Counted from the stretch's first letter, positions 1-64,000 are shown. The stretch is 64,000 bases of DNA from Bacteroidia bacterium (GCA_039918435.1 JBDSHN010000075.1:13342-77341), one strand, 5' to 3'. The notes: generated by a model from the letters alone, not told the origin. Numbers and translations are program-made.

Positions 1-287
1 TGATTCAAACCATTGACGGAATAGAAGAAATGGAAGTTGGTTATTCCATCATGCCGGAGCATAGAAAAAAAGGCTACGCGCTGGAAGCTGCAAAAAAATG
101 CAAAAATTTCGCATTCGAAAATAATTTAAGAGACTCGCTCATTTCAACTATTCATATTGATAATGTCAACTCAGCGAAAGTGGCAATGGCGAATGGAATG
201 GTGAAAGAGAAGAAAACGATTTATATGGATAATCCTGTGAATATTTTTCGGATTTCAAGAGTGGAATGGATGACAAATGAGCGATAA
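1..287 (+). CDS. GNAT family N-acetyltransferase (5' end lies outside the window)
   Basis: The frame stays open from position 3 upstream of the listed ATG at 30. The C-terminal motif SIMPEHRKKGYALEAA is typical of a GNAT acetyl-CoA binding region. Confidence 0.55.
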   Translation, partial: IQTIDGIEEMEVGYSIMPEHRKKGYALEAAKKCKNFAFENNLRDSLISTIHIDNVNSAKVAMANGMVKEKKTIYMDNPVNIFRISRVEWMTNER

Positions 288-397
288 TATGGTTGCAATA
301 GCACAAAAAGAAAAGCGTCAGCAAGGGGAACAGAATGAAACAATTACAAACTGTAACCAGTTGAAATTACTGGCAGAAACGTATTTTTACATCCACA

Positions 398-1165
398 ATG
401 CCCAATCCAATTCAACTTTCCGTAGTCATCATCACTTTCAACGAAGAGCGTAACATCGCCCGTTGCCTGGATGCTGTGCGCGAAATTGCGGATGATGTTG
501 TTGTGGTTGATTCTTTCTCATCTGATAAAACAGAAAGTATCTGCCGGGAAAAAGGTGCGCGGTTTGTGCAGCATAAATTTGAAGGACATATCGAGCAAAA
601 AAATTACGCCATTACGCAAGCGAAATTTCCTTACTTGCTTTCACTAGATGCGGATGAAGCGCCGGAAGAAAAATTAATCGCTTCAATTAAAAAAGTGAAA
701 GCAGATTGGAAAGCGGATGGTTACGAAATGAACCGCCTTACTAATTATTGCGGAAAATGGATTAAACATTGCGGCTGGTACCCGGATGTGAAATTGCGTT
801 TGTGGGATTCAAGAAAAGGCAAATGGGGCGGAATTAATCCGCATGATAAATATGAAATGAATGCGGAGGCAAAGATCATCCACATTGAAGGCGATATTCT
901 GCATTACAGCTTTTATTCAATCGATCAGCATTATAAGCAGGTGGAATACTTCACCACCATTTCTGCAAAGGCGATGTTTGCGCAGGGAAAAAGATCTTCG
1001 GGAATAAAGCTGATCATAAAACCATTCGCAAAATTCCTGAAAGATTATATTTTCAAACTTGGAATTTTGGATGGCTATTATGGATTTGTCATCTCGCGCA
1101 TTTCTGCTTATGCGACGTACCTGAAATATAAAAAGCTGCTTACGCTTCAGCGAGCGTCTGCTTAA
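398..1165 (+). CDS. Family 2 glycosyltransferase (LPS-core type, WaaE/KdtX-like)
   Basis: The N-terminus LSVVIITFNEERNIARCLDAV...VVVVDSFSSD...SLDADE is a GT2 fold with a DxD-like DADE motif. Length is 255 aa. Confidence 0.7.
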   Translation: MPNPIQLSVVIITFNEERNIARCLDAVREIADDVVVVDSFSSDKTESICREKGARFVQHKFEGHIEQKNYAITQAKFPYLLSLDADEAPEEKLIASIKKVKADWKADGYEMNRLTNYCGKWIKHCGWYPDVKLRLWDSRKGKWGGINPHDKYEMNAEAKIIHIEGDILHYSFYSIDQHYKQVEYFTTISAKAMFAQGKRSSGIKLIIKPFAKFLKDYIFKLGILDGYYGFVISRISAYATYLKYKKLLTLQRASA

Positions 1166-2204
1166 ATACTTCAAGGTATTGTTCGGTTACATTACCGATC
1201 GAATTTCTTCGTGAAGTAATTTCAAACGCTTTTTCTGTCAATGTTTTTTTCAACGCCTCATCCGATAAGATAAGATCAAGATTTACCGCAAGCGCTTTCG
1301 GATCTTTAATGTTGCTCACCAATCCTGCATCACCGATAATTTCTTTCAGTCCGCCCGCACTTGTGGAAACTACCGGCACTTTATACATAAATGCATCGAG
1401 CACGCTGCTTCCCAATCCTTCTTCTTCGGAACTCATCACAAATGCATCGAACACCGCGAAAAAATCTTCTACGCGGTCAACGAATCCCATCAGCATATAA
1501 AAATCTTCAATCCCGTATTCTTTGATCTTCGCTTCGAGCGCTTCTTTTAAAATACCATCGCCGAAATGGAGAAAAATAAAATCCTGCCGTTTTTTTGAAA
1601 GCTCATAAACAGCAGCGGCCATCGTCAGCGGATCTTTATGCTGCACAAGGGCTGAAGTGGTTGCAAGAATTTTCTTAGCGTTATCTCCTTTCAAAGTAAT
1701 ATTCCGTTCGCTGAGAAAAAATTCGGCGCGTTCTTTATTCAGTTTATTGGCAACAACAATCTCCGTGATCAGCGCCACCTTTTTCACACCAATGCGCTCA
1801 AGAATTTCTTTGATCGGTGTTGAGATCGCAATGAGCTTGTCGGTCATGCGGTATTTCATCTTTGTGAAAAAACCTTTCGGAACAAAATCAACGCGGCGTG
1901 TATAAACGACCGGGCGCCCGTGAAAAGGTTTTGCAAGTAGTGCATGGAATTGTGCGTTGGCCGTTTGCACATGAATGATATCGTAAGCAGAACCATTCCG
2001 TGCAAGCCATGCAAATGCTTTTGCTTTGGAAGGAATGCAATGCACAGGAATGTTGAGCGCTTTTGTTTTTTCTTCAAGCGGAAAACCACCGATGCAAAGT
2101 AAATCCACCTTTTGAGCCACGTCACGGAAACCCTTGATGTTGTACCAGGTTTGCCGTTCGCCCCCTCTCCAGGTTTTTTCAGTATTTACTTCAAGTATAT
2201 GCAT
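1140..2204 (-). CDS. Glycosyltransferase family 4 (GT-B, RfaG-like)
   Basis: 354 aa. The C-terminal half (FVMSSEEEGLGSSVLDAFMYKVPVVSTSAGGLKEII) matches the GT4/GT1 EX7E-type nucleotide-sugar binding region. It converges on and overlaps the GT2 gene by 26 bp. Confidence 0.7.
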   Translation of the reverse strand: MHILEVNTEKTWRGGERQTWYNIKGFRDVAQKVDLLCIGGFPLEEKTKALNIPVHCIPSKAKAFAWLARNGSAYDIIHVQTANAQFHALLAKPFHGRPVVYTRRVDFVPKGFFTKMKYRMTDKLIAISTPIKEILERIGVKKVALITEIVVANKLNKERAEFFLSERNITLKGDNAKKILATTSALVQHKDPLTMAAAVYELSKKRQDFIFLHFGDGILKEALEAKIKEYGIEDFYMLMGFVDRVEDFFAVFDAFVMSSEEEGLGSSVLDAFMYKVPVVSTSAGGLKEIIGDAGLVSNIKDPKALAVNLDLILSDEALKKTLTEKAFEITSRRNSIGNVTEQYLEVFKQTLAEA

Positions 2205-2272
2205 GTGGAGTACGAATTATCACATTGTGACCACTATGTGGCGAATCGTTACGAATCTTACTAATGGTTTAC

Positions 2273-3967
2273 TTAAGGATTTGTTTCGCCTGGATTTTTG
2301 GTTTCTTCTGAACGGATGGCACTTTCTCTCGGCATGGCAAATAGAAACAATGCGTTGAAGAAAGCGAAAAAGTTTACGCCCTGGCTCGTTTCCAATGTAT
2401 CGTCATCGAAGAACGACATACAAAGAACAAGGAAAAAGGCGAGGTAGAGATAGCTTCTCCAGCGTTTCATTCTGCGCGGCGCATACCAGAGCGAAAAAAT
2501 AAAATACAACAACGCAGGAATGCCAAGACAAACGGCGATGGAAAGAAATTGGTTGTGCGCATGCATCCATTGATATTCACGTTCGAGCTTCGTGCCGTAA
2601 GAATGATAAACTTTCTCATACGACTTTTGCTGTCCTCCTGTACCCACACCAATCCATGGATGTTGCTTGATTGTTGTCAATGCTGTTTGCGCAAATTCCA
2701 TTCTCATAGTTACTGAATTTCCGCTCGGACTTCCGCCATAAAAATAATTGTGCAATTCCCAGCAGACCTGGTACGCTCTTCGTTCCAGGGGCGAACGTAA
2801 GCTGTCGAATTCATTGGTAGCCCCATTTTCAATTGCGCGGACTTCTTGGTCGCTCAGCTTTTCAATTGCCTCTGCATCTTTTCGGGAATTTGTGGAAGAA
2901 AGATAACGGAGAATCGTAAAGCAAATCTGGTCGCCGTTGACATCTTTTCCGGTGAAAGGAATTTGACTCCGCCGTGTCCATGCTGAATCTAACTCATCCC
3001 AACAATAATACACCATTACCTGGTGACCGTTTTCGATCATTGGGTAATTGAGATCGTGCATATACCGGTTTCCGTATTTGGTGGTATCATTCAAATGCTC
3101 AAGGTCGGCGGGAAGTATAGTGAAATGTTCTTTGTAAAAATGCTTCCCTGACATTGCTGCTATTGAAATACCTGCAATGAAAATAAAGATGATCACAATG
3201 GCTGCAATTTTTTTGCGGTAGATAAAAAACATGCTGACCAGAAGAATAAATCCGCCCAAAAATAAAATGACAAGCCCGGTGAGCGATTGCATATATTGCA
3301 GGAACCAGAGAAACCAGGCGATCAATATCATTGCACCGACACGCAGCATAATTTTCTTTTCCCTTACAATCCAGTGCCCGAGAAAAAATACGCTCAATGC
3401 GCACATCAGCGAAAGACGGATCAACGGAACAAAAACAGATGCATCGCGCAGGTTAGTGATCGGTTTTTTTGTCGGGAGAATTCCTTGTGCAATAAGCATG
3501 GTGGAAATGGTGCTCACAAAAACGGCAAGCACAAAAGTGAGCATCAGGAACTCAAAAAGTTTTTTATTCAGCGGCTGCGTCGTTCCGATAATGAGTGGAA
3601 CAATAAGAAGCGGCAATTTTATTTTCAGATCATTCCACGCAGCATGCTGATCGGGCGACCAGAGAATACCGATAAAGTGAAGCACAACAATCACCATCAG
3701 CACTGGAATGGCCGGACGTGCTTTGAAGAGTCGCCATTTCGGCTTTAGATTTTCTTCGGCGAGGTCATGAAAAAAAGCAGACAGGCTGAATTTTTTCCCT
3801 TTGTAATATTTCCAGACGGGCTCAGTGCGGGAACCTTCGAAAAGCCAGTTGAAGCTAAGCGTAAACAGGGAAGCGCCGATCAGGAATTTTCCTAACGACA
3901 AAGACGCGGCCATGAGAAACAAGCCAAAAATAAATAGCCAGCGATGGTATTTTTCCCCGAAGATCAA
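2273..3967 (-). CDS. O-antigen ligase/polymerase-like (Wzy_C family) polytopic membrane protein
   Basis: 564 aa with more than 10 predicted hydrophobic helices and a central loop typical of the O-antigen ligase family. It neighbours two LPS glycosyltransferases. Confidence 0.45.
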   Translation of the reverse strand: MIFGEKYHRWLFIFGLFLMAASLSLGKFLIGASLFTLSFNWLFEGSRTEPVWKYYKGKKFSLSAFFHDLAEENLKPKWRLFKARPAIPVLMVIVVLHFIGILWSPDQHAAWNDLKIKLPLLIVPLIIGTTQPLNKKLFEFLMLTFVLAVFVSTISTMLIAQGILPTKKPITNLRDASVFVPLIRLSLMCALSVFFLGHWIVREKKIMLRVGAMILIAWFLWFLQYMQSLTGLVILFLGGFILLVSMFFIYRKKIAAIVIIFIFIAGISIAAMSGKHFYKEHFTILPADLEHLNDTTKYGNRYMHDLNYPMIENGHQVMVYYCWDELDSAWTRRSQIPFTGKDVNGDQICFTILRYLSSTNSRKDAEAIEKLSDQEVRAIENGATNEFDSLRSPLERRAYQVCWELHNYFYGGSPSGNSVTMRMEFAQTALTTIKQHPWIGVGTGGQQKSYEKVYHSYGTKLEREYQWMHAHNQFLSIAVCLGIPALLYFIFSLWYAPRRMKRWRSYLYLAFFLVLCMSFFDDDTLETSQGVNFFAFFNALFLFAMPRESAIRSEETKNPGETNP

Positions 3968-4089
3968 ATTTATCTGGTGTGTGTGGTGCGAAAGTAAGGA
4001 ACTTCTGACAGCGATTCCGGCAACGAAGTGGAAAGAGGAAAATTGTGTCGGTTAGCTAAACGAACTCAACTTTTTAAAGCTTTCTTCGC

Positions 4090-5850
4090 TTAATCAGCTT
4101 TGTGCGCCATGTCAGCACGTTGTTTCGGTTTTTCCTTCACAACAATAGTGGTAAGAATACTTTTCCAGCCTTTCGGATCCAATAAAATTTCTGTTGCTTT
4201 TTTCAGATCAGGATCGTCTTTCAGGGATGCCGCAACTCTTCCTGATTCAAAATAATAACGGGAAGCAATTTCAGCTTCGAGCAATACTTTGATCTCCGTT
4301 TTGAATTGCTGGAAATCATCTGTTTTGCCTGACTGCACTTTTCGCAACAGCGCATCATATTCGGTAGAAGCCATTGCGAATGAATTATTTTTCTCCGCAT
4401 GCGTTTTATATTCCACAAGATCTTTTTCTTCACGCGAAGTATACTTGTAATCCTGCGTTTTTGCCCACGCAACAAATTCATCATACTCCGTATCTGTCAG
4501 CCTGAATTTATCCGACTTGTCGATGGACGCATGTTTACGGGCATACATTGTGGCGTAATGAAACAAAATATTTTTCGCGATCAATGAATCGGTGAGCACA
4601 CTGAAACGGCGTTCAGGAACTTCAAGGTCAGGAATTACTCCGAGTCCGTCCCATACCGTGCGGCCGTTTTTGGTTTTGAATGCGGTGATGAGTGAATCAT
4701 TAAAACGCGCAAGGCTTCCGTCAGGATTGCGGTGCGAATAATCGATCGACTGCACGCATCTTCCGCTTGGCGTATAATATTTTGCAACCGTTACTTTAAA
4801 AATAGAGCCGTAAGTCAACGGAAGCGTTTGCTGCACAAGCCCTTTTCCGAAAGAACGCTGACCAACAATAACAGCGCGATCTAAATCCTGAAGTGCACCA
4901 GCAACAATTTCAGAGGCAGATGCCGACCATGCATTGACCATTACCACAAGAGGAATTTGCAGGTCAACTGGAGTTGCTTCGGTTTTATATTCCTTATCCC
5001 ATTCTTTTACGCGGCCTTTCATGACCACGACAAGTTTTCCTTTTTCAACAAAAAGATTGACGATAGCTACGGCCTCGCGCAAAAGTCCGCCCGGGTTTTC
5101 ACGTTCATCCAGCACGATAGAAGTTGCGCCCTGCTGTTTAAGATTGAGCAATGCTTCACGCACTTCATTGGAAGCGCCATCCATAAAACCGGAAAGTTTA
5201 ATGAAGCCTACTTTGTTTTCAAGCAGCGCGTAGTAAGGAACGTTTTTCACTTTCACTTCATCGCGCACGATATTAAATTCCAATGGCTTCGGTTCATCAG
5301 CACGGCCCACTTTTATTTTCACAGAAGTATTCGGAATTCCTTTCATCAGCTTTCCTAATTCTTCGTAGGTTTTTCCTTTCGTAGCAATGCCATTGATCTC
5401 GAGAATAATGTCGCCTGCTTTTAATCCTGCTTTCTGTGCAGCAAAACCTTCGTAAGGCTGAGAAATATAAAAGTCATCGCCAATCTGTCTTACCTGCGCA
5501 CCGATTCCACCGTATTCACCAGAAGTCTGGTAGCGGTAATCTTCAATTTCCTCTGCAGAAATGTAATTCGTGTACGGATCAAGTGAGCCGAGCATGGCAT
5601 CAATTCCCGTTTTCATCAGCTGACCCGGCTTTGGCTCATCCACATAAAGTTTGTTGAGCTGCTGAAAAAGCGTTCCAAAGATTTCCATGTTCTTAGAGAT
5701 CTCGAACAAATGATCGTCGTCTTTATCTGCGAATGCAAATCCTACATAACCGCCAATGATTAATGCAAGCGGGATAGCAATACGACGCATCTTCTTTCTG
5801 AAAAAAGTAAGCGGAGATGTTTTTTCTGAAGCTGGGTTTTTCATTTGCAA
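4090..5850 (-). CDS. ctp: S41 family carboxyl-terminal processing peptidase (Ctp/tail-specific protease)
   Basis: PDZ region (AGLKAGDIILEINGIATKG) followed by the S41 catalytic region (VVMVNAWSASASEIVAGALQD, Ser/Lys dyad context). N-terminal signal/TM. Confidence 0.8.
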   Translation of the reverse strand: MQMKNPASEKTSPLTFFRKKMRRIAIPLALIIGGYVGFAFADKDDDHLFEISKNMEIFGTLFQQLNKLYVDEPKPGQLMKTGIDAMLGSLDPYTNYISAEEIEDYRYQTSGEYGGIGAQVRQIGDDFYISQPYEGFAAQKAGLKAGDIILEINGIATKGKTYEELGKLMKGIPNTSVKIKVGRADEPKPLEFNIVRDEVKVKNVPYYALLENKVGFIKLSGFMDGASNEVREALLNLKQQGATSIVLDERENPGGLLREAVAIVNLFVEKGKLVVVMKGRVKEWDKEYKTEATPVDLQIPLVVMVNAWSASASEIVAGALQDLDRAVIVGQRSFGKGLVQQTLPLTYGSIFKVTVAKYYTPSGRCVQSIDYSHRNPDGSLARFNDSLITAFKTKNGRTVWDGLGVIPDLEVPERRFSVLTDSLIAKNILFHYATMYARKHASIDKSDKFRLTDTEYDEFVAWAKTQDYKYTSREEKDLVEYKTHAEKNNSFAMASTEYDALLRKVQSGKTDDFQQFKTEIKVLLEAEIASRYYFESGRVAASLKDDPDLKKATEILLDPKGWKSILTTIVVKEKPKQRADMAHKAD

Positions 5851-5955
5851 TAATTTTGAAGTTGAATCTTAATTGTCAGGCTTTCTATTTTCATTTGTCA
5901 GCTTTCGATACGCTTCGCTACTCAGTCTGACAAATGAAGTAGAAAAGAAATATGA

Positions 5956-6210
5956 TCAAGGAACGGGATCATGCCCGTGCCCGCCCCATGGATGACAACG
6001 GCCAATTCTTTTTAATGCGAGCCAGCCACCTTTGAAAGGGCCGTGCTTGCGAATAGCGTGAATGCCGTATTCCGAGCAGCTGGGAGTGTAACGACAGCTG
6101 GCAGGAAGGTGAGGAGAGATGGCACGTTGATAAAAACGGATGGAGCCTACGAGGAAAAAAGATCCTGCGCGGCTGAAAATATTATGCTTTTGTTCCGCTT
6201 TTAACTGCAT
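5956..6210 (-). CDS. yidD: Membrane protein insertion efficiency factor YidD
   Basis: 84 aa. [59 protein letters not shown] is the canonical YidD sequence. It overlaps the rnpA 3' end, the usual rnpA-yidD arrangement. Confidence 0.85.
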
Positions 6211-6586
6211 CCGTTGCTTTTATCAAACGTTGTAAAGTTAAAATTATTTTCGCCTCGCTTTCCCTGAGTTCGAGCGGTTCTTTATGGACAAAAATGAGTA
6301 AAGCGCGCACTTTAACATTCTTTGTTTTAAGGTGATCGTAAAAAAAATGTTTGTTGGTGCGATAGCTTTCACGCAGCACTCTTTTAATACGATTTCGTGT
6401 AACTGCTTTTTTAAAGGTACGCTTGGGAACACCAAAAGCAATCTGTGCCGGGAAAGGCATTTCCACATCGGTGAACATCCACTTCACCCGGAAAGGAAAA
6501 ACATAAAATTCCTCCCCGTGACGCATGAGCGCGTCGAAGGTTTTTTTGCCGGAGAGCCGTTCTTCTTTCTGGAAAGTGTTTTTCAT
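6182..6586 (-). CDS. rnpA: Ribonuclease P protein component
   Basis: 134 aa basic protein. The motif [16 protein letters not shown] is the RNR motif of RnpA. It sits upstream of yidD. Confidence 0.75.
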
Positions 6587-6674
6587 GAATGGGAAAAGAT
6601 GAATGGTAACTGGTGATTGGCGATCGGGGAATAGGTTACATGCCGATTACCAATCACTAATCACCTTTCACCAA

Positions 6675-7445
6675 TCACTTCTTATTTACCTGCTTGATAT
6701 ATTCCTCTAACGCCATAGTCATGGAAGGAGTTCCTTGTTTTGGCGCGTGAATATCGAGGCGGAGGCCGGCTTCTTCAACAGCTTTTGCAGTGGACGGACC
6801 AAATGCTGCAATGCGTGTTTTATTCTGCTTGAACTTCGGAAAATTTTTGAGCAGCGAGGTGATGCCTGACGGTGAGAAGAAAACGAGAATATCGTAATAC
6901 ACATCGGCGAGGTCGCTCAGATCGCTGCATACGGTGCGATAGAGTATAGCCTTTGTGTAATTGATCTTGTGTTTGTCGAGAATTTCAGGAATATCTTCTT
7001 TGTGCACATCCGTACACGGATAAAGAAATTTATCTTCTTTGTGCTTGCGGATGATTTCGATAAGATCGGTGAATGTGGCTTTCCCGTGAAAGATCTTGCG
7101 CTTGCGGTATTGCACATATTTCTGAAGGTAATACGCCGTTGATTCGGAGATGCAGAAATATTTTAAAGTGTCGGGCACAGTAACGCGCATCTCGGAACAC
7201 ATGCGGAAGAAGTGATCCACAGCGTTACGGCTTGTCAGGATAACAGCGTTGTATTCATTGATGTTTACACGCTGCTGACGGAAATCCTGCGACGCAACTC
7301 CTTCTACGTGAATGAACTCGCGAAAGTCAATTTTCAGGCTGTACTTTTTCGCAAGATCCGCGTAAGGCGACTTGTCGGACTCAGGTTTAGGCTGAGTGAC
7401 CAGGATGCTTTTGACTTTGAGGTCAGTGTTCTTCGCTGCTGCCAA
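6675..7445 (-). CDS. hemD: Uroporphyrinogen-III synthase-like (HemD family) protein
   Basis: 256 aa. The N-terminus ILVTQPKPE resembles the HemD VLVTRP start, and the two-lobed length is appropriate. A DUF4271 membrane protein downstream is a frequent Bacteroidota partner. Confidence 0.5.
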   Translation of the reverse strand: MAAAKNTDLKVKSILVTQPKPESDKSPYADLAKKYSLKIDFREFIHVEGVASQDFRQQRVNINEYNAVILTSRNAVDHFFRMCSEMRVTVPDTLKYFCISESTAYYLQKYVQYRKRKIFHGKATFTDLIEIIRKHKEDKFLYPCTDVHKEDIPEILDKHKINYTKAILYRTVCSDLSDLADVYYDILVFFSPSGITSLLKNFPKFKQNKTRIAAFGPSTAKAVEEAGLRLDIHAPKQGTPSMTMALEEYIKQVNKK

Positions 7446-7450
7446 GTGCG

Positions 7451-8236
7451 CTAGGGGTTAAACGATTCAAATGTCCCAACGAATACCTTTAAAATCACGA
7501 CAAAAGGAATTATTTCGAGGGTGCAAAGGTACAGAATAATATAGAAAAAGGAAACAGAAGAGTTTGAAATTCCAATGAGGATAATTCTTAATAGCCTGTA
7601 AATCAGTATAAAACACCATGAAACAATTCCTGACCAAATTAAAATTTCTGCCGGAATCTGCCTTGCGTACGCCAAAAGCAGGCAAATCGGGAATAAAACG
7701 AGTCCGATGATTTTATTGAAAAGGAGGATATTATATACATATTCTGATGATGCTTCTTTCACTTCAAAGATGTTTCCGAGCATCCGTGTAGCAATAATTT
7801 TTACAAGATAGACGCAAAGAATAATTACGCTGATCATCCCAAAGCCGTTAAGACCTTCCCGCGCCGCGCCGAAATATCCCATCACCTGCCAGATGAAAAG
7901 TGGAAATACAAGGAGATAATTCACAAGCAATAAAACAGAGATGCGACTCGTGATCGAATATTCTTCGCGGTACATCACGCTTACTGATGATGCGCGAAAA
8001 AAGCCATTGAACAACAAAGCTAATTTCCGGTAATCGAAAACGCGTAGAATAACGATTAGTGTAAAGGAGAAAAAGAGAATTGCAGCACCCCACCAGTTTC
8101 CTTCTGCGGTTGCAAGTGGTAACGGATTAAATGTTTTTGGAAACGGGATGCCGTGAATTTCGGTTCCGGAAGCTTGCAGCAAAAGAGGAGGTTGAAAAAA
8201 TAATTGCATTGCAAGAGATTTGATTTCCGAAAGCAA
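7451..8236 (-). CDS. DUF4271-like polytopic membrane protein
   Basis: 261 aa with about 6 TM helices. Its position after the hemD-like gene matches the conserved Bacteroidota DUF4271 context. No catalytic motif is recognisable. Confidence 0.45.
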   Translation of the reverse strand: MLSEIKSLAMQLFFQPPLLLQASGTEIHGIPFPKTFNPLPLATAEGNWWGAAILFFSFTLIVILRVFDYRKLALLFNGFFRASSVSVMYREEYSITSRISVLLLVNYLLVFPLFIWQVMGYFGAAREGLNGFGMISVIILCVYLVKIIATRMLGNIFEVKEASSEYVYNILLFNKIIGLVLFPICLLLAYARQIPAEILIWSGIVSWCFILIYRLLRIILIGISNSSVSFFYIILYLCTLEIIPFVVILKVFVGTFESFNP

Positions 8237-8284
8237 ATTTAAGCATTAGGAAGCGCAATTACATGCTAAAGAAGGAACTGGAAA

Positions 8285-8318
8285 ATAAAAAATCCATATC
8301 ATTTAAGATATGGATTTT
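8285..8318 (-). terminator. Rho-independent terminator after the YceI gene
   Basis: 12-bp perfect stem (aaaatccatatc / gatatggatttt) with a 6-nt loop, followed on the minus strand by a U-run. Confidence 0.6.
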
Positions 8319-8350
8319 CATTTGATCGGAGCTTTTAAGAAATGAGCTGC

Positions 8351-8941
8351 TTATTTTTTTGATGCATTGATCAATTCGCTGTGAATAGTAACATCGATCT
8401 TCTCTGCAATTTTAGCGCCCACTGCAGTTGGTACTGCGATGTTATGATCTACAAGAGCCACCTGGAATTTAGTGTCAACGGTAACCGTGCTGCCTTTTAC
8501 AATAAGTGTGGCATCAATTGTTCTTGGTTTTGCAACACCGTGAATGGTGAGCGTTCCGGTAATGGTAACTTTTGTTGTACCATCTTTTGTGTAATCAACC
8601 GCCTCATTGATCTTTCCTTTGAAGGTTGCTTTTTGATTCGGATAAGTAACTTTTCCGTTTGCATCTTTCGGACCCGCTTTATCGGTTTCCATGTAATTTT
8701 CATTAAAGTGTTCCTGCATCAGCGAGTTGGCAAATACAAAACCTTTCATCGGAACAGTAACAAGCACATCGCCTGATTTTCCATTCAGAATTACAGTAGC
8801 AACCGTGTCTTTGGCAGTAATATCTTCTAACGGTGTGCTTGAATAGAAAGAGACTGCCGTTCTCGCACCTTTATAAACCTGCGCGTTCATGGAAATGGCT
8901 GTTGCCAAAACCGCAATAAATACAAAAATTGATTTTCTCAT
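8351..8941 (-). CDS. YceI family periplasmic protein
   Basis: Signal peptide MRKSIFVFIAVLATAISMNAQ, then a YceI-like lipid/polyisoprenoid-binding beta-barrel domain. The listed ORF starts 19 codons upstream, but the internal Met at 8941 gives a proper signal peptide. Confidence 0.65.
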   Translation of the reverse strand: MRKSIFVFIAVLATAISMNAQVYKGARTAVSFYSSTPLEDITAKDTVATVILNGKSGDVLVTVPMKGFVFANSLMQEHFNENYMETDKAGPKDANGKVTYPNQKATFKGKINEAVDYTKDGTTKVTITGTLTIHGVAKPRTIDATLIVKGSTVTVDTKFQVALVDHNIAVPTAVGAKIAEKIDVTIHSELINASKK

Positions 8942-9158
8942 AGCAATTAGCTTTTTTGATTGGTCTGTAATCGGTTTGCAATTACCCTGCCATTTCAAAT
9001 TGAATAAGCGGCAGGAGTGTTGGTCTAGTCAAAATTAACAATTATATGTACATACAAATAGTGCTAATTTTATGAAAGATTAGAAAAAAAACGTCAGGAT
9101 GCAAGAAAACTATCTTCCGGGAATAAAATGAATTGAGTTCACGGGAATATGTTTTGGC

Positions 9159-9166
9159 TATTTTTG
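9159..9166 (+). promoter_or_regulatory. Candidate Bacteroidota sigma-A -7 element (TAnnTTTG) for the acyl-CoA dehydrogenase gene
   Basis: TATTTTTG lies 30 nt before the ATG at 9196. Confidence 0.35.
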
Positions 9167-9195
9167 TGCTCCAATAAGAAAATAAGAACTAACCG

Positions 9196-10374
9196 ATGGC
9201 TACAGACAATTTCCAGGCACCTGATTATTATCAAATGGATGATTTGCTTACGGATGAGCATAAGCTTGTGCGTGACACTGCCCGTGCATGGGTGAAAAAA
9301 GAAATTTCTCCGATCATTGAAGATTACGCACAGCAGGCAAAATTTCCAACCCAGATCATCAAAGGTCTTGGAGAAATAGGCGCATTCGGTCCGTACATCC
9401 CGGCAGAATATGGCGGCCACGGACTTGACCAAATTTCTTACGGCTTGATCATGCAGGAACTTGAGCGCGGCGATTCAGGTGTGCGTTCCACCGCATCCGT
9501 TCAAAGTTCGCTTGTCATGTATCCGATCTATACATTCGGAACTGAAGAGCAGAAAAGAAAATACCTTCCAAAATTAGGAACCGGTGAATTGATGGGCTGT
9601 TTCGGTTTGACCGAGCCGGATCACGGTTCAAATCCATCTGGAATGACCACCAATTTCAAAGACAAAGGTGATCATGTGCTTTTGAACGGTGCAAAAATGT
9701 GGATCTCTAATTCGCCTTTTGCTGATATCGCTGTTGTATGGGCGAAAGATGAAGCTGGCGACATTCGCGGATTAATTGTGGAGCGCGGCATGGAGGGATT
9801 TACAACACCTGAAACGCATGGTAAATGGAGCCTGCGGGCAAGCGCAACAGGTGAATTGGTTTTCGATAACGTAAAAGTTCCAAAAGAAAATTTATTTCCA
9901 ACCGTAAAAGGTTTGAAAGGACCATTGAGCTGCCTGAACAGTGCGCGTTATGGAATTGCATGGGGCGCAATTGGCGCGGCAATGGATTGTTATGATACTG
10001 CTTTACGTTATTCGAAAGAAAGAATTCAATTCGGAAAGCCAATTGGCGGATTTCAATTGCAGCAGAAAAAATTAGCCGAGATGATCACGGAAATTACCAA
10101 AGCGCAATTGCTTTGCTGGAGATTAGGTGTGTTGAAAAATGAAAACCGCGCAACACCTGCACAAATTTCTATGGCGAAGCGTAACAGCGTTCACATGGCC
10201 ATCACCATCGCTCGTGAAGCACGCCAGATGCTGGGTGGAATGGGAATCACCGGCGAATACCCAATCATGCGCCACATGATGAATTTAGAATCGGTCATCA
10301 CCTACGAAGGAACACATGATATTCATCTGCTCATTACGGGAATGGATGTTACGGGGATTAATGCTATAGCTTAA
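9196..10374 (+). CDS. gcdH: Acyl-CoA dehydrogenase, glutaryl-CoA dehydrogenase-like
   Basis: 392 aa. It has ACAD N-terminal, middle and C-terminal domains (YGGHGLDQISYGLIMQELERGD; GCFGLTEPDHGSNPSGMTT; catalytic region ...YEGTHDIHLL). The N-terminus resembles GCDH family members. Confidence 0.75.
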   Translation: MATDNFQAPDYYQMDDLLTDEHKLVRDTARAWVKKEISPIIEDYAQQAKFPTQIIKGLGEIGAFGPYIPAEYGGHGLDQISYGLIMQELERGDSGVRSTASVQSSLVMYPIYTFGTEEQKRKYLPKLGTGELMGCFGLTEPDHGSNPSGMTTNFKDKGDHVLLNGAKMWISNSPFADIAVVWAKDEAGDIRGLIVERGMEGFTTPETHGKWSLRASATGELVFDNVKVPKENLFPTVKGLKGPLSCLNSARYGIAWGAIGAAMDCYDTALRYSKERIQFGKPIGGFQLQQKKLAEMITEITKAQLLCWRLGVLKNENRATPAQISMAKRNSVHMAITIAREARQMLGGMGITGEYPIMRHMMNLESVITYEGTHDIHLLITGMDVTGINAIA

Positions 10375-10380
10375 AAAAAA

Positions 10381-10600
10381 GGGACGGAAAAGGGGACAAG
10401 GGACGCGGGACGAAAATAAAAAAGAGAGGAACAAAAGGGACAGGAATAAATTCCATTCATGTTTTGTTCCTCTCTTTTTTGTCGCGTCATCCTTTTTTTT
10501 CGTCCCTCGTCCCCCTTTTTTTCCGTCCCCCCATTTTTCCGTCCCATCGCCCCCACTTTTCCCTCCCTCCTCCCTTTTCCTCCGCGAACAATTTTTAACA
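10381..10600. repeat. Long imperfect palindrome/terminator element built from GGGAC(G) and CGTCCC repeats
   Basis: The left arm has 4 x GGGAC and the right arm has 4 x CGTCCC, each preceded by a T-run. A perfect 19-bp inner stem forms between aaaaaagagaggaacaaaa (10408-10426) and ttttgttcctctctttttt (10462-10480). The element sits immediately after the gcdH stop. Confidence 0.6.
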
Positions 10601-10806
10601 AAAGCTTTCGTTTTAATTAAAAACAAGGGTTTCTCTCGCGGGAAGTCTTTGTTTACAGGTCATTACCTTTCGACCGTTTCCCTTGGCACGCGCCTTGCAT
10701 GCTTAAGAGGTGAACGGTCGTTGTAACTTTTAAGCCTGTATACAGTTATAGTATAAAGTTACCTGACCCAAAACAAGAAGTTTCACCCACATCTCCCGAA
10801 AAAATT

Positions 10807-11727
10807 ATGAAACACATTCACTTCTTGCGTACTGCGCTTCTACTGGTTCCGATGGCTTTACCGTTTGCCGGAACTTCACAGGATTTTATGAACGGCAGCT
10901 TTGAACAAAACGGAAAACTTTGTCTTATCAATACATCAACTTCCGTTTTTAACGCCAATGTTAAAAATACACGTGCATTCGGTTCGTATAAAAAACCTGA
11001 CATCGTAAGCAGCGATTGTAATTATGGCACTGCAAAAGATGGTAACTGGTTTGTTGGAATTGCAACGAATGTAAATGGTGGGATCCGCTCTGAAGCAATC
11101 ACACTTGAATTGACGCAACCGTTGGTGAAAGGCACACAATATTCACTTACATTTTTTGCCCGGCTGCATACTGTTGCCGCAAACATTGAAGTAGGTCAAA
11201 GTGTTGCTGATTCCTTGGCAGGACAAATTTTTTATACCGTTTCTGCTGATAATATCGGAAGCGAATGGTCGGAATTTACTATACGTTTTACTGCGCTGAA
11301 CGATGGAAAATATATTTCAGTGCGTGCGAATAATCCGAATTCAAACTCCGGTGTTTGGCTGGATGGATTTAAACTGCACCCGGTTTTTCAGCCTGATAAT
11401 GTTGTGATGACTTCAAAAACAGTTCCTGTAAAAGTTACTGCCGATAATGCGACACAGAAAAAAGAAGCAGTCACAACTTCAGCGCAGATTGGTCTTTTCC
11501 CGAATCCAAGCGAAGGAATTTTTAAAGTGAATACAGAAGATGAAGAGCTTTCCAGCCTTATCGTTTACAATATGCTTGGCACGCTGGTAGAGGAGCACAT
11601 AGCAACACCAGAGCAGCCGGTTCCGGATCAGATTGATTTAAGCGAGCAGCAGCCGGGAATGTATTTTGTGGAAATGGCAATGGTGGGTGGAGGGAAGGTT
11701 ACCAGGAGAATTATTGTAGCGAGATAA
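10807..11727 (+). CDS. Secreted protein with T9SS C-terminal sorting domain (type A CTD)
   Basis: N-terminal signal peptide. The C-terminal ~80 aa (LFPNPSEGIFKVNTE...LIVYNMLGTLVEE...QPGMYFVEMAMVGGGKVTRRIIVAR) has the characteristic Por_Secre_tail pattern. Confidence 0.7.
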   Translation: MKHIHFLRTALLLVPMALPFAGTSQDFMNGSFEQNGKLCLINTSTSVFNANVKNTRAFGSYKKPDIVSSDCNYGTAKDGNWFVGIATNVNGGIRSEAITLELTQPLVKGTQYSLTFFARLHTVAANIEVGQSVADSLAGQIFYTVSADNIGSEWSEFTIRFTALNDGKYISVRANNPNSNSGVWLDGFKLHPVFQPDNVVMTSKTVPVKVTADNATQKKEAVTTSAQIGLFPNPSEGIFKVNTEDEELSSLIVYNMLGTLVEEHIATPEQPVPDQIDLSEQQPGMYFVEMAMVGGGKVTRRIIVAR

Positions 11728-11813
11728 AAAAATGTGCAAATTATAAATGAGCAAATGTGCAGATGAAAAATGTTTCGTCTGCACATTTGCATTTGGAACC
11801 GATTGAATTTATT

Positions 11814-12530
11814 TTAAGTTTCCGGGCAAGGTTCATAGTTTTTCCATTCGTGTTTTATGCCGCGCATCAATAAGGCATTGTCAAATGTTACGCTGCCTTT
11901 TGGGAAAACACTTTCATCTTCAAAAAACCCTGACTTAACATTTTCCACAGCAAGCGGATCAACATGCCATTGAATAGTTTTTAATTCCATGCCGTCATAA
12001 CCAGATTTATTCGGTGAAAAGCCAATGGATCCATTCTTATAAAACTCAGAAGCTGTTTCAAGGTTTTTAAAAATGGAATTGTGCTCAAAACTTCCTGATT
12101 GCTTTGCTGAAATGGAAATGAAATTTTCATCAGCGCTTACAATAGTAATTTTGTATTCATCCACATTCTCATCAACGTCGAACTTTGCTAAATGATGGAT
12201 GCCGGGAAAAAGTCGCCCACCGGTCCAATGATTCAACAACGAGTTTGTATCCCTTCTGGGAATATAAACACCTTGTTTAACCTTGCTATTGTCTGTCCAT
12301 TCTACGGCAATTCTATGCGCAGCATTCTCAGAACCGATCCCGATTATTTCCGGGAATCCAAACGGGCGGATATACTTCAAACGTATTAAGCAAATTCCTG
12401 CAAGGCCTTTGTCTCCGATAAGAATTGGACGAAATGGTTTTGGTAAAAATTTTGCAAGCACGTCTTTGTCAACAGTAAAGTTGATTAAGATTCGTCTGTC
12501 AATTGTACCTTCAATCCTGGGGATCTTCAT
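11814..12530 (-). CDS. Hypothetical protein (possibly DUF2071-like), no signal peptide
   Basis: 238 aa ORF with good coding appearance. It lies 10 bp from the upstream membrane-protein gene. I recognise no motif with confidence. Confidence 0.4.
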   Translation of the reverse strand: MKIPRIEGTIDRRILINFTVDKDVLAKFLPKPFRPILIGDKGLAGICLIRLKYIRPFGFPEIIGIGSENAAHRIAVEWTDNSKVKQGVYIPRRDTNSLLNHWTGGRLFPGIHHLAKFDVDENVDEYKITIVSADENFISISAKQSGSFEHNSIFKNLETASEFYKNGSIGFSPNKSGYDGMELKTIQWHVDPLAVENVKSGFFEDESVFPKGSVTFDNALLMRGIKHEWKNYEPCPET

Positions 12531-12540
12531 TCCGGCTATT

Positions 12541-13218
12541 TTATTTATCCTTCAATAAAAATTCACCCTTCGTAAGCCATGAAAATCCGAACGCCCAAAG
12601 TGCGAGTGTTTCTAAACAGAAAACATATTTGTAAGCATTGAATTGCGGCTTATAGGATGGCATTGCAAAGTAAGGAATTAATAAAAGAATACAGGCGATC
12701 ATTACCCAGCCACAAATCTTATACACTTTATTCCTCCTTATTTTTTGTGCTGTGATAATGCCGGAAGTTTTTGTGAAAAGAAACAGTGAGAAATAAGCGA
12801 GCACGAGAAAAAATAATGCGGCGGAGCTTAAATGAATAATGCCAACATATTTTTCGTGCGCTGCCGGTATCATTCCGCCGGGTAAGCAGATGTCATCTTT
12901 TAGTGTTGTCGGGCAAATAGCAGCGATAGTGCCAAATGTTCCTGCGATGTTTCCCATTATCCCATCAATTTTTTGCGGGCCTTTGTAGGTAAAGAGAAAA
13001 ACAGAAAATGCGCAGAGGACACCAACAAAAACATTCCCCATATTAGTATGATAATAATTGCTGATGGAAGTCTCAACATGATCGCAGCCAAAAATTACCA
13101 CGGAACCAACAGCAAGAATAACCGGCAATAAAATTCCGAGCCATCCGACTGTTTTGCGTAAGGTTTTGTAGTGGATAAGGTAAAAAGGATTTTGCTGCCT
13201 GAGTAGTTTTTTGTCCAT
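12541..13218 (-). CDS. Hypothetical polytopic membrane protein (about 6 TM)
   Basis: 225 aa with alternating hydrophobic segments. It is tightly linked to 11814..12530. Confidence 0.45.
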   Translation of the reverse strand: MDKKLLRQQNPFYLIHYKTLRKTVGWLGILLPVILAVGSVVIFGCDHVETSISNYYHTNMGNVFVGVLCAFSVFLFTYKGPQKIDGIMGNIAGTFGTIAAICPTTLKDDICLPGGMIPAAHEKYVGIIHLSSAALFFLVLAYFSLFLFTKTSGIITAQKIRRNKVYKICGWVMIACILLLIPYFAMPSYKPQFNAYKYVFCLETLALWAFGFSWLTKGEFLLKDK

Positions 13219-13266
13219 TTTCAGGATGGTTTAATTCATCAAACACTGTGCTGACGACACGATTTT

Positions 13267-14091
13267 TTAATTCGGATTTTTCATGTGCCGGATAGAGTCG
13301 CTGGTGAATTGAGCTGTTAACGTTGGCTTGATCCGTTCATAATAATCATTGTCCAGGTACTTGATTAATTCAGTCAAAGTGCTGGTCATTCTTTTAAACC
13401 TTTCAAGCCTGAAATCTTTCTCTGGTCGCAGATCGGTAAAAAAATTTATTGCCGGGTTTAACCAAAATGGTTCCTTGTTTGTTTCATACTGGCTGATCAG
13501 CATTCTGAATTTTCCATAACCAATTATTGTTTTTTGTCCACCATTATTTTCTATCATTCCTTCACCAATTGCCCTTAATTCCTCCCGGTAAATTTGAACA
13601 TCCCAATCATCACCCGTATTTATTTGTCCGTCCGCAATGGCTTCCCTGATATGCGAGATAAGACTCAAAAAATGAAAGTTTTTACTTTTGGATTGACTGT
13701 CTAAAAAAGTAACTTCTTGCCGGTAAAGCTCCAGCCAGGCAAAAAAAGAACAAAATCTATAAAGAGTAGTTAAAAGCTTATAGTTTAAAAAATAAGGATC
13801 GGTTATATAGATACTTTGCATTTTATCTACTTTATCAAACAAGATTTTTGTCGATGAGTATTTAGACAACCATACATAGTTTTCGGCATAATCATGAAAT
13901 CTTCTCAGTAGTTCGGAAGACGACAAGAGAATGGGGTCTTTATATTTTTGCGATATTTTTTCAAGTGTTTTCTGCTCTTTAAGATTGTCGAAATAGCGAA
14001 CAAAAATAAATTCTTTAAGGAAAAGCCCTGTAAGCGTTCCGAATGTTGTTACTATTGCGGCCAGAACTGTAAAACCCAGATAATTTTTCAT
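13267..14091 (-). CDS. Hypothetical protein with N-terminal membrane anchor
   Basis: The listed ORF extends to 14124. The internal ATG at 14091 (MKNYLGFTVLAAIVTTFGTLTGLFL) gives a signal/TM start. The rest has no recognisable domain. Confidence 0.4.
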   Translation of the reverse strand: MKNYLGFTVLAAIVTTFGTLTGLFLKEFIFVRYFDNLKEQKTLEKISQKYKDPILLSSSELLRRFHDYAENYVWLSKYSSTKILFDKVDKMQSIYITDPYFLNYKLLTTLYRFCSFFAWLELYRQEVTFLDSQSKSKNFHFLSLISHIREAIADGQINTGDDWDVQIYREELRAIGEGMIENNGGQKTIIGYGKFRMLISQYETNKEPFWLNPAINFFTDLRPEKDFRLERFKRMTSTLTELIKYLDNDYYERIKPTLTAQFTSDSIRHMKNPN

Positions 14092-14351
14092 GGTTGTGTA
14101 AATAATCCGGCCAACATACAACACTTTTAATTGCTATGCTAAATTGCTGATTTAATTTTCCTCACCCGCCGGATTGTAGGAAATTTTCAGATTTTCCAGC
14201 ATACGCCCCGGTTCTGCAACCCAAAAACCCTGACCTCAAAAGCCGAACTCAAAACTTTTTCCTCACCTTCGCGTCACTTTTGTTAACCCACCGCCTTATT
14301 CCTACAGACCAGAGAATACCGGCCATGTATCTTACCGCAAAAGGCAATGCC

Positions 14352-14927
14352 ATGAGTATCGAAACAAAATATCACGCCAGCCGGGAACAGATTACCGCAG
14401 AGGAAGCGGAAATCGATGCCGCCAGGGGGAATCCTGCAAAGTTTGCCTCACTGTACAACCGCTATTATGCACGCATCCTCGGATTTGTGTATCAAAGGGT
14501 GGAAACGAAAGACGACGCTTACGATATAACTGCGCAGACTTTTATTGCTGCGCTGGAAAACATCGGCAAGTATAAATCGCAGGGAGTTCCCTTTTCGGCA
14601 TGGTTGTTCCGCATAGCGCTGAATGAGCTGAGCCGTTTTTACCGCCGCTCGAAAGTGCGCCAGGCAATAAGCATAGACGACACCCAGGTGGCTGAAATGC
14701 TGGGTGAACTCGGCGAAGAAAATACCGCTGTGACGGATGCAAGGCTGATGAGCGCAATGCAGCAGTTGGAACCAGGAGAAATTCAATTACTTGAAATGCG
14801 GTTTTTTGAAAAACGATCTTTTAAAGATGTGTGTGATGTATTAGGCATTTCTGAAACTGCTGCCAAAGCAAGAGTGTATCGATTGCTGGAGCGACTGAAA
14901 ATAATTTACACCGGATTACAATCATAA
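14352..14927 (+). CDS. RNA polymerase ECF-type sigma-70 factor
   Basis: Region 2 (YARILGFVYQRVETKDDAYDITAQTFIAALENIGKY...WLFRIALNELSRFYRR) and a region 4 HTH (FKDVCDVLGISETAAKARVYRLLERLK). The listed ORF starts 24 codons upstream, but the Met at 14352 gives the canonical length of about 190 aa. Confidence 0.8.
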   Translation: MSIETKYHASREQITAEEAEIDAARGNPAKFASLYNRYYARILGFVYQRVETKDDAYDITAQTFIAALENIGKYKSQGVPFSAWLFRIALNELSRFYRRSKVRQAISIDDTQVAEMLGELGEENTAVTDARLMSAMQQLEPGEIQLLEMRFFEKRSFKDVCDVLGISETAAKARVYRLLERLKIIYTGLQS

Positions 14928-14932
14928 TCAAC

Positions 14933-16519
14933 ATGAAAAATTATAACATCAAACGTAACCGTGAACCGTTAACGGATGCTGACATTTCGAAGGGGCAAAA
15001 CTTCGACGCGTTTTTAAAAGCATATTCGGGCGCGAAAATTCCTTTCTACAAAACCGGCACATTTTACATGAGTGTGATCGCGCTGGGAGTGGTGATTGGC
15101 GTGGGCGCTTATTTGCTTTCGGACGAAAAAGTTGTGAACCAATCCGCTTACGTGCAACCTGCATTGAACGGAATAGATGTAGCTGACACCGTGTTCAAAC
15201 TGGATGCCGCAGAAGGCGGAGAATTCATGTACACGACCGGCTCGCTCATTCGCATTCCTGAAGGCGGATTTTTAGACAGCGCAGGAAACATTGTAAAAGG
15301 AAACGTGGAAATACGTTACCGCGAATTTCATAATACTGCCGATGTTTTTCTTGCAGGAATTCCGATGACTTACGATTCTGCAGGAACCAAGTATCATTTT
15401 GAATCAGCCGGTATGCTGGAAATTACTGCATGGCAGAATGGAAAACCGTTGAAAGCAAATCCGGATGCGCCTGTGAAAGTAGCGATGGCTTCCAGTTCTG
15501 ATAATGAGAAGTTCAATGTGTACTATTTGGATACAATGAAGAAGAACTGGGATTTTATTGCGAAGGATAAAGCAGTTGTTGTTGGATTTGAAAAAGACAC
15601 CACGGTTAAAACTGACGCAAATAAAAAAGGAAAAATTTCTTCATCTGTTTCTCCGCCACTTGAAGTGAAAAAAGCCGATAAGAAAAAACCAAGCTTCGTG
15701 ATTGGATTTGATCCGGTTGAATTTCCTGAATTAGCTTCTTACGATGGCGTGCGTTTCCAGGTAGATGAAGAAAAGACACCCTACAATAAAGAAGACCGCA
15801 AAATAACATGGGAAGATGTAAGTATTCTTCGCAACAAAGACGGAGCAACTTACACGGTTACATTCACACACGGCGTAAAAACCAGCACTTACATTACGGA
15901 TGTGGTTGTGAATGCAGAAGATTACGCTGCTGCTAAAAAAGTGTATGATGCTAAATATGCTGCTTACCAGGCAACACTAAAAGCGATCAATGATAAAAGC
16001 GCAAATGACGATAAAGCCGCTGAAGCAAAATTACTGAATGCAGATGGTCAGCGTATTTTCGGTAACGATGCGGCAATGAAAGCATCACTTGCACGCCGTT
16101 CAGCAATTGACCGTAACCGTGAGAAAGAAGATATGGTGGTGCGCGAATTTATCATTGCTGATTTTGGAATCTGGAATTCTGATTGTCCGTCGAGCCTGCC
16201 GGAAGGTGAAACACTTTTTGTAAAACTTCTTGACAGCCGCACAAAAAAGCCAATGATAGTTAATCACGTTATCCTCGTTGAAAAAGGCAGGAACGCGGTT
16301 TATACTTATTACGCGAATGATTTGGCAAATTTCAAATTCAACAGCAATGCTGAAAATTTATTGTGGGCTGTAACGCAGGATGGAAAACTGGCAGTTTGCA
16401 GTGATGCAGATCTCAAAGCGATTGCAGGAAAATCAGAAGCAAATCTTACGATGACGGTAAGCGCGGAAGATTTAAAAACAGCAGAACAGGCGAAGGCAGT
16501 GCTTGGTATTGGGATGTAA
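14933..16519 (+). CDS. Membrane-anchored protein co-transcribed with the ECF sigma factor (putative anti-sigma or sensor; large extracytoplasmic domain of unknown fold)
   Basis: It starts 6 nt after the sigma gene stop. A short N-terminal cytoplasmic segment of about 45 aa is followed by one TM (SVIALGVVIGVGAYLL) and about 460 aa outside. Confidence 0.4.
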   Translation: MKNYNIKRNREPLTDADISKGQNFDAFLKAYSGAKIPFYKTGTFYMSVIALGVVIGVGAYLLSDEKVVNQSAYVQPALNGIDVADTVFKLDAAEGGEFMYTTGSLIRIPEGGFLDSAGNIVKGNVEIRYREFHNTADVFLAGIPMTYDSAGTKYHFESAGMLEITAWQNGKPLKANPDAPVKVAMASSSDNEKFNVYYLDTMKKNWDFIAKDKAVVVGFEKDTTVKTDANKKGKISSSVSPPLEVKKADKKKPSFVIGFDPVEFPELASYDGVRFQVDEEKTPYNKEDRKITWEDVSILRNKDGATYTVTFTHGVKTSTYITDVVVNAEDYAAAKKVYDAKYAAYQATLKAINDKSANDDKAAEAKLLNADGQRIFGNDAAMKASLARRSAIDRNREKEDMVVREFIIADFGIWNSDCPSSLPEGETLFVKLLDSRTKKPMIVNHVILVEKGRNAVYTYYANDLANFKFNSNAENLLWAVTQDGKLAVCSDADLKAIAGKSEANLTMTVSAEDLKTAEQAKAVLGIGM

Positions 16520-16695
16520 AAGAAAAAGGGACGAGCCTGCCTGCCAAAGTGCAAGCCTACGCATCTGTAGGCAGAGGACGAAATGAGGGCGGGGGACGAA
16601 AAAGCAAGTATGAAAATTTTTCGTCCCTTCGTCCCCGTTTTTTTCCGTCCCACAGCCCCTTTCTTTTTTCGTCCCTTTTCTTTTCTTAGTTTTAT
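16520..16695. repeat. Second copy of the GGGACG/CGTCCC palindromic terminator family
   Basis: gggggacgaaaaagc...ttttcgtccc forms an 11-bp perfect stem, followed by ttcgtccccgtttttttccgtccc...ttttttcgtccc. The motif and layout match 10381..10600, and it also lies directly after a plus-strand stop. Confidence 0.55.
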
Positions 16696-16698
16696 AAA

Positions 16699-17475
16699 AT
16701 GATCCCCAAGCGCATTTTTCTTTTTCTTTTTTTATTTGCCGGACTTTTTCAACTTCGGGCGCAGAGTGATACGATTGTTGTAAAAACTGTCGCGACAAAA
16801 ATTACTGTGTTACCTGAGCGATCCTTTTTGTATTTGAATGAGGATAATTTTTTCAAAATAAAGTATACCGGCAAGAATAAAATGGGCCGCATGGAATTGA
16901 AGGGCGGAACGATTGAGAAGAAAGATTCCATTTACAATTTCAAAGCAACAACAGGAACAAGTGCGATCCTCGTTATTTATGAAAAGCTGAAAAACGGCAC
17001 AGAGAAGATCGCGTTAACATGGACATATAAATTATTCGGAAGAGAAGTTCCGCGTGTAACATTAGATGGCGTTCCGAATGATTCTGTCATAGATAAGATC
17101 ACCGTTCTTGCGCTTGGCCGCCTGCAATGCAAGCAGAAATACGGAACTGATAAATACCAGGTTATTTCTTTCAGGATTTACATCAAGAACGGCAAGAAAT
17201 TCGATACGATCAGCGCAAAAGGTTACCAGCTTACGCCACAGATGAAGCGAAAAATTGATTCGATGGATGTGAATAAAAACGGGGGTATCCTGATGTTTGA
17301 AAACATTAAAGCGATTGGCCCGAACGGAAAAGAAATTGATCTGCCGCCACTGCGTGTTTATTTACGCGATACAAAAATAATGCAGTTCGGAGCTGGTGGA
17401 TGGAGAGAAGGAACAATGATTGGTGGTAAGAAGGAAGGATTGCTGGTTAGCAGGCGACGAGTGGGAAAGAAATAA
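16699..17475 (+). CDS. Secreted hypothetical protein
   Basis: Signal peptide MIPKRIFLFLFLFAGLFQLRAQ. 258 aa with no motif recognised. Confidence 0.45.
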   Translation: MIPKRIFLFLFLFAGLFQLRAQSDTIVVKTVATKITVLPERSFLYLNEDNFFKIKYTGKNKMGRMELKGGTIEKKDSIYNFKATTGTSAILVIYEKLKNGTEKIALTWTYKLFGREVPRVTLDGVPNDSVIDKITVLALGRLQCKQKYGTDKYQVISFRIYIKNGKKFDTISAKGYQLTPQMKRKIDSMDVNKNGGILMFENIKAIGPNGKEIDLPPLRVYLRDTKIMQFGAGGWREGTMIGGKKEGLLVSRRRVGKK

Positions 17476-17697
17476 AAATATAAAAATCAGAAGCAAAGTC
17501 CGGGGGAAATTCTTCCGGATTTTTTTTATTGGTTTCTTGTAAAATGGCTGCATAGCCCTGTTTAAACGTTTATATCCGTTTGTAAACGTTTAAAAACGGA
17601 TAGTCTCATTTTCATTTTTCACATTTGCGGCTCGTTTTGTTATCGGTGCATCTCGACAAACGGTATATGCAGGCTACTTAACTTAAAATATTAAAAA

Positions 17698-18222
17698 ATG
17701 AGCACTACACCCATTACTCCCGATGAAATACTCGTCACCAAGATTCATTTCATTCGCGGACAAAAAGTAATGATCGATCGCGATCTGGCAGAATTGTATG
17801 TCGTGGAGACGAAGCAATTGAAAAGACAGGTTAACAGGAATATTGACCGTTTTCCCCAAGATTTCATGTTTCAAATTACTAAAGAAGAATTAGAATCTTT
17901 AAGGAGCCAATTTGGCACCTTAAAGCGAGGTGAGCATACTAAATTTTTACCATTTGCATTTACGGAACAAGGAGTAGCGATGCTTTCCAGCGTGCTTTCC
18001 AGCAAACAGGCAATCGCGGTAAACATTCAGATTATACGTGTGTTTACAAGAATGCGGGAAATTGTTAGTTCTAATAGAGAAGTATTAATAAAACTTGAGC
18101 AACTCGAGGCAAGCGTAAATACAAACAGGGATGATATTGAAGAGATTTTTTCTGCTTTACAAAAACTGTTGGATCCCGAATTGCCACCCCGGGATATGAT
18201 TGGTTATAAGCCAAATTCTTAA
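17698..18222 (+). CDS. ORF6N (KilA-N related) domain protein
   Basis: The N-terminus (ITKIHFIRGQKVMIDRDLAELYVVETKQLKRQVNRNIDRFPQDFMFQIT...FLPFAFTEQGVAMLSSVL) matches the ORF6N/antirepressor-type DNA-binding domain common in Bacteroidota. Confidence 0.65.
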   Translation: MSTTPITPDEILVTKIHFIRGQKVMIDRDLAELYVVETKQLKRQVNRNIDRFPQDFMFQITKEELESLRSQFGTLKRGEHTKFLPFAFTEQGVAMLSSVLSSKQAIAVNIQIIRVFTRMREIVSSNREVLIKLEQLEASVNTNRDDIEEIFSALQKLLDPELPPRDMIGYKPNS

Positions 18223-18373
18223 TGTAATCTTGCCCGGTTTCCTGCCGGTTTTATGTTTGAACTTAGCGCAAAGGAACTGACAGATTAGAGGTCGCATTTT
18301 GTGATCTCCAATTGCGATAAAAATGAGATTACATTACGCGCCATTTTGTGTTAAAGAACAAGGAATTACAACT

Positions 18374-18798
18374 CCCGTTTGTTCGAGCGAAGTCGGGAAC
18401 ACACGGGCTAAGGATTTTATTGATTATTCAAACGAATTTATGAGAAGAAGATTTCATGTTTATATTTTGCTTTGTGCTGATGGCACTTATTATACCGGTA
18501 TGACAAACAATATCTGTCGTCGATTCGCGGAACATGAAGCCGCTTATAATCCGAAATCATATACCGCATCGCGGCTACCAGTTAAATTAATGTGGACGGA
18601 ACGGTATGACTCACCACGTTTTGCTTACAAAATGGAATGGAAAATAAAGAAGTGGTCTGCAGCCAAGAAAAAAGCCTTAATTGAAGAACGATTTGACGAT
18701 CTGAAAAACCTGGCGCGCTGCCTGAATAAAACATCGCATGAAAACTGGAAGAAAATAATTGAATCCCGTGTGTTCTCGACTTCGCTCGAACAAACGGG
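18374..18798 (+). mobile_element. Putative IR-bounded GIY-YIG cassette
   Basis: 34-bp imperfect terminal inverted repeats flank the GIY-YIG ORF: cccgtttgttcgagcgaagtcgggaacacacggg at 18374-18407 and its reverse complement at 18765-18798. No transposase or integrase is present. Confidence 0.4.
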
Positions 18799-18808
18799 AG
18801 GGCCTTAA
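18440..18808 (+). CDS. GIY-YIG nuclease family protein (YhbQ/UPF0213-like)
   Basis: FHVYILLCADGTYYTGMTNNICRRFAEHEAAYNPKSYTASRLPVKLMWTERYDSPRFAYKMEWKIKKWS is a GIY-YIG core of about 90 aa with a basic tail. The last 13 codons are encoded by the right inverted repeat. The listed ORF has a spurious 39-codon N-terminal extension. Confidence 0.7.
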   Translation: MRRRFHVYILLCADGTYYTGMTNNICRRFAEHEAAYNPKSYTASRLPVKLMWTERYDSPRFAYKMEWKIKKWSAAKKKALIEERFDDLKNLARCLNKTSHENWKKIIESRVFSTSLEQTGGP

Positions 18809-18949
18809 AACATTTATTTTGTTTCGCTCGAACAAGCAGGACCTCCTTAAAACATTTATTTCTTTCGCTCGAGCAAACGGGACCTCCTTAAAACATTTAT
18901 TTTCTTTCGCTCGAGCAAACGGCACCTCCTTAGAAAATTTAGTATTTTT
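18781..18949. repeat. Tandem direct repeat, 4 units of about 41-44 bp
   Basis: The units are TTCGCTCGA(A/G)CAA(A/G)C(A/G)GG(A/C)CCTCCTTAAAACATTTATTT(T)CT x4, directly abutting with no spacers. The first unit is the 3' half of IR-R. Confidence 0.8.
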
Positions 18950-19083
18950 TTCGAGCGAAAAACTCAGGCAGTCCTAAAAGTTATTCCATGTTTATTTTTA
19001 AATGTTTTAGTTTGAAATTTACATTGCTACAAACGCAGAATGACTAAACAAGAATTTCCTCCCCGTTCACAACAAAAATCTTT

Positions 19084-19117
19084 CCCGTTTGTTCGAGCGA
19101 AGTCGAGAACACACGGG
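19084..19117. repeat. Third copy of the 34-bp repeat, A orientation
   Basis: cccgtttgttcgagcgaagtcgagaacacacggg matches 18374-18407 at 33 of 34 positions. It sits about 30 nt before the recJ start. Confidence 0.75.
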
Positions 19118-19148
19118 AACAAATAGTAAATTTGTAATTCAACACCAT

Positions 19149-20909
19149 ATGAAAGCACCTGAAAATTTAACCTTAGAAATGCACGCATCACTCATTTACG
19201 AACGACCCGCAAACCGCTGGAAAGGCAAAATCCGTCCGCCTGCAACTGCTGTCAAAGACCTTGCTCAACAGCTGAACGGGAATGAGGTTGTTGCCACGCT
19301 TTTATTGCAACGCGGAATTTCAACATACGATGAAGCAAAAAAATTTTTCCGTCCCTCGCTCGACGACCTCCATGATCCATTCCTGATGAAAGACATGGAT
19401 AAAGCTGTTGCACGTATTGAAGCAGCCATTTCCAACAATGAAAAAATTCTTGTATACGGCGATTATGATGTAGACGGAACAACGGCAGTCGCACTTTTTT
19501 ATACGTACCTGAAATCGCAGAATGCCAATTGTGGTTTTTATATTCCTGATCGTTATGCCGAAGGTTATGGCATTTCATTTATAGCAATCGATTTTGCGAA
19601 GCAGGAAAATTATTCGCTCATCGTTGCGCTTGACTGCGGGATAAAAGCGAATGATAAAGTCAGCTATGCAAATGAAAAAGGAATTGATTTTATCATTTGT
19701 GATCATCATCGTCCGGGAGCTGTTTTACCTGATGCCATTGCCGTGCTCGATCCTAAACGTGAGGATTGTTTTTATCCGTATGATGAGCTTTGCGGATGCG
19801 GAATCGGTTTTAAATTAGCCCAGGCCATCGCGCAAAATAGAAATGAATCCGTTTCTTCATTGGAACATCTGCTTGACTTAGTCGCAGTTGCCATCGCTGC
19901 TGATATTGTTCCACTGACCGGTGAAAATCGTGTGCTGGCAACCTTTGGAATGAAGCGCATCAATGAAGATCCGCGACCCGGCTTTAAAGCAATGCTTCAA
20001 ATGGCAAAGCTGAAACGCAGCATTTCTATTTCTGATGTGGTTTTTATTTTCGCTCCGCGCATTAACGCCGCAGGAAGAATTGAACATGGCAAACTTGCTG
20101 TCGAATTGCTGACTTCACTGAATGAGGAAACAGCCAAAGTCGCTGCGGAAGTTGTCAATAAAAATAATGCTGATCGCCGTGATCTTGACAAAGCAATGAC
20201 GTCGCATGCCATGGAAATGATGGCGGCTTCTGTGGTCATGCAGTCAAGAAAATCCACCGTCGTCTTTGATCCTGGCTGGCACAAGGGTGTTGTTGGAATT
20301 GTTGCATCACGTCTCATTGAAAAATATTACCGTCCGACAATTGTGCTCACGGAATCAAATGGCAAAGTCACAGGCTCTGCACGATCGGTAAAAGATTTTG
20401 ATGTTTACGAAGTCATCGAAGCATGCAGTGATTTATTGATCCAATTCGGCGGACATAAGTATGCAGCCGGATTAACGATGGATCCTGCAATGGTAGAAAC
20501 CTTCATAGAAAAATTTGAATCAGAAGTTTGTGCACGCATCACGGAGGAGCAAATGATTCCTGAAATAGAAATCGACATGGAGATTCCTTTCGAAATGATC
20601 GATTGGAAATTTTTCGCTGTGCTAAAACAATTTGCGCCTTTTGGTCCGGGAAATATGAGTCCTGTTTTTCTGAGCAAAAAGGTCTGTGATCGCGGCTGGG
20701 CTAGAATAGTAGGGGAGCGCCATCTGAAAATGGATTTAATTAATCCTTCCAATCCTGATAGAATTTTCCCTGCGATTGCTTTTGGTTTCGGGAATATGCT
20801 TTCGTCGCTAGCGAATAAAAATGAAGTGAATGTTTGTTATACGATTGATGAGAATGAATATAATGGGAAGGTAAGTTTGCAGTTGGGAGTGAAGGATATG
20901 CGATGTTAG
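19149..20909 (+). CDS. recJ: Single-stranded-DNA-specific exonuclease RecJ
   Basis: DHH motifs (ILVYGDYDVDGTTAVAL; FIICDHHRP), a DHHA1 region (GGHKYAAGLT) and a C-terminal OB-like region. The listed ORF at 19089 begins inside the repeat, so 19149 (MKAPENL) is the more plausible start. Confidence 0.85.
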   Translation: MKAPENLTLEMHASLIYERPANRWKGKIRPPATAVKDLAQQLNGNEVVATLLLQRGISTYDEAKKFFRPSLDDLHDPFLMKDMDKAVARIEAAISNNEKILVYGDYDVDGTTAVALFYTYLKSQNANCGFYIPDRYAEGYGISFIAIDFAKQENYSLIVALDCGIKANDKVSYANEKGIDFIICDHHRPGAVLPDAIAVLDPKREDCFYPYDELCGCGIGFKLAQAIAQNRNESVSSLEHLLDLVAVAIAADIVPLTGENRVLATFGMKRINEDPRPGFKAMLQMAKLKRSISISDVVFIFAPRINAAGRIEHGKLAVELLTSLNEETAKVAAEVVNKNNADRRDLDKAMTSHAMEMMAASVVMQSRKSTVVFDPGWHKGVVGIVASRLIEKYYRPTIVLTESNGKVTGSARSVKDFDVYEVIEACSDLLIQFGGHKYAAGLTMDPAMVETFIEKFESEVCARITEEQMIPEIEIDMEIPFEMIDWKFFAVLKQFAPFGPGNMSPVFLSKKVCDRGWARIVGERHLKMDLINPSNPDRIFPAIAFGFGNMLSSLANKNEVNVCYTIDENEYNGKVSLQLGVKDMRC

Positions 20910-20951
20910 GGAAAGAGGAATATCAAATTATTTTTTAATCAAAATTTATTT

Positions 20952-21347
20952 ATGAAGAAAGAAGAATACCACCGGCTTGCGTCTGAGATTGTCAGTTCGT
21001 GCATTGAAGTTCATCGTCACATGGGACCTGGATTACTTGAATCCGTATATGAGGAATGTTTAATGAAGGAATTTGAGTTGCGTGGAATTTTTGCAGAGTC
21101 TCAGGTTGTAGTGCCGCTTTATTATAAAGGATATCGATTGGATAAGAGGTTTGAGGTTGATATTCTTATTGAGAGGGAAATTGTGCTGGAGCTAAAAGCA
21201 GTTTTGCTGATGCATCCTGTTTTTGAATTTCAATTGCTCTCCCATTTAAAACTTGCAGATAAACGCCTGGGATTTTTGCTCAATTTTAATGTTCCCTTAA
21301 TGAAAGATGGAATTAAGAGGAAAGTGAATGATTTTTTCCTGGACTGA
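20952..21347 (+). CDS. GxxExxY family protein (PD-(D/E)XK-like)
   Basis: HMGPGLLESVYEECLMKEFELRGI...YYKGYRLDKRFEVDILIEREIVLELKAV is the GxxExxY signature family. Confidence 0.65.
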   Translation: MKKEEYHRLASEIVSSCIEVHRHMGPGLLESVYEECLMKEFELRGIFAESQVVVPLYYKGYRLDKRFEVDILIEREIVLELKAVLLMHPVFEFQLLSHLKLADKRLGFLLNFNVPLMKDGIKRKVNDFFLD

Positions 21348-21519
21348 ATAACTTCGGAGAAACATTATCGTAAGGACATTTAGACGCGGAGGCGCAGAGA
21401 CGCAAAGAAACGCGGAGACATTACCTATAACAGAAAAGTCTTCGCGTACCCCTGCGCCCTTTTGCGCCCCCGCGTTAAAAAATAAAATGATTATTTCCTT
21501 CCTTAAAAGGATGTGGATT

Positions 21520-23673
21520 CTATGCCATATGATATTCAGCCTGAAAAAACTGTCTGGCTTTATTCAGATTCATTACTTGATGGAGTAGCTCTTGAATATC
21601 TCCTTCAATTTGTTCGGGTGGATCAGGTACAGATTTAGGATCATTGATAGAAAGTAATTGCTTTGCGTCTTCCAGCAGTTTAAGTGAGCTATAGTAATCT
21701 CTTAGCATGAATTCTAAGCGACGAATTTTAAATAAGAAAACAGCATCATAGCACGCGCGCTCTAATTGCATGTCCTCAGTTTGCACATAGATGTTATGAC
21801 GTAACCAGTCATGCAATTCATATCTCTGTCCGGATTTATATTCTTCTTTATCTTTATGAGATATGAAAAATTCGATTTCCCAATGGTGAACGGCATATTG
21901 CGAAAACAGAATATCTGATACTATCATTCGTAAATCTTCATCCTCAGAACGAATAAAATGTTCAAATGTCAAAGGAAGGCCCATTGCATTGTGTTGTCGA
22001 TACGTCTCCAAAATTTGTTGATATACCCTTTGCCAAAAAGGAAGTGGTACCCCGCCCTCGTTATCTAAAAGTTCAAAAATTAAAGACGTAACTGAAATTG
22101 CTTCTGACGGTTCAGGCGAATCAGAATTTTCGGTTCTGTTCCTTGTTAACGTTACAGAATTAGAGCCATACATTAATAAAATTCTAATAATATCCCTTTC
22201 AGGGGGTATGCCTCTTCCTAAACCATCTTCATAGTATGAATATTTAGAAGATCGTTTATCCTCTTCTTTTTCTTCTGAATCCAATTGAATGGAATCAATT
22301 ATTCCAGTTTGGCTTAATTGCTCAATGACATTAGGTTTATCCTTATCCTTTTTCTTTTCGTATTCTCTTTTACGAAGCTTGTTTAATTCGTTTAATAATG
22401 TTTGCTCATCAATTTTTAATATATAGCTACAATTCTTAACATAAACTGATCGTGTAATTGAATCGGGAATTTTGGCTACACTTTCAATGATTTCACGGAT
22501 AAGCCCCGCCTTTTTAATTGGATCGTTACCGACTTCTTTTGATAATAGCTGAGTTTTAAAACTGATAAAGTCTTTTGTATTGTCTTTAATAAACTGTTTC
22601 AATTCTTCACTCGAAACCTTTTTCGAATAAGAATCAGGATCATCACCATCAGGAAACAGCAATACACGCACATTCATTCCCTCTTCGAGAATCAGGTCAA
22701 TACCGCGGAAACTTGCTTTTATTCCTGCAGCATCACCATCATACAAAATGGTAATGTTATTCGTGTACCTGCGAATCAAACGGATTTGTTCAACGGTCAA
22801 TGCAGTTCCCGACGAAGCAACAACGTTTTCAATTCCCGCCTGGTGCATCGAAGTCACATCCGTATAACCTTCCACGAGGTAACAAACATCTTCCGAGATG
22901 ATCTGCTTCTTCGCGAAATACAAACCATAAAGTACATTGCTCTTATGATAAATGTCCGTCTCCGGTGAGTTAATATACTTCGCAACTTTTTTGTCCGTCT
23001 TTAAAGTCCGTCCGCCAAATGCAATAATTCTTCCGCTGGCATTATGAACAGGAAACATGACACGACCTTTAAAGCGATCGAAAAATTTATCTTTGTCTTC
23101 TTCGTTTTGAATTACGAGTCCGGCCTTAACCAGGTATTCTAATTTGTATCCGGCAGCGAGTGCAGCATCTGCAAAGTCTCTCCACACATCAGGCGAATAA
23201 CCCAGCATGAATTTCTCAATGATATCCGGTCGCATTCCACGTTCATGGAAATAAGAAAGTGCAATTGCTTTTCCTTCTTCCGTCTCGTGTAAATTTTTTG
23301 TAAAATGTTTTTGTGCAAATGCCGAAACCAAAAACAAACTCTCGCGTTCATTATCTTTCGCCTGCTGCTCACTCGAAACCTCTTCCTCTTCAATCTCGAT
23401 ATTATATTTTTTCGCCAGCCACTTCAACGCTTCGGGGTAAGTAATATGCTCATGCTCCATGATAAAGTTCACAGAGTTTCCACCCTTTCCACAACCAAAA
23501 CATTTATAAATTCCACGCGCCGGCGATACATTGAACGAAGGCGTCTTCTCATTATGAAAAGGACAAAGCCCGATCATATTTCCTCCTCGCTTTTTCAGCG
23601 ACACAAATTCACCCACCACCTCGTCAATGCGGGCAGTGTCAAAAATGCGGTCAACTGTTTCTTTAGGGATCAT
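21520..23673 (-). CDS. dnaG: DNA primase
   Basis: CHC2 zinc finger (CPFHNEKTPSFNVSPARGIYKCFGCGKGGN), RNA polymerase core region, and a TOPRIM domain (YLVEGYTDVTSMHQAGIENVVASSGTALT...LYDGDAAGIKA). 717 aa. Confidence 0.85.
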   Translation of the reverse strand: MIPKETVDRIFDTARIDEVVGEFVSLKKRGGNMIGLCPFHNEKTPSFNVSPARGIYKCFGCGKGGNSVNFIMEHEHITYPEALKWLAKKYNIEIEEEEVSSEQQAKDNERESLFLVSAFAQKHFTKNLHETEEGKAIALSYFHERGMRPDIIEKFMLGYSPDVWRDFADAALAAGYKLEYLVKAGLVIQNEEDKDKFFDRFKGRVMFPVHNASGRIIAFGGRTLKTDKKVAKYINSPETDIYHKSNVLYGLYFAKKQIISEDVCYLVEGYTDVTSMHQAGIENVVASSGTALTVEQIRLIRRYTNNITILYDGDAAGIKASFRGIDLILEEGMNVRVLLFPDGDDPDSYSKKVSSEELKQFIKDNTKDFISFKTQLLSKEVGNDPIKKAGLIREIIESVAKIPDSITRSVYVKNCSYILKIDEQTLLNELNKLRKREYEKKKDKDKPNVIEQLSQTGIIDSIQLDSEEKEEDKRSSKYSYYEDGLGRGIPPERDIIRILLMYGSNSVTLTRNRTENSDSPEPSEAISVTSLIFELLDNEGGVPLPFWQRVYQQILETYRQHNAMGLPLTFEHFIRSEDEDLRMIVSDILFSQYAVHHWEIEFFISHKDKEEYKSGQRYELHDWLRHNIYVQTEDMQLERACYDAVFLFKIRRLEFMLRDYYSSLKLLEDAKQLLSINDPKSVPDPPEQIEGDIQELLHQVMNLNKARQFFQAEYHMA

Positions 23674-23758
23674 TTTTTCGGATTGTGAAGTTACGAAAAA
23701 GGATTATTGGCTGAGGGAGTATAAATGTAAAGCGTTGAATCTGCGCAATCTAATTTGG

Positions 23759-23806
23759 GCGTGCCCCATGAAGTAAGGCTCCTTCGCATTACTTCATGGG
23801 GCACGC
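23759..23806. repeat. Perfect 18-bp-stem hairpin in the dnaG/DGPF divergent intergenic region
   Basis: gcgtgccccatgaagtaa, a 12-nt loop, then ttacttcatggggcacgc. There is no flanking U-run. A second hairpin with a 9-bp stem lies at 23824-23869. Confidence 0.6.
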
Positions 23807-23989
23807 TTTCGGCAGTCGCTTCCCGTCAAAAGGTAGTGATCTCAATAAACCATAAGTTTTCTTTTGACGAGAGAGCTCGACAATGCCTCAATCCTTCACA
23901 CAAAAAAACAACAGAACTGTCCAATTCTCAGACTTCCACTTGTTATTAGAGTAATTCTTATATTCATAACAATTAAATACAAAAACAAA

Positions 23990-24343
23990 ATGGACGAATT
24001 CATTTTAATTTTCAGGCACGAAGACGGAAAAAAAGTAGCATCGCCGGAACAGATCCAGCTATGGATGAAACAAACCATGGACTGGATTGGCAGCATTGCG
24101 GCGCAAAATAAATTCAGCGGCGGGAATGGTCTTGCATTTGAAAACGCAAAAGTTGTGCATCACAATAAAACAATAACCAACGGACCATTTGGCGATATTA
24201 AAGAAACGCTCGGCGGTTATGTTATTGTAAAAGCAAATTCTATTGAAGAAGCTGCTGAAATGGCAAAAGGTTCACCGGTATTGCAGGGCGAAGGAAATAC
24301 AATTGAAGTGCGAAAACTTGTAAAAGGAGATGGTGTTCACTAA
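23990..24343 (+). CDS. YciI-like / DGPF domain protein
   Basis: 117 aa. The DGPF motif appears in TNGPFGDIKETLGGYVIVKA, with the typical length and an A-rich leader. The listed ORF has a 42-codon spurious N-terminal extension. Confidence 0.65.
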   Translation: MDEFILIFRHEDGKKVASPEQIQLWMKQTMDWIGSIAAQNKFSGGNGLAFENAKVVHHNKTITNGPFGDIKETLGGYVIVKANSIEEAAEMAKGSPVLQGEGNTIEVRKLVKGDGVH

Positions 24344-24404
24344 TTAATATTTTTGCAGGAGCATTTCCAAAGCAGATTGAAATGCTCCTGCATATATTTG
24401 AAGC

Positions 24405-25631
24405 ATGGAGCAACAACAGCTGATCCCACATTTGTTTCGTTCGGAATACAGGAAAATTGTTGCTGTGCTTTGCCATCATTTCGGCATAGATCATATCCAG
24501 GCGGCGGAAGACATTGCAAGCGAAACGTTTCACACCGCGCTTGATACCTGGAGCTATAAAGGCATTCCTGGAAATCCGAAAGGATGGCTTTATACGGTTG
24601 CGAAGAACAAAGCGGCAAATTACCTGAAGCGTAATAAAATTTTCAGCAATAAGGTGGCGCCTGCCTTGCAACAATTTCCAATTTCTGTTAACGAAGAGGA
24701 TATTGATCTTTCCGATAAAAATATTTCCGACAGTCAGCTTCAAATGTTATTTACTGTTTGTCATCCTTCCATTTCTTCAGAGGCGCAGGTTGGTTTAGCT
24801 CTTCGTATTTTATGTGGTTTTGGCATTGAAGAGATTGCAGATGCTTTTCTTACGAATAAGGAAACGATCAACAAACGACTTTTCAGGGCGAAGGAAAAGT
24901 TGCGGGCAGAACGAATAGAAATTAAATTTCCGGGGAAGGAAGAAATCGCAAATCGTCTTGACGCTGTTTTAACTACGATTTATCTTTTGTTCAATGAAGG
25001 TTATTATTCTGAAAGCAATAACCAGGTAGTAAGAAAAGATTTTTGCCTCGAAGCAATGCGTCTTGCTTACCTGTTAATTGAGAATGAGCAGACGAATACG
25101 CCCCGTGTAAATGCACTTCTTTCCTTAATGTGTTTTTATTCTTCACGGTTCGAAGCCCGGGTAGGAAAGCAGGGAGAAATGGTTTTGTATGAAGCCCAGG
25201 ATGAAAATCTGTGGAATAATGAACTGATTGCGGAGGGAAGTTATTTTCTGAAGCAGGCTTCCATTGGTAATGAGCTTTCAAAATACCATTTGGAGGCAGC
25301 TATTGCTTATTGGCATACAGTCAAGGCAGATACAAAAGAAAAGTGGGAAAATATTCTGCAGCTTTATAATCGTTTATTGCAGGTTGAATATTCTCCTGTT
25401 GCAGCGCTTAACAGAACGTATGCGCTTTCAAAAACAAATGGAAAGCAGGAAGCAATACGGGAAGCGGAAAAATTGAATTTGAGTTCCAATCACTTCTATT
25501 TTACACTGCTTGGCGAATTGTATAAGGGCATTGATAACGTTAAGGCAAAAAACAATTTTCAACACGCATTTGAATTGGCAAAAACACAAACCGATAAGCA
25601 GGTTATTCAGAAGCAGATTGATGGTTTGTGA
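24405..25631 (+). CDS. ECF sigma factor with a long C-terminal (TPR-like) extension, ECF42-like
   Basis: Sigma-70 region 2 (FHTALDTWSYKGIPGNPKGWLYTVAKNKAANYLKR) and region 4 (ALRILCGFGIEEIADAFLTNKETINKRLFRAKEKLR), then an alpha-helical extension of about 220 aa. It is adjacent to a DGPF protein, the conserved ECF42 context. Confidence 0.65.
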   Translation: MEQQQLIPHLFRSEYRKIVAVLCHHFGIDHIQAAEDIASETFHTALDTWSYKGIPGNPKGWLYTVAKNKAANYLKRNKIFSNKVAPALQQFPISVNEEDIDLSDKNISDSQLQMLFTVCHPSISSEAQVGLALRILCGFGIEEIADAFLTNKETINKRLFRAKEKLRAERIEIKFPGKEEIANRLDAVLTTIYLLFNEGYYSESNNQVVRKDFCLEAMRLAYLLIENEQTNTPRVNALLSLMCFYSSRFEARVGKQGEMVLYEAQDENLWNNELIAEGSYFLKQASIGNELSKYHLEAAIAYWHTVKADTKEKWENILQLYNRLLQVEYSPVAALNRTYALSKTNGKQEAIREAEKLNLSSNHFYFTLLGELYKGIDNVKAKNNFQHAFELAKTQTDKQVIQKQIDGL

Positions 25632-25690
25632 AACATACTTGCTATTTTTGAACGCATAATTAAACAAAGCTTTTAATTCAACTCAACTCA

Positions 25691-26428
25691 ATGCAATTCG
25701 AAGTTTTTCCGACGTTAGCGATAATGGCAGAGCTTTACCGGCAGCCTTTATCCACAGAAAGATTTAAAAATTACCTGCAACTGCTGCAAGGCAATTCAAA
25801 AGACGATCTTGTATTTCCCGCGGGCGGATTTAACCCGATGGCGAAAGAACATGCGCTTGTGAAGTTGAAGGAATTGCAAAAAAATGGTGCTGAAGAAATT
25901 GCCACTGATGTGTTGAATGGGCTGAATAAGAAACTTCAGAAAGAAAATGATGAGCTCTTCAAAGTTGCATTAAACCTTTCTGATGATTTACAAGGCGGCT
26001 GGACCAATCGTTTTACCAGCGATTACGATAGTAAATTCAAAATCAATGCGCTTGTAAGACGGAAATTCTGCACGCCCATTTTCTGGACAGGCGAAGAATT
26101 TTCGGAAGAATTGATTCGCACGCGCGTGTCGCACTATTGCTACCGCACTTTGTATCGGACAAATCATTCAGCGCCCGAAACATTGCAGGCGCATATTGAA
26201 ATGGAGAAATTCGTTGTAAAAGAAAGCGGCAGGAAGGAAGTGAAATCACTCAACGATTTCGATTTTATAAATGCTTTCTATCAACAGCAAAAGGAAAACA
26301 ACGAATACAATCTGGTATTCAATTTCCTTTATGGTGATGAAGCGTGTAAATCGCTGGAGTTTCCGGCTTATGGAATTAAAGCGCCAATGGCCGGTTTTTC
26401 ATTCGCAGCTGAACTGGCAGAAAATTAA
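25691..26428 (+). CDS. Hypothetical cytoplasmic protein
   Basis: 245 aa ORF with a coding-like composition. No motif recognised. Confidence 0.35.
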   Translation: MQFEVFPTLAIMAELYRQPLSTERFKNYLQLLQGNSKDDLVFPAGGFNPMAKEHALVKLKELQKNGAEEIATDVLNGLNKKLQKENDELFKVALNLSDDLQGGWTNRFTSDYDSKFKINALVRRKFCTPIFWTGEEFSEELIRTRVSHYCYRTLYRTNHSAPETLQAHIEMEKFVVKESGRKEVKSLNDFDFINAFYQQQKENNEYNLVFNFLYGDEACKSLEFPAYGIKAPMAGFSFAAELAEN

Positions 26429-26513
26429 ATCTCTTATCGCATTGCTGTGGTTCCTCATCACCAGCAATTTTATATACATGGGCGAATGGGTTTATAAAAA
26501 TTCTTACATCCTG

Positions 26514-26969
26514 TTATTCACCGCCAAAATCTTTCTCCACCAATCGTCCTTCTTCATTCCAGAATTTCCAGTCGCCAACCATTTTATCTCCTTTGTAATA
26601 TCCTTCCGTGCTTTTCAGGCCGTTTTGCCAATAAGAAACACCATATCCTTCACGGAAACCCGCTTTATATATTCCGCGGCTCCACTCTTTTCCGTCCCTG
26701 TAAAAAGTAATCCATTCGCCCGAACGTACACCTCCGGCAACTTCACCGCGCATGTAAATAACACCATTTTCATAACGCTCAATGTGCTCGCCGTTTAAAA
26801 TAGTGTCCTGCACTGCATGCGCAACATGTTCAAGCGGATCGCTGACCGTCATGCCTTTTTTATTCCCGTTCGTGGTATCGATCTTCTTTGTATCTGCCGC
26901 AGTTTCATTTCCACAGGAGAAAATAAAAAACAGCGAGGCGAAAGTGGTAGAAAAAATTAATTTACGCAT
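26514..26969 (-). CDS. MORN-variant repeat lipoprotein (YwqK-like family)
   Basis: Lipoprotein signal MRKLIFSTTFASLFFIFSCG, then YwqK/MORN-variant repeats (G.W..Y..G......G.Y..G...G.W..W). Its start overlaps the stop of the upstream paralogue within ATGCGTAA. Confidence 0.55.
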   Translation of the reverse strand: MRKLIFSTTFASLFFIFSCGNETAADTKKIDTTNGNKKGMTVSDPLEHVAHAVQDTILNGEHIERYENGVIYMRGEVAGGVRSGEWITFYRDGKEWSRGIYKAGFREGYGVSYWQNGLKSTEGYYKGDKMVGDWKFWNEEGRLVEKDFGGE

Positions 26970-27768
26970 AGATAATTTCTTTGTAAAGTTTTGAGTCACG
27001 GTAATATTCAAGCTTTTTGATTTTACCATTTTCACCAAAGTACTTCCACTTTTTAATCTTTACACCATCTTTATAATAACCGGTCGAACTTACTTTACCA
27101 CTGGGCTGATATTGGATCCATTTGCCATCATACCGTCCACCGTCGTAGTCGCCTTCCACGAGTTTATTTCCCGGAACATCATAAAATATCCAATGTCCTT
27201 GTGCCTGGCCTTTTTCAATATGACCAGAACTTTCCAGCTGGCCATTGTCGTACCAGTGTGAGAAGGAGCCATCGATCAGATTGTTTTTAAAATCGGCGGC
27301 TTCCTGCAATTGCCCGTTCGCGTACCAGCGAAGCCAGCGGCCGTTTTTAATTCCATGTTTGTAAACGCCCGCTTCTTTGCGGATCGTATCGCCCCAATAT
27401 TCAATCCACAGACCGTCGAGCGTATCATTTTTAAAATGAGCCATCCGCTGAATGCCGCCGTTCGGAAAAAAGAAATACCAAAGACTGTCGAGGTGATCTT
27501 GCTTATACCAGCCGTAGCTGTCGAGCTTTCCTTCCGGTGTCCAGAAAAACCAGCAGCCTGTTGATTTCCCATTCACATATTTACCACCGGATTTTTTCAT
27601 TCCGTTCTCATGGTAAAATGTCCAGTCACCATTCAGCTTTCCTTCGGCATTCACCATTCCTTCACCGCTTGTTTTACCGCTTGAGAAAGTGAATTTTTGG
27701 TAATGATCCTGCGCATGCAGAAAGTTGGCCGCGATAAACAGGAAGAAAAGAAAGATTATTTTTTTCAT
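26962..27768 (-). CDS. MORN-variant repeat protein (YwqK-like), secreted
   Basis: Signal peptide MKKIIFLFFLFIAANFLHAQ, followed by more than 8 tandem G(xW/Y) repeat units. Confidence 0.55.
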   Translation of the reverse strand: MKKIIFLFFLFIAANFLHAQDHYQKFTFSSGKTSGEGMVNAEGKLNGDWTFYHENGMKKSGGKYVNGKSTGCWFFWTPEGKLDSYGWYKQDHLDSLWYFFFPNGGIQRMAHFKNDTLDGLWIEYWGDTIRKEAGVYKHGIKNGRWLRWYANGQLQEAADFKNNLIDGSFSHWYDNGQLESSGHIEKGQAQGHWIFYDVPGNKLVEGDYDGGRYDGKWIQYQPSGKVSSTGYYKDGVKIKKWKYFGENGKIKKLEYYRDSKLYKEIIYA

Positions 27769-28748
27769 TTTTCGCGTTCGGTAGTATAAAGAACCAGGTC
27801 GTGAAGGGATTGGCGCGATGGACTTTCCGGAAAAGTTGCCAATAGGTCGAGTGCTTTTTTGCGGAATTCATACATACGCTCGCGTGCATAAGCAATTCCG
27901 CCTGATGCATGAACAAATGCAATTACTTCCTGCACCTTATCCGGTTCTTCATTGTGATGCTTCACAAGATTTATAATGCGTCGCTTGTCAGAACGTGAAG
28001 CATTATTAAGCGCGAAGATCAAAGGCAGCGTCATCTTTTTTTCTTTGATATCAATGCCAGTCGGTTTACCAATATCACTTGCAGCGCCATAATCGAAAAG
28101 ATCGTCCTTCAGCTGGAACGCAATTCCGGTAAGCTCACCGAACTCGTGCATTCTTTTTTGTATTGCTTCGTCGTTGGTTACACTTGCAGCGCCGCTTGTG
28201 CAGCAGGAGGCAATCAATGATGCAGTTTTCTGGCGGATGATCTCGAAATAAACCGGTTCAGCAATATCCATTCTGCGTGCTTTTTCGATCTGGAGCAATT
28301 CGCCTTCACTCATCTCGCGCACCGCTTCGGAAACAATTTTCAATAGATGAAAATCACCATTGTTAATTGAAAGTAATAAGCCGCTCGAAAGCAGATAATC
28401 ACCCACGAGCACAGCGATTTTATTTTTCCATAACGCATTCACAGAAAAAAATCCGCGGCGCATATTGGAATCATCCACAACATCATCGTGAACCAATGTT
28501 GCTGTGTGGAGCAATTCAATTAAAGCAGCAGCGCGATAGGTCGAATCATTGACTTCGCCACAGACTTTCGCACAAAGGAAAACGAACATCGGACGAAGCT
28601 GCTTTCCTTTCCTGCGGACAATATATTGGGTGATTTTATCGAGCAGCGGAACCGAACTCTTCATGGAAGACCTGAATTTCTGCTCGAAAATTTCCATTTC
28701 GGCAGCAACAGGGGATTTGATTTCGGTAATTGAAGTCATCAGGTGCAA
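27765..28748 (-). CDS. ispB: Polyprenyl synthetase (octaprenyl/solanesyl-diphosphate synthase-like)
   Basis: FARM motif LVHDDVVDDSNMRRG and a second Asp-rich motif QLKDDLFDY. 327 aa. Confidence 0.8.
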   Translation of the reverse strand: MHLMTSITEIKSPVAAEMEIFEQKFRSSMKSSVPLLDKITQYIVRRKGKQLRPMFVFLCAKVCGEVNDSTYRAAALIELLHTATLVHDDVVDDSNMRRGFFSVNALWKNKIAVLVGDYLLSSGLLLSINNGDFHLLKIVSEAVREMSEGELLQIEKARRMDIAEPVYFEIIRQKTASLIASCCTSGAASVTNDEAIQKRMHEFGELTGIAFQLKDDLFDYGAASDIGKPTGIDIKEKKMTLPLIFALNNASRSDKRRIINLVKHHNEEPDKVQEVIAFVHASGGIAYARERMYEFRKKALDLLATFPESPSRQSLHDLVLYTTEREK

Positions 28749-28835
28749 AGGTAATTAAGGTATTGGGTTAATTGAGGCAAATGGGCTGAATCTTTAATTC
28801 CCTGGAAACCCCAATTACCTCTACCCATTTTCCAA

Positions 28836-30386
28836 TTACCTGATCATAACATCCGCCAGTTTATAGCTGCTGCCTTTTTCACCGTAAAGGATCATCCGGT
28901 GCTCGTTTATCTGCATGAATAATTTCGGTCGCAGTATTATTTTAAGATCGCTGTTGGTGAACATGGATTGCCGTTCCGGGTTACCGTTGCTGTCCATGGT
29001 TACCAAAACTGCAATTGACTTTTTCGGATTATTCATGTAGCGGAATTTCTGGCTGTTTTCGTTTTTCAGGTTTTTTGCATTGTCGTTGAACATGAAATAC
29101 ATTTTATCACCCGATACAGCGAATGTAAAAGAGGAATAATAACCACCATCATTCCGGCTGACCTGGTATTTCGGAATTTTTTTCGCCCATGAAATTTCAC
29201 CTGCCGGATTAATACTTACAACAATAATATCATTGTAATAATAATAGTAAGTGTACGTATAAGAATGTGTTGTCGGATCATAGCTCTGTACCATCACTTC
29301 ATAATATTGTTCGGCAACGAGTATTGCTCCACCATCTTCACGCAACACAAGATGCCGGAGAATATAATCGTAAAGCTCTTTTCGTTTTTCGACTTTCCGT
29401 TCACTCATAAACTGCGAAAGAAAATCGGGGCGGAAATCCATCGTGCCTTGTTTGGTGATCTCTTTTGTCGCTTTATCGATCTTCACATAAAAAGCGCCGA
29501 TGATGGAAGCAGAGCTTTTATTGGAATAAAAACCGGCACAGATAATATCTCCTTTTTCATTTACTGTCATCCGCACATCAGAAATAAATTTAGGATCAAG
29601 ACTTACTTTATATTCTTTGAGGTTATCTGTTTCGTGCTCATACATTAATACCGCATGAAAATAAGTTGGTATTGATCGCCGCTCCTGCCGCGACATCACA
29701 GATTTATCTTTCGAAACCGTCGCCATCATATACACATCATCATTCGCGGCAACAATAAAATTATCAAGTGAAAAGAACTCATCTTTATACGGTGGAACAA
29801 TTTCTTTTTTCCATAATGAAAACAGGTCTTTGTCAAGCAATTCAAGTGAAAATTTTTCATTGGCATATTCATCGTAAGGCGGATTGACCACAACAAGAAT
29901 ATGATTCGAATCCAGTGACATGCCCGTATAAAAACTGCCGGGATTACTCCTTTTTATTGCCGGAATGCTGGCTACCGCGGTCCACTCTTTTTTTAAGGTG
30001 CTGTGCTCATCAAGAATTTTCGCATAAAGAATATTCACATCTTTTACGCGATCATAATCATGCGCGAAGAGGAGAATATTACCACCCATAAAATAAATTT
30101 CATCCAGCGAAAGTTCATTTTTCCCCGGGCCTTCAAGAGAAATAACCTTGGTATAATCAAGGCTGAGATCATTCAGCTTATACCGTTCAATAATAGGATC
30201 GTGGTTTCCGAAAAGAGAATATTCACTGCGCAGCGTATAAACAAAAGTGCCATCTTCTCCGAGCATCCGGGTCATGGCGGTTTTCCTTGGTTTTTTCTGT
30301 GGCACGCCCCAGGTTATTTCCATTTGTGCGGAAAGGAATATGGGAAAGAAAATAATCAGTGAAAGATACTGACGGAAACGCCGCAT
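28836..30386 (-). CDS. Secreted hypothetical protein
   Basis: Signal peptide MRRFRQYLSLIIFFPIFLSAQ. 516 aa, with a Tyr/Thr low-complexity patch TYTYYYYYND. No domain recognised. Confidence 0.45.
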   Translation of the reverse strand: MRRFRQYLSLIIFFPIFLSAQMEITWGVPQKKPRKTAMTRMLGEDGTFVYTLRSEYSLFGNHDPIIERYKLNDLSLDYTKVISLEGPGKNELSLDEIYFMGGNILLFAHDYDRVKDVNILYAKILDEHSTLKKEWTAVASIPAIKRSNPGSFYTGMSLDSNHILVVVNPPYDEYANEKFSLELLDKDLFSLWKKEIVPPYKDEFFSLDNFIVAANDDVYMMATVSKDKSVMSRQERRSIPTYFHAVLMYEHETDNLKEYKVSLDPKFISDVRMTVNEKGDIICAGFYSNKSSASIIGAFYVKIDKATKEITKQGTMDFRPDFLSQFMSERKVEKRKELYDYILRHLVLREDGGAILVAEQYYEVMVQSYDPTTHSYTYTYYYYYNDIIVVSINPAGEISWAKKIPKYQVSRNDGGYYSSFTFAVSGDKMYFMFNDNAKNLKNENSQKFRYMNNPKKSIAVLVTMDSNGNPERQSMFTNSDLKIILRPKLFMQINEHRMILYGEKGSSYKLADVMIR

Positions 30387-30430
30387 ACCGATGAAGATTT
30401 CGTAACTTTAACAAAGCTACGAATTAGAAA

Positions 30431-31174
30431 ATGAGAACTGCTTTTTACATTTCGCTCTTTTTATTTTTGCATGGGATCATCCTTCCTGCTCAGATTGTTC
30501 TTCACACCTCCGTTGATACCACTCCTGCAAAAACAACTGTTAAAGTAGCTGTGCTGAATCCGCACGGAAAACAAGCTGTTGCTTACAGCGGACATTCGAT
30601 GCCGGTTGACAGCGTGCAGCAAGCATTAAAAATAAATCCTGCTAACTTTTTGCGGGGCGATTTTTCTTTGTATTACGAGTATCGTTTAGCACGGCATTAT
30701 AGTGTGGAAGGTGCGCTCGGTGTTACGTATGTCGATTATGTTTATGAGCTTACGCAAAATGCAGGACGTTTTATTTTAAAAGCGAACGAAGCAAACGCTG
30801 TAAAATTTTATTCAGGTGTTTCAACGCGATTGCAATTTCGTTGGTATCCCTCCCGGTACGAAACTGCAATTTCCGGTTATTATTTTGCCCCTGAGATCAG
30901 CTACCGCACCTATAAAATGGATTACCTCGTGAATACCGGACTCATTTCGGAGCCGCACCGGTTAAACAGGAAATACACCGACATCCGCTTACAGTTTGGC
31001 CGACAAGATCCTGATCCGTATGATTCATTTTTCTGGGAATGGTATTTGTCCGCAGGCTTCCGTCATTTCAACCAGGACTATGTAGAAAAATCAGGACTCG
31101 ATGCAGAATTCGGTCATGAAGATTATTGGGGTCCTGTTGTAGGCGGAGGAATTAAACTTGGATTTAATCTTTAG
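30431..31174 (+). CDS. Putative outer-membrane beta-barrel protein
   Basis: Signal peptide, alternating amphipathic beta-strand pattern, and an aromatic-rich C-terminus ...VVGGGIKLGFNL. Confidence 0.4.
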   Translation: MRTAFYISLFLFLHGIILPAQIVLHTSVDTTPAKTTVKVAVLNPHGKQAVAYSGHSMPVDSVQQALKINPANFLRGDFSLYYEYRLARHYSVEGALGVTYVDYVYELTQNAGRFILKANEANAVKFYSGVSTRLQFRWYPSRYETAISGYYFAPEISYRTYKMDYLVNTGLISEPHRLNRKYTDIRLQFGRQDPDPYDSFFWEWYLSAGFRHFNQDYVEKSGLDAEFGHEDYWGPVVGGGIKLGFNL

Positions 31175-31184
31175 CTTAAATCAA

Positions 31185-31256
31185 TTTGCTAATATGCTGA
31201 TGAGTTAATGTGCTAATCCCGTCAGCACTTTATTATTGGCAAATTAGCACATGCTG
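31185..31256. repeat. TGCTAAT-heptad repeat element, copy 1
   Basis: tttgctaatatgctgatgagttaatgtgctaatcc ... ggcaaattagcacatgctg contains a 10-bp inverted pair atgtgctaat/attagcacat. It shares TTTGCTAATATGCT(A/G)ATGA with copy 3 and abuts the rlmN stop. Confidence 0.6.
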
Positions 31257-32339
31257 TTACTTCTTCAACTTCAACGCTTCTCCCGACTTAGTAATCGCTT
31301 CATTCTTATTCGCTAATTGTCCGCATGCTGCGTCGATGTCTTTTCCTCTTGAACGGCGAACATTTACGATTACGCCCCGCTCTTCGAGAATGTGAGTGAA
31401 ACGATTTAAACGTTCAGGTAAGGTTTGTTGAAATTCTCCATCATCAATCGGGTTGTATTCAATGATATTTACTTTTGCTGGAACTTTTTTGCAGAATGCG
31501 GCTAATTCTTTCGCGTCTTCAGCACCATCATTAAAATCTTTGAACACGATAAATTCAAAGGTGACACGCGTTCCTGTTTTGTCGTAAAAATGATTCATTG
31601 AATCAGCCAAAGCGTCAAGTGAATTTTCTTCATTGATAGGCATGATGTGATTTCGTTTGACATCATTCGCGGCGTGAAGCGAAAGTGCAAGATTGAATTT
31701 CACTTCATCATCACCCAGCTTGTGGATCATTTTTGCAATGCCGGCAGTAGAAACCGTGATACGTGAAGGCGACATATTCAATCCTTCAGGCGAAGTGATT
31801 TTCTCCACCGAAGTAAGCACGTTTTTATAATTCAGCAGCGGTTCGCCCATTCCCATGTACACGATATTCGTGAGCGGTTGCTGGTAACGCTCCTGTGCTT
31901 GGTTGCGGATGAGCACCACCTGGTCGTAAATTTCTTCTGCACCAAGGTTTCTTAATCGTGCAAGACGACCTGTTGCGCAGAATTTACATGTGAGACTACA
32001 GCCAACCTGTGAAGAAATGCACGCAGTCATCCGCGAATCGGTGGGAATAAGAACACCTTCAACAATGTTATTGTCATAAAGCCTGAATGCGCTCTTGATC
32101 GTACGGTCGTTAGAAACCTGGAAATTATCAATGCCGACAATTGGAAAAGAAAAATGTTCTTCCAGCACGGCTCGTGTTTCTTTCGAAAGATTCGTCATTT
32201 CCGAAAATCCGCGCGCCGATTTTTGCCAAAGCCATTCCCATACTTGTTTCCCACGGAACGCTTTTTCACCATGATCGGTAAAAAAAGTTTTCAGCTCATC
32301 AAGAGAAAGGCTGCGGATATTTGGTTTTGCCAATGACAT
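31257..32339 (-). CDS. rlmN: 23S rRNA (adenine2503-C2)-methyltransferase / tRNA m2A37 methyltransferase RlmN
   Basis: Radical-SAM CxxxCxxC (GCSLTCKFCATG), a C-terminal Cys, and the conserved N-terminal FRGKQVWEWLW. Confidence 0.85.
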   Translation of the reverse strand: MSLAKPNIRSLSLDELKTFFTDHGEKAFRGKQVWEWLWQKSARGFSEMTNLSKETRAVLEEHFSFPIVGIDNFQVSNDRTIKSAFRLYDNNIVEGVLIPTDSRMTACISSQVGCSLTCKFCATGRLARLRNLGAEEIYDQVVLIRNQAQERYQQPLTNIVYMGMGEPLLNYKNVLTSVEKITSPEGLNMSPSRITVSTAGIAKMIHKLGDDEVKFNLALSLHAANDVKRNHIMPINEENSLDALADSMNHFYDKTGTRVTFEFIVFKDFNDGAEDAKELAAFCKKVPAKVNIIEYNPIDDGEFQQTLPERLNRFTHILEERGVIVNVRRSRGKDIDAACGQLANKNEAITKSGEALKLKK

Positions 32340-32429
32340 ACTGCAAAGGTACGATGGAAATTCACGATCTTTACCGGATTGGGAAGATTCGCCCGATCTT
32401 TGATAAGTGCGTTTTAATTAATTTTATTT

Positions 32430-33596
32430 ATGCGTTTTCTTACTGCCGACTATATTTTTTCCGCCCATACAGGATTTATAAAAAAAGGAATTCTTGCCAT
32501 CGATGCAAACGGTGTTGTGTTTGATCTGATTGATCCCGAAAAGACAGAAAAGGTTCCAGTGGCCGAAAAATTCGACGGTATTCTTTTTCCCGGATTTGTA
32601 AATGCGCATTGTCATCTTGAACTTTCTCATTTGCATGGTAAGATCACGAAACAAACAGGTTTTGTTGAATTTGCAAAAGAGCTGCTTTCAAAACGGTCTG
32701 CATTTTCGCACGATGATATTTCTGCCGCCATTGAAAAAGCAGATGAAGAAATGTTCAATAACGGAATTGCCGGCGTTGGTGATATTTCAAATAACGCCGA
32801 TACATTTTCACAAAAAGAAAAGAACAGAATTCTTTATCATACGTTTATCGAAGTGCTTGCATTAAATCCTACCATGGCGGAAAAAGTAGCGGCTACCGGA
32901 ATAGAATTGCTGCGTACTGCACCGAAACCGAATTCACTTGTGCCGCATGCACCATATTCCGTTTCTCCTGAGCTGTTGGAAATTATTGCAAATTCGTCGC
33001 ATGAAGAAAATGTTCCGCTCACTATTCACAACCAGGAAAGCCTGGGAGAAAGTGAATTTTTTGCCAAACGTTCGGGTCCGATGAAAGGTTTTTATGAATT
33101 CCTCGGGCTTGACATTTCCTTTTTCAAACCAACAGGATTAAATTCACTTCGCAGCACGCTCAAATATTTGCCGCATAACAGGAATATTGTTCTTGTACAC
33201 AATACATTTACTTCTGCTGAAGATATCCGCTGGGCCGAATTTTACAGCAAGAATTTGTATTGGTGTTTTTGTCCGAATGCGAATTTATATATCGAGAATA
33301 AGCTTCCCGATTTCAATTTATTCATAGAAGGGAAAACGAAAATTGTCATTGGAACAGATTCATTGGCTTCGAATGATAAGCTTTCTGTGCTGGATGAGTT
33401 AAAAGTCATTGCTAAAACCGTTCCGGGAATTTCATTGGAGCAATTACTTACCTGGGCAACAAAGAACGGTGCAGAAGCATTGAATTTATCTTCCCTCGGA
33501 ACATTCGAAAAAAATAAAAAACCGGGAGTGAATTTACTTTCGAAAAGTACCGTTGCTAAGCTGTTGCCTGAAAGTGAAGTGAAGCGAATTTGTTGA
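32430..33596 (+). CDS. Amidohydrolase family protein (metal-dependent hydrolase, deaminase-like)
   Basis: GFVNAHCHLELSHLHG is the HxH metal-binding motif of the amidohydrolase superfamily. A later HNQES and a C-terminal D are consistent. 388 aa. Confidence 0.6.
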   Translation: MRFLTADYIFSAHTGFIKKGILAIDANGVVFDLIDPEKTEKVPVAEKFDGILFPGFVNAHCHLELSHLHGKITKQTGFVEFAKELLSKRSAFSHDDISAAIEKADEEMFNNGIAGVGDISNNADTFSQKEKNRILYHTFIEVLALNPTMAEKVAATGIELLRTAPKPNSLVPHAPYSVSPELLEIIANSSHEENVPLTIHNQESLGESEFFAKRSGPMKGFYEFLGLDISFFKPTGLNSLRSTLKYLPHNRNIVLVHNTFTSAEDIRWAEFYSKNLYWCFCPNANLYIENKLPDFNLFIEGKTKIVIGTDSLASNDKLSVLDELKVIAKTVPGISLEQLLTWATKNGAEALNLSSLGTFEKNKKPGVNLLSKSTVAKLLPESEVKRIC

Positions 33597-33649
33597 GGAA
33601 TGATAATTTCAGCAAGCGCAGAAATTCCTCCTTCTCAATTACTAATTAA

Positions 33650-34360
33650 TCACAGAAGTGTTCCACCATTCAAATCTCCCGCCACCGTCCGCCTGGATTT
33701 CAAAATTGCTTCAGCAATAATTAAATCCGTCGGTGTTGTCAATTTGAAATTATCCACGTTGCCATCCACGAGATGAATGGATTCCCCAAATGATTCTACA
33801 ACAGAAGCATCGTCGGTAAATGTGTATTTGTATTCCTGCGAATATGCTTTCTTCAGCAGCGGAACAGAAAAACATTGCGGCGTTTGTATCAGGCAATATT
33901 TTGAACGGTCAACAGCAACGCTGGGCTTTGAATCGTTCTGGCGGATGGAATCACTCAGCGGAATTGAAGGAACACCGCTTCCGTTAAGCTCAGCCATATT
34001 GAACGAATTGAGAATTGTTTTTTTTGTGACCAGCGGACGAACAGCATCATGCACTGCAACAAGCGCCTCTTCATCCGGAATTAAAGAAAGACCATTCTTC
34101 ACCGATTCAAAACGCGTTTCGCCTCCCGCCGTGATCTGAACCGGAACCGGAAGTTTATATTCCTGCGCGATCTTTTCCCAATGTGAAAACTCGCTGGCAG
34201 GTAAAACAAGAATAACGATGATGTCTTTATCGTAATCAGCAAACGCGGCAATGCTATGCAATAAAACAGGGCGTCCGTCCAGCTTTAAAAACTGTTTTGG
34301 TGTGGGAGATTGCATCCGCGAACCTCTTCCTGCTGCAACGATGATGACGTAATGTTTCAA
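33650..34360 (-). CDS. ispD: 2-C-methyl-D-erythritol 4-phosphate cytidylyltransferase
   Basis: The N-terminus YVIIVAAGRGSRMQSPTPKQFLKLDGRPVL is canonical IspD. 236 aa. Confidence 0.8.
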   Translation of the reverse strand: MKHYVIIVAAGRGSRMQSPTPKQFLKLDGRPVLLHSIAAFADYDKDIIVILVLPASEFSHWEKIAQEYKLPVPVQITAGGETRFESVKNGLSLIPDEEALVAVHDAVRPLVTKKTILNSFNMAELNGSGVPSIPLSDSIRQNDSKPSVAVDRSKYCLIQTPQCFSVPLLKKAYSQEYKYTFTDDASVVESFGESIHLVDGNVDNFKLTTPTDLIIAEAILKSRRTVAGDLNGGTLL

Positions 34361-34374
34361 GATTCCAAATATAG

Positions 34375-34583
34375 GGGGAAGTAGTTAGTCCGCGGCGGAG
34401 AAGTTATTAGTTCGGGGAATTTTTTGAAAAAGAGAACCAATTACAAGTGAAAACGAATTTATGAAAGCTCTTGGATTACATATTATTCGTACCATTCAGA
34501 ATTTGTTCTCCATCCAACAAAAAAAATCGGAGAAAACAGACGCATCCATTTTCTCCGAACTAAAAACTAATCCACCGCGGCGG
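34375..34583. mobile_element. MITE-like element bounded by inverted repeats of about 35 bp
   Basis: The left repeat is gtagttagtccgcggcggagaagttattagttcgg (34375-34409). The right is ccgaactaaaaactaatccaccgcggcggactacgaact (34545-34583). They are reverse-complement related through AGTCCGCGGCGG..TTAGTT..AGTTCG, and the ~135-bp interior has no ORF. Confidence 0.4.
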
Positions 34584-34591
34584 ACTACGAA

Positions 34592-35641
34592 CTATATGAT
34601 AAGCATGGCATCGCCGTAGCTCAGGAAACGGTATTTTTCTTTTACCGCTTCTTTGTATGCTTTCATGATCAGGTCATAACCACCGAATGCCGAAACCATC
34701 ATCAGCAAAGTAGATTCTGGCGCATGGAAATTAGAGATCATGCAGTTTGCGATTGAAAAATCATAAGGAGGAAAAACAAATTTGTTTGTCCAGCCGCTGA
34801 ATGGTTTCAGGTATCCATCGGTAGAAACCGAAGTTTCAGTTGCACGGATAGTAGTTGTTCCTACTGCACAAACGCGTTTTTTATTGCGTTTCGCTTCATT
34901 CACCAGCAATGTTGCACTAACGGGAATCTCAAGCTTTTCAGATTCCATTTTGTGCTTGGTGAGATCTTCCACTTCAACCGGACGGAAACTTCCCAATCCA
35001 ACGTGCAAGGTCAGCTTTGGGAATGTAATGCCTTTTAATTCCAGGCGTTTCAACAGCTCACGTGAGAAGTGCAATCCTGCAGTCGGAGCAGCAACAGCAC
35101 CTTCCACATCAGCGTAAACAGTCTGGTAACGGTCTTTATCTTCCGGGCTCAGCGGACGTTTGATGTATTTCGGAATAGGTGTATTTCCGAGAAGTTCAAT
35201 TGTTTTTTTGAATTCTTCGAACGGGCCGTCGAAAAGGAAACGCAATGTACGGCCACGACTTGTGGTGTTATCAATTACTTCAGCAACGAGGTTATCATTT
35301 TCGCCGAAGTAAAGCTTATTGCCGATACGGATTTTACGCGCAGGATCTACAAGCACATCCCAGAGGCGGCTTTCACGGTTCAGTTCACGAAGAAGAAAAA
35401 CTTCAATTTTAGCGCCTGTTTTTTCTTTGTTTCCGTAAAGGCGTGCAGGAAATACTTTCGTGTCATTCAAAATCATGCAATCGCCGTCATCGAAGTAGTT
35501 GATGATGTCTTTGAAGATCTTGTGCTCGATCTTGCCGGTTTTACGGTCAATGACCATCATCCGCGACTCATCACGGTTCTTTGAAGGGTAATCTGCCACC
35601 AGCTCTGGCGGAAGATGAAATTTGAATTGAGATAATTTCAT
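34592..35641 (-). CDS. queA: tRNA preQ1(34) S-adenosylmethionine ribosyltransferase-isomerase
   Basis: [19 protein letters not shown]...DESRMMV... is the canonical QueA N-terminus. 349 aa. Confidence 0.85.
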
Positions 35642-35854
35642 AGTACTCGAAATGGGTCTATACGGCCTTTGCGGACGCGTGATAATTACATGAAATTGTT
35701 ACGAGTTAACGGGAGATTGCCTTCACCTGTACCTTCGAACGGGCGCAAATATATCCTTCCGCATACCCCCTTGTCAAGTAAAATCGTATAAATCATTCAA
35801 ATAATCGGCGGTTAAGCCTGGAAGCCTTGTCAATGCTGGGAAATATTTCTGTGA

Positions 35855-36095
35855 GGAGGTTGGTAGTTGGTGTTAAAATGTAGGTGGTTGGTTGTAAAAA
35901 GGTCGAAAGTTGTTGGAAAGGTGCATTTACTTGTTCATTGAGCATTGAACATTTGACATTGTTTGTTTCGGATTTGGAGAAATTCTCATGGCAGCAAAAT
36001 GTTCAATGTCAAACTCACAATAGTCAATGGACAAGGTTAAAAAGAGTCAAAAACCACCAACCACCAACTCTTTTTCAACCACCCCCCCTTTTTAT
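35855..36095. repeat. Long imperfect palindrome with GGTTGG-repeat and CCAACC-repeat arms
   Basis: The left arm is gaggaggttggtagttggtg...gtaggtggttggttg...gttgttgg. The right arm is caaaaaccaccaaccaccaactc...caaccaccccccc. The centre holds partially complementary segments (cattgaacatttgacattg and aaatgttcaatgtcaaac). It lies in the 620-bp queA/DUF2306 divergent region. Confidence 0.45.
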
Positions 36096-36260
36096 ACTTC
36101 AAATGCACTATTGCCCCTTCAAAAATCATTTTCCACCTTTGAAATACACTTATTCAACAGATCTGCCATTTGTTGTTGAAAGTCGGCCAGTAACAAAAAT
36201 TAACTACTCCGTCTGTGACTTATCAGCTTATTTGGCGTTATAAATCAGCAAACCTCTAAC

Positions 36261-36935
36261 ATGAACAGCAGGATTCTTTCCGCCAAAAACGCCATCACCT
36301 TCGGGGTGTTTGTGCTGTTCTGGATTCCCGTCACCTTGCTGAGCCTGCTCCTTGTTTTTAACACAATTCCCTATTTTTCTTTTAACGCCGATATGCCTTT
36401 TCTGGAAACAAGGGAAGTATTGTACGCAAAACCAGTGTGGAGAATTTGTTTTTACGTGCATATTGCTGCCGGTTCATTCTGCATTCTTACTGCGCTCGTG
36501 CAGTTTTCTTCCTGGATATTGAAAAAACGAAAAAAGCTGCACATCATCTCCGGAAAAATTTATGTGTTTGTGGTATTGCTCATCGGCGCGCCAACCGGAT
36601 TTTACATGACATTTTTTGCAGAAGGCGGCGTTGGTGAAAGAATCTGTTTTATGCTGATGGCCATCTTCTGGTTTTATTCCACGCTGCGCGGATTTAAAGC
36701 TGCGGTGTATGATAAAAATTTTCTTTCGCATAAATACTGGATGATGCGATCATATTCCATGGCGCTTACAGCAGTTACATTCCGTATTTATCACATCATC
36801 TTCGATAAAATGGGAATGGTTCATTTCGATAACTATTCCCTTTCGCTCTGGATAAGCGTATTTGGAAACGCGCTAGTCTGTGAAGCGATCATTTTCTCTC
36901 AATCAAAAAAATACCTCAGCACACTTAAATTCTAA
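36261..36935 (+). CDS. DUF2306-like polytopic membrane protein
   Basis: 224 aa with 6 TM helices. The pattern resembles DUF2306. Confidence 0.4.
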   Translation: MNSRILSAKNAITFGVFVLFWIPVTLLSLLLVFNTIPYFSFNADMPFLETREVLYAKPVWRICFYVHIAAGSFCILTALVQFSSWILKKRKKLHIISGKIYVFVVLLIGAPTGFYMTFFAEGGVGERICFMLMAIFWFYSTLRGFKAAVYDKNFLSHKYWMMRSYSMALTAVTFRIYHIIFDKMGMVHFDNYSLSLWISVFGNALVCEAIIFSQSKKYLSTLKF

Positions 36936-36939
36936 TCTT

Positions 36940-37389
36940 ATGAAAACGTTCCTCACCATTTGTATTTGCGCCATGGTCACCGCCGGAATTTATGGTTTTG
37001 CGGATATGGCAGGCGATGTAAAAAACGGCACAATGATCCGATATGATCAAGACGATGAAGAATATGTGGATGTTTCACAAGGCGCATTGACTGTTGGAAT
37101 ATTGAATAATAACGCGACAAAAACTCAAGCTGTTATTTCTGAAACGAAAACAGCATCAAAGCAACAGCCCGAGATAAAGCTCATAGCAAAAAAGAAGATT
37201 GTTGTGAAAGATGAAACTGTTGTTGAAGAAAAAGAAGTTGTGAGCGTAAATGAAGAAAAATTTACAACAGATGTGATAGTAGATTCCGTTCCTAAGGAAG
37301 CGGTAAAAGAAGATTTAGAAATTAATTACAGGGAATTTTCACGCGGCGCACCACGCAAGCACAAAAGCAAAAAGCATCCAAAAGAATAA
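36940..37389 (+). CDS. Hypothetical membrane-anchored, Lys/Glu-rich protein
   Basis: The Met at 36940 gives MKTFLTICICAMVTAGIYGF (TM or signal). The remainder is charged low-complexity. The listed ORF has a 20-codon upstream extension. Confidence 0.35.
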   Translation: MKTFLTICICAMVTAGIYGFADMAGDVKNGTMIRYDQDDEEYVDVSQGALTVGILNNNATKTQAVISETKTASKQQPEIKLIAKKKIVVKDETVVEEKEVVSVNEEKFTTDVIVDSVPKEAVKEDLEINYREFSRGAPRKHKSKKHPKE

Positions 37390-37537
37390 TTTCAAATAAA
37401 ATAGTTTCGCTTTTGTAACTTTTTGAAAGCACGGTGTTATACTACTGACAACAACGGAAACTACTGGTTGTCCTCGCCGAAGGAGCTCTTTCGGACCGGG
37501 AAAGGCAGGGACCGCAGCCCGAACCCCCGGATCATTT

Positions 37538-37574
37538 AACGCCCGTTTTCTTCCTCAGGAACGGGCGTTTTTTA
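37538..37574 (+). terminator. Rho-independent terminator
   Basis: aacgcccgtt, 12-nt loop, aacgggcgtt (10-bp stem), followed by a T-run. Confidence 0.7.
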
Positions 37575-37618
37575 ATTTCAAATTGTGGTGAAGAAAAATC
37601 GTTTGCCAAACAATTCCA

Positions 37619-37900
37619 ATGGCAGCAAAGAAAAGCATATTCGAATTTATTATTGAAGTTCTCGGTTGGATTCAAATTGTTGCATCGCCATTATTCACAG
37701 GAATTATTATTGGCTTTGTTGTATACCTCGCAAAACCTGATGGAACGGGAATTACAATCGCATTTTCACTTGCAGCACTCGGATTAATCATTGGAATAAC
37801 CTGGGCTACGCGCGTTTGGAACAGAAAAGGAACAATACATTTTATGTCGAGAGTAATGGCAACTCCCGAACTTGATAAACCAAAAAAGGAAGAAGAATAA
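37619..37900 (+). CDS. Small hypothetical membrane protein (2 TM)
   Basis: 93 aa with two hydrophobic helices and a basic-acidic C-terminal tail. Confidence 0.35.
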   Translation: MAAKKSIFEFIIEVLGWIQIVASPLFTGIIIGFVVYLAKPDGTGITIAFSLAALGLIIGITWATRVWNRKGTIHFMSRVMATPELDKPKKEEE

Positions 37901-38024
37901 GGCATTACAAATGTAAAAAAATCATATTTAACACAATGAAAGAGGACGGTGAAAAAAAACAGCCTGAATTGTTGTACATTTCGAGAAATTTAAAACTTAA
38001 TTAATAACCCTAAACAGTTTTCTT

Positions 38025-39035
38025 ATGAAAAAAATTACTCTGCTATTTTTAATGACGGGTGGATTGTGCGCTACACTGGCTGCGCAGCCTGTTCTTACTG
38101 CTGCTGGCATTATGCCGGTTGTAGGTAATGTACTCAGCACAACCAATGGCGGTTATGTAAATCCGGGACCTGCTGGTGCAAACCAAACCTGGAACCTGGC
38201 ATTTGCAAATGGCGGTGCTTCTACTTCTACTGGTGTAACTCCTGGTTCTACTCCTTATGCTGCAAACTTTCCGCAGTCAACTGTTTCATTGCCAGGTGGT
38301 GGAGCTTATGTTTATTATAAAGGAACAGCAGCTGCATGGCAGAATTGCGGACTTGTAGATCCGAATGGAGTTGTTCTGGCTTATTCTGATTTTGAGGACA
38401 TATTGCATTTCCCATTTACTTATACAAATACTTATACAGACACTTGGGCAACAACATTTGTATCGTCCTCAACCACTTACTATCGTTCGGGAACAACAAC
38501 TGTAACTGCTGATGCCTACGGCACTCTCACTACTCCTGATGGAACATTTACGAATGTAACACGCGTTCATTTTTATCAGGTGTACAGCGATTCAGCAAAC
38601 ATGCAGAGCCAGCCAGTTATATTAGAATATGAGAACGATGAGTACATGTGGTACCTGAATGGTAACCATTCCGTGATTGCAGCAGTTTATATCCTTACAC
38701 CAGATTTTACTTCAACTATTATGGGCGGATTTTACATGAACAACGTAGTAAGCGGAGTAAATGATTTTTCTGCACTTACCGCTTTATCACTTGCTCCGAA
38801 TCCCGCTAACGATGTTGCAAATTTCAATATTGAGCTGAATGAAGCAAAAGAATTGAACGTTACAATTTATAATTATGCCGGACAGGAAATCGGAAAGAGC
38901 ATTACCACAGCAGGTTTTGTTGGTGAAAATAAAATAGCTTTCTCCGTAGCTGAGCTTGCAGCAGGTTCTTATTTTGCAATTGTTTCGCTTGACGGCGTAC
39001 AAGCATCATCACAAAAAATTGTTGTGACGCACTAA
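38025..39035 (+). CDS. Secreted protein with T9SS C-terminal sorting domain
   Basis: Signal peptide MKKITLLFLMTGGLCATLAAQ. The C-terminal CTD is LSLAPNPANDVANFNIELNEAKELNVTIYNYAGQEIGK...GSYFAIVSLDGVQASSQKIVVTH. Confidence 0.7.
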   Translation: MKKITLLFLMTGGLCATLAAQPVLTAAGIMPVVGNVLSTTNGGYVNPGPAGANQTWNLAFANGGASTSTGVTPGSTPYAANFPQSTVSLPGGGAYVYYKGTAAAWQNCGLVDPNGVVLAYSDFEDILHFPFTYTNTYTDTWATTFVSSSTTYYRSGTTTVTADAYGTLTTPDGTFTNVTRVHFYQVYSDSANMQSQPVILEYENDEYMWYLNGNHSVIAAVYILTPDFTSTIMGGFYMNNVVSGVNDFSALTALSLAPNPANDVANFNIELNEAKELNVTIYNYAGQEIGKSITTAGFVGENKIAFSVAELAAGSYFAIVSLDGVQASSQKIVVTH

Positions 39036-39055
39036 CAAAAATTATTTATAAAATG

Positions 39056-39095
39056 AAAAGAGTCCCGTAGCAATGCGGGACTCTTTTCATTTTAT
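39056..39095. terminator. Bidirectional terminator hairpin between convergent genes
   Basis: gaaaagagtcccg, 8-nt loop, cgggactcttttc. A-rich on the left and T-rich on the right. Confidence 0.65.
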
Positions 39096-39109
39096 AAGCA
39101 TTGAAACTT

Positions 39110-40210
39110 TTATTTTCCGCCATTCTTAATAAATGTATTCAGCTTTTCTTTATCGCTGCTGAATGTCAATTCATCCACGAGCTTGTAGTAATTATTCTGA
39201 TCGGCACACTTTGCATAAAGCAACTTGAATGCTTTGACTTTTTCATCGCCGAAAGAAAATTCCTTTCCGATTAATTTGATCTGGTCCACGCTGAAGCAAT
39301 GATCCTTTGCCAAAAGCTCTACCAATCCCATTTTATCAGCAGGAAAACTTTTTGCTTTCAACGAAGTCATAATGCCGTTAAAATCTGTAGTTGATACGCT
39401 GCATACAACGGGTGCCGGCGCAGGAACAGCGACCGGTGGTGTCAGGTAGCCACTCGCAAATTCCTTCCATTGATTCTGCAAACGTATATCTGTAAAAAGA
39501 ACAATGCCCGACTGGTAATTTTCAAGATCATAGATTCTCGGGAAAGCGGATTGCATTTGCTGCAGGCGGAAATCTTCTGACTTTAACATGGAAACCAATT
39601 TCATCAGCTGTGCAAAATCAAGGCAGGAGGAATTGGATGCATTTTGAATTGCCACTTGTTTTGATTCATCTGTCGGCTGCACGAAAATATTTTGTGCAAT
39701 TGATTTGAAAGCCATTTCAGTTATTACTGGTCCGTTACAGCCGCGTTTGCCATTGTAATTAATGCTTGATGGATACGCTACATTCGGAAAAGAGGGAGAC
39801 ATTGGAGCTGGTGCAACAAGAATTGCCGGTTCGACAGGTGCAGGAGCTGCAACAGGTTCGTGAATGTAATCGTGGAGACGGAAGGCATAAGAAAATGCAG
39901 TGAACGAATCGTATACATCATAAAAATTCACCTGGTCGAACGTATGCGAATAGGCAACTTTGCAAAATTCAAGGCGGTAATTGTCTTCTGTAAAAAGAAG
40001 TGCAATATTTTTTACCTGCGCCGCCATCAGGCAATTTGTCCCGGCAAATGCTGTGGCTTTTTCCAGCTTTTTCTGATTCGTTTGCTGAATGGCTACCTGG
40101 TTAAAATTGGCCTGGAAAATTTGCTGACTTACCGGGTTAATGCAATTCTGTGAAAAACCTGCCAGCGAAAAAGCAATAGCAAAGAAGAAAATAAAAGTAA
40201 TTTTTTTCAT
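39110..40210 (-). CDS. Secreted protein with three DUF4476-like repeats separated by Pro/Ala-rich linkers
   Basis: Signal peptide. Three modules of about 100 aa each end in ...F(N/T)..(S/K)..F..D....L.... The linkers are VAAPAPVEPAILVAPAP and PAPAPV. Confidence 0.4.
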   Translation of the reverse strand: MKKITFIFFFAIAFSLAGFSQNCINPVSQQIFQANFNQVAIQQTNQKKLEKATAFAGTNCLMAAQVKNIALLFTEDNYRLEFCKVAYSHTFDQVNFYDVYDSFTAFSYAFRLHDYIHEPVAAPAPVEPAILVAPAPMSPSFPNVAYPSSINYNGKRGCNGPVITEMAFKSIAQNIFVQPTDESKQVAIQNASNSSCLDFAQLMKLVSMLKSEDFRLQQMQSAFPRIYDLENYQSGIVLFTDIRLQNQWKEFASGYLTPPVAVPAPAPVVCSVSTTDFNGIMTSLKAKSFPADKMGLVELLAKDHCFSVDQIKLIGKEFSFGDEKVKAFKLLYAKCADQNNYYKLVDELTFSSDKEKLNTFIKNGGK

Positions 40211-40323
40211 GAGGGGAGGAAGTTTACCGTGTTCTGTGTTTTTAATTTTGATCGTTATTTAAAAAATCTTTGACTGAATGTTTTCCTGTAAAACAAAAGT
40301 AATGCCAGTTTTTTGAAATATAC

Positions 40324-41898
40324 TCAGTCACTAACCAAAACTTCACCTGTCATTTCTTCAGGAACATCAATTCCCATCATGGTGAGCAGGGAAGGAGCGA
40401 GATCAGCCAACTTTCCGTTTTTAATTTTTTTGTAATTCGCATCAATCAAAATGCAGGGAACAGGATTGGTGGAATGCGCTGTATTAGGCGTACCATCGGG
40501 GTTGATCATATAATCCGCATTTCCATGATCGGCGATGATGATGAAAGAATAATTATTTTTTATTCCTGCTTCCACCACACGCTGCAAACACACATCGACT
40601 GTTTCAACGGCTTTGATCACCGAAGGATAAACACCGGTGTGTCCCACCATATCAGCGTTGGCGAAATTGAGGCAAACAAAATCCGGGTTGCCTTTTTCAA
40701 GCTCGGGAACAATTGCATCTGTCAATGGAATTGCGCTCATTTCCGGTTGCAGGTCATACGTTGCAACTTTCGGTGAAGGAATCATAATGCGTGATTCGCC
40801 ATGGAATTCCTGCTCACGGCCGCCGGAGAAAAAGAAAGTAACATGCGGATATTTTTCTGTTTCAGCAATGCGGATCTGCTTCAGATTAGCTTTGGCGATC
40901 ACTTCACCCAAGGTCATTTTCAGATCATCTTTATCATAAATGACATGCACGTTTTTAAATGAATGGTCGTAATTCGTCATCGTGACGTAAAACAACGGAA
41001 TTGTTTTCATTCCCTGGTCGGGCATATCTTTTTGCGTGAGCACGGTAGTAATTTCCCTGCAACGGTCGGTGCGGAAATTAAAACAAAGTACAGCATCGCC
41101 TTCCCTGATCGTCGCTACCGGAGAATTATTTTCTGTAAGGATGATCGGCTTAATAAATTCATCCGTTACATTTTCAGCATACGAATCAGTAATTGCTTTT
41201 AATGCATCCGTTGAAAAATTTCCAATTCCGTTTACCAAACCATCATAAGCAATCTTCACGCGTTCCCATCTTTTATCGCGGTCCATGGCATAATATCTTC
41301 CCGTAATTGAAGCAAGTTTCCCTGTGGTAGATTTTATATGCTCCAGCAAGTTGCTGATATACGCATAGCCACTTTTCGGATCTGTATCACGTCCGTCGGT
41401 GAAGGCGTGCACAAATACATTTTCCACATTATGTTTTTTTGCGAGACTCAATAAATGATGCAAATGGGCCTGCGAAGAATGCACACCGCCTTCTGAAACC
41501 AGCCCGATAAAATGCAGCGCTTTTTTTCTTGCTCCTTCGGGGTTTTGTTTTACGTATTCGAATGTTTCAAGAATTACCGGATGTGTATCAATTGTTTTTT
41601 CTCTACAGGCCAGATTTATTTTCGCGAGATCCTGGTAAACAATACGACCAGCCCCTATATTCAAATGGCCTACTTCCGAATTTCCCATTTGTCCATCAGG
41701 CAAACCAACATCTTCACCGGACGTTTTTAATGTGCTGTGCGGATAGGTTGCAAGCAGATGATCGAAGAATGGAGTACGCGCATTTGCAATGGCATCCGAT
41801 TTTGTTCCATCACCGATTCCCCATCCATCAAGAATAATGAGCGCTGCCTTTTGCACTTTCCTTTTTTGTTCTGTGCTTGTTGAAGAATTCGTTTTCAT
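40324..41898 (-). CDS. gpmI: 2,3-bisphosphoglycerate-independent phosphoglycerate mutase
   Basis: LIILDGWGIG...SEVGHLNIGAGRIVYQ...ADHGNADYM is canonical iPGM. 524 aa. Confidence 0.85.
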   Translation of the reverse strand: MKTNSSTSTEQKRKVQKAALIILDGWGIGDGTKSDAIANARTPFFDHLLATYPHSTLKTSGEDVGLPDGQMGNSEVGHLNIGAGRIVYQDLAKINLACREKTIDTHPVILETFEYVKQNPEGARKKALHFIGLVSEGGVHSSQAHLHHLLSLAKKHNVENVFVHAFTDGRDTDPKSGYAYISNLLEHIKSTTGKLASITGRYYAMDRDKRWERVKIAYDGLVNGIGNFSTDALKAITDSYAENVTDEFIKPIILTENNSPVATIREGDAVLCFNFRTDRCREITTVLTQKDMPDQGMKTIPLFYVTMTNYDHSFKNVHVIYDKDDLKMTLGEVIAKANLKQIRIAETEKYPHVTFFFSGGREQEFHGESRIMIPSPKVATYDLQPEMSAIPLTDAIVPELEKGNPDFVCLNFANADMVGHTGVYPSVIKAVETVDVCLQRVVEAGIKNNYSFIIIADHGNADYMINPDGTPNTAHSTNPVPCILIDANYKKIKNGKLADLAPSLLTMMGIDVPEEMTGEVLVSD

Positions 41899-42893
41899 AT
41901 TTTAGGTAGTGTAATTTCAAAAATGCTTCCGCCTCCATCATTGTCATGAATTTTAACCTGCCAGTTATGCGCTTCAGAAAGTGAGCGGACGATATACAGT
42001 CCCAGTCCGGTTCCTTTTGTCGTGCGTGTTTCTTCATTACCAATGCGGTAAAATCTTCCGAAAATATTTTCTCTTTCCGCACCCGGAATTCCAGCGCCGC
42101 GATCGGCAACAGCTAAAACGGTCGAATCATTTTTCTTTGTAAGTGAAATTTTTATTTCTGTTCCCGGCTTCGAATATTTAACAGCATTTTCCACAATGTT
42201 CAGGAACATGGAGTGAAAACCAATACGGTCAAATGATGCATAAATATCCGGTTCAATGAAAACCTTAACTTCATGATGTCGTGCTGAACCTGAAGAAATC
42301 TTTTCTGTAAGCGCTTTCAATTCTTCAGAAAGATTTATTTTTTCAGGATGATGCGAATAGCTATGATTATCAAGACGCGCGGCAACAAGTATATTTTCAA
42401 CGAGTGCATTCAGCCGGTCTGTATCTTCAATTGCATCTTCTAGCATTTCATGTTGCTTCTCCTTCGGAAGATCTCTTTTGCGTATCGTTTCCAGCTGCAA
42501 ACGAACAGAAGCAAGAGGCGATTTTAATTCATGTGTAACAGACAGCAGGAAGTTTTTCTGTTGTGCAGAAAGTGCAACTTCTTTTTTGAAACTGTTTCTT
42601 GTCCGCAGAATTCCCAGCAAAAGCAACACAAGAAAAACAGATCCTTCGCCGAAGATCATCATCCATTGTTTGTGCAGCTTTTCTTTTAAGATCGCATTCT
42701 GAAGGGCAAGGTCTGACGTATTCAAAGTAACAGGCTGAGGAGACGACATGGAAATAAGCGCTTGCTGTTCGAGCACAGTTACATCGTTATTTAAACGCAC
42801 GAGCAGAAATGCCCACCATCCGAATTGGATGAAGACGTAAACTACAACAATATAAAACAGCAATAAAGGCCGCGGACGCTTCCCTGTAGGCAT
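41895..42893 (-). CDS. Sensor histidine kinase (HisKA + HATPase_c), membrane-bound
   Basis: Two N-terminal TM helices. H-box VTHELKSPLASVRLQLE, N-box NIVENAVKYS, and G-boxes ADRGAGIP and GTGLGLYIV. It overlaps gpmI by 4 bp, and no response regulator is adjacent. Confidence 0.75.
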   Translation of the reverse strand: MPTGKRPRPLLLFYIVVVYVFIQFGWWAFLLVRLNNDVTVLEQQALISMSSPQPVTLNTSDLALQNAILKEKLHKQWMMIFGEGSVFLVLLLLGILRTRNSFKKEVALSAQQKNFLLSVTHELKSPLASVRLQLETIRKRDLPKEKQHEMLEDAIEDTDRLNALVENILVAARLDNHSYSHHPEKINLSEELKALTEKISSGSARHHEVKVFIEPDIYASFDRIGFHSMFLNIVENAVKYSKPGTEIKISLTKKNDSTVLAVADRGAGIPGAERENIFGRFYRIGNEETRTTKGTGLGLYIVRSLSEAHNWQVKIHDNDGGGSIFEITLPKI

Positions 42894-43003
42894 ACGTCAA
42901 AGATACAAATGAAAAAGTCCCGCTCTAGACGGGACTTTTAGGGGAGAACTTGTGACAAACCCATGAAAACTTAACACATATTCCCCTTTTTCAGTATTGA
43001 ACT

Positions 43004-43456
43004 TTATTTTGTGATGTGCGCCGGAGAAAAATTATCGAAGCCTGTTTTTATTTCATTTGCATCGGCCTGCAGCTGTAATAAGTCTGCTTTTAATTCCGCA
43101 AGCTGCGCTTCGTTGCGTTCTGCATTGGTTGTATCTGCCTGTATCAATTGCATTTTATGGTAAGCCTGGCGTTCTGAATTCTTTTCAAGCAAGTCTTTAT
43201 GATGATTTACAATTTCCAGCGCTTTGCTGTCTTTTACACAGCCCATTTCATCGCTGTATATTTTAACATGGTTAGCGTGAATGAGCTTCACTTCAGCCAA
43301 CTGCTTTTCGAAAAGGGAAACCTGTTGCGCTAACAAAACGGATGAACCGGTTGATTTCTGATCGGCCTTGCTTTCATTACACGAAGAGCAAAAAATGGCG
43401 GTTAACGTAAAAACAAAAGCGACTAAAGGAACAAGTGAACGGCGGTACGTTTGCAT
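43004..43456 (-). CDS. Hypothetical coiled-coil lipoprotein
   Basis: Lipoprotein signal ...FTLTAIFCSSC, then a helical Gln/Leu/Ala-rich region. 150 aa. Confidence 0.4.
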   Translation of the reverse strand: MQTYRRSLVPLVAFVFTLTAIFCSSCNESKADQKSTGSSVLLAQQVSLFEKQLAEVKLIHANHVKIYSDEMGCVKDSKALEIVNHHKDLLEKNSERQAYHKMQLIQADTTNAERNEAQLAELKADLLQLQADANEIKTGFDNFSPAHITK

Positions 43457-43788
43457 CTGAATAAATTAAGGGATGCAAAAATAGTTTTCATAATGACAGG
43501 AAAGAAAAGTATTAGACGACAGGAAATTCAGGTCAGACCGATGACGTATGGACAGCGATGAGTGAATAAATAATATGCAGCAGGAGGAAAAATTATTGAG
43601 CAATTCCCCATATTGGGAAAAATTTTTATTTTATTTTGCCTGGTATAGCTGCGGCAAATTATTTTAAAAAGATGGAAGAAATAGTACAGCGTTGAGACAA
43701 AAAATAGCCGCCATTTAAGAGGGCAGCTATGAAAATATTAAAGTGGGACGTACTGGGTTCGTCCGCCGCGGCGGACAGTGAACTCTAC

Positions 43789-44034
43789 TTAATATCCTGT
43801 TTGAGATTTAATAAAATCTCTTCCCTTGCCGCTTTTAAGAAATTTCTCACGTGCTATTGCTTCGGATCGTGTTTCAAATTCTTCTTTGTAAATCAAGCTC
43901 CATGGACCTTTATTCTTGGTATAAACACCAAGCAATCCAAGATTGTGCTGAATTAGCCGGGTTTCAATATCCTCAGTATGCCCAGTGTACTTTTTACAAA
44001 CTTTTTCAGAAAAGATGACATAAATATAAAACAT
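43789..44034 (-). CDS. GIY-YIG nuclease family protein (YhbQ/UPF0213-like)
   Basis: The 81-aa protein MFYIYVIFSEKVCKKYTGHTEDIETRLIQHN...FETRSEAIAREKFLKSGKGRDFIK is a paralogue of 48020..48307. Confidence 0.7.
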   Translation of the reverse strand: MFYIYVIFSEKVCKKYTGHTEDIETRLIQHNLGLLGVYTKNKGPWSLIYKEEFETRSEAIAREKFLKSGKGRDFIKSQTGY

Positions 44035-44042
44035 AGCTTAAC

Positions 44043-44074
44043 AAAAAAATAGCTACCAATTGAAGTTGGCAGCT
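44043..44074 (-). terminator. Hairpin plus U-run between tRNA-Val(GAC) and the GIY-YIG ORF
   Basis: On the minus strand: agcugcc, loop, gguagcu, then AUUUUUUU. The ORF start codon is 8 nt further on. Confidence 0.6.
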
Positions 44075-44094
44075 ATGGTTATTATTAAATTTTG

Positions 44095-44169
44095 TGGGAC
44101 GTACTGGGTTCGAACCAGTGACCTCTACGTTGTCGACGTAGCGCTCTAAACCAGCTGAGCTAACATCCC
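44095..44169 (-). tRNA. tRNA-Val (anticodon GAC)
   Basis: Minus strand: GGGATGTTAGCTCAGCTGGTTTAGAGCGCTACGTCGACAACGTAGAGGTCACTGGTTCGAACCCAGTACGTCCCA. It has D- and T-arm consensus, the anticodon loop TCGACAA, and a 7-bp acceptor stem with one G-U pair. The discriminator is A and CCA is not encoded. Confidence 0.85.
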
Positions 44170-44216
44170 TGCGGGCACGAAATTAAATAATTAAATGGAA
44201 GTTGCTGCCAAAACAA

Positions 44217-44909
44217 TTATTTGCGTTGCTTGATCAGTTCGAAAAAAGGTTTCTTATACGTTTCCGAAACAGGAATAAAAATTTCCCCGATCTTGATTTC
44301 GTCACGCTCGATCGATTCTATCTTGTCAATCGCAACCATAAAAGATTTATGCACCCTGAAAATTATTTCGGATGAAATCTGCGCTTCAAAATCTTTAAAC
44401 GTCTGAAGCGTCATTATTTTTTTCGTCGTAGTATGAATTCTTCTGTAATCGCGCATTCCTTCGATATAAATTATTTCTGGAAGGGAAATTTTTTCAAGGC
44501 GATACTCGGTTTTGACAAAAATATAATCCTTACCGGTTACAGGAATATTTTTTTCCGATTCGATGCGTACACGTTCCACAGCCTGGAAAAAACGCTCGAA
44601 CGTATACGGTTTTAATAAATAATCAGTCACATTCAGCTCGAAACCTTTAAGCGCAAATTCCTGGTATGCAGTGGTAATAATGATCTTTGCATTTGTCTGT
44701 GCTGATTCAAGAAGCTGAATGCCGGAAAGCTCACCGAGATTAATATCCAAAAACACTAAATCAACCGTATTGGATTTTAAAAATGCAAGTGCTGCGTAAG
44801 CATTATCAAATGTGGCAAGCAAATGCAAATGAGCAAGCTTTAATACATAGTTCCTCGCCCGTTCAAGCGCTAAGGGTTCGTCCTCTACAATAATGCAGTT
44901 AATTTTCAT
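44217..44909 (-). CDS. LytTR-family response regulator (REC + LytTR DNA-binding)
   Basis: REC domain (IVEDEPLALE...DLVFLDINL...) and a C-terminal LytTR domain (FVKTEYRLEKISLPEIIYIEGMRDYRRIHT). Confidence 0.8.
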   Translation of the reverse strand: MKINCIIVEDEPLALERARNYVLKLAHLHLLATFDNAYAALAFLKSNTVDLVFLDINLGELSGIQLLESAQTNAKIIITTAYQEFALKGFELNVTDYLLKPYTFERFFQAVERVRIESEKNIPVTGKDYIFVKTEYRLEKISLPEIIYIEGMRDYRRIHTTTKKIMTLQTFKDFEAQISSEIIFRVHKSFMVAIDKIESIERDEIKIGEIFIPVSETYKKPFFELIKQRK

Positions 44910-45969
44910 TCCGCCTGATGATCAGTTTAACATGATACACTTCATCTGCACTCGTCACATCTAAGGTATGCATCCCGGGATATAAAAGCGCCAGCCGTTT
45001 TTTTATCAATTCATTCCCAAGCCCGCCTTGTTCATCACCTTTTTGTTTTTGCGTGAAATGATTTTTGCAATTGAAAATAATTTTATCCGGCGCTATCTCA
45101 AAATCAATACTGATCGTGTTGGACGATTTTTTATTTTCGGAATGCTTAAATGCATTTTCTATAAACGGAACAAATAACATCGGCTCAATCAGCATGCCTT
45201 CTGCATCACCCTTCACGCTGTATTGAATGTAATCAGGATTGGAAGTTCTGATTTTCTGCAGGCTGATGTATTCTTCAATGTAAGTTAACTCCCTTGTGAG
45301 CAATATTTTTTCCGTTTTGGTTTCATACAGCATAAAGCGCATGATTCCCGAAAGTTTATTCAGGTAAGCCGAAGCTTTTTTCGCATCTTTTTCAATCAGC
45401 ACATCAATATTATTAAGCGTGTTGAATAAAAAATGCGGATTAAGCTGCGATTTTACCAATGCCATTTCCATTTCGAAATTCTTTTGTGTCAGCTCTTCTT
45501 TTAGTTTGATATCACCATACCACGAAATAAATCCACGCATGACCAAAGCAATAATGCCATGAATAAGCGCCAGGATGGAAATTACGATTGTAATTGTAAT
45601 CGCGGAATTCCAATGGTCAGCAAACATAATAAGGGGATTAACAAAAACAGATAAGAACGTTTCAGGAATGATCGCGCTGATCATTGACACTAAAATTCCG
45701 GCGACAATCAGTGCAAGAATTTTTCTGCGTTTTAGAAATTTATCAAACAGGAAAAAATAAAACGCGTAGAATGAAAGTAAAGCTGTTCCGATGGTTAAAG
45801 CCGTTAAAGGCGATAAAAACAAAAGCTTCATCAGCTGGATCAGCCCCGGCGTAAAACGGTTTGAGCCCGCACTCATTGCCAGCAGAAGGCCGAACAGTAA
45901 TAAAAAGTACAGCAGCCAATATCCGGCATGCAAAAGAAGAGTGACGGTTTTTTTCATTGGATTGCGCAT
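44899..45969 (-). CDS. LytS/YehU-type sensor histidine kinase (His_kinase + HATPase)
   Basis: An N-terminal multi-TM domain precedes the LytS-type His_kinase motif QLNPHFLFNTLNNI. It overlaps the response-regulator start. Confidence 0.75.
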   Translation of the reverse strand: MRNPMKKTVTLLLHAGYWLLYFLLLFGLLLAMSAGSNRFTPGLIQLMKLLFLSPLTALTIGTALLSFYAFYFFLFDKFLKRRKILALIVAGILVSMISAIIPETFLSVFVNPLIMFADHWNSAITITIVISILALIHGIIALVMRGFISWYGDIKLKEELTQKNFEMEMALVKSQLNPHFLFNTLNNIDVLIEKDAKKASAYLNKLSGIMRFMLYETKTEKILLTRELTYIEEYISLQKIRTSNPDYIQYSVKGDAEGMLIEPMLFVPFIENAFKHSENKKSSNTISIDFEIAPDKIIFNCKNHFTQKQKGDEQGGLGNELIKKRLALLYPGMHTLDVTSADEVYHVKLIIRRNEN

Positions 45970-46009
45970 GTAAATTATGCAATATTCAGCTTGTACATTC
46001 TTAATCTGC

Positions 46010-46780
46010 TCATCCCTTTTCTTTTTTATTCACGTAAAGGATATAGCTGATAATTGTAAAGACCAAAAAGTATCCGAGCGCAAGCACATGAATTGGCGTT
46101 TCCCTGTTATACTTTCCAACGCCGTGTAAATAATTTAAACCGCAATAGCTATAAGGAATCCAGTGACCATATTCCCAGCCAAGTACGGCGATGGAAAGGA
46201 TCCAGCATGCAATTCCAAACGCAACCGGCACAAGGAAATTTTTAAACTGCAGACTGATCAGGTATTGAAGTGCAAGAACAGGAAGACAATCGATAAAGTA
46301 GTGAAAATTTTCTTTCACGAAAAATAACCACGGAATCGGTTCCGTTGGATATGCAATGCCGAAAACAAGGTTCGGAATAATGCCGCTAAGATAAATTCCG
46401 ATGTTGAAAAGAATGAAAAATTGCACCAGCATAACCAGAATCACCGTGAGCTTGGCAAAAAAAATGGTGGTTAATGTTTGTGGAGTTGTATGCAATTGTT
46501 TCCAGGTATTGTTTTTGAATTCCAGCTGTGTAATCAGGCTGGCGGCCAAAGCAATTCCTAACGGAAGCAAAAAAACAGCCATCGGTTCCAACGCATCATT
46601 CCATAGATTTTCCCAATAACGAGCTGAAATACTTGCTTTGCTTAATGCGCTATGTCGTACCAGTTTCGCAACTAAAATAACTGCGGGAATAAAAAATGCA
46701 CCAGCCACGACAAGGATCGAAGCAAGGCTGCGTTTCTTTTTTAACCATTCACTTTGAAAGGAATAAATAAAATTTCTCAT
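46010..46780 (-). CDS. ABC-2 type transporter permease
   Basis: 256 aa with about 6 TM helices. It overlaps the ATPase gene by 4 bp. Confidence 0.55.
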   Translation of the reverse strand: MRNFIYSFQSEWLKKKRSLASILVVAGAFFIPAVILVAKLVRHSALSKASISARYWENLWNDALEPMAVFLLPLGIALAASLITQLEFKNNTWKQLHTTPQTLTTIFFAKLTVILVMLVQFFILFNIGIYLSGIIPNLVFGIAYPTEPIPWLFFVKENFHYFIDCLPVLALQYLISLQFKNFLVPVAFGIACWILSIAVLGWEYGHWIPYSYCGLNYLHGVGKYNRETPIHVLALGYFLVFTIISYILYVNKKEKG

Positions 46781-47691
46781 TGTGCATCGTTTTTTACCAG
46801 GTCCATAAAAATAGATTCAAGGTCATTTTTCACATGATGTATCTGGAATACTTCAATATTGTTTTGTACAAGCTGCTTGTTTAAACCGGCTACTGTTTTT
46901 TCTTCCGTAACCGGAATTGAAACAGCTCCATGCAAAAGCACTGGCGTAAATCCATTTGCAGAAATTATCCTTGCCGTTTGTTCTGGATCATTCGTTTCAA
47001 ACTTTATAACAGCAGTTTGTTTTTGTTTCAAATGCAACTCATCAAGTGTTCCCTGGAACATAATGGAGCCTTTGTTGATTATACCGACGTGAGTCACCAT
47101 CTTTTCGATTTCAGCTAATAAATGGCTGGAAATAATAATGGTCATGTTCTGCTCCGTATTCAGTTTTTTCAAAAGGTCACGAATTTCCAGAATGCCATTC
47201 GGATCAAGTCCGTTGGTGGGTTCGTCCAGAATAAGCAGGGAAGGCGAGTGAAGCAATGCAATGGCGATGCTCAGCCGCTGTTTCATTCCAAGCGAAAAAT
47301 TCGAAGTCTTTTTATTTTTGGTATGAGACAGCCCGACAATTTCAAGCACTTCGTTAATCCGCTGCTCCGGACATTGATATACTTTTTGAAGTACGCGTAA
47401 ATTTTCTGCCGCAGTTAAATGTCCATAAAGAGAAGGCGATTCGATCAACGAACCGGTTTGCTTTAATAGTTCAATCCGGTGTGTGCTGAAAGGTTGATTG
47501 AAAATCAGAATCTCTCCTTTTTGTTTTTTAATCAATCCGAGCAGCAGCCGGAGCGTGGTTGTTTTTCCTGCTCCGTTCGGGCCTAAGAAGCCATACAATG
47601 AACCTTGCGGCACTTGCAGGTTAATATCTTTCAGCGCCGTTTCCCCGCCGGAAAATGTATGGGTAAGGTTTTTTGTCTCAATGCAGTTCAT
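46777..47691 (-). CDS. ABC transporter ATP-binding protein
   Basis: Walker A (GPNGAGKTT), signature (LSLGMKQRLSIAIAL), Walker B (LLILDEPTNGLD) and H-loop. Confidence 0.85.
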   Translation of the reverse strand: MNCIETKNLTHTFSGGETALKDINLQVPQGSLYGFLGPNGAGKTTTLRLLLGLIKKQKGEILIFNQPFSTHRIELLKQTGSLIESPSLYGHLTAAENLRVLQKVYQCPEQRINEVLEIVGLSHTKNKKTSNFSLGMKQRLSIAIALLHSPSLLILDEPTNGLDPNGILEIRDLLKKLNTEQNMTIIISSHLLAEIEKMVTHVGIINKGSIMFQGTLDELHLKQKQTAVIKFETNDPEQTARIISANGFTPVLLHGAVSIPVTEEKTVAGLNKQLVQNNIEVFQIHHVKNDLESIFMDLVKNDAQ

Positions 47692-47854
47692 GCAACTTTA
47701 TTTTGCTGCCAAAGTAGAAAAGGCTTGAACGCCTATGAAAACCGATATGCAAAGCGGGGGAGTTTGTCTGCGAAAGGGGTGATTAATCCTGCAAAATAAT
47801 CTGCGTTTTGTCCGTTTGGAGGAAAAAATCAGCTAAAACATTTTCCAATGAATT

Positions 47855-47884
47855 TTGCAGATGTAAAAGAAGCAGTTATATTTG
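47855..47884 (+). promoter_or_regulatory. Bacteroidota sigma-A promoter for tRNA-Val(TAC): TTG (-33) and TATATTTG (-7)
   Basis: TATATTTG at 47877-47884 fits TAnnTTTG. A TTG lies about 22 nt upstream, and the tRNA 5' end is 20 nt downstream. Confidence 0.5.
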
Positions 47885-47903
47885 CACCCCTCAAGGGAAA
47901 AAT

Positions 47904-47981
47904 GGGAGCTTAGCTCAGCTGGTTCAGAGCACCTGCCTTACAAGCAGGGGGTCATAGGTTCGAACCCTATAGCTCCCACCA
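47904..47981 (+). tRNA. tRNA-Val (anticodon TAC), CCA encoded
   Basis: GGGAGCTTAGCTCAGCTGGTTCAGAGCACCTGCCTTACAAGCAGGGGGTCATAGGTTCGAACCCTATAGCTCCCACCA. The anticodon loop is CTTACAA and the fold is a canonical cloverleaf. Confidence 0.85.
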
Positions 47982-47988
47982 CATTCTA

Positions 47989-48019
47989 CCCACTTTCTAT
48001 TATGAAAGTGGGTTTTTTT
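47989..48019 (+). terminator. Hairpin plus T7 between the tRNA and the GIY-YIG ORF
   Basis: cccactttc, loop tattat, gaaagtggg (9-bp stem), then TTTTTTT directly abutting the ATG at 48020. Confidence 0.65.
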
Positions 48020-48307
48020 ATGCCTAAAATCTACATCCTCTTTTCCAAAAAATTGAATAAATACTACGTTGGGTATACTTCTGATGATTTGGAAGAGCGT
48101 TTGAGAAAGCATAATTCTAATCACTCGGGTTTTACAGGCGGATTTGGTGATTGGGAGATTAAGCATTTCGAGTCTTTCGAAACAAAAGAAGAAGCATTAA
48201 TCAGAGAAAAACAAATAAAAGGGTGGAAGAGCAGAAAATTGATAGAAAAACTAATCAAAAAATATGATTCAGAGCATCCCGACATGAAGTCGGGAGGAAC
48301 CCTATAG
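48020..48307 (+). CDS. GIY-YIG nuclease family protein (YhbQ/UPF0213-like)
   Basis: MPKIYILFSKKLNKYYVGYTSDDLEERLRKHN...FETKEEALIREKQIKGWKSRK has a GIY-YIG core. The listed ORF 47882..48307 runs spuriously through the tRNA. Confidence 0.7.
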   Translation: MPKIYILFSKKLNKYYVGYTSDDLEERLRKHNSNHSGFTGGFGDWEIKHFESFETKEEALIREKQIKGWKSRKLIEKLIKKYDSEHPDMKSGGTL

Positions 48308-48371
48308 CTCCCACAACTAAAAGCCTGTTAATACGCTGTATTGACAGGCTTTTCTGCTTTTAAATAAGCGG

Positions 48372-49676
48372 CTAAATCACCTCCGCAACCACAAACGTAC
48401 TTCCGCCCAAAAATACCATATCTCCCTGCTTTGCTGCGTCTTGGGCTGATTTTAATGCCTGTTTCACCGAACCATAAATTTTTCCCTTCAACCCAATTTT
48501 CCCCGCTTTTTGAGCCAATTCCTCCGCATCCATCGATCTCGGCAGGTCGGCGCGGCAAAAATAATAAGTGGCCCTTTTAGGTAAAAGTGCTAGAACACGA
48601 GCCGGATCTTTGTCGCCAACCACGCCAAAAACGATGTGCAGCTTTTTATGCGGTGTCTTTTTTAATTGCGCGACAACTTCTTTTATTCCCGCTTCGTTGT
48701 GGCCCGTATCTGCAATGGTCAACGGTTTTTTTGCGATCACCTGCCAACGTCCCTGCAAACCGGTAAGTGCAATTACATTTCGGAATCCGTTGCGGATCGC
48801 TTTATCCGGAATAAGAAAACCTGATTCGCGTAAGCTATCAATCGCAGAAAGAACGGTGATGATATTTTTTTGCTGATAAAATCCTGGAAGGCCGCAACGC
48901 AGATTTTTATGCACGATGTTTTTTCCGGCCTTTACATCTCCAGTCAGTAAAAGCGGAAGTGATTTGGATGGATGAAACCTGCTCAGCTGAAATTCATCAT
49001 CTGCAAATCGTAATGGCGCTTTTTCAGCTTTGGCTTTCTTTTCAAAAACGGTTTTTACTTCTTGCTGCGTTTCACCAATGACGACAGGAATTCCCGGTTT
49101 AATTATTCCCGCTTTTTCAGCTGCGATTTTTTTCAGTGTCTTGCCTAAAAGATTGGTGTGATCAAGACTGATATTGGTTATGACGGAAACAAGAGGAGTA
49201 ATTACATTGGTAGAATCCAGTCTTCCGCCGAGACCGGTTTCGATCACAGCAATAGCCACTTTTTCTTTCGCGAAATAATCAAATGCTAATCCAACAGTCC
49301 ATTCAAAAAAAGAAGGCTGCACTTTTTTAAATAATTTTTTGTGATCGGCTACAAATTTCACCACGCGCGGTTTCGGAATCATAGTTCCATTGATGCGAAT
49401 GCGTTCACGAAAATCTTTGAGATGCGGTGAAGTGTACAATCCTGTTTTATATCCTGCTTCCTGTAAAACCGCGGCAAGCAAATGTGAAGCAGAACCTTTT
49501 CCGTTTGTTCCTGCAATATGAATCGACTTGAATTTATTTTCAGGATGATTTAACGCAGTGCAAATTTTCAGGGTGTTGGAAAGATCCGGTTTATATGCAG
49601 CCGGACCAACACGATGAAACATCGGCAGGCAGCTGTATAAATAATTGAGCGTTTGTTTATAATCGAGAGATGTCAT
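48372..49676 (-). CDS. folC: Bifunctional folylpolyglutamate synthase/dihydrofolate synthase
   Basis: Mur-ligase P-loop HIAGTNGKGS and the FolC-type middle and C-terminal domains. 434 aa. Confidence 0.8.
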   Translation of the reverse strand: MTSLDYKQTLNYLYSCLPMFHRVGPAAYKPDLSNTLKICTALNHPENKFKSIHIAGTNGKGSASHLLAAVLQEAGYKTGLYTSPHLKDFRERIRINGTMIPKPRVVKFVADHKKLFKKVQPSFFEWTVGLAFDYFAKEKVAIAVIETGLGGRLDSTNVITPLVSVITNISLDHTNLLGKTLKKIAAEKAGIIKPGIPVVIGETQQEVKTVFEKKAKAEKAPLRFADDEFQLSRFHPSKSLPLLLTGDVKAGKNIVHKNLRCGLPGFYQQKNIITVLSAIDSLRESGFLIPDKAIRNGFRNVIALTGLQGRWQVIAKKPLTIADTGHNEAGIKEVVAQLKKTPHKKLHIVFGVVGDKDPARVLALLPKRATYYFCRADLPRSMDAEELAQKAGKIGLKGKIYGSVKQALKSAQDAAKQGDMVFLGGSTFVVAEVI

Positions 49677-49678
49677 TG

Positions 49679-49712
49679 GATACGAATTACGAAGCGTACG
49701 AAAATACGAAAG
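49679..49712. repeat. TACGAA-hexamer repeat element, copy 1 (abuts the folC start codon)
   Basis: ggaTACGAAtTACGAAgcgTACGAAaaTACGAAagg shares GGATACGAATTACGAA...ATACGAAAGG with 56418-56454. Confidence 0.6.
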
Positions 49713-49777
49713 GAAATAATGGGGACTTCCACTATTTCCTTTCTAAGCTTTTTCTCACTCATTTCATATTTCGTACT

Positions 49778-50647
49778 CTACTTAAGCGTAAAAATAATGT
49801 CAATCGAAAGCGCTAATGACTCCGGCGCTTGCGGATCAGGATTGAATTTAATATTGTAAGCCGACTGAACGGCCGTTGCAACCAATGTTGAATTAAAAGT
49901 GGTGCTTCCGGCAGAGCTTCGTTCAGCTTTCGTCACTTTTCCCTGGCGGTTTACAGTAACTGTCACCACCACTTTTCCTTCTTCTTGCGTCGGGTTTACA
50001 ATCTGCGGCGCGAAAACAATGGAGCGGTAACGTTTGGCATTTCCTGTTTTATCATTTCCATTTTCTCCGCCAGGACCGTCTACACCAGGATCGCCGCCTT
50101 TCCCCGGACCAATATCACTTCCGCTTCCGTTCCCTAAACCGGCAGTGTACGGATCTCCTTTTCCATCACCACCAATTTTCACGGAAGCTTTTCCTTTGTT
50201 CTTATTAAAATTTGCAATCGCATCAAGCATTGCCGTGCTTGGCTGTTGTGCATTACCGGTATGATTTGTATTTGTTGCAGCAGGATTATCGGGGTTGTTG
50301 CTTGTCACTGCGCCGTTATCTGGAGGATTTGTTGGCGGCGCACTGGCAGCATCAGATGGATCTTGCATTCCGGGAGTGCCGGTATTTCCTTCTGATCCGC
50401 CGGCACGAACTTCTGCACCGCCACCGGTGCCCATGTTTAATCCGATCTCTAAAGTGATCATTTCGTCCGGTGGCGGAATTGCCGGAATAGGTGTGATTAT
50501 TTTGATGAGCAATAGAATCAGGAAAAGCAAAATTGCAAACGTAACAGTGAGGATTATTCCGATTACCCGGCCTTTACGTTCTTCTTCAGTAAGTTCTTGT
50601 TTCTCCAGGCCAAAGCCGGCAGAAATATTCAGGCTGTTTGCGCTCAT
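49778..50647 (-). CDS. TonB family protein (Gly/Pro-rich spacer, C-terminal TonB domain)
   Basis: N-terminal TM anchor, a long Gly/Pro/Asn/Thr-rich spacer, and a C-terminal ~80 aa TonB-like fold (VVVTVTVNRQGKVTKAE...YNIKFNPD). It lies downstream of exbD. Confidence 0.55.
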   Translation of the reverse strand: MSANSLNISAGFGLEKQELTEEERKGRVIGIILTVTFAILLFLILLLIKIITPIPAIPPPDEMITLEIGLNMGTGGGAEVRAGGSEGNTGTPGMQDPSDAASAPPTNPPDNGAVTSNNPDNPAATNTNHTGNAQQPSTAMLDAIANFNKNKGKASVKIGGDGKGDPYTAGLGNGSGSDIGPGKGGDPGVDGPGGENGNDKTGNAKRYRSIVFAPQIVNPTQEEGKVVVTVTVNRQGKVTKAERSSAGSTTFNSTLVATAVQSAYNIKFNPDPQAPESLALSIDIIFTLK

Positions 50648-50648
50648 C

Positions 50649-51047
50649 TTATTTAGTGGTTTTAGCCTGAAGCACCATTTTCAGATTCAACTTGCTGCCT
50701 ATTTGCATCACGTCTGCGAGATCTTGAATGGAAAGTGATTTATCCATCACCAAAGTAACGTTTGTGTTTTGCTTCGCTTTTGTTTCTGCTAATAAGGCCG
50801 GCTCCATCTGGTCAATAGTGATCGGGACGTTATTAATCCAGTATTTATGATTCGCATCCACTTGCAGCAACACTTGCTTTGATTGCATCTGCTCTACTTT
50901 TACAGAGCTCGGCAATTCAAGCTTAATTGCATTCCTGTTCGCCATTGTAGAAAGAATGATGAAGAACAACAGGAGGAAGAACATAATATCGTTCAACGAA
51001 TCTGTAAAAACTTCAGCACCTTCTTTTTGTTTCCGTCTGAGCTGCAT
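50649..51047 (-). CDS. exbD: Biopolymer transport protein ExbD/TolR
   Basis: 132 aa with a single TM (IMFFLLLFFIILSTM) and a periplasmic domain. Confidence 0.75.
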   Translation of the reverse strand: MQLRRKQKEGAEVFTDSLNDIMFFLLLFFIILSTMANRNAIKLELPSSVKVEQMQSKQVLLQVDANHKYWINNVPITIDQMEPALLAETKAKQNTNVTLVMDKSLSIQDLADVMQIGSKLNLKMVLQAKTTK

Positions 51048-51090
51048 GGTTGATAATGTGTTAATATAAAACGCAGGAGATTTGCAATTA

Positions 51091-51822
51091 TTATTTACCC
51101 GGCTCGTTTATCACGTCTAAAAATCCGAGCGTAGCAATTTCAATTTTCTTCGCCACATTATCGACCATTGTATTCAGGAAGTGATACATCATAAAAGCAA
51201 GCACACCTACAGTGAGTCCGGCAGCGGATGAAAACATTTTAAGATACAATCCATGAGAAATATTCTGGATACTTACTTCACCACCTGAATTTGCAATGTC
51301 ACGGAAGATGACAATTACACCGAAAATAGTTCCGATAAAACCTAACATCGGAGCAATGCGGGCAATAAGGCTGATAAAGTGAAGGTTTTTTTCTGCGCGT
51401 GAAATTTCAAGCTTGCCTGTTGTTTCCATCGCTTCTGAAATTTCGCGCGTTGGTTTTCCCAATCGTGAAATTCCTTTTTCAATGACACGTGCAACCGGTG
51501 TATTCTGCACGCGGCATAATTCTCTCGCGGAATCAATTTTTCCGTTGAGCAGGTAATCCCTGATGTTGAGTGAAAAATTGCTATCGACTTTTCCTGCTTT
51601 TGAAATAACGACTAATCGCTCAATGGTAAAATAAACCGCGATCAGTAGGAAAATAACCATCGGTATCATTACCCATCCGCCTTCGGTGAGCATTCCGAGC
51701 GGAGTAGTAATGCTTTGCGTCGGACCGGTTGGCCCCGGAATACCGGTTGGTGCAATAATTCCTGCCGCCTGGGCTGTGTCAGTAGCCGCGCCTGCAGCCT
51801 GTAAAAGAATATGGTGAAGCAT
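51091..51822 (-). CDS. exbB: MotA/TolQ/ExbB proton channel
   Basis: 243 aa with three TM helices and the conserved C-terminal region (GLTVGVLAFMMYHFL). Confidence 0.8.
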   Translation of the reverse strand: MLHHILLQAAGAATDTAQAAGIIAPTGIPGPTGPTQSITTPLGMLTEGGWVMIPMVIFLLIAVYFTIERLVVISKAGKVDSNFSLNIRDYLLNGKIDSARELCRVQNTPVARVIEKGISRLGKPTREISEAMETTGKLEISRAEKNLHFISLIARIAPMLGFIGTIFGVIVIFRDIANSGGEVSIQNISHGLYLKMFSSAAGLTVGVLAFMMYHFLNTMVDNVAKKIEIATLGFLDVINEPGK

Positions 51823-51980
51823 GATTTTCGGTTGTTGTTAATTAGAACGCATACAATCACCCGAAATTATCTTAAAGCGAAGGGCCCCCGGTGTATGCTC
51901 TGAGCCGATTTTCAACACCAGCGTGTTCATTCCGGAGGCCCATGATCCTGCATCCCAGCAGAATCCTCGTCGCGACGATC

Positions 51981-52095
51981 AAAAAAAGGGGGCAGGGTTT
52001 TAGGGGCAGGAGGCAGGTGCAGTATATTATTGTATTTAATTAACACAAGTAATTTTTTTTCTGCCGCCTGCCTCCTTTTTTCCTGCTCCTCTTTT
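51981..52095. repeat. Long imperfect palindrome with GGGGCAGG-type arms
   Basis: The left arm is aaaaaaagggggcagggttttaggggcaggaggcaggtgcag. The right arm is ctgccgcctgcctccttttttcctgctcctcttttt. The loop is AT-rich and about 38 nt. On the minus strand it is followed by a U-run, so it is the likely terminator of the TonB gene. Confidence 0.5.
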
Positions 52096-52880
52096 TATTT
52101 CAATATAAATCTCACAGGTTTATTGTACAGATATTCTACAATCTCCCCATTCTCATCCTTCACAGGTTCCCATTTAGGCATGAACTTAGCCACGCGCAAA
52201 ACTTCCCTGTCAAGCAACGGATTTACACCTTTCGCTATTTTGATATCGCGGACGTCTCCTTTGGTATCAACAATGAAGGTGAGAACAACAGTTCCCTGAA
52301 TTCCATCGTCTTTCGCAGCTTGCGGATATTTGATGTTCTTCACGAAAAATGCATCAAGTCCCGGATCCTTCGGAGGAAATGGAAGCCAGTCACGAAGCGT
52401 TGGCTTTTTCGGAATTGAATCTTTGCAATTCGGGCAAGGATTTACCGCAACAGTACCAGTATCCTTCAATAAACCAATTCCCTTTTCAGATCCATTCGGA
52501 TTTCCGGGGGTTAAGGTCAGGTCTACATGGCTTAGGGAATCTTTTGTAATTACAATATTGCTTGTAATTGTGTTTGAAGATCCCTTTGGTGCGGGCGGTT
52601 TGGTCACAACTGGTTTTATTGGCGGATTGACCGGAGGATTTCCAATTATCATAACCGAATCATGAATTGTCGTTACTGATGTTGGCATTGCTGCATTGGA
52701 TTCCGGCATATTAATAAAATACGTGCCAAGCGCGATAGAGAAAAGTGTGACCGCAAAAAAAGCGGCGAGCAAAACATTCCTGCTATAACGTTTACGGATT
52801 TGATAGGCACCGTAATTTTTGTGCCGGTTTTCGAATACAAGCTCATTGAAGCTTGCATTAAGCACCATATTAGTGTCCAT
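52095..52880 (-). CDS. tonB: Energy transducer TonB
   Basis: N-terminal RHKNYGAYQIRKRYSRNVLLAAFFAVTLFSIAL (TonB anchor), a Pro-rich spacer (PPVNPPIKPVVTKPPAPK), and a C-terminal TonB domain (GIQGTVVLTFIVDTKGDVRDIKIAKG...NGEIVEY). Confidence 0.7.
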   Translation of the reverse strand: MDTNMVLNASFNELVFENRHKNYGAYQIRKRYSRNVLLAAFFAVTLFSIALGTYFINMPESNAAMPTSVTTIHDSVMIIGNPPVNPPIKPVVTKPPAPKGSSNTITSNIVITKDSLSHVDLTLTPGNPNGSEKGIGLLKDTGTVAVNPCPNCKDSIPKKPTLRDWLPFPPKDPGLDAFFVKNIKYPQAAKDDGIQGTVVLTFIVDTKGDVRDIKIAKGVNPLLDREVLRVAKFMPKWEPVKDENGEIVEYLYNKPVRFILK

Positions 52881-53388
52881 ACGATTTTTGTTTTTGGTGT
52901 CAGCTGTTTTTAAATTCAGCGTGACCGGGTTAGTTAATCTGTTTCAATGTCTCGTGCTGCAGCTGGAGACATTCTTCTATTTGCTGCCGGGATGTATTCG
53001 CCAACCGGTTGGATGTATCTGCGGGATGAGCAGATCGCAATTGGTTTTTACAAATAGAAGAGTAAAGTTCAGATCATCTATGGAAGGATATTGCTTTCAC
53101 TATTGTATACAGCAACGTTAAGCAGTAAGTTTCATGCAAGTAACGACAGATGTATATCTGGCGGAGAAAAAGATGTAAGTGGGGGAAATTCAATATTCAA
53201 CTATTCAATATTCAAAATTGCAAAAGGAAATTCAAAATAAAAGAAGAATTTCCTTGTTTTAGTTATGGAAAAACAAAAAATATTGAATCCAACGAGGTTG
53301 TCATACCGTGTGTTCCGTCTGAAAGAAATGCTTACTGTTTATCAATGAGATTTAATTCAGACGGAATGTATCGAGGTCGGGGCTGCGG

Positions 53389-54609
53389 TTAAAGAAGCTG
53401 CTTCAACGCAATAGAAAATGCTGCTTTTGCAATATTCGTTTTGCCGGGATTTAAAGAATATGTTTTTTCCATTGCTTTTTTAATGGTAAAAGAAACATCA
53501 TTAAAAATAGCATCATCGGTAAGCACGGCATCTTCCTGCATGAGGTAAGCAAACACTCTTGCCATTCCGCAATTCGCAATGAAATCCGGAATGAGACTGA
53601 CGCGTTCATCTGCATATTCTCCGATTGGTCCGAAGAAAATTTCTTTATCCGCAAACGGAACATTCGCACCGCATGCAATTACTTCGAGACTATTACCGAT
53701 CATCAGATCAAGCTGCTCTCTTGTTACTAATCTTGAAGCGGCCGCAGGAATAAAAATTTCAGCACCGCAAGACCATGCTGCATTTTTGGTTTCCTCAGGT
53801 GAAAGCAGGTTTTCAGCAACCAGCTTATTACTTGTTTTATTATTAAAGAGTGTTGTAATTTCTTCAAATGTAAATCCATCAGCATTCACAAGTCCGCCTT
53901 CACGATCGATGATCGCTGTGATGCGCGCACCCATTTGCGCAAGATAATAAGCAGCCGCAGAAGCAACATTTCCCCAGCCCTGGATAATTGCTCTTTTCCC
54001 TTTTACATCACCGCCCCACACATCATAATAATGCTTCACCGATTCCGCCACACCATAACCAGTGATCATGTCTGCCACTGTCAATCCCTGTACAGGAACA
54101 TATTTTTCATCCGTTACTTTTTTTACTACGCCCTCGCGCAATTGCTCAATACGTTTTGAAGCGCCCGAATCTCCCGCGCCGAAATGTCCACGCACAACAC
54201 CTTCCTGCGGATGAAGCAAACCATATTGCTGCGTAATTGCTATCACATCATGAATTTCATCCACGTTCAAATCGCCGCCTGTGCCGTAATAATTTTTCAG
54301 CAATGGCATTACTGCTTTGAACCAACGCTCCAGCACACCTTTCCGGCGTGGATCAGAAGGATCAAAATTAATTCCGGATTTTGCTCCACCAATTGGCGGA
54401 CCGGCAACTGTGAACTTCACTTCCATTGTTTTTGCAAGCGATTCCACTTCCCGGCGATCCAATCCTTTACGCATACGTGTACCGCCGCCTGCCGCACCTC
54501 CGCGAAGGGAATTGATCACAATCCACCCTTCAGCTTCTGTTTCAGTGTCTTTCCATTCAAAAATTATTTCGGGTCTTTTGTTTTCGTATGCGTCGAGTAA
54601 ATCTTTCAT
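53389..54609 (-). CDS. Glu/Leu/Phe/Val dehydrogenase family protein
   Basis: The catalytic Lys region is AGPPIGGAKSGINFDP and the Rossmann NAD(P) region is IQGWGNVASAAAYYL. 406 aa. Confidence 0.7.
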   Translation of the reverse strand: MKDLLDAYENKRPEIIFEWKDTETEAEGWIVINSLRGGAAGGGTRMRKGLDRREVESLAKTMEVKFTVAGPPIGGAKSGINFDPSDPRRKGVLERWFKAVMPLLKNYYGTGGDLNVDEIHDVIAITQQYGLLHPQEGVVRGHFGAGDSGASKRIEQLREGVVKKVTDEKYVPVQGLTVADMITGYGVAESVKHYYDVWGGDVKGKRAIIQGWGNVASAAAYYLAQMGARITAIIDREGGLVNADGFTFEEITTLFNNKTSNKLVAENLLSPEETKNAAWSCGAEIFIPAAASRLVTREQLDLMIGNSLEVIACGANVPFADKEIFFGPIGEYADERVSLIPDFIANCGMARVFAYLMQEDAVLTDDAIFNDVSFTIKKAMEKTYSLNPGKTNIAKAAFSIALKQLL

Positions 54610-54770
54610 TGTTGCTTCCGGATTGTGAGGCGCAAAAGTACGAAATGAGGCGATTGAAAAAATTAATCATACGAATATTGACGGAGCAAAAAAAATATTT
54701 AAACTTGCCTCATAATTATTGCAGGATAGAAAACCTTTCTACCTTTACTGACAATAAGATTCATCACAAG

Positions 54771-55070
54771 ATGGCAAAGACAAATAAACTACCGAAAGAA
54801 ACTACTTCTGCAAAAGACAAAGCAGGTGCCGTTGAAAAAACGTCAAAGAAAAAAAAGTCTTCTGAAGAAGATGATGACGAAGATGTTCCTGCAGAGGAAA
54901 CAGAAGACGAGGATCTTCCAGAGGAGGACGACGATTTTGAAAAACCTGAAGAGGAAGATGACAGCGACGATGTTGATGATAAAAAAATCAAGATCGAAGA
55001 AGTGGATATTGAAAATCTTGAGGATGACGAGGATGAGGAAGAACCTTTCTTCGAAGACGACAACTTTTAA
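54771..55070 (+). CDS. Small highly acidic protein (about 60% Asp/Glu after a basic N-terminus)
   Basis: MAKTNKLPKETTSAKDKAGAVEKTSKKKKSSEEDDDEDVPAEETEDEDLPEEDDDFE... The listed ORF from 54588 is an unsupported upstream extension. Confidence 0.4.
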   Translation: MAKTNKLPKETTSAKDKAGAVEKTSKKKKSSEEDDDEDVPAEETEDEDLPEEDDDFEKPEEEDDSDDVDDKKIKIEEVDIENLEDDEDEEEPFFEDDNF

Positions 55071-55095
55071 TCGTTTTCAAAATTCTTTTTGAATA

Positions 55096-55126
55096 CAAAA
55101 ATCCGGTGATGAGCCGGATTTTTTTT
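55096..55126 (+). terminator. Rho-independent terminator
   Basis: aaaaatccgg, loop tgatgag, ccggattttt, then T-run. Confidence 0.65.
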
Positions 55127-55162
55127 GTTTTTGCGTGAGTGATTGAGGTATTGTTGGAGCTC

Positions 55163-55223
55163 TTTTTTTGAAGTTGAACCCTCAAAGGGTTTCAAACCCT
55201 TTGAGGGTTCAACTTCAAAAAAA
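55163..55223. terminator. 61-nt perfect palindrome (bidirectional terminator candidate)
   Basis: tttttttgaagttgaaccctcaaagggttt c aaaccctttgagggttcaacttcaaaaaaaa forms a perfect stem of about 30 bp with T and A runs at both ends. Confidence 0.65.
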
Positions 55224-55308
55224 AGCGACTACCGAAAGCACGACCTCGTCAATGGTAAACTTAATTTTTATTGAATTCTCAGTTTGACGAGGACACGCCC
55301 GGATTACT

Positions 55309-56379
55309 TTAATAATAAATAGTTCCCCCGCTGCTATCCTGCCGCGCACCAGTTACGCTGTTTAAGGTATTGATCTTGTTCTGCCAGCGTAATAATCCGA
55401 GAAACGCAAAGATCAACGCTTCTTTAAAATCAATCGTTTCTCTTTCGGGAAGAATAATTTTTGCCTTGCATTTTTCTTTCAGCAATGAAATTAAAAATGC
55501 ATTATGTGCGCCGCCGCCTGTAACAAGCATTTTTCCATTTCCGTTTGCCGCAAGAGAAATCTGGTGCGCTACATGCTCTGTAAATGTGCGAAGCAGGTCT
55601 TCGGCTTTTTCTGATTCGGGAAGCAAGGGAAAAATAACTTCTTCCACCCATTCGCGCCCGATTGATTTTGGTGGCGATTTTTGAAAGTAGGCGAGTGCAT
55701 TCAGGGTTGAAAAAATTTCCGGAATAAGCTTTCCAGATGCTGCGAATGATCCGTTTTCATCGAATGGCTTATACAAACGCGACGCCAATCGGTTCATTAC
55801 ATAATTGACTGCGCAAATATCATAAGCAATTCTTTTTCCATTTGATTCAAAAGAAATATTTGCAAATCCTCCGAGATTCAAACAGTAATCGAATTTCTTA
55901 AAAAGCAACGCATCGCCAATAGGAACGAGTGGCGCTCCTTGTCCGCCCAGCGCTACATCCAGCGTACGGAAATCACACACAACAGGAATGCCGCAAGCCA
56001 TTCGCAATGCCGCGCCCGAACCCGCCTGGAACGTGTAACCTTTTTCTCCGGAGGAGCGGGCAGGCTGATGAAAAATAGTATGACCGTGCGAAGCAACAAA
56101 ATCTGGCGGCTGAAGATTGAAATTCTTTAAAAATGTAAACACACATTCGCCGAGATAAGTACCATATTCAGAATGAAAACGTTGCAATTCATCGCCGGAA
56201 GTTTTTTCTGCATGCAACAATTTTTTCACCCATTCTTCCGGGTAAATAATCGTTTTTGCTTCTTCAATTTCATACTTCCATTCCCCGTCATTTTCCCAAA
56301 ATTTCACGAGGCAAATATCCAGGCCGTCAAGCGAAGTGCCCGACATTAAGCCAATTACGCGATGAGAAGCAGTTGCCAT
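55309..56379 (-). CDS. anmK: Anhydro-N-acetylmuramic acid kinase
   Basis: The N-terminus MATASHRVIGLMSGTSLDGLDICLV and overall ~355 aa length fit AnmK. The listed start at 56415 is a TTG read as Met, so the ATG at 56379 is preferred. Confidence 0.8.
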   Translation of the reverse strand: MATASHRVIGLMSGTSLDGLDICLVKFWENDGEWKYEIEEAKTIIYPEEWVKKLLHAEKTSGDELQRFHSEYGTYLGECVFTFLKNFNLQPPDFVASHGHTIFHQPARSSGEKGYTFQAGSGAALRMACGIPVVCDFRTLDVALGGQGAPLVPIGDALLFKKFDYCLNLGGFANISFESNGKRIAYDICAVNYVMNRLASRLYKPFDENGSFAASGKLIPEIFSTLNALAYFQKSPPKSIGREWVEEVIFPLLPESEKAEDLLRTFTEHVAHQISLAANGNGKMLVTGGGAHNAFLISLLKEKCKAKIILPERETIDFKEALIFAFLGLLRWQNKINTLNSVTGARQDSSGGTIYY

Positions 56380-56394
56380 TTTAGGTAATGAATT

Positions 56395-56454
56395 ACGAAT
56401 GAAACTAATATACAAAAGGATACGAATTACGAATCAAAACGAATATACGAAAGG
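56395..56454. repeat. TACGAA-hexamer repeat element, copy 2 (5' region of anmK)
   Basis: aattacgaatgaaa...ggaTACGAAtTACGAAtcaaaACGAATaTACGAAagg. Confidence 0.6.
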
Positions 56455-56558
56455 CTTTGACCAAGACCCATTTTCAAATTATTCGCGGCATTCGTTTTCA
56501 TTAGTAATTCGTTCACCACAATTATGGTATTTTTCGCACTAAAAGTTATCTTTGTCGC

Positions 56559-57734
56559 ATGGAAACCACCTTAGCAACCGATATCTCCCACGGACTCAAT
56601 TTCGAGCTTTCCGAAGAACATTTAATGATCCAGAAAGCTGCCCGTGATTTTGCGCAGAACGAATTGAAGCCCGGCGTAATTGAACGCGACGAGCACCAGA
56701 AATTTCCGACAGAGCAAGTGAAAAAGATGGGCGAACTCGGATTTTTAGGAATGATGGTGGATCCGAAATATGGAGGTGGCGGAATGGATACCATTTCCTA
56801 CGTGCTAGCGATGGAAGAAATTTCCAAAGTAGATGCTTCCTGCTCCGTGATCATGTCGGTGAATAATTCACTTGTTTGCTGGGGAATTCAAAATTTCGGT
56901 ACAGAAGAGCAAAAGCAAAAATATTTAATTCCGCTTGCAAAAGGCGAGATCATCGGAGCTTTCTGCCTTTCAGAACCGGAAGCAGGATCGGATGCAACTT
57001 CACAGCGCACAACTGCAATTGACAAAGGCGATCATTATTTGCTAAACGGAACAAAGAACTGGATTACCAATGGAAACAGCGCTTCTGTTTATTTGGTAAT
57101 TGCACAAACTGATGTTGCAAAAGGCCACAAAGGAATCAACGCATTCATCCTGGAAAAAGGAATGCCCGGATTTGTTGTTGGTCCGAAAGAAAATAAAATG
57201 GGCATTCGTGCCAGCGATACACATTCGCTCATGTTCACCGACGTAAAAGTTCCGAAAGAAAACCGCATCGGCGATGATGGATTCGGATTTAAGTTCGCAA
57301 TGAAAACATTAACCGGCGGACGAATCGGTATTGCATCTCAAGCACTTGGGATTGCATCGGGTGCTTACGAATTAGCACTCGGTTATTCCAAAGAAAGAAA
57401 AGCATTTGGCAAGCCAATTCACGAACACCAAGCCATTGCATTCAAGCTTGCCGATATGGCAACTGAAATTGAAGCCGCGCGTTTGTTATGTTTAAAAGCA
57501 GCATGGCACAAAGACATGCACATGGATTATGGTTTGTCGAGCGCAATGGCAAAATTATTCGCATCGCGTGTAGCAATGTGGGTAACCACAGAAGCAGTTC
57601 AGGTGCACGGCGGTTACGGTTACGTGAAAGAATACCACGTAGAACGCTTAATGCGCGATGCTAAAATTACGCAGATCTACGAAGGAACTTCAGAAGTGCA
57701 GAAGATCGTTATTTCAAGAAATATTCTTGGGTAA
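56559..57734 (+). CDS. Acyl-CoA dehydrogenase (short/medium-chain type)
   Basis: YGGGGMDTISYVLAMEEISKVDAS...GAFCLSEPEAGSDA...YEGTSEVQKIVISRNILG has the full ACAD architecture. 391 aa. Confidence 0.85.
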   Translation: METTLATDISHGLNFELSEEHLMIQKAARDFAQNELKPGVIERDEHQKFPTEQVKKMGELGFLGMMVDPKYGGGGMDTISYVLAMEEISKVDASCSVIMSVNNSLVCWGIQNFGTEEQKQKYLIPLAKGEIIGAFCLSEPEAGSDATSQRTTAIDKGDHYLLNGTKNWITNGNSASVYLVIAQTDVAKGHKGINAFILEKGMPGFVVGPKENKMGIRASDTHSLMFTDVKVPKENRIGDDGFGFKFAMKTLTGGRIGIASQALGIASGAYELALGYSKERKAFGKPIHEHQAIAFKLADMATEIEAARLLCLKAAWHKDMHMDYGLSSAMAKLFASRVAMWVTTEAVQVHGGYGYVKEYHVERLMRDAKITQIYEGTSEVQKIVISRNILG

Positions 57735-57740
57735 GGAAGG

Positions 57741-57777
57741 AATGTGCTAATCTGCTAATGGGTTAATGTGCTAATGA
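57741..57777. repeat. TGCTAAT-heptad repeat element, copy 2
   Basis: aatgtgctaatctgctaatgggttaatgtgctaatga lies 7 nt after the ACAD stop. A weak hairpin plus T-run follows at 57776-57808. Confidence 0.65.
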
Positions 57778-57942
57778 AAAAGCCGGTCTTAGTTGATCGG
57801 CTTTTTTGTGGGGTTTAGGAAAAGAAGTTGAAAATGATCAGGAGCTATTCCGGCTATCCGCTGCAAGTCCTCCCATAAAGTACGCGCTGCGCTTGACTTT
57901 ATGGTCCGGGCTTTACGCTGCTATCCGGGCTAAAAAAAATCA

Positions 57943-58620
57943 TTACAAACTAAAATACCGGATGAGTGCAAAAGTCAGCGCAAACAAACCAAGCGCCAGC
58001 GTAATAAGATAAACGGGCAACAACAACGCTGATCCTGCAACGAGCAACACAATAGTAAAAATAAGTCCGACAGTATCAGCAATTCCTGCTAAAACAAACA
58101 AAGTTGATTTCTTTTTATTTTTCGCGATCATGTAAACGAATCCGAGAAAATAAAACCAATAGGGAGGAAGCACAAGACAAACGAGCGTAAATAAAAAGAT
58201 AGTCACTGCATCGGATAACCATCCCGGCACACTGGCATTGCTTGGTAACAGTTTGTGTGTTGTTTTAACTTTAAATAAACTGCTTTTCGGATTTTTAATT
58301 TTCTGCTGCGTTTTCTTTTCTGCTGCATTTATTTTTGGAACCGGAGCAGTTGTAATTACTGTTTCATTTGTCTTTACATCGGCAATTATAACTGAAACAG
58401 AATCGGGTTGTTTGAGTTTAACCATTGGCGAAATTGAAGCCATCGCGCCTTCCTGTTTTTCAGAAGCGGAAACTGATTTGAGGCTTTCAACATAAAAACC
58501 TTTCCGGTAATGGCGTTTCTGAAGGTCGATTGCACCTATAGAAGAACAAGCGGCAAAAAAGAAACACAAAAGAAACACAAAAGCGGCCTGTTTGAAATCG
58601 GGGCGTTTTTTCATTAGCAT
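57943..58620 (-). CDS. Hypothetical membrane protein (lipoprotein-like N-terminus, C-terminal TM bundle)
   Basis: ...FLLCFFFAACSS..., then an extracytoplasmic segment and 4 C-terminal TM helices. The first codons (ATGCTAATG) are encoded by repeat copy 3. Confidence 0.45.
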   Translation of the reverse strand: MLMKKRPDFKQAAFVFLLCFFFAACSSIGAIDLQKRHYRKGFYVESLKSVSASEKQEGAMASISPMVKLKQPDSVSVIIADVKTNETVITTAPVPKINAAEKKTQQKIKNPKSSLFKVKTTHKLLPSNASVPGWLSDAVTIFLFTLVCLVLPPYWFYFLGFVYMIAKNKKKSTLFVLAGIADTVGLIFTIVLLVAGSALLLPVYLITLALGLFALTFALIRYFSL

Positions 58621-58655
58621 ATTAGCAAATTAACCCATTAGCAGATTAGCACATT
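58611..58655. repeat. TGCTAAT-heptad repeat element, copy 3, inverted relative to copy 2
   Basis: tcattagcatattagcaaattaacccattagcagattagcacatt is the reverse complement of aatgtgctaatctgctaatgggttaatttgctaatatgctaatga. Confidence 0.65.
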
Positions 58656-59990
58656 TCCAATTACCTCCATCTTCATGCCCCTCGAACCTTTAATTAAAAT
58701 CAACGCATTCTCCGGCATATTCTTTTTCATCCATTCCGCCGCCGCAGTTGCATCATCAAATTTAACCGAATTGTAACGGTACTTAGTATTCGCAAATAAT
58801 TTTCCAACCAGCACAACCGTTGAATCAGGAACTTTTTCTCCAATAAGATTTACCACCTGCTGATGTTCTTTCGCAGCAGCATCTCCCAATTCAAACATAT
58901 CGCCCAGCACAAGAATTTTTTTCTTCGCAGGCATTTTCGACATGTTTTCTATTGCCGCCGCCATGCTCGATGGATTTGCGTTGTAGCAATCGAGGAGCAT
59001 TGAATTGCTGCCACGCGTTTCTAATTGCGAACGTGCGTTTGAGGGAGCATAAGAAGCAATTGCATCATCAATTTCTTTTGCTTCAATTCCGAAATGAAAT
59101 CCCACAGCACAGGCGGCAATTAAATTCGGAAGATTGTATGCACCTGCCATTTTTGTCTGCACCTCATGCGATTCAATAGCGGGCGCAGACCATTCGAATT
59201 TCACAAAAGGATCGGCAGAAATTAATTTTCCATTCACATCTGCATTTCCTTTCGTTCCGTAGGTAAGCTGCTTCAGTTCCGCCGCACGGTGCACAATACG
59301 TTCATCATCGCTGAGTACAAAAGCAAAACCGCTTCTCTCCGCGAGAGCAATAAAAAGTTCGGTTTTACCAATGAGTACGCCCTCCGCACCACCAAAACCT
59401 TCCAGGTGCGCAAGGCCAACATTGGTGATCAATCCGAAATCAGGCTCTGCGATGGAGCTCAGCAATTCAATTTCTTTCTGGTGATTCGCGCCCATTTCAA
59501 TCACCGCCATTTCATGTGCTTCATTCAATTGCAGCAACGTAAGCGGCACACCAATATGGTTGTTGAGATTTCCTTCCGTAAAAAGTGTGTTGAATTTTTT
59601 TGAAAGCACGCGGGCAAGCAATTCTTTCGTCGTCGTTTTTCCATTGCTGCCTGTCAATCCAAAAACGCGCAATCCTTTTTTTCCTAATTGCTGACGATGA
59701 TAACGTGCAAGATTTTGCAATGCAGTAAGTACATCTTCCACAACCAGAAAAGCTTCTCCGTCGCCGGCTTCCATTTCATCGATTACCGCATACGCAGCTC
59801 CTTTTGCGAGTGCGTCTTTTGCAAATAAATTGCCATTGAAATTTCCGCCTTTCAACGCGAAGAAAATACTGCCCGCAATAATATTCCGTGTATCCGTAGA
59901 GATTTTCGGATGCTGGAGGAAAATAGAATAAAGTTTTTCTCTGCCGATCATTCTTGTATTCGTATCCGTTTCAAAGCGACGGATTCGCAC
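58638..59990 (-). CDS. murF: UDP-N-acetylmuramoyl-tripeptide--D-alanyl-D-alanine ligase
   Basis: Mur-ligase P-loop GLTGSNGKTTTKELL, the MurF-type N-terminal domain (IFFALKGGNFNGN) and a C-terminal domain. The true start may be the Met at 59951. Confidence 0.8.
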   Translation of the reverse strand: MRIRRFETDTNTRMIGREKLYSIFLQHPKISTDTRNIIAGSIFFALKGGNFNGNLFAKDALAKGAAYAVIDEMEAGDGEAFLVVEDVLTALQNLARYHRQQLGKKGLRVFGLTGSNGKTTTKELLARVLSKKFNTLFTEGNLNNHIGVPLTLLQLNEAHEMAVIEMGANHQKEIELLSSIAEPDFGLITNVGLAHLEGFGGAEGVLIGKTELFIALAERSGFAFVLSDDERIVHRAAELKQLTYGTKGNADVNGKLISADPFVKFEWSAPAIESHEVQTKMAGAYNLPNLIAACAVGFHFGIEAKEIDDAIASYAPSNARSQLETRGSNSMLLDCYNANPSSMAAAIENMSKMPAKKKILVLGDMFELGDAAAKEHQQVVNLIGEKVPDSTVVLVGKLFANTKYRYNSVKFDDATAAAEWMKKNMPENALILIKGSRGMKMEVIGNVLIC

Positions 59991-60083
59991 TTTCGTTTTT
60001 GTTCGTTTTTCGTACCCTTTGTAAAAGAAAGAGGCTCCAAGTTACAAAGAACTCAGAGCCTCAGAATATTTTGTGATCAGCTT

Positions 60084-61616
60084 TTATCCGCCGCCCAATC
60101 CTACAGGACTTCCTACGCGATCCATTGCGCAACGGAATCCAATGTAATCAGTTGCCTGCTGCTGGTCGAGGAAACGACGTGTTCCGGGCACCATCCAATA
60201 AGCTCTGTCACGCCATGAACCGCCTTTGTAAACGTGAGCCTTGTCGTTAATAAGGGAAGTCATTCCGAATTCATACATCAGCTTGTTTGGAGATACACTT
60301 GCTGGATCTGTATAATAAACAGATGATATTCCATCACCATCTCCGAAGCTGATATTGTCTGAATATTTATAGTTACGACGTTTGTCGAGCTTATCTTCTT
60401 TGTAAGCAATATTCACCTCGCGGTAACGAATACCTCCGGGAATTGAAACGATATTGCTGTCTTTGTCATAACGAACTGAATCTTCTACCGCGTAAGTTCC
60501 CGGGGTGAGTGAATCTTCCAGCTGTGTCTGGAATACATTTCCACGGAAAGCGCGGAAGTCAGCGTCATCTGTTTCAGACAAAGGACGATATACATCCATT
60601 ACCCACTCAGAAACGTTACCTGCCATATTGTACAAGCCGTAATCATTCGGCCAGTAAGAATAAACAGGAGCAGTAATATCAGCAGCATCATTCAACATAC
60701 CCGCAGTTCCCATGTTATCTCCATTGGAACGTTTGAAGTTTGCCTGCATCTGACCGATGTAACGCTCGTCAGGATTACGAACTGCATGCCCGTTCCATGG
60801 ATAAAGACGACGGTCAGTGATACGCTCGCCAACAGTATTTCCGATCAATCCATAAGCTGCGTATTCCCATTCCGCTTCTGTTGGGAGGCGGTATTTCGGA
60901 AGCAGGATTCCATCTTCCATGCGCACCATACGATCTTCAGGGCCGGTAGGGTTTAAGCTTGGAATATTCTGAACCACGTTTCCTACATAAGGATTGTTTG
61001 CTTTTGAACCTGCGAGATAATGATCCGTATTAAAAGTTGCATCATTTACCTGATCCGGTGCGAAATCAAGCACACCTTCACGGATGAGGATGAATTCGTT
61101 TACACGATCAGAGCGCCAGCTACAGAAGTTAGAAGCCTGAAGCCAGTTCACACCTACAACAGGATAATCCCTGTAAGAAGGATGGCGCAGGTAATAAGTT
61201 ACGTAAGGCTCATTATAAGCAAGCTTTTCGCGCCATACCAATGTGTCAGGCAATGCACCTACATAAACTTCAGGATAATCTGCCTGAAAAACACGGCCAG
61301 TCCAATACAAATACTCGAGGTAATCGAGGTTGCGGACTTCGGTTTCATCCATATAAAAGGAAGAAACAGTCACACGGCGTGGCTGATTATTCCAATCGTA
61401 ATTTACGTCTTGTTCCACGCGGCCCATTGTGAATGTACCACCTTCGATCATAACCAAGCCGGGACCTGTTTCCTGTTCTTCGTATGGTACAACCTCAAAA
61501 CCGCCATTGTTCGGGTCGTTGTAATTCCAGCCTGTTACATTGGAACGTTCCTTCTGACAAGAGGCCAGAAAAGTAATTCCTGCAATAAGCATCAACGGCA
61601 TCGCTGCTTTCTTCAT
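60084..61616 (-). CDS. gldJ: Gliding-motility lipoprotein GldJ (FGE-sulfatase/SUMF1-like)
   Basis: Lipoprotein signal LIAGITFLASC, then FGE-like regions (...GGTFTMG...RVTVSSFYMDETEVRNLDYLEY...MAGNVSEWV...). Its position next to porP/sprF and porU matches Flavobacterium-type loci. Confidence 0.65.
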   Translation of the reverse strand: MKKAAMPLMLIAGITFLASCQKERSNVTGWNYNDPNNGGFEVVPYEEQETGPGLVMIEGGTFTMGRVEQDVNYDWNNQPRRVTVSSFYMDETEVRNLDYLEYLYWTGRVFQADYPEVYVGALPDTLVWREKLAYNEPYVTYYLRHPSYRDYPVVGVNWLQASNFCSWRSDRVNEFILIREGVLDFAPDQVNDATFNTDHYLAGSKANNPYVGNVVQNIPSLNPTGPEDRMVRMEDGILLPKYRLPTEAEWEYAAYGLIGNTVGERITDRRLYPWNGHAVRNPDERYIGQMQANFKRSNGDNMGTAGMLNDAADITAPVYSYWPNDYGLYNMAGNVSEWVMDVYRPLSETDDADFRAFRGNVFQTQLEDSLTPGTYAVEDSVRYDKDSNIVSIPGGIRYREVNIAYKEDKLDKRRNYKYSDNISFGDGDGISSVYYTDPASVSPNKLMYEFGMTSLINDKAHVYKGGSWRDRAYWMVPGTRRFLDQQQATDYIGFRCAMDRVGSPVGLGGG

Positions 61617-61700
61617 GATAAATTTTGTTGAGTGTAGTAGATTTCCCTTTGATGTATAACGTTGAATTTCCCTTTTGTTACATGTGGCTCTGAAAATAAA

Positions 61701-62654
61701 TCAGAACGACGGGCAGCTTACGGTACGGAATTTCTTCTTTTTAGGCTTACACTGGAACTGCATCTGGAAAGAGAGTTCGTGTGAACCTGCCGTTGCATTG
61801 GTCAGCTTGGAGACTGTTACGTCATAGCTGTAACCGAATTTAAAGAGATCCTGCTGGAAACCGATCAGGAGAATGAATGAATCCTGGTTGCGGTACCACA
61901 AACCACCTACGATCGGGCCTTTGGTGAAATAGAGACCGAGATTAAGCTGTTGGAAATCCTGCTGCTTTTGGAAAAGAATATTCGGAGAAATGCTTGATTC
62001 GCCATAACGCCCCCCAAGTGGAATAACAGCGCCTGCGTGGCCTGTATATTTCAATGGAAGTTTTGAGGGTCCGAGAAATCCTTCATCAGGTTCTGTAATG
62101 TGGTGAACGGCAAACCCGAAGAAATAATGGCGGCTGTAACCGAGTAAACCTGCTGAAAAGTCAACGTTGGTGCGGCTTGTAACATTCGGAACCTCAGCTG
62201 TAGTGTATACGAATCCACGGCGCGGATCGATCATATCACCGAAATTCAGCTTGTTCCAGTCTACCGACTTTTGCATGTATGTAGCCTGTAAACCTACTTT
62301 AATTGAAAATTCACGGGTAACGTTAAGCTGGTAAGAATAAATTCCCGAAATGTTTGTGGTATTAATGGTAGCCTGTCCTGCGCGGTCATTGGTCATTATA
62401 AACCCAATTCCGCCACCGATTCCGTCAATATGCTGATCGTAGGAAGCGCTGTAGGTAACGAATGTTCCGGAAATACCTGGCCATTGGTTACGATAGTTCA
62501 GGCAGATACGCGGACAACGGGCAGTTCCTGCAAATGCAGGATTAAGATATAAAGGGTTGGCATAGAACTGTGTGAACTCAGGATCCTGAGCCATCAGATC
62601 GCCTAAACCGGCAGTAAATATCAAACCTAGAGCAATTACGACACGCTTGAGCAT
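61701..62654 (-). CDS. T9SS membrane protein PorP/SprF family
   Basis: AQDPEFTQFYANPLYLNPAFAG matches the PorP/SprF N-terminal signature (QDPQFSQY..N.L..NPA.AG). About 317 aa, with an outer-membrane beta-barrel-like C-terminus. Confidence 0.65.
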   Translation of the reverse strand: MLKRVVIALGLIFTAGLGDLMAQDPEFTQFYANPLYLNPAFAGTARCPRICLNYRNQWPGISGTFVTYSASYDQHIDGIGGGIGFIMTNDRAGQATINTTNISGIYSYQLNVTREFSIKVGLQATYMQKSVDWNKLNFGDMIDPRRGFVYTTAEVPNVTSRTNVDFSAGLLGYSRHYFFGFAVHHITEPDEGFLGPSKLPLKYTGHAGAVIPLGGRYGESSISPNILFQKQQDFQQLNLGLYFTKGPIVGGLWYRNQDSFILLIGFQQDLFKFGYSYDVTVSKLTNATAGSHELSFQMQFQCKPKKKKFRTVSCPSF

Positions 62655-62908
62655 GGGCAGGGTGTAAGAGATATGAAAACAATTTTACGTAAAATAAATG
62701 AAACAGTTTCAAAAAATATTCTTTTCTGAAACTGACATGCGCAATAAACTGTGTTTGCCTCCGTTATTCCCGTGGTTTGAAAGTCATCAGGAAATGCGGT
62801 TATCACCAAAAGTATCGTAATTTCCCGAAAAAAGCAACAAGCGGCCCTGAAAACCGTGATTAACTCAAGCATTCGCTACCTTTGAAACCCTTATACCTGC
62901 GGTAAACC

Positions 62909-64000
62909 ATGAGGATTTATAACATTAAACAATGCCTGCTCCTTTCATTCGCCCTCGCCGGGCTTTTTTTTCCGGCATCAGGACAAAGAACGGTTGTAAG
63001 AACCGAACCCAAGACTGAACCTAAGTATGTATTGAATTGGATGGTACCAGTCACCACCCAGTTTTCCGTTGCTGAATCCAAAACTTTTCTGGTTTTCGAC
63101 GGCGTCTCCTACGACGCTGAAAAAAATTATCTTCCTCTCTTTACCGAAATGCGCAAGCTTCCAGCAGGCAGCAATGCAGTTTCTGCAACTATTCAGAACC
63201 CCATTTATGCCCTGCTTGACCAGGCTTCAGTAACAGCGCTTGGAACAGCGTCCTCTTTTCTTACAGGAGAAGCACAGCTCAAAGTCAATTTTACTTTAAG
63301 CAGGAAAGAGCCCTTTGCAGACATTTCCATTATTCCATTACGTAAAAATCCTTCCACCGGACAAATTGAAAAGCTGGTGAGCTTCTCTTTAGACATCCAT
63401 GGAAATTCAAACGGACTTCGTATTTCAAGCTCAGCGGCTGTTGCGTTTGCTTCTTCTTCTGTTTTGGCAAGCGGAACATGGTACCGCATCGGCGTAACGA
63501 ATACCGGCATTCACAAGCTGAGCTATAATTTTCTTTCCGGCCTTGGCATTGACATGAGCACGTTAAGTCCATCGAACCTTCGTTTGTATGGAAATGGTCA
63601 TGGTCAATTGCCTTATTCCAATTCCGGAGCGCACCAGGATGATCTGCAGGAGTATGCTATTGCCGTCCGTGACCTGAATTCAAACGGAACTTTCGATACA
63701 GACGATTACGCTTTGTTCTACGGCACGTCACCGAATTCCTGGAAATACAATTCTACTCCTGGTCACGCACATTATCATCATTCCGTTCATAATTATTCCG
63801 ATACCACGTATTATTTTATCACAACTGATCTCGGTCCGGGAAAAAGAATTCAATCACAGGCTTCCAGTCCTGCAATACCCACACACACGGTGACCACCTT
63901 TGATGATTACCAGTTTCATGAGTTTGATTATGAAAACATGATCAAATCAGGACGTGAATGGTATGGTGAGAAATTCGACATTCTGAATTCTTACAGCTTC
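62909..64000 (+). CDS. porU: T9SS sortase PorU (C25-family), N-terminal part; the gene continues past the window
   Basis: The frame is open from the ATG at 62909 to the window end. A signal peptide is followed by SGTWYRIGVTNTGIHKLSYNFLSGLGID...LRLYGNGHGQLPYSN, which matches the PorU N-terminal region. The six-frame track omits it because it has no stop. Confidence 0.65.
   Translation, partial: MRIYNIKQCLLLSFALAGLFFPASGQRTVVRTEPKTEPKYVLNWMVPVTTQFSVAESKTFLVFDGVSYDAEKNYLPLFTEMRKLPAGSNAVSATIQNPIYALLDQASVTALGTASSFLTGEAQLKVNFTLSRKEPFADISIIPLRKNPSTGQIEKLVSFSLDIHGNSNGLRISSSAAVAFASSSVLASGTWYRIGVTNTGIHKLSYNFLSGLGIDMSTLSPSNLRLYGNGHGQLPYSNSGAHQDDLQEYAIAVRDLNSNGTFDTDDYALFYGTSPNSWKYNSTPGHAHYHHSVHNYSDTTYYFITTDLGPGKRIQSQASSPAIPTHTVTTFDDYQFHEFDYENMIKSGREWYGEKFDILNSYSF

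Follow-up and report, generated by a model that had tools for sequence, protein, structure and literature searches.

SegB is a free-standing GIY-YIG homing endonuclease of T4/T6-like phages that lies among tRNA genes and cleaves them at the T-loop motif RAWTSGAAC (PMC13096335). It was shown experimentally to drive tandem amplification of units comprising a tRNA and segB, via microhomology of the tRNA 5' end with the nuclease 3' end (PMC13096335). Among other GIY-YIG proteins, UPF0213/YhbQ has neither an assigned function nor a known tRNA linkage, while eukaryotic Slx1 is a structure-specific nuclease that requires Slx4 and a RING/PHD domain. Islands that integrate into tRNA genes end, on the side away from the tRNA, in a direct repeat of its 3' part. 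In type III toxin-antitoxin systems such as ToxIN, tandem short repeats, a terminator and a small nuclease gene form a single transcription unit, the toxin being an endoRNase (ToxN/AbiQ/CptN). In the REP/REPIN and RAYT systems, the RAYTs are HUH Y1 transposases and the REPs are dispersed genome-wide, and yeast mitochondrial DNA contains optional GC-rich palindromic clusters.

We examined two cassettes in the window (the whole 64-kb stretch of DNA that was analysed), both of which present the order tRNA-Val, terminator, GIY-YIG ORF and exact copy of the tRNA 3' end (Table 1). A preliminary description had reported the two tRNA-Val genes, terminators with T7, ORFs of 81 and 95 aa and repeats of the tRNA 3' end, and all were recovered at the same places; the ORF starts, given as 0–8 nt after the T-run, were measured at 8 nt (cassette 1) and 0 nt (cassette 2). 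The exact repeats of 19 bp in cassette 1 (43743-43761 = 44094-44112) and 18 bp in cassette 2 (48297-48314 = 47962-47979; 20/21 over 21 bp) were also as described, and they had zero occurrences in 100 dinucleotide-preserving shuffles with up to 2 mismatches allowed. As it had likewise reported for the cassettes, we found no integrase: no recombinase gene was detected near either cassette in the 64-kb window (tblastn, three local integrases).

Table 1. Features of the two tRNA-Val cassettes, with positions counted from the first letter of the window.
Cassette	Feature	Position	Strand	Evidence
1	Intact tRNA-Val(GAC), host gene	44094..44169	-	ARAGORN; Rfam tRNA 63.6 bits
1	Terminator T1, 11-bp stem + T7, between tRNA and nuclease ORF	44042..44076 (hairpin 44076-44049)	-	
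1	Stand-alone GIY-YIG ORF, 81 aa	43789..44034	-	Pfam PF01541 E 3.8e-16
1	Pseudo-tRNA 5' piece GTAGAGTTCACTG, tRNA positions ~40-52	43776..43788	-	Read off sequence; kept in L203
1	Perfect 14-nt palindrome TCCGCCGCGGCGGA, in place of G53-T54-T55 (T-loop) of pseudo-tRNA	43762..43775	.	
1	Pseudo-tRNA 3' piece, exact 19-nt copy of tRNA-Val(GAC), C56 to 1 base beyond discriminator	43743..43761	-	
1	T2, second terminator-like hairpin, ~84% copy of T1	43699..43731	-	Repeat comparison vs 44044-44077
2	Intact tRNA-Val(TAC), host gene	47904..47981	+	ARAGORN; Rfam 72.6 bits
2	Terminator T1, 10-bp stem + T7, abuts start codon	47988..48019 (hairpin 47988-48013)	+	
2	Stand-alone GIY-YIG ORF, 95 aa	48020..48307	+	Pfam E 6.9e-17
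2	Pseudo-tRNA D-arm remnant GATTCAGAGCA (intact tRNA, GGTTCAGAGCA)	48266..48276	+	
2	Palindromic hairpin, 19 nt, TCCCGAC-ATGAA-GTCGGGA, in place of anticodon arm	48277..48295	.	
2	Pseudo-tRNA 3' piece, T-loop GAACC to 3' end of tRNA-Val(TAC), 18 exact nt (20/21)	48297..48317	+	
2	T2, unrelated to T1	48319..48353	+	

The 3'-end repeat itself stands as first described, but its reach had been underestimated, as the homology extends further, into a pseudo-tRNA with a palindrome, and T1 of cassette 1 was copied too. In cassette 1, tRNA homology runs onward from the 3' strand of the anticodon stem, with GTAGAGTTCACTG spanning this strand, the variable loop and the 5' strand of the T-stem, and it is broken by the TCCGCCGCGGCGGA palindrome. 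This palindrome was present at the identical position in L203-L208 and, within 1.3 Mb of fetched DNA, nearly all its occurrences lay in tRNA fragments, in the D-loop or the T-loop. The TCCCGAC-N5-GTCGGGA hairpin of cassette 2 had one occurrence in the window and 0 expected by chance, and the pseudo-tRNA of this cassette is without positions ~44-56 relative to the family norm. The pseudo-tRNA encodes the C-terminal tail of the cassette 2 nuclease (SEHPDMKSGGTL), and the ORF takes its last three codons (the first of them partly) and its stop from the repeat, not four codons and the stop as had been read before. T2 of cassette 2 is probably the native tRNA/folC terminator, and the sequence flanking on the 3' side (CCCACAAC) agrees with that of the unoccupied site in L203. 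Upstream palindrome-tagged repeat arrays were absent at both window cassettes. At or close to each of the two, short-read contigs of the same strain break off.

These ORFs are predicted nucleases by sequence and modelled structure. Motifs, catalytic residues and fold all place them in the GIY-YIG superfamily (PF01541), and Y5, Y16, G18, R27, H31, N32 and E63 are invariant in the family alignment. The two window proteins share 43% identity over 76 aa, and not the ~35% of the preliminary description; the cassette 1 nuclease (34 homologues) bears the C-terminal motif LKSGKGRDF as clade marker and the cassette 2 nuclease (265 homologues) the motif IKGWKSR. The AlphaFold model of the latter (pLDDT 77; E3-9, E14-20, H24-34, E45-52, H56-67) matched UPF0213 1zg2, Slx1, I-TevI and UvrC in Foldseek, and the profile search returned 1zg2 (E 3.4e-9), 1ywl (3.7e-6) and then SLX1, an order identical to that of Foldseek. 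With UPF0213 (1zg2 BH0048, 1ywl EF2693) and Slx1 as best matches in both sequence and fold, these single-domain proteins belong to the UPF0213/YhbQ-Slx1 branch, and they share its minimal GIY-YIG core and conserved Tyr, Arg, His and Glu. A DNA-binding domain of the I-TevI/SegB type was absent, the 81–95 aa corresponding to the catalytic domain and one C-terminal helix. The intron endonuclease family TIGR01453 scored only 20 bits vs a cutoff of 56, intron RNA families gave no hit, and the ORFs occupy the spacer downstream of the tRNA, free-standing between host genes and outside any intron or intein. The dN/dS of the nuclease genes was 0.05-0.14 (0.05 for the cassette 1 gene vs its L203 orthologue), a constraint equal to that on the housekeeping neighbours.

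The preliminary description had proposed a YhbQ-type GIY-YIG family linked to tRNA genes and had suggested a search for further tRNA 3'-end duplications beside GIY-YIG ORFs. We found ~100 related loci with a common layout, namely a tRNA (Val, Arg, Pro, Leu or Lys), a terminator, the nuclease and a palindrome-tagged copy of that tRNA. They come from many Bacteroidota and from a contig pair labelled Patescibacteria; we found no prior description of tRNA-anchored GIY-YIG cassettes in the searchable literature. The proposed linkage was borne out by a same-strand tRNA upstream of the nuclease in 54/69 genome loci (median gap 43 nt). The nuclease gene starts 26-80 nt behind the intact tRNA and terminator, without space for a promoter of its own, and the Bacteroidetes -7 motif TAnnTTTG occurred in 0/54 of the tRNA-nuclease gaps; we infer that the nuclease is expressed via read-through from the tRNA promoter. 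The palindrome was present downstream of the nuclease in 62/74 genome loci, and 23/51 loci (~45%) also had palindrome-tagged 5' tRNA fragments upstream, often as tandem arrays. Tandem nuclease copies were seen in 19/80 loci (diverged paralogues at one tRNA in L016) and truncated copies were common too. In the window and in L016/L017, cassettes stand at more than one tRNA of the same genome.

In each copy of a tRNA piece, one arm or loop of the cloverleaf is swapped for a short GC-rich TCC...GGA palindrome, and in about half of the loci tRNA positions 44-76 recur without a mismatch (30-38 nt) in the downstream copy. T-stems vary between genomes, yet the fragments match the local tRNA (Val, Arg, Pro, Leu, Lys), whichever it is, and so originate from it. 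The match between pseudo-tRNA and resident tRNA stays perfect or nearly so even where synonymous divergence is saturated. The palindrome stems had only 10 mismatches in ~400 pairs, with double compensatory changes present, and the palindrome was conserved at 14/14 positions between the window and L203 despite dS > 1.5. Palindrome type followed the C-terminal motif of the nuclease (9 vs 87, zero crossed cases). Judged by these comparisons of sequence, the palindrome is specific to the nuclease clade and is maintained. The repeat, which had been taken for the simple scar of a single insertion, is instead part of a conserved pseudo-tRNA with a clade-specific palindrome, accompanied at ~45% of loci by the upstream arrays.

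The cassettes are patchily distributed. Approximately 6 of ~105 randomly sampled tRNA-Val(TAC) genes (~6%) were occupied, and the same tRNA types were found both filled and empty. The comparison with empty sites in relatives, also suggested beforehand, gave such sites in L194 and L099 vs the filled L028, with orthologous flanks, and in L203 for cassette 2; this presence/absence polymorphism was seen at genus/family distance only. The folC-tRNA-Val locus is occupied by both nuclease clades in different lineages, and folC-tRNA-Val-nuclease synteny spans several orders. Nuclease identity (70-80%) parallels the identity of flank proteins (81-86%), the genes tracking the host phylogeny, and in an abundant marine lineage the context was single and fixed (23/23 contigs read), with the same neighbours in all three places shown. 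By all appearances the nuclease genes have been passed on vertically under strong constraint for long periods, unlike a recent invader. No strain-level gain event was seen, and no phage or plasmid copies of the nuclease were found. In L038 the cassette lies alongside two intact tRNA-Val copies.

The arrangement has the appearance of a selfish nuclease module of long standing. Of the selfish, homing-like family that had been suggested, the tRNA-linked family without an integrase is real, but its behaviour does not look like that of a recent invader. Our preferred reading, which we hold tentatively and at somewhat below even chances, is a free-standing homing-type nuclease of the UPF0213/Slx1 kind at tRNA genes, which spreads and amplifies by break-induced recombination, the palindrome being a cognate or site-disrupting element. 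The predicted nuclease would break tRNA-gene DNA, and repair by recombination between tRNA copies could carry the cassette over to empty alleles, give rise to tandem duplicates as in phage SegB and hold the tRNA-derived arms to the sequence of the resident tRNA. The same repair might convert spare tRNA copies to a palindrome-bearing, cleavage-resistant and non-functional form, with the palindrome acting as a small site-disrupting insert, as a binding site of the nuclease or as both, while selection would retain one intact tRNA copy.

As with SegB, the GIY-YIG gene lies next to tRNA genes and outside introns and inteins, tandem units are common, and the overlap of the nuclease 3' end with the tRNA D-arm copy resembles the SegB microhomology. 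SegB, however, is a phage-borne protein of ~220 aa with a DNA-binding domain, whereas the cassette proteins of 81-95 aa are of the UPF0213/Slx1 branch, chromosomal and vertically stable, are accompanied by palindrome-tagged tRNA fragments, and had no phage homologues among those found. We counted for the homing reading the recurrent layout, the local-tRNA fragments, the maintained palindrome and its covariation with the motif, the patchy occupancy, the repeated colonisation, the intact catalytic residues and the SegB precedent. Counted against it were the host-tracking genes, the one fixed context in the marine lineage, the two intact tRNA-Val copies in L038, the zero strain-level gains and zero phage or plasmid copies, and the lack of a DNA-binding domain, from which SegB and I-TevI derive their specificity. 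The constraint resembling that of housekeeping neighbours also counts against it, as a purely selfish homing gene is expected to decay once fixed, and so do the palindromes in 52-nt 5' fragments (L205), where there would be nothing to disable or protect. Beside the nuclease the presumed target, a functional tRNA, is intact, so that disruption of the target site in the classical sense is not evident.

An addiction or RNA-partner module, comparable to a type III toxin-antitoxin pair, would be kept since its loss is harmful; the palindrome, as RNA both in the upstream repeats and at the 3' end of the nuclease mRNA, would form a hairpin that binds the nuclease and neutralises or directs it. We consider such a module unlikely, although several loci (L022, L004, L061, L205, L163) do present a promoter, tandem hairpin repeats of 52-98 nt, a terminator and the nuclease, as in the transcription unit of ToxIN, and it would suit the compensatory changes in the hairpin, the covariation of hairpin type with the protein motif, the sense-strand U-G wobble that is tolerated in L215, L032 and L078, and the long vertical persistence with strong selection on gene and hairpin. 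Nevertheless, GIY-YIG enzymes are DNases and type III toxins are of another fold, PADLOC gave no match, and the repeats are optional, the upstream arrays missing at more than half of the loci and present in 0/2 window cassettes. Such a module also leaves unexplained why the RNA would be made of adjacent-tRNA fragments, and the mismatches are too few to separate selection on RNA from selection on DNA. Another candidate is a domesticated host function. A housekeeping UPF0213/YhbQ-type enzyme would, for example, process hairpins or DNA branches where tRNA loci are heavily transcribed, in mere synteny with tRNA-Val and with the fragments and palindromes as by-products of local recombination. The folC synteny over several orders, the dN/dS like that of neighbouring genes and the conserved bacterial proteins and Slx1 as nearest solved relatives agree with such a role. 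We regard it as quite unlikely, given the ~6% occupancy with empty sites in relatives, the presence of more than one copy in a genome, each at another tRNA, the common tandem arrays and truncated copies (short-read contigs ending at or near both cassettes), and a specific, selected palindrome shared by the Val, Arg, Pro, Leu and Lys loci.

A decayed or integrase-mobilised mini-island (CIME-like), where a trans-acting tyrosine recombinase inserted the ~330-bp cassette between attL and attR, would account for the directly repeated tRNA 3' part, a classic mark of att sites. IntDOT-type integrases do use the same tRNA-Val(TAC) as attachment site in these genomes (L018, L044, L069, L074, L077), and the palindrome is built like a recombinase core site, with a spacer between two arms. 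The genuine integrase junctions, however, begin at tRNA ~28-32 with a normal anticodon arm and not with a palindrome, and no integrase was present within 2.5 kb in ~74/80 loci or in the window. Unlike in tRNA islands, moreover, the cargo is only ~330 bp without a recombinase, the repeats bear palindromes and are kept identical in the long term, and 5' fragments are also duplicated upstream; these upstream arrays, the D-loop palindromes and the two terminator registers are left unexplained, and tRNA and palindrome are both intact instead of forming hybrid sites. This origin is highly improbable. A chance similarity or a one-off segmental duplication of no biological meaning has the shortness of the window repeats in its favour and nothing else; the zero shuffle occurrences and the same arrangement at ~100 independent loci leave it practically no probability.

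The cassettes finally recall REP/RAYT and the yeast mitochondrial clusters. The enzyme is GIY-YIG and not HUH Y1, though palindromes flank the gene, and unlike REPs the palindromes were found, in the DNA sampled, almost only in tRNA-gene fragments next to the nuclease gene. What they have in common is one constrained, vertically inherited nuclease-type gene with short GC-rich palindromes that apparently spread by conversion or insertion.

We recovered exactly two tRNA genes in the window with ARAGORN and Rfam, tRNA-Val(GAC) and tRNA-Val(TAC), and each has behind it a terminator-like hairpin, a T7 run and then a GIY-YIG ORF; the two encoded proteins are 43% identical over 76 aa. The preliminary description had reported an exact repeat of the tRNA 3' end behind each ORF. 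All parts of this arrangement were found where it had placed them and the repeats never occurred in shuffled sequence, so the observation is correct. The duplicated 3' ends proved, however, to be larger tRNA copies with a palindrome rather than bare 3' ends. In cassette 1 (the tRNA-Val(GAC) cassette, minus strand), the sequence past the stop codon reads GTAGAGTTCACTG-palindrome TCCGCCGCGGCGGA-CGAACCCAGTACGTCCCAC, and the corresponding part of the resident tRNA reads GTAGAGGTCACTG-[GTT]-CGAACCCAGTACGTCCCAC: the copy is the tRNA from the 3' strand of the anticodon stem onward, with a perfect 14-nt palindrome in place of G53-T54-T55. The terminator of cassette 1 is present twice, in versions about 84% alike. 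In cassette 2 (the tRNA-Val(TAC) cassette), the ORF tail reads GATTCAGAGCA-[TCCCGAC ATGAA GTCGGGA]-G-GAACCCTATAGCTCCCAC, that is, a D-arm remnant, a 7-bp/5-nt hairpin for the anticodon arm, and the 3' part of the tRNA with an internal deletion. Two more CCGCGGCGGA-type palindromes lie in the window at 34389-34399 (TCCGCGGCGGA) and 34571-34584 (TCCACCGCGGCGGA; one mismatch from the cassette 1 palindrome). They enclose about 180 nt of intergenic DNA, with ORFs 33650-34360(-) and 34592-35641(-) outside, and the pair (34389-34584) may be a decayed relic of the cassette system.

Features of the two cassettes, and integrases and pseudo-tRNA calls at related loci (L handles, loci fetched for comparison)
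Sequence	Feature	Position	Strand	Basis or remark
Window	tRNA-Val(GAC)	44094-44169	-	ARAGORN + Rfam
Window	81-aa ORF	43789-44034	-	Pfam GIY-YIG, E ~1e-16; start 8 nt past T7 run
Window	tRNA-Val(TAC)	47904-47981	+	ARAGORN + Rfam
Window	95-aa ORF	48020-48307	+	Pfam GIY-YIG, E ~1e-16; start 0 nt past T7 run
L018	IntDOT-type integrase	1059-2261		Phage_integrase + SAM_5 + Arm-DNA-bind_5
L074	IntDOT-type integrase	989-2353		Phage_integrase + SAM_5 + Arm-DNA-bind_5
L077	IntDOT-type integrase	883-2241		Phage_integrase + SAM_5 + Arm-DNA-bind_5
L069, L044	IntDOT-type integrase			Phage_integrase + SAM_5 + Arm-DNA-bind_5
L035	palindrome-bearing pseudo-tRNA	2813-2889		ARAGORN call Ile(TAT)
L004	palindrome-bearing pseudo-tRNA	2731-2807		ARAGORN call Glu(TTC)
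L001	palindrome-bearing pseudo-tRNA	2881-2959		ARAGORN call Val(AAC)
L036	palindrome-bearing pseudo-tRNA	951-1019		ARAGORN call Met(CAT)

A profile of the 95-aa protein was scanned against one genome per species, and the best 80 of 371 matches were taken as 80 loci, with hosts in Chitinophagaceae, Cyclobacteriaceae, Sphingobacteriales and Flavobacteriales. Among these best 80, a same-strand tRNA lay upstream of the first nuclease copy in 54 of the 69 loci whose upstream sequence was long enough (52 Val-TAC and 2 Arg-TCT; median gap 43 nt), and the Bacteroidetes -7 promoter motif TAnnTTTG was found in none of the 54 tRNA-nuclease gaps. Within the same 80, a TCCCGA(Y)-N3-6-(R)TCGGGA-type palindrome stood just past the ORF (62/74 loci), at least one palindrome-bearing unit stood upstream of the tRNA (23/51), and two or three nuclease copies were arranged in tandem (19/80), near-identical in some cases (L022, 335-nt period) and diverged paralogues in others (L016). 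At about half the loci, the 30-38 nt behind the palindrome repeat the cognate tRNA exactly, starting at position 44 and running to its 3' end, and these exact copies hold despite T-stem sequence differences between genomes.

By alignment, the downstream element is a pseudo-tRNA that keeps D-arm, variable loop, T arm and acceptor 3' strand, with the palindrome in the place of the anticodon arm. It is full-length in L004 and L035, and full-length pseudo-tRNAs score above the Rfam tRNA threshold; at most of the remaining loci its 5' part is missing and the C-terminal codons of the ORF run into it, which accounts for the conserved 'SEHPDxKSGG' protein tail. The upstream unit spans 77-98 nt: tRNA positions 1-26 come first, then the palindrome, then positions 44-53, and the rest is degenerate. 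In L022 a 79-nt unit is repeated 4.5 times at 98% identity, and further units were seen in L004, L035, L061, L029 and L163. At L035:2457-2482 the terminator between tRNA and nuclease gene is the family palindrome itself plus a T-run (TCCCGACTTTTTGTCGGGATTTTTTT). At L163:960-1352 a tRNA-Val(TAC) has four palindrome-tagged 5' units before it and no nuclease gene within 1.5 kb downstream, while L060, 97% identical to it upstream, has the nuclease and lacks the units; upstream units and nuclease can therefore be uncoupled.

Relatives of the 81-aa protein sit behind tRNA-Val(GAC) (L203, L205) or tRNA-Val(TAC) (L204), all with a downstream pseudo-copy that has TCCGCCGCGGCGGA or the compensated TTCGCCGCGGCGAA at the G53T54T55 place. 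This clade also has upstream 5' fragments with the same palindrome in the D-loop (four 52-nt units in L205), and in 1.3 Mb of fetched DNA the cassette 1 palindrome occurred almost only at those D-loop and T-loop positions of tRNA fragments. Directly upstream of an orphan cassette of this clade in L206-L208 we noted a 620-aa AAA_15/AAA_21 ATPase of a defence-system kind (450-2309); that cassette has a left tRNA fragment from a different type of tRNA (...GGAGGTACCA), with its start at the T-loop. Further tRNAs are involved in other loci: a more distant relative lies at tRNA-Pro(TGG) with palindrome TCCCGTC..ACGGGA (L214), another at tRNA-Leu(CAG), on a contig with a protein labelled Patescibacteria by NCBI and with the gene flanked by two pseudo T-arm copies, each containing TCCGCCCAAGGCGGA (L212), and in L209 the nuclease lies upstream of tRNA-Lys(TTT) with TCCGCCAGCTGGCGGA-tagged 5' fragments on both sides. 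The palindrome type followed the C-terminal protein motif: LK[ST]GxG[RL][DE]F was paired with TCCGCC..GGCGGA in 9 of 10 loci and IKxWKS[RH] with TCCCGN..NCGGGA in 87 loci, with no crossed cases, an association that is confounded by shared ancestry. The palindrome stem showed compensatory double changes at positions 2 (CG/TA), 6 (AT/GC) and 7 (CG/TA/AT) and only 10 mismatches in about 400 pairs; these were too few to separate selection on an RNA hairpin from selection on a DNA palindrome by wobble type.

Related tRNA-Val loci are patchily occupied and included the empty sites that the preliminary description had expected. L194 and L099 are naive sites with promoter, tRNA and terminator, and their upstream flanking protein is orthologous to that of the filled L028 (72-75% amino-acid identity), as is the downstream flank of L194 (60%). 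Cassette 2 is absent from L203, a close relative of the window organism, where the tRNA-Val(TAC) is 81/82 identical and the 3' flank CCCACAAC matches that of the window pseudo-copy, not of the functional tRNA. We also used a pattern built on the tRNA alone to collect 134 tRNA-Val(TAC) genes from metagenomes: the nuclease was present at only about 6 of the roughly 105 with enough downstream sequence, and the same tRNA sequence types were found both filled and empty. Palindromes were missing from nearly all unoccupied loci of this sample, the nuclease-free exceptions with upstream palindrome units being L163, L136 and L167; L101 has a palindrome just past the tRNA, and L121 was left uncalled for too little downstream sequence.

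Other results speak for long residence. Within a clade, nuclease identity (70-80%) runs parallel to flank-protein identity (81-86%), nuclease dN/dS (0.05-0.14) is like that of neighbour genes, and folC-tRNA-Val-nuclease synteny extends across orders. We found no homologues in phage genomes; plasmid records yielded only three distant Sinorhizobium replicon matches. The P0104 allele, an abundant one from marine Flavobacteriales, had one context in all 23 contigs read, as far as their grouping shows. Exact-protein look-ups were uninformative on strain-level polymorphism, as the grouping showed a single P0104 context and contigs of the same strain stopped at or near the cassettes.

The preliminary description had called a duplicated tRNA 3' end the classic scar of site-specific insertion; a passive scar is incompatible with the kept identity of the pseudo-copies. 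Cassette 1 is orthologous in the window and L203 (same flanking genes, 77% nucleotide identity); synonymous sites are saturated (pS 0.65-0.72) and the terminator past the pseudo-tRNA is unalignable, yet pseudo-tRNA plus palindrome are identical at 45 of 49 positions. In the Ferruginibacter-like clade, the tRNA T-stems of L028 and L022 differ, and each pseudo-copy equals its own tRNA over 34-36 nt. Identity kept despite such divergence implies gene-conversion homogenisation, repeated re-creation of the copy, or selection. A strict rule of conversion for all spare tRNA copies was discarded, as L038 has two intact tRNA-Val copies beside its cassette.

At several loci the tRNA ahead of the cassette is 5'-truncated and the surroundings are not those of a tRNA gene; the fragment starts at about position 28-32 in L018, L074 and L077. 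An IntDOT-type tyrosine integrase lies directly upstream in each of these three and in L069 and L044, and a DDE insertion sequence lies upstream in L037. We rejected the view that the five integrase-associated cassettes are transposed copies: they are attR junctions of ordinary tRNA-inserted islands, which therefore use the same tRNA-Val(TAC) as attachment site, next to cassettes. At this tRNA a genuine integrase scar lacks the palindrome and keeps a normal anticodon arm, which argues against an integrase origin of the cassettes; with no recombinase and different boundaries, such an origin was rejected as the main explanation. A conserved terminator type (CCTCACA..TGTGAGG) directly precedes the nuclease gene and travels with it. 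The native terminator of the clade (GGTTTCAAGAAATTGRAACC) stands after the pseudo-copy in L011 and L032 and after the functional tRNA in L028, L052 and the nuclease-free L163, so the unit occurs in two circularly permuted registers, as expected from resolution of a tandem array or from pop-out and re-entry via the repeated tRNA segment. The two registers, together with a D-arm copy that also fits the local tRNA, led us to reject a simple target-site-duplication model.

The AlphaFold model of the protein (pLDDT 77) shows no more than the GIY-YIG core and a single C-terminal helix; the catalytic residues are invariant and there is no DNA-binding domain. Its nearest structures were, in order, UPF0213 1zg2 and 1ywl, Slx1, and then the I-TevI catalytic domain and UvrC. 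PADLOC gave no meaningful defence-system match (only UzuA, E 0.006), and Rfam gave tRNA alone for the downstream repeat.

We tentatively favour a free-standing homing-type nuclease that would break tRNA-gene DNA, with repair by recombination between tRNA copies. This reading is the most economical because one protein is encoded, the nuclease is strongly constrained and the surrounding DNA all derives from recombination of one tRNA gene. It would cover the tandem amplification, the patchy distribution with empty sites, the repeated arrival of diverged paralogues at one tRNA, and the local origin of the tRNA fragments and their concerted evolution with the resident tRNA. In spare tRNA copies the palindrome would act as a small insertion disrupting whichever arm or loop is recognised; it would also, or instead, be a binding site of the nuclease. 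A precedent is SegB, a GIY-YIG nuclease that sits among phage tRNA genes, which it cleaves at the T-loop motif RAWTSGAAC; its tandem amplification of tRNA+segB units has been experimentally shown (PMC13096335). We file the cassettes as free-standing GIY-YIG homing-type elements at tRNA genes, with an unusual, unexplained nucleic-acid partner. Four points keep our confidence short of an even chance: the functional tRNA beside the nuclease is uncut, it is not obvious how the nuclease would recognise a sequence, the palindromes on very short 5' fragments are left unexplained, and an addictive or RNA-partner module fits the long vertical persistence and the strong constraint almost as well, a module that we consider unlikely all the same.

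A guide mechanism is far less probable still. The hairpin and the adjacent tRNA-derived segment would serve as handle plus guide, as RNA or folded single-stranded DNA, for a domain-only GIY-YIG nuclease, with the copied tRNA sequence rather than the protein setting the target, a minimal guide-directed homing system similar in logic to TnpB/omega-RNA. It would explain why similar proteins (63-65% identity to the 95-aa protein) occur at tRNA-Val and tRNA-Arg, each with fragments of its own tRNA, and likewise the relatives at Pro, Leu and Lys flanked by own-tRNA fragments. The tRNA-derived 3' segment is, however, degenerate or partly deleted beside an intact ORF in cassette 2 of the window, L049 and L215.

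UPF0213/YhbQ structures have been solved since 2005 and, to our knowledge, no function has been assigned. In line with the preliminary description, which was aware of no such report for YhbQ-type proteins, we found none linking UPF0213/YhbQ-type genes to bacterial tRNA genes or to such palindromes in full-text literature, which mostly leaves out subscription journals; a phylogenomic survey of GIY-YIG proteins does not mention tRNA-linked genes of this type (PMC1564403). The cassettes give these proteins their first defined context, both in the genome and in mechanism. The nuclease, its cognate palindrome and pieces of the tRNA gene form a compact, apparently undescribed and possibly new selfish module, which remodels tRNA loci by creating tandem arrays, inversions and pseudo-tRNAs. 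If the nuclease cuts tRNA-gene DNA, it would be the equivalent of phage SegB on bacterial chromosomes, a tractable case of specificity gain by a catalytic-domain-only nuclease, and a case of a selfish nuclease lasting long periods at an essential gene.

Pseudo-tRNAs annotated as tRNA-Ile(TAT), tRNA-Glu(TTC) and similar put tRNA gene counts in Bacteroidota at risk of error; two of the four ARAGORN calls in the table exceed the Rfam tRNA gathering score. Short-read assemblies break at the module: they stop at or near cassettes in L081 and L082 (the window's strain) and in many contigs of about 500 bp, presumably owing to the internal repeats, and cassette loci will therefore be under-represented or fragmented in metagenome-assembled genomes. 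Finally, folC, tRNA-Val(TAC) and tRNA-Val(GAC) share one orientation in relatives (L203, L204, L205, L014), with the tRNAs 117-300 nt apart. In the window (44217-47981), the Val(TAC)+nuclease unit lies inverted with respect to folC, with an ABC-transporter/histidine-kinase/LytTR operon between it and Val(GAC); comparable tRNA+cassette inversions distinguish L028 from L194, L032 and L023, and L011 from L163.
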